Positions 1-15,158 of a stretch of DNA of 15,158 nucleotides are shown one piece after another (the first letter of the stretch is position 1; each line of letters begins with the position of its first letter). Under the pieces are notes generated by a model. The model worked only from the letters and a program-made list of their open reading frames with translations, had not been told where the DNA came from and did not search any database. Source of the stretch: a bacterium (GTDB taxonomy: Bacteria; SAR324; NAC60-12); NCBI GenBank assembly GCA_965233585.1, contig CBDDTI010000223.1:1-15158 (forward strand), read 5' to 3'. Position numbers and translations under genes: made by a program.

Positions 1-1
1 C

Positions 2-2284
2 AAGAACTGGAGCTTCCTGACTGACTGCTGTCACTGCTATCACTACCACTTCCGAAGTGCTGCTGCTGGAACTTGACGATGAGTCACCTTTGCTTTTCTT
101 TCCAGGCAGTTGACTAGAGGCTGCTCCTGTAGGCACGTTTTGCTTTTTGTTTCCAGTGTTTTTTGCTTTTGCTTTTGCCTCTGGTTTTTGCTTGGGACCT
201 TTTGCTGCGGCATCCTGATCCACATCAGTAATCACATCTTCTGGCTTGGAAGCCCTTGGAATGCATTGGGCTTCAACAACAGCAGCGTCGGGCACTGAGG
301 CAGGTTGTAGCGGACAACTCAAATGGTCACGTTGCAAGCTAAACTGCTTGGCTTGATTGCACCAATGCTTCAAAAGAAGCACTTGCTCATCTACCCGGGC
401 TTGTGTAAACGGAGTGATGTTCAAACTTTTTTTGCAGCCTGTAGAATTGTTCCTCGCATGAAAAGGACATGTAGCTTGTACAGCCATCTGCTTACCAATT
501 TTCTTAAAAGTAAAGCGAAACGCGCCCCACGAATAATTGTTCACAACGGGCTGCCCAGGAGATGGGGCAGGACCTGGATTGGATGCAGCCGCCACATCTC
601 CTGGCTGTGCTGTGTTCACTGTTTTCACTGCTTCGGATTGGTTGCTCTCCGCTGGGGCTGCATTTGTGTCCTCGTGGGCAGATGAAGCAGGATGCAAAAC
701 AGCATTCGGAACTGCAGGGTCATCATGATCCGCCTCAGATCGGCCATCAAGCTCAAGCAAACGTAAAATATTTTCTATACTGTCTTGTTGCCCAATATCT
801 TCACTTTGGAAAGAATGGTTCTCATCAGCACAGATAGCCACGGAATCAACTTGGCCGTGCTGCTGCACACCAAATGAATCAACATCAGCCCCAAAGTCCA
901 TGAGAGCCATGGGTGCAGACCGATTCCTTTGCCTGGGAGCAACCTCTATATCAGGAAGCAAATGTAGCGGCCTGTTTTGGGCAACAGGCGGTTGAACTCC
1001 TTGCAGCAAGTCAACATAGACTTGGCGTGAGCGGCCGCAAGGAATCTGTGTGATGCCAAACTGCGCTTTCAAATCATTTGCACACAATAAACATTGCAAC
1101 AACTCAGGGAACACCTCTTGACCTCTGGTGCCCCATGTCTTTTCTTGTCCAACTTCGTAAGTGATACTTTCTTTCTTGGTCAATTGCTTCCATTGAAAAC
1201 CCTGGTCTTCAAGTTGCTGCAATAACTGATGTGTTGTGGGCTCTGTGGTTTCAAAGGATGTAGCAACAATGTTCAATGGATCAAGCTGCCGAACAAGCTT
1301 CAAGTGAGAGAGCAGCAACGTAGTGGCCTCAAAAAAACATTCTGACTTGGATACAAAATTTGCCTCCACCAACTTGTCAAGAATGTGTAGGTCAGCCAGT
1401 GGCAAATCATCAATTGGAATTCTGAACGCTTTGGCTGGATTGCCACTGGAATCCCTGGAAGAGACAAGTCGGGTCAAGACCTCGTCGCATTGCAAGGAAA
1501 AAAGAATTGAATCATGTGGAAGTGACACGGAAGATTCGGCAATGCTGTGTTTGTCCAGCTGGTACATAGATTCAGGGGCCTTAGAAAATGTTCCCCACAA
1601 AAGACACTCTGAAAGCTCCTCAAATGAAAACCATTTGGACAAATCACGTAGTACCGAAACTTGTGACAGCTGTCCAGCTTTTGGACAACATTCCAGCCAT
1701 GTCTGCAATTCCCTCCCTGGCTGCGAAACAGTTTCATACAAGTGCACTGCAACATCTTCTGCTTTCAATCGCGAGCCAATCCCTGCACCAGGAGCAAGAG
1801 CAATGGTCTTCCGGGAAGACGGCCTGGTGTGCACAATTCGGAAAAATATTTGCGTAACAGGATTCCCACCATCTTCAATGGCTGCTTCCCCATGGTTGAA
1901 GTTGAAATCTTGAGCCTCTGCCTGTTGTATGTCTGACAATAAAGGGATCTGCGGAGAACTTGTCTTCACAGCACGCATTGCTGTTGGGAGGTCTTGCAAG
2001 ACATCAGGAACAGAACGGGACGGAACCTGCAAACAAAAAATGCCTTCACCGTTGTTCTCGGACAAAGCAAACATATGCTGCTGCAAGGCAGATAGGCGAA
2101 TGGCTTCATACCCGACACGAACTGTTCCTTTGTTGTTAACTCTGTCAGCAATTGCTTGGCGCATTTTCTTTCTGTTGTTCTGATAGCCATCATCAAATTT
2201 CCTTGCCACTGAAACATCTTGGTATTGGCCAGGAACATCACACCTATACAAAATTCTGTTCATCACTTTGACGATGCTCCACTT
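2..2284 (-). CDS. Segment 4: ~760-codon open frame (C-terminal extension), absent from the ORF track because it has no stop inside the window
   Basis: Manual translation shows no stop from KWSIVKVMNRILYRCD... through ...QLLQQLEDQGFQWKQL..., WGAFRFTFKK...QATCPFHARNNSTGCKKSL...LLKHWCNQA...RDH, to a Lys/Ala-rich and Ser-rich tail at the window edge. Confidence 0.85.
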
Positions 2285-2710
2285 TTCTTGTTTCCATTGG
2301 CAAGAAGATCAGGGTGCCCAGCTAGCCCAAGTCGCGCAGGCAAGGATTTGATGTCCCGAGCTACTTCGTACAAGTCCGCAACTTGCATGAGAGTGCTTGG
2401 GTCGATATCAATGTCCATGGTTAAACGCCACAGCCGGCGGCTCAAGGAAATGACTGGTCCAGCAGAATGTGGAGCAACTTTTCTCTTGAGAATTGAATGT
2501 GATGCTTCCAAATACCGCTCACTGACCTGCACCAATCTGAAACACCCTGCTAAATCCTCCAAAGAAGGCAAATTGCCCAAGGCTTCCCCTTCAATGAACC
2601 GATTGACCTCCACTCGTACAGGGGAACCATGGCTCAGCATTCGCTGGGATAAATGGTGGTGTTGCTTGTGAAGAAACTCAGACTGCCCATCCCAAAATTG
2701 CACTATTTCC
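2283..2710 (-). CDS. Segment 3 of the transposase-like gene (putative catalytic Glu region)
   Basis: Resumes in frame after the insertion: (M)EIVQFWDGQSEF...FRLVQVSERYLEASHSILKRK...GHPDLLANGNKK. This is part of track ORF 2263..2808, whose first ~33 aa come from the inserted element. Confidence 0.8.
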
Positions 2711-2829
2711 ATCACCCTCCCCAGGGGTTTTGTACACCCCCCCTTCCCTTCATACATTTTTTGCAATGTATGAACATAGGGGGGACACCGTCGATTTTTT
2801 GACATCAAGTCACATATAGCATGTGAAAA

Positions 2830-2874
2830 GTATGAAGCCCATGGGGGAACCCTGTTTCCCCATGGGCTTCATAC
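2830..2874. repeat. Near-perfect subterminal palindrome or hairpin
   Basis: GTATGAAGCCCATGGGG (2830-2846) and CCCCATGGGCTTCATAC (2858-2874) are perfect 17-bp arms, extended by a G-T pair and AAC/GTT around a CCT loop. Confidence 0.9.
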
Positions 2875-4097
2875 ATTAACTCAATAATGTATGAAACCTA
2901 GGGGGGAGATGCCCCAGCCATCTGCTATTCATTTTTCTATAATGTATGAAAGTAGGGGGGGAGGGTGTTGTTTTGGAAGTATGGACTGATACCTTAAAAT
3001 GTATGAAACCTAGGGGGACACCGTTGATTTTCTTCAAGCAGAAATCATGGGAACGACTTTTCAAATAACATGCAACGTCATACAACTTCCATCAACTTCC
3101 ATCAGAGTACATTGGATGTATGAATGATTGGTTTGACAGGCTCACCCATCATTGGAATTCATTCTATACGTGTTTGGCTGAGGTACGCACAACACCCAAT
3201 ATGCTCTATTTATGTCCTGGCATACCCGAAATGCCACTTATCTGTAATCAGAAAAAGGGATCGCCAAAAACAACCCGGCAAGATTCACCAGAAAAAACAC
3301 ACAACAAAATCAAAAAACAAAAGCCACAAAAACAATCTTGACAAGTTTTGATTATTTTGTGTTTTCCTAGTTTGTTTTTTTTTTCTGTGTGCTCTGGTTT
3401 TGTATTTTTTAAACCGCTATATTCTTTATGCTGTTCGGCTCAAAAGCCTGGTATACAAAAAGGATCAAAACAAACTCCTTACAGTAATTTTTGGCCCGAG
3501 AGAAAAAGAAGAGTCAAAAATGTATGAAAGGAAGGGGGGACAGGCCCACCCCTCCTTAGAATACATTTTCTGAATTTCTGGGTTCGATATGATTAGACTT
3601 TAGACATGGTTGGACCTATGGTTGGATATGGTTGGATACACACACCATCCAATCAAATCCTTTTGCATGTCCTTGTATACAAACAAATACTATCTTACAT
3701 ATTTTTTGGATCAAAGAAAAAAGAAAGTTCAAAAATGTATGAATGGGGGGGGGACAGGCTCACCCCTCCTTGGAATACATTTCTGGGTTAATTATGATTG
3801 GATGTGGTCCTGCTTAGATTTGGTTGGATACACACAAAATTCTGTTCATTTGCCCTTGTAGTCTGACACCGGCTTCAACAGAGAAAGTTGATTCTAGCAA
3901 AAAATGAAACACATAAAAAACAAAAACACAATCAAAACACAGAATCGCCAAAAACAACCCGACAAGATTCACCAGAAAAAACACAACAAAATCAAAAAAC
4001 AAAAGCCACAAAAACAATCTTGACAAGTTTTTCTTATTTTGTGTTTCCTAGTTTGTTTTTTTTTGTGTGCTCTGGTTTTGTATTGTTTAAACCGCTA

Positions 4098-4317
4098 CGG
4101 TAACTATTTTTAAATATACGGTTTTTTAAATATACGAACAAGCATTTTAGACTACCTCTGGGAAGGTTTTCCTTGGCCCGCCCAGCCATTTAAACATACG
4201 GAATCCAATTCATTTAAACATACTGCAACTACATTCAAATATACGAACTGGTATTTCATACTACCTCCGGGGCCTCGCGGTCTGGCCCGCCCTCCACATA
4301 TTTAAATGTCGTTACCG
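4098..4317. mobile_element. 220-bp MITE-like element, TA TSD (Tc1/mariner/pogo-type signature)
   Basis: Other units read CCGC-TA-TATTC; here CCGC-TA-[CGGTAAC...GTTACCG]-TA-TATTC. The terminal 24 bp are inverted with 19/24 identity and the outer 7 are perfect. Internal TTTAAA(T/C)ATACG repeats are present. Confidence 0.92.
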
Positions 4318-6338
4318 TATATTCTTTATGCTGTTCGGCTCAAAAGCCTGGTATACAAAAAGGATCAAAACAAACTCCTTACAGTAATTTTTGGCTCGAG
4401 AGAAAAAGAAGAGTCAAAAATGTATGAAAGGAAGGGGGACAGGCCCACCCCTCCTTAGAATACATTTTCTGAATTTCTGGGTTCGATATGATTAGACTTT
4501 GGACATGGTTGGACCTATGGTTGGATATGGTTGGATACACACACCATCATACACCATCCAATCAAATCCTTTTGTATGTCCTTGTATACAAACAAATACT
4601 ATCTTACATATTTTTTTGGATCAAAGAAAAAAGAAAGTTCGAAAATGTATGAATGGGGGGGGGACAGGCCCACCCCTCCTTGGAATACATTTCTGGGTTA
4701 ACTATAATTGGATGTGGTCCTGCTTAGATTTGGCTGGATACACACAAAATTCTGTTCATTTGCCCTTGTAGTCTGACACCGGCTTCAACAGAGAAAGTTG
4801 ATTCTAGCAAAAAATGAAACACATAAAAAACAAAAACACAATCAAAACACAGAATCGCCAAAAACAACCCGACAAGATTCACCAGAAAAAACAAAACAAA
4901 ATCAAAAAACAAAAGCCACAAAAACAATCTTGACAAGTTTTGCTTATTTTGTGTTTTCCTAGTGTGTTTTTTTTCTGTGTGCTCTGGTTTTGTATTTTTT
5001 AAACCGCTGTATTCTTTATGCTGTTCGGCTCAAAAGCCTGGTATACAAAAAGGATCAAAACAAACTCCTTACAGTAATTTTTGGCTCGAGAGAAAAAGAA
5101 GAGTCAAACATGTATGAAAGGAAGGGGGGACAGGCCCACCCCTCCCTAGAATACATTTTCTGAATTTCTGGGTTCGATATGATTAGACTTTAGACATGGT
5201 TGGACCTATGGTTGGGTATGGTTGGATACACACAAAATCCAATCAAATCCTTTTGTATGTTCTTGTATACAAACAAATACTATCTTACATTTTTTTTGGA
5301 TCAAAGCAGAAAAAAGTTCGAAAATGTATGAATGGGGGGGGGACAGGCTCACCCCTCCTTGGAATACATTTCTGGGTTATATAATTCTGATTGGATGTGG
5401 TCCTGCTTAGATTTGGTTGGATACACACAAAATTCTGTTCATTTGCCCTTGTAGTCTGACACCGGCTTCAACAGAGAAAGTTGATTCTAGCAAAAAATGA
5501 AACACATAAAAAACAAAAACACAATCAAAACACAGAATCGCCAAAAACAACCCGACAAGATTCACCAGAAAAAACACACCAAAATCAAAAAACAAAAGCC
5601 ACAAAAACAATCTTGACAAGTTTTGATTATTTTGTGTTTTCCTAGTTTGTTTTTTTCTGTGTGCTCTGGTTTTGTATTTTTTAAACCGCTATATTCTTTA
5701 TGCTGTTCGGCTCAAAAGCCTGGTATACAAAAAGGATCAAAACAAATGCGTTACAGTAATTTTTGGCTCGAGAGAAAAAGAAGAGTCAAAAATGTATGAA
5801 AGGAAGGGGGGACAGGCCCACCCCTCCTTAGAATACATTTTCTGAATTTCTGGGTTCGATATGATTAGACTTTAGACATGGTTGGACCTATGGTTGGACA
5901 TGGTTGGATACACACACCATCATACACCATCCAATCAAATCCTTTTGTATGTCCTTGTATACAAACAAATACTATCTTACATATTTTTTGGATCAAAGGA
6001 AATAGAAAGTTCGAAAATGTATGAATGGGGGGGGAACAGGCTCACCCCTCCCTGGAATACATTTCTGGGTTAATTATGATTGGATGTGGTCCTGGTTAGA
6101 TTTGGTTGGATACACACAAAATTCTGTTCATTTGCCCTTGTAGTCTGACACCGGCTTCAACAGAGAAAGTTGATTCTAGCAAAAAATGAAACACGTAAAA
6201 AAAACAAAAACACAATCAAAACACAGAATCGCCAAAAACAACCCGACAAGATTCACCAGAAAAAAACACACAACAAAATCAAAAAACAAAAGCCTCAAAA
6301 ACAATCTTGACAAGTTTTGATTATTTTGTGTTTTCCTA

Positions 6339-7061
6339 ATGTTGGCTGCCTAATAGTAATTGCCCCCCCCTAAATTTATTATTTATGTTTTTTTATTTTA
6401 GGGGGAGGGGGGGTCAACCTTCCTATAATAATTTTTGGGAATCTATAGCTGGGATCATGATATGTATCTGATAGATTCTCCATGGTTTTGTTGGGTTTCT
6501 GAAAGATTCTGAATGGATTTGGTGGAGGCGAAGGAGGAGGGCGAGGAAGAGGAGAAGAAGGAGGAGGACAACAAAATTGGAGTTGCGGAAAAAAAATTCC
6601 ACTATTGCCATGCCTGGTGCAGGTTTGTTATTGCTATTCTGGGGCTTGCAAAGGGGGTACCCTTTGTGGACCTGTTTTTTTGTTTTTTTTAATAAGGGTT
6701 TTATAAGGAAATCAGCTGTTTGGTAATTGGATCAGATTTCTGGAATCTAAGCTTTTGCTAATCAAAAGTGAAGGCTGCTTTGAAAAGGATTTGCTTTACT
6801 TGACTCTTTTGGCAATACTAAAAGTAAATAGAGCTAATTGACTTTTAGTATTGGAGAACAAATTGGAGTTGGGAAACAAGTTTCCACTATTGCCATGTTG
6901 GGTCCACTATTGGCCATGCCCTCTGGGCAAGGTCTGAACAAGACTCTTTTGGCAATACTAAAAGTAAATAGAGCTAATTGACTTTTAGTATTGGAGAAAA
7001 ATTGGAGTTGCGGAAAAATGTTTCTACTATTGACAAGATATCGCTATTGGTCAGACAACAT
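6339..7061. mobile_element. 723-bp non-autonomous TIR element, TA TSD
   Basis: Other units read TTCC-TA-GTTTG; here TTCC-TA-[ATGTTGGCTGCCTAATAG...CTATTGGTCAGACAACAT]-TA-GTTTG. 18-bp TIR with 15/18 identity. Internal direct repeat of about 70 bp at 6802 and 6942. Confidence 0.92.
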
Positions 7062-9718
7062 TAGTTTGTTTTTTTCTGTGTGCTCTGGTTTTGTATTTTT
7101 TAAACCGCTATATTCTTTATGCTGTTCGGCTCAAAAGCCTGGTATACAAAAAGGATCAAAACAAATGCCTTACAGTAATTTTTGCCTCGAGAGAAAAAGA
7201 AGAGTCAAAAATGTATGAAAGGAAGGGGGGACAGGCCCACCCCTCCTTAGAATACATTTTCTGAATTTCTGGGTTCGATATGATTAGACTTTAGACATGG
7301 TTGGACCTATGGTTGGATATGGTTGGATACACACACCATCCAATCAAATCCTTTTGTATGTTCTTGTATACAAACAAATACTATCTTACATATTTTTTTG
7401 GATCAAAGGAAAAAGAAAGTTCGAAAATGTATGAATGGGGGGGGACAGGCTCACCCCTCCCTGGAATACATTTCTGGGTTAATTATGATTGGATGTGGTC
7501 CTGGTTAGATTTGGTTGGATACACACAAAATTCTGTTCATTTGCCCTTGTAGTCTGACACCGGCTTCAACAGAGAAAGTTGATTCTAGCAAAAAATGAAA
7601 CACGTAAAAAAACAAAAACACAATCAAAACACAGAATCGCCAAAAACAACCCGACAAGATTCACCAGAAAAAACACACCAAAATCAAAAAACAAAAGCCA
7701 CAAAAACAATCTTGACAAGTTTTGATTATTTTGTGTTTTCCTAGTGTGTTTTTTTCTGTGTGCTCTGGTTGTGTATTTTTTAAACCGCTATATTCTTTAT
7801 GCTGTTCGGCTCAAAAGCCTGGTATACAAAAAGGATCAAAACAAATGCCTTACAGTAATTTTTGCCTCGAGAGAAAAAGAAGAGTCAAAAATGTATGAAA
7901 GGAAGGGGGGACAGGCCCACCCCTCCTTAGAATACATTTTCTGAATTTCTGGGTTCGATATGATTAGACTTTAGACATGGTTGGACCTATGGTTGGATAT
8001 CGTTGGATACACACACACACACCATCCAATCAAAGCCTTTTGTATGTCCCTGTATACAAACAAATACTATCTTACATATTTTTTTGGATCAAAGGAAAAA
8101 GAAAGTTCGAAAATGTATGAATGGGGGGGGGACAGGCTCACCCCTCCTTGGAATACATTTCTGGGTTAGTCATGATTGGATGTGGTCCTGGTTAGATTTG
8201 GTTGGATACACACAAAATTCTGTTCATTTGCCCTTGTAGTCTGACACCGGCTTCAACAGAGAAAGTTGATTCTAGCAAAAAATGAAACACATAAAAAACA
8301 AAAACACAATCAAAACACAGAATCGCCAAAAACAACCCGACAAGATTCACCAGAAAAAAACACACCAAAATCAAAAAACAAAAGCCACAAAAACAATCTT
8401 GACAAGTTTTGATTATTTTGTGTTTTCCTAGTTTGTTTTTTTTCTGTGTGCTCTGGTTGTGTATTTTTTAAACCGCTATATTCTTTATGCTGTGCAGGAA
8501 TCTCGGCTCAAAAGCCTGGTATACAAAAAGGATCAAAACAAATTCGTTACAGTAATTTTTGGCTCGAGAGAAAAAGAAGAGTCAAAAATGTATGAAAGGA
8601 AGGGGGGACAGGCCCACGCCTCCTTAGAATACATTTTCTGAATTTCTGGGTTCGATATGATTAGACTTTAGACATGGTTGGACCTATGGTTGGATATGGT
8701 TGGATACACACACACACACACCATCCAATCAAAGCCTTTTGTATGTCCTTGTATACAAACAAATACTATCTTACATATTTTTTTGGATCAAAGGAAAAAG
8801 AAAGTTCGAAAATGTATGAATGGGGGGGACAGGCTCACCCCTCCTTGGAATACATTTCTGGGTTAATCATGATTGGATGTGGTCCTGCGTAGATTTGGTT
8901 GGATACACACAAAATTCTGTTCATTTGCCCTTGCATTATTACACCAGCTTCAACAGAGAAAGTTGATTCTAGCAAAAAATGAAGAACATTAAAAAAAACG
9001 CAATCAAAACACAGAATCGCCAAAAACAACCCGACAAGATTCACCAGAAAAACAACAACAAAAAACACAAAAACGGCAAAAAACATCAATCAAAACCTGG
9101 AGTTTGACAAGTTTTGATTATTTTGTGTTTTCCTAGTTTGTTTTTTCTGTGTGCTCTGGTTTTGTATGTCTTAAACCCTGTATTCTTTATGCTGTTCGGC
9201 TCTTTCGGCTCAACAAGCGAGGGGTGTGGCCAAAAAAGGCTTTGGGAAGAACGGCGACCGGCAAATTAAACATGTTTTTTTTTCAGTTCAGCAACTTGGG
9301 TGTCTAGAAAACATGAAAAGTATAAAACTAAGGGGGCAGTGAATTCGAGCTGACCTATGAATATCCAAAAATAGACACACGCACGTAAAATGTATAAACC
9401 TGGGGGTTCATGGAACACTGAGGAATCCTGGGGATGCCCACGGAATGGTTGGCCAACACGTACGTAAAAAGTATAAAGGCTCAGGGGTTTAAAACCCCTA
9501 GGAACCCCAGGAATTCCAAAACCTGTGCAAAATGTATCAAACTGGGGGGGTGGTTCGAACTGCCTTTGTCAACCCCATCCATCTTCCACCCCCCCCCCGC
9601 GAACGCTACGTGGTGTATAAAATTTTTCCCTGGGGAACCCTAGGAAGAAACACGTAAAAAGTACATTTTTGGCAGCGTACACCCCCCCTCTCTTGTACTT
9701 TTTAAGGGGGTGGGTGAT

Positions 9719-10508
9719 CTATTTCCATCATTTTTCGCCTCGCGCAACTCACATCAGCCAAACCCAAAACTGCAAGTTTGTATGGAAGACGTTGTGTATA
9801 CTCCAACTTAATGGACATTTCCAACTCGATTGAAAGCTTTCCCTGTTCAAAATCTGAAACAAGTACACACCATTGGTCTGGCGATAGGGACTTGCGGTGG
9901 CTGATGAGCAAATGCATGTGGGCATTCTGATGGTTGGCCTCCAACACCTTTTGCATTCCATAGGCTACCAACTCCGGAAACTGTTTGCCCCGCATTGGGC
10001 AAGTAAAAGAATCATTGTCACCAACTTTGCAACCAAATAGTTTTGAAATGCTTGTGTACCTCTTCCGCTTGCGGGAAGACACTGCATGCCCGGGCCCAAC
10101 AGCTTCTACTGTTTGGATCAAATCTGCATGGCAAGGACAAGACTCGCACCAGCTGCCCAAGTGTTCGACTGTGGTAGCAAGCCCGAGAACCATGTCAAAG
10201 TATGCCATGAAAAAGGAATCTGCCAACACAGCCGTTACATCGGCAGGCCTAAAGGAAGCAGCATCTTTCTCCTGCACATATGACATAAATGCGCGCTCAT
10301 CCCACAAAGCTTGCAAATATGGAAGGACATCTTTCAGCCGGGCGCAAAATCGACATACTTCGCCCCAGCGGGCCAAGTACAAGCTTCCCAACTTGCGTCG
10401 CAGAAACAAGGCAGCAACTTCAGGAGGTGCATTGGGGCGCACACAGAAATTTATGAACCTGGTCAGGCGGCCTGCCTTCCAGAGGCCTTCAATGCTTTGG
10501 AGCTGGGA
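9719..10508 (-). CDS. Segment 2 of the transposase-like gene (RW motif, Cys/His cluster, helical insertion-domain-like region)
   Basis: The frame is open from SQLQSIEGLWKAGRLTRFINFCV into track ORF 9702..10442. It contains YLARWGEV, WCESCPCH and CPMRGK and is cut at RKMMEI by the inserted element. Confidence 0.8.
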
Positions 10509-12300
10509 TTTTTTTTTTCTCGAAATATCGAAGGTTGGTGGATGATTCCTTCAATGAATTGTTTACCACATGCACTATGCCCGGAACAGAGAATGCATTG
10601 GGCAGCAAACATTCTCCGTCAGCCCCATCCTCTTTCACTGGATCATCAGGAACCTCCGCAATAATTTGCAACTCCCTCTTCATTCCAACTTCAAGTTCAA
10701 CTGCAGCAACATCACTTTCAAGGTTCATATCATCACCATTGTCATCATAGGCACCGACGTCAGAATGCAAATCCACTGTTTGCAGCCAAGGAAGCAACAA
10801 CTCTTGTACTTCATTGATACGGAAACCAGCCACATTGATCTCCGTTCCCATGTCAGAGCAAAATGAAAAAAAACTGCGCCGGTATTCCGACAAATGGAAC
10901 TGCGATGCGCATCTCAACCAGAACCGGTACAGCAGGGCACTGCATTTGTGAGCAACACTGGATGCTTGGTTGCCTAAAGCAGCAGGAGTAAAATCTTCCT
11001 TGCGTAAATGCGTTCGAAGGAAAGCATGGTCGTCTGCGCTTTCCGCACTCTGTTCATAAGTGTCTCCTGCCTTCTTTCTGGTTTCACATTCTTCAATCAT
11101 TCTCAAAACTCTTTGGAACAAGGGCCGCACATTCTCTTCAGAAATGAAATCGCAAGAGGACAAGAGAAAATCAAAACCGCATTGCGGACTCGAATCACTT
11201 CCACCAAAGCGCACAAATCGTCCACTCTCTTGCCTTCGCCAAAGCAACAATGCTGCATCGAGAAGCAACCTGGCAAAATGCCGTTGAGATTTTACAGGGA
11301 CGACATTGGGATGGCGAATCAAATCCTGGCAAATGTTCGACATCAAATTTGGAAAAAGCAACGAGATTGTATCCACAAACATTTTCTTCAAATTCACCGA
11401 CGAAGGCACCAGTTGAGTCAATAGCATAACCTTCACCATGAACAAGGAAGAGTAAACTCGGCCGTTCAGCTTTTGAAAGGCAGGGTCATACAAGCAATCC
11501 AAATCCGGCAAGTTGGATGACACGTTTTGAAGCCAAGTTATGCAATACTCCAATTGCAACCGCTGCTCTTCCAACTCATCATTCTCAAAATTGGCAAGAA
11601 TCAAAGGAGCCCATGTTTTCAAATAATGCAACACTTGATTACACGCTGGCAAATCCAGACTACCAAACTCAGGCCTTGGAGGGCTTGCTCCGACCAGGCC
11701 AACTTGAGTTTGAACATTGTCAGGCAACAAACTTGTGAACTCTGGCCAACGACCCAAACAGACCAAATCTTTCCACAATTTGCGCGTTGCCAAATGAGCT
11801 ACGGTTGCAGGCATGGGCAGCACCATAACATCGGCAGCATCGGTCGAGGCACATTCCCACAGGCTCAAGACATCCCTGACAGACATCAAAACACTTGTTT
11901 CTATATCAGTCAAAACAGTCAAGCTGTTCAGGTCTTGCTCTGCTGTTGGAAAGTATGGCCAAGTGGTTGAAGCTGGCCTTACTGACTGATAGCTGCCACA
12001 TCGCTCTCGATAAACTCCATCCCCACATCGCACAAACGATTGAGTTAAAGCTTCTTTCACAAGCAAAGGCTTTGACAGCGTGAAAACCTTACACAACCTC
12101 AAAAAGTAAGCATCTGTGGGGTAGTGCCAGAATCGGAAAAGTAAAGATTGTTCAGCTGACATCACAGTTGTCACTCCAGTCCATGCGCCAGAATACTCAG
12201 CCAAACAAAGGGCATACAAGGTCCGGGTTTGCAACTCATGCGGGGCAACTGGCAATGGACACCGGACTGTGCGGACTTTCAGCCAATTTGGTTTGGTCAT
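10509..12300 (-). CDS. Segment 1 of the transposase-like gene (N-terminus, first two putative catalytic Asp, xxxH motif)
   Basis: 625-aa ORF in the track (10489..12366) starts at a TTG; the first in-frame ATG is 12300 (MTKPNWLK...). The frame is lost in the T10 homopolymer (YFEKKK, then stop after IPAPKH). Confidence 0.8.
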
Positions 12301-12496
12301 CCGGTGGCGTCGAATCTTCAAAGGGGACAGTCGCTCATGTTTGTAATCATCAGGGAATGCGGCCAAAAAAAAACGACAAACACCATTGCATTTTCAAGCA
12401 CAAATAATGGCCTCATTGGACCCTGTAGACACAAAGCAAGCTGCAGCTTGACTTGAAATGCATCCGATCATGTGTTCTTTTCAAAACTCGGCATTC

Positions 12497-12532
12497 TTGC
12501 AGCCGCAATCTTATAGTATCTTGCGGCTGCAA
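12497..12532. repeat. 12-bp perfect inverted repeat upstream of the transposase-like gene
   Basis: TTGCAGCCGCAA-N12-TTGCGGCTGCAA. It overlaps a 19-bp sequence, CTCGGCATTCTTGCAGCCG (12487-12505), that recurs at 13151-13169. Confidence 0.8.
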
Positions 12533-15158
12533 TGGAAATTTCAAACCACTGAGCTATTCTTGCATGACATTCACAGCGTTGAAGTATTCATAAAGATAAA
12601 AACATACATATGCACGACTATATATATATTATAGTCCGGTATACGCAAACGAGGAAAACGTCGGAAAATTGCAAACGCAACATGCTGACATCACAGCTGG
12701 AAAACAGTGAGCCACCGGAAATAAAAATTGGGGCAAATGAACATCCGATCGCGAAAAACGTTCCCTTCCTTTTCTGTTTTCCTCCAAGTTCCAAGCGGGG
12801 AAGGGTGGTCATCAAAGAGATTGGTGGCGTTTGTCACCTATCTTTTCAACGAAAAAAATCAGCTCAGTTCTTCAAGGAGATTCAGTTCATTTTTTTCAAC
12901 TTCCCACTGCCACCATCCGTCACGTGTGAAATACAACGTTGCGGGATTTCAAACATGACTGATGATTGGATCACAAACAAACTTGGCACATCAAAACGTT
13001 TCATCTTCGAGAAATGAAATTCATTTCAATACGTTGATGAAAACTTTGCAGATTTCGGAAAGTGAAAAACAAACATATATAAAATCCCAGATAACAAAAG
13101 TATATAGATCTATAAACATATAGGTGCACACATATACAGGGCGCTCGGGTCTCGGCATTCTTGCAGCCGGTCCGGTATGTTCATCTGACTTTTCACTGGA
13201 AAGGAAACGCCACGCCTGGACTCGAGACTCGGACTGATTCTATTCTGTTTAGTAAAGTATGTTTCAAATTTCAAATTTGAAATGTCCATTCCAATTTTTT
13301 TGTCCAGTTGTATCATCACAAATGAACGCCCATGCTACACCGCACCGCACCTAAGTCGGGAAAGTTAGTTTGAAAACAAATCACAATGGAGCGCTGCGCA
13401 TTCAGGACTGCAAAATTATGATGTTTTTTTTTTTAGTGTTTTATGTCAAAAGTCAAAGTCTGGCCCACCAAAAGCCCAACACGGGCCCAACATAGACCCA
13501 AAAATGACCCACTCTTTGTCGAGCACGACATAGAACCCAAAATTGCCCACAAAACCCTATCAATAAAGGTTTTTTTTGGAGATTCTTCCACCCAGATAAC
13601 TCCATCCATGGAAATCATGGAAATTGATGGAAATCATGGAACCCCACAGGCCCCACAGTCAAAGTGATTCAGTGAAGCAAAAATTCAGCCAGTCGATGAG
13701 TAACTTTACCTTTTTCAGACAAAAATGTATACGAAACACACAGAAAATCACAAAAGGCTAGGGGATCAACGGGTTTCTTAGCCCATCTTGTCGCCAATGA
13801 ACAAACCCGTGTGCGCACATCAATTCAGAACTGGTTTGGAACAAAAACATGCCCGGAGAGAACCTACTAACTTGGCCATGTTGATCAACGAAGTTAAGGC
13901 CGTCATATAGTTATTCCGTTATTTTGCAATATGTAATTCCAGACTGGCAGGACGTGCTAAAAAGATACTTGATTTTCTCGCTCAAGGCATGGAGCGATTT
14001 CTAGGCAAATAAACTCCGATTAAAATCATGATAGATCATGGAAGACATATTCATGAAACAAAATCCACATGTACCAGCAAAACTGACTGACAAGAGTTTC
14101 GGTGTGTGGCCGAACTCCTGTTTGCATACTGTACCATGGAGTCCGAAGGCATATGATTCCGCGCAAATTTGCGTCAGCACACTCACCTATTTGTTGGAAA
14201 GCATGTTGCATGTTTGACGGACACACAGACCCAGCCCCAAAGAAACAAAAACAATTTAAGGTGTTTTATTTGTCTTTTGCAAAACAGACAATTCTTTTGG
14301 TAGGCAAAAAATATCGCACAGTGGCTACGCAAGGCTTTTTTGGCAAAGCTGAACTTCCGACATTGTGAACATCATTCTGGATTCTGTTGTGATTTTTGTG
14401 AACATGTCTGTAAATAGGCCGTGCTTCTGAAAAATTTTTCCAGCTTAAACACGGATATATAAGAGTTGACCAAACACGAACCTTCTTCGCTGCCACAGCT
14501 TATTATACTTTGAGGGTCGCATGATTCAAAGAAATGGGCCAATGTGAACGAAAGCAGACCTTGCAAATCATGGGATGGGAAACATGAAGCCCAAACAAGG
14601 CACATGTTTTCTCGGGCTGAGAGCTGTGCTTTGCATCTTGGCAACGCTGTGCGAAGCACATTGTTGAAGCGAGGACAAAAACACAACGACGCTGCAAAAA
14701 AAGGCGTGCAAAGTTGTTCAATTTGCGTTTTCACAAGCATACGGAAAAATACACAACTTTTTCACGAAAATACGCAGCAACTTTTTCACTTTTTTTTCAC
14801 TGTTCATTTTTGGTTTTCCACTGTGATTTTTGCCAATAAAAAGGTTCACCCAGGCAAACATCTTAAAATCTTGAACTTTTGCCCCTGGATTCCTGGAATA
14901 TTTCTCTGCAATTTTCAGCCGCGACTTCCTTCTTGGCCGATGGACCCAGACCCCTTGCTGCACTGTAGGTAAAACCAACAAATTGCAGTGATGGGGCAAG
15001 ACAATCTCGACCCAAAATTGGCTTGACAAGATGTGCATTTTGGAAAATTATGTTGTTTAAATCATCCTGGTGTTGCTTATGTGTTTTCCGCTTTAAACTT
15101 GCAGTGTTTGATTCCAATGTGTTTGCAATTCAAGCGTAAAACGCAGAGCTCAATCAAG

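Follow-up and report, generated by a model that had tools for sequence, protein, structure and literature searches.

A probable dead copy of a giant DDE transposase gene from a large marine-eukaryote family without a Pfam name, on coral-holobiont DNA co-binned with a bacterial genome

A gene in four pieces and the DNA that carries it

The window, that is, the whole stretch of 15,158 nucleotides that was analyzed, contains four minus-strand open reading frame (ORF) pieces that, according to the ORF list and tblastn, together form a single gene some 1,790 residues long. The features are listed below in the direction of reading.

10489..12393, minus strand: ORF piece 1, 634 aa
9702..10550, minus strand: ORF piece 2, 282 aa
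2263..2868, minus strand: ORF piece 3, 201 aa
2..2308, minus strand: ORF piece 4, 769 aa, open where the contig ends
12365..12385, minus strand: candidate start ATG (12383-12385), then a T9 run (12365-12373); the ATG is out of frame with the body
10519..12393, minus strand: body of piece 1; N-terminal region (~330 aa), first half of the catalytic core, acidic loop
11182-11196, minus strand: DSSPQ (first Asp), piece 1
10840-10854, minus strand: DMGTE (second Asp), piece 1
10558-10584, minus strand: PGIVHVVNN (H motif), piece 1
10509..10518, minus strand: break 1 at an A10 run; loss of one base gives ..EKKKSQLQSIEGLW..
9719..10517, minus strand: body of piece 2; part of the insertion domain with RW, CESCPCH (10128-10148) and CPMRGK (9984-10001)
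10365-10373, minus strand: ARW, piece 2
2715..9718, no strand assigned: insert of 7,004 nt, tandem repeats with unique ends
2703..2714 (plus strand) and 9719-9730: the two copies of a 12-nt direct repeat, CTATTTCCATCA, flanking the insert
2287..2714, minus strand: body of piece 3; QHHH (2653-2664) and SERYLEASH
2497-2523, minus strand: SERYLEASH (candidate third catalytic residue), piece 3
2283..2286, minus strand: break 2, an A4 run; a relative implies A5 (..NKKKW..)
2..2286, minus strand: body of piece 4; conserved middle region, acidic linker, C-terminal Cys/His module, tail

Read through with X at the three breaks, the gene has 1,791 residues, with zero internal stops in the segments, and all four pieces are matched by uninterrupted relatives of 1,698–1,917 aa. 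In tblastn, residues 17–619, 625–883, 882–1016, and 1020–1740 of the relative P0005 (1,750 aa) extend over the four pieces. Another relative, P0164, is 69–88% identical to the window and is unbroken across the two frameshifts of the body and the site of the insert, being contiguous at break 1 (..RYFDQFFSQLQS..), at the insert site (..ARRKMLEIVEFWDGQ..), and at break 2 (..NKKKWGIVKVMN..). These results bear out the proposal of an earlier note on this DNA, which had joined the four pieces into one intronless frame of at least about 1,760 aa and had named D(SSPQ), D(MGTE), GIVH, ARW, and SERYLEASH in that order; the motifs lie where it had placed them. In piece 4, the C-terminal Cys/His module (359–535; CPFH..GC..HWC) is accompanied by a Lys-rich and Ser-rich tail, which leaves the contig end.

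The insert contains about eight tandem units of ~680 nt each (3246–9202), with interruptions at 4098–4313 and 6339–7063, and has no terminal inverted repeats at the ends of its 7,004 nt. Its GC content is 0.36–0.39, versus 0.45–0.49 in the gene. The window contains exactly two copies of the flanking 12-mer (two matches were reached in 0 of 200 shuffles), while the MEI stretch that it encodes is found once in the intact relative P0164. The repeat can be interpreted either as the target-site duplication of the insert or as its microhomology duplication. Deletion of 2711–9726, as suggested earlier, equals the removal of 7,004 nt together with one copy of the 12-mer.

The window gene is a pseudogene. 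In addition to the two frameshifts already described in the earlier note, it has an out-of-frame start at the T9 run and a shifted Ser-rich tail, the latter out of register relative to P0164. The start of P0008, a relative with 97% identity, reads MLENAMVFVVFFLAAFPDD and so requires T10 where the window has T9; contig X8 from the metagenome runs crosses this run (12365–12373) gap-free. Contig X1 has no gaps over 9740–12372, break 1 included, and contigs X8, X15, and X16 carry T>A at 10509/10510. Contigs X1, X8, and X15 are one letter longer than the window at a site within 763–2714. Independent lesions are present in the window and in the relatives P0008, P0015, P0017, P0022, and P0030, and decay of this kind is typical of mobile-element copies. 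Two metagenome copies that are 98.2% identical differ by 35 non-synonymous and 6 synonymous changes and by one gap, so that they show no purifying selection between them.

The contig itself is metazoan (coral) DNA co-binned with a bacterial genome. Ty3/gypsy pol, Penelope-like RT, class-C GPCRs, and B-box/Filamin/NHL sequences were found on 705 low-ORF contigs (8.1 Mb). The stretch is present in coral metagenome runs and absent from all 44 genomes compared from the bacterial family of the bin. Both the pseudogene state of the copy and the animal DNA inside the bacterial bin had been missed in the earlier note.

Conservation of the family and the predicted fold of its core

Among 1.84 billion cluster representatives, the family comprises 583 at E ≤ 1e-3 and 153 at E ≤ 1e-10. 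None of the 31 members scanned matched Pfam, NCBIfam, or PDB sequences; hmmscan of these members against all 24,736 Pfam-A models revealed no transposase family, and no profile or sequence link from the family to any transposase family was found. For Kyakuja-Dileera-Zisupton (KDZ), the same 31 members had no match to the Pfam KDZ transposase model.

D(SSPQ), D(MGTE), PGxxH, RW, the CxCH...C cluster, and ERxxExxH are near-invariant in the family, and D, D, G..H..N, RW, CxCH, C, and E..E..H are invariant in 15 members that are 21–31% identical. The motif columns of piece 2 (RW, CESCPCH, CPMRGK) are likewise invariant across 15 long members. In alignment A2, the first Asp column holds 128 D and 3 E among 131 sequences, the second Asp is kept in 122 of 124, the His of the H motif in 95 of 104, and the Trp of RW in 79 of 84 (with a further 4 F); the Glu of SERYLE is found in 24/26, the second Glu in 25/25, and the His of SERYLEASH in 24/25. 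According to these counts, the order D, D, H, RW, E is kept across homologues, as had been proposed. The spacings are 104–162 residues for D-D, 53–144 for D-H, 66–69 for H-W, and 234–286 for W-E, and the same motifs occur in a metagenome relative with 20% identity to piece 1 and, by tblastn, 24% to P0005. In each of the 11 full-length members, the H motif is followed, before the Glu, by a Cys/His cluster (CxCH..C and further on HH); its residues C747, C749, H750, C790, H898, and H899, numbered as in P0005, putatively bind metal and are conserved in 9–11 of the 11. A complete ORF, P0159, comes from an MMETSP transcriptome.

The AlphaFold2 model was built for the window's own 296 residues (10519–11406) from a 106-row alignment and reached a pLDDT of 84.1 and a pTM of 0.75. 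It has strands at 64–75, 78–89, and 135–138/142–145, helices at 151–177, strands at 179–184 and 272–275, and a helix at 277–291. D71 lies inside the first strand, D185 right after strand 179–184 (strand 4), and H279 at the start of helix 277–291. This confident model predicts an RNase H-like core half in which each Asp occupies its canonical position; the RNase H fold, which the earlier note had put forward as a check, is thus predicted for the first half of the core.

In the Foldseek comparison with the PDB, the matches listed (ranks 1–50) are all weak, none having E ≤ 0.001, and are mostly RNase H-fold proteins, among them RNase H3, HII, and HIII, Argonaute, and endonuclease V. Hermes, a hAT transposase, stands at ranks 5, 13, 26, and 32 with E of 0.067–0.32, a probability of 0.63–0.87, and a low query TM of 0.29–0.33; these four entries nevertheless have the longest alignments (195–209 columns) and the highest query TM among the matches listed, and Hermes is the only transposase among them. 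In the ESM Atlas, the named neighbors all belong to hAT-clan families (scores 0.81–0.87), which we treat as a lead only.

Placing the family among known transposases

The assignment to DDE transposases is well supported and the hAT-like affinity weakly so, because of the motif conservation, the RNase H-like model, and Foldseek matches that are only weak. hAT transposases such as Hermes and Ac have D, D, C/DxxH, an RW in the insertion domain, and a distal E, and are typically about 600–900 aa long. The likeness of the present family to hAT consists in the predicted RNase H-like core with one Asp in strand 1 and another after strand 4, a long insertion before the Glu, a conserved His and Trp far upstream of the Glu, and the ER.. 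motif at the Glu. The conserved insertion Trp of hAT has its counterpart in RW, 234–286 aa before the E, a distance that is 253 in Hermes. In Kat1 it is 319, according to the portion of PMC4763223 consulted.

The claim that the protein keeps the hAT motif order holds for the succession D, D, H, RW, E, but a literal C/DxxH, a BED finger, and a dimerization domain are absent. GIVH, which had been read as the C/DxxH motif, is not a literal one because it has Gly at -3. In 15 members the H motif is P-G-x-L-H, with this Gly at -3, and lies 53–144 aa past the second Asp, whereas in hAT and MULE, as given in part of PMC5499845, (C/D)xxH follows the second Asp by 15–45 residues (part of PMC9587614 also gives the motif). 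There was no Pfam match to a BED finger in 31 members, no C/H columns (at least 9/11 full-length members) occur before residue 603, and Dimer_Tnp_hAT gave no match, at HMMER sensitivity, with E ≤ 1 (15 members) or E ≤ 0.1 (16 members). The family also differs from hAT in being 2–3 times longer, in the Cys/His cluster inside the insertion, in the C-terminal Cys/His module, and in lacking the Trp that Hermes has two positions past the first Asp (W182; PMC4763223, same portion). For the window gene, the earlier estimate of roughly twice the usual hAT length agrees with ~1,790 residues in one intronless gene. hAT elements have 8-bp target-site duplications (TSDs) and short terminal inverted repeats (TIRs), but none of the members examined showed TSDs, TIRs, or other element ends.

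Based on these results, we consider it likely that the window gene is a dead copy of a giant DDE transposase gene (~1,750–1,900 aa) from a large marine-eukaryote family without a Pfam name, on co-binned coral-holobiont DNA. More tentatively, the family may be an unnamed superfamily-level cut-and-paste lineage in the hAT/P/MuDR/Kolobok/Dada group. Such a lineage would be characterized by a length of 1,700–1,900 aa, a GxxH variant, a zinc cluster in the insertion domain, a fixed His-to-Trp spacer of 66–69 residues, and a C-terminal Cys/His DNA-binding module that is neither BED nor THAP; it would be widespread in marine protists and cnidarians and missed by domain libraries.

It is rather less probable that the family falls within one of the superfamilies already known in Repbase but lacking a Pfam model. 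Kolobok would be the likeliest, and Dada, Zisupton, Academ, and Novosib also come into question; the gene would then be a divergent representative of that superfamily, with no new lineage involved. The databases compared were Pfam, NCBIfam, and the PDB, and a missing Pfam match is no argument against Repbase membership. Against Kolobok, the Foldseek matches listed include no transposase other than Hermes and the named ESM neighbors are hAT-clan; we know of no solved Kolobok structure. In the part of PMC9587614 consulted, C/DxxH is common to Kolobok, hAT, P, MuDR, and Dada, a zinc finger between this motif and the Glu is found in almost all Kolobok and is lacking in hAT, P, and MuDR, and cnidarians are among the Kolobok hosts. 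Kolobok elements are marked by a TTAA TSD. The present family shares the motif order of this group, and its zinc-finger-like cluster lies at the same place in 11/11 full-length members. However, THAP is usual in Kolobok according to a section of PMC6004289, whereas the 31 members lack it and have no Pfam match of any kind, and their 1,700–1,900 aa are more than twice the >600 to 783 aa given there for Xenopus Kolobok proteins, the two groups being compared by description only.

We regard as still more doubtful a domesticated, immobile, transposase-derived host gene family of marine eukaryotes, of which the window would hold an ordinary pseudogene. In its favor, tblastn found one gene copy in the 12 Mb bin, with no second copy with flanks, and the summed contig depth in the runs is similar for the gene (17–45) and its flank (29–34), so that the gene is low-copy there. 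Another sample's contig (X8, 11510–12487) joins the same 5' flank to the gene, the whole 1,700-aa architecture is retained among members only 21–31% identical, the core is better conserved than the C-terminal part (81–88% versus 69%, window versus P0164/P0166), and P0159 is a complete ORF in a transcriptome. However, the catalytic-type residues are near-invariant over 100+ members, as expected of active enzymes, whereas domesticated Kolobok copies often have no DDE (PMC6004289, same section). The many independently broken copies, the lack of purifying selection between two near-identical ones, and the intronless 5-kb ORFs within animal DNA also speak against it.

Finally, it is very improbable that the core belongs to the EnSpm/Mirage/Chapaev/Transib/RAG1 group and is not hAT-like. 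The proteins of that group are large, and the D-D spacing of ~115 is closer to that of RAG1 than to that of Hermes. A Cys pair and then a His pair follow the second Asp before the Glu, in the same order as the C(2)C and H(3-4)H of EnSpm/Transib/RAG1 (CMCT) in an excerpt of PMC12730594, but the spacings here are C(1)C (C-x-C-H) and adjacent H-H, RAG1/Transib chains are absent among the Foldseek matches listed, Pfam gives no RAG1 or EnSpm match, and the ESM neighbors are hAT-clan.

Proposed working of intact members and significance

In intact members, the RNase H-fold core would bind metal ions through two Asp, one on strand 1 and the other following strand 4, together with a helix Glu ~415 residues further on. 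A long helical insertion, placed past the second Asp and ahead of the Glu, would carry the invariant His, the Arg-Trp pair, and the Cys/His cluster. The C-terminal Cys/His module and the N-terminal region may bind the element ends. If the route is analogous to that of hAT and related enzymes, the element end would be nicked, the flanking DNA would be closed into a hairpin, and the 3' OH ends freed in this way would be joined to a staggered target; a portion of PMC5499845 describes hairpin-forming chemistry as common to Transib/RAG1/EnSpm and hAT.

A bin scored as 92.5% complete and 2.1% contaminated, yet with ~8 Mb of animal DNA inside, is a warning. Hundreds of clusters of a 5-kb intronless gene are missed by Pfam, NCBIfam, and PDB sequence searches and are therefore left as large "hypothetical proteins" in corals, dinoflagellate-like protists, and marine metagenomes; repeat masking may miss the family as well. 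If it is a separate transposase lineage, it would add a new branch to the group behind several domesticated recombinases and would provide a natural variant of the hairpin-forming active site in which Gly replaces Cys/Asp and a zinc cluster is already incorporated.

Reconstruction and lesions of the gene

C223 constitutes the entire window and comes from an assembly of 12.0 Mb in 747 contigs. The ORF pieces and motifs reported in the earlier note were located there, all on the minus strand and at the positions claimed. They are listed here together with the breaks:

12383-12385, minus strand: start ATG, put out of frame by a T9 run
12393-10489, minus strand: ORF piece 1, 634 aa
11182-11196, minus strand: DSSPQ
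10840-10854, minus strand: DMGTE
10558-10584, minus strand: PGIVHVVNN
10550-9702, minus strand: ORF piece 2, 282 aa
10509-10518: break 1, an A10 run
10365-10373, minus strand: ARW
2868-2263, minus strand: ORF piece 3, 201 aa
2497-2523, minus strand: SERYLEASH
2308-2, minus strand: ORF piece 4, 769 aa, open at the contig end
2283-2286: break 2, an A4 run where P0164 implies A5

That the four pieces form one gene, as had been proposed, was borne out by the protein relatives. A search limited to longer proteins gave unbroken relatives of 1,750, 1,738, and 1,804 aa. In tblastn, residues 17-619, 625-883, 882-1016, and 1020-1740 of the first of these (P0005) map in order onto the four pieces. The close relative P0164 (69-88% identical to the window, depending on the piece) runs in one frame through break 1, the site of the 7-kb insert, and break 2. 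At the insert site it reads ..ARRKMLEIVEFWDGQ.., against ..ARRKMMEI / VQFWDGQ.. in the window. The reconstructed product has 1,791 residues with X at three breaks, and its segments contain no internal stop.

The insert comprises 7,004 nt between two copies of the 12-mer CTATTTCCATCA, at 2703-2714 and 9719-9730. This 12-mer occurs at exactly two sites in the window, and two matches were obtained in 0 of 200 shuffles. The insert consists largely of about eight tandem units of ~680 nt (3246-9202; mutual identity 90-97%), with two more repeats inserted at 4098-4313 and 6339-7063. The summed contig depth of these two short repeats reaches ~7,000-20,000 in coral runs, vs. 17-45 for the gene. No terminal inverted repeats were found at the insert's unique ends, and the only similarity elsewhere, on a single other contig, was weak (69-78%). 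The insert (2715-9718) does not read as an intron, since no register of the 12-nt repeat gives GT..AG. Among the joints listed for four runs, two of them RNA-library runs, no contig skips it. Some run contigs stop at 2714 and others begin at 9719; to the left of 9719, two contigs have 15-18 letters that do not align. In contigs of the runs X8 and X15, 20 other letters stand in place of the 471 nt (12488-12958) that immediately precede the gene, a presence/absence polymorphism.

Break 2 may be particular to the window's assembly, since contigs of three other runs carry one letter more than the window somewhere in 763-2714. Near the start ATG, a 97% identical relative implies T10 where the window has T9, and the Ser-rich tail is frame-shifted in comparison with P0164. 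The homopolymer at break 1 is itself variable: it is A10 in the window, and three runs have T>A at two places. The protein sequence in this region is ..FDFFPSS.. in relatives of 89-92% identity and ..FDQFFSQ.. in the intact relative. Different lesions were found in P0008, P0015, P0017, and P0022, which are 89-97% identical relatives.

Conservation and predicted fold of the family

A phmmer search with piece 1 through 1.84 billion representatives found 583 proteins at E<=1e-3, of which 153 reach E<=1e-10. Full-length members have 1,698-1,917 aa, and a complete ORF of one member is present in an MMETSP transcriptome. Scans of the four pieces, 15 members, and a further 16 members matched no Pfam family; NCBIfam gave no matches for the family, and sequence or profile searches of the PDB gave nothing above chance. 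Likewise, the titles and abstracts covered (outside Repbase Reports and subscription journals) contained no description of the family under the transposase superfamilies of dinoflagellates, corals, and Symbiodiniaceae, nor under Zisupton, Academ, Lanisha, or new superfamilies, and the string "DSSPQ" appeared in unrelated papers only.

The D/D/E residues on which the earlier interpretation depended proved to be conserved among the homologs. In a 136-sequence alignment, the column of the first Asp contains 128 D and 3 E among 131 residues, and that of the second Asp 122 D of 124; the His is present in 95 of 104, the Trp in 79 of 84 (with four Phe), and the Glu in 24 of 26. Across 15 long members with 21-31% identity to the reference, the invariant positions include both Asp, the G..H..N of PGxLHxxxN, RW, C-x-C-H, one further Cys, and E..E..H, among others. 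The spacings within the family are 104-162 (D-D), 53-144 (D-H), 66-69 (H-W), and 234-286 (W-E), the D-H interval being a variable acidic loop (Asp and Glu make up 18 of its 68 residues in the window). In the numbering of P0005, the first conserved Cys/His column lies at residue 603, with none earlier; an insertion cluster comprises C645, C747, C749, H750, C790, H870, H898, and H899, and a C-terminal cluster C1601, H1604, C1612, C1637, and H1649. The C-terminal module (window 359-535) may resemble WRKY/GCM1/FLYWCH fingers. Conservation peaks over residues 321-1040 and again in the C-terminal module, is moderate in the N-terminal 320 residues and in 1041-1440, and is poor in the acidic linker.

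Residues 330-625 of piece 1 were modeled with a 106-row alignment; the Glu and the insertion domain lie outside the model. The model is of good confidence (mean pLDDT 84.1, pTM 0.75) and poor only in the acidic loop (230-258). An N-terminal helical part is followed by a strand (64-75) holding the first Asp (residue 71), a strand (78-89), two long helices, strands 135-138 and 142-145, and helices over 151-177. The second Asp (185) comes directly after strand 179-184, and the model ends with a strand (272-275) and a helix (277-291) that opens with the conserved His. In this prediction, the strand order and the placement of the Asp residues are those of RNase H-fold transposases. A Chou-Fasman average over the alignment agrees with the strands before both Asp, although it is too crude to count.

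When the modeled residues were compared with the PDB by Foldseek, all matches had E values above 0.001. RNase H3 ranked first (E 0.005), and ranks 1-50 also contained RNase HII, HIII, and H2, endonuclease V, Argonaute, ribosomal proteins, and Hsp70 domains. Four Hermes entries stood at ranks 5, 13, 26, and 32 (E 0.067-0.32; probability 0.63-0.87; 195-209 aligned columns; query TM 0.29-0.33), and, Hermes apart, no transposase, integrase, or RAG1 chain appeared among these 50. Of the structural expectations in the earlier note, an RNase H-like fold was recovered in the predicted strand order and Asp placement; the matches to Hermes were weak. The comparison lends weak support to the predicted RNase H fold and to Hermes being, among solved transposases, the nearest.

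Origin of the contig and evidence for and against mobility

The bin is chimeric. Only 42 contigs (3.9 Mb) are densely filled with ORFs and bacterial-like, and the remaining 705 (8.1 Mb; GC 0.39) are low in ORFs. The latter are animal DNA, as indicated by the gene content of 12 sampled long ORFs, which include Ty3/gypsy pol, a Penelope-like RT with GIY-YIG, two class-C GPCRs, a B-box/Filamin/NHL (TRIM-NHL-like) protein, and TPR-CHAT proteins. Despite the chimerism, the marker-based scores of the bin are 92.5% completeness and 2.1% contamination. Four other long ORFs of the animal DNA, L009 (C287; 1,500 aa), L011 (C13; 1,286 aa), L015 (C484; 1,100 aa), and L020 (C107; 849 aa), had no Pfam match at E<=1e-5.

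The gene stretch was detected in 20 of the 24 public runs listed, some labeled as coral metagenomes. Of 44 further genomes in the same bacterial family, none has the gene. By composition the gene is not foreign: when its GC3 (0.46) is ranked against 232 other long ORFs from the low-ORF contigs, it falls at 0.63. The gene has an observed/expected CpG ratio of 0.56, vs. 0.81 for the 5' flank and a median of 0.80 for these 232 ORFs; methylation may account for the low value in the gene. The window gave nothing above chance in Rfam and tRNA scans. Our analysis identifies the copy in the window as a fossil that lies on coral DNA co-binned with bacterial contigs.

Part of the stretch is present in six RNA-library runs. 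In X15, the summed depth is 20 over the gene and 18 over the non-coding 5' flank, in a pattern matching that of the DNA runs, and there is consequently no evidence of transcription.

Several features argue for a mobile element rather than a host gene: the near-invariance of residues that appear to be catalytic, intronless 5-kb ORFs within animal DNA, and many independently broken copies. Two metagenome copies with 98.2% identity differ by 35 non-synonymous and 6 synonymous changes and one gap, and this apparently neutral divergence also counts for mobility. Against it stand the low run depth, similar to that of the flank, the single copy in the bin, and a 5' junction common to another sample. 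The intact copies that the earlier note had suggested seeking elsewhere in the genome did not appear; tblastn against the assembly returned C223 only. No element ends, TIRs, or TSDs were seen for any member because no more loci with flanks were found: viral and genome contigs yielded no further copies with flanks, and metagenome contigs yielded two short family loci without ends. On a metagenome contig with a distant member (L002), three 51-nt tandem repeats lie at 7-159, 1.6 kb upstream of its ORF; these could be subterminal repeats or unrelated.

Classification

In the literature, the C/DxxH motif of hAT and MULE lies 15-45 residues past the second Asp and a Trp precedes the Glu (PMC5499845), and the active site of Hermes includes H268 of CxxH, W182, and W319 (PMC4763223). 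The family has the conserved His and Trp. However, it has a Gly at -3 of the His motif, its His is more distant from the second Asp, and it lacks the Trp that follows the first Asp in Hermes. The published description of hAT also mentions a flank hairpin, 8-bp TSDs, and an N-terminal BED finger (bioRxiv 10.1101/2022.09.16.508221), whereas Pfam detects neither a BED nor a hAT dimerization domain in the family. The named neighbors in the ESM Atlas, rated as leads only, all belong to hAT-clan families (scores 0.81-0.87). In the hunt for hAT sequences, one degenerate Dimer_Tnp_hAT remnant was found in C660, PF14372 gave no match, and the hAT-like motif chain occurred in 0 of 233 long ORFs.

A possible likeness to Kolobok lies in the Cys/His cluster, which occupies the position of the Kolobok cluster: almost all Kolobok, but not hAT, P, or MuDR, have a zinc finger in the stretch from C/DxxH to the Glu (PMC9587614). 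However, the THAP domain usual in Kolobok (PMC6004289) is absent from the family by Pfam. The C(2)C and H(3-4)H spacings common to EnSpm, Transib, and RAG1 (CMCT; PMC12730594) are not those of the family.

Overall, the earlier interpretation stands in part: there is good support for a transposase of the DDE/RNase H type and weak support for hAT-likeness. By the evidence available, with Repbase-only superfamilies outside the comparison, the motif features and the hAT-clan neighbors in the ESM Atlas assign the family to the C/DxxH group and bring it closest to hAT. The family is not filed here under hAT or any named superfamily, and with respect to Pfam, NCBIfam, and the PDB it keeps its designation as unclassified.
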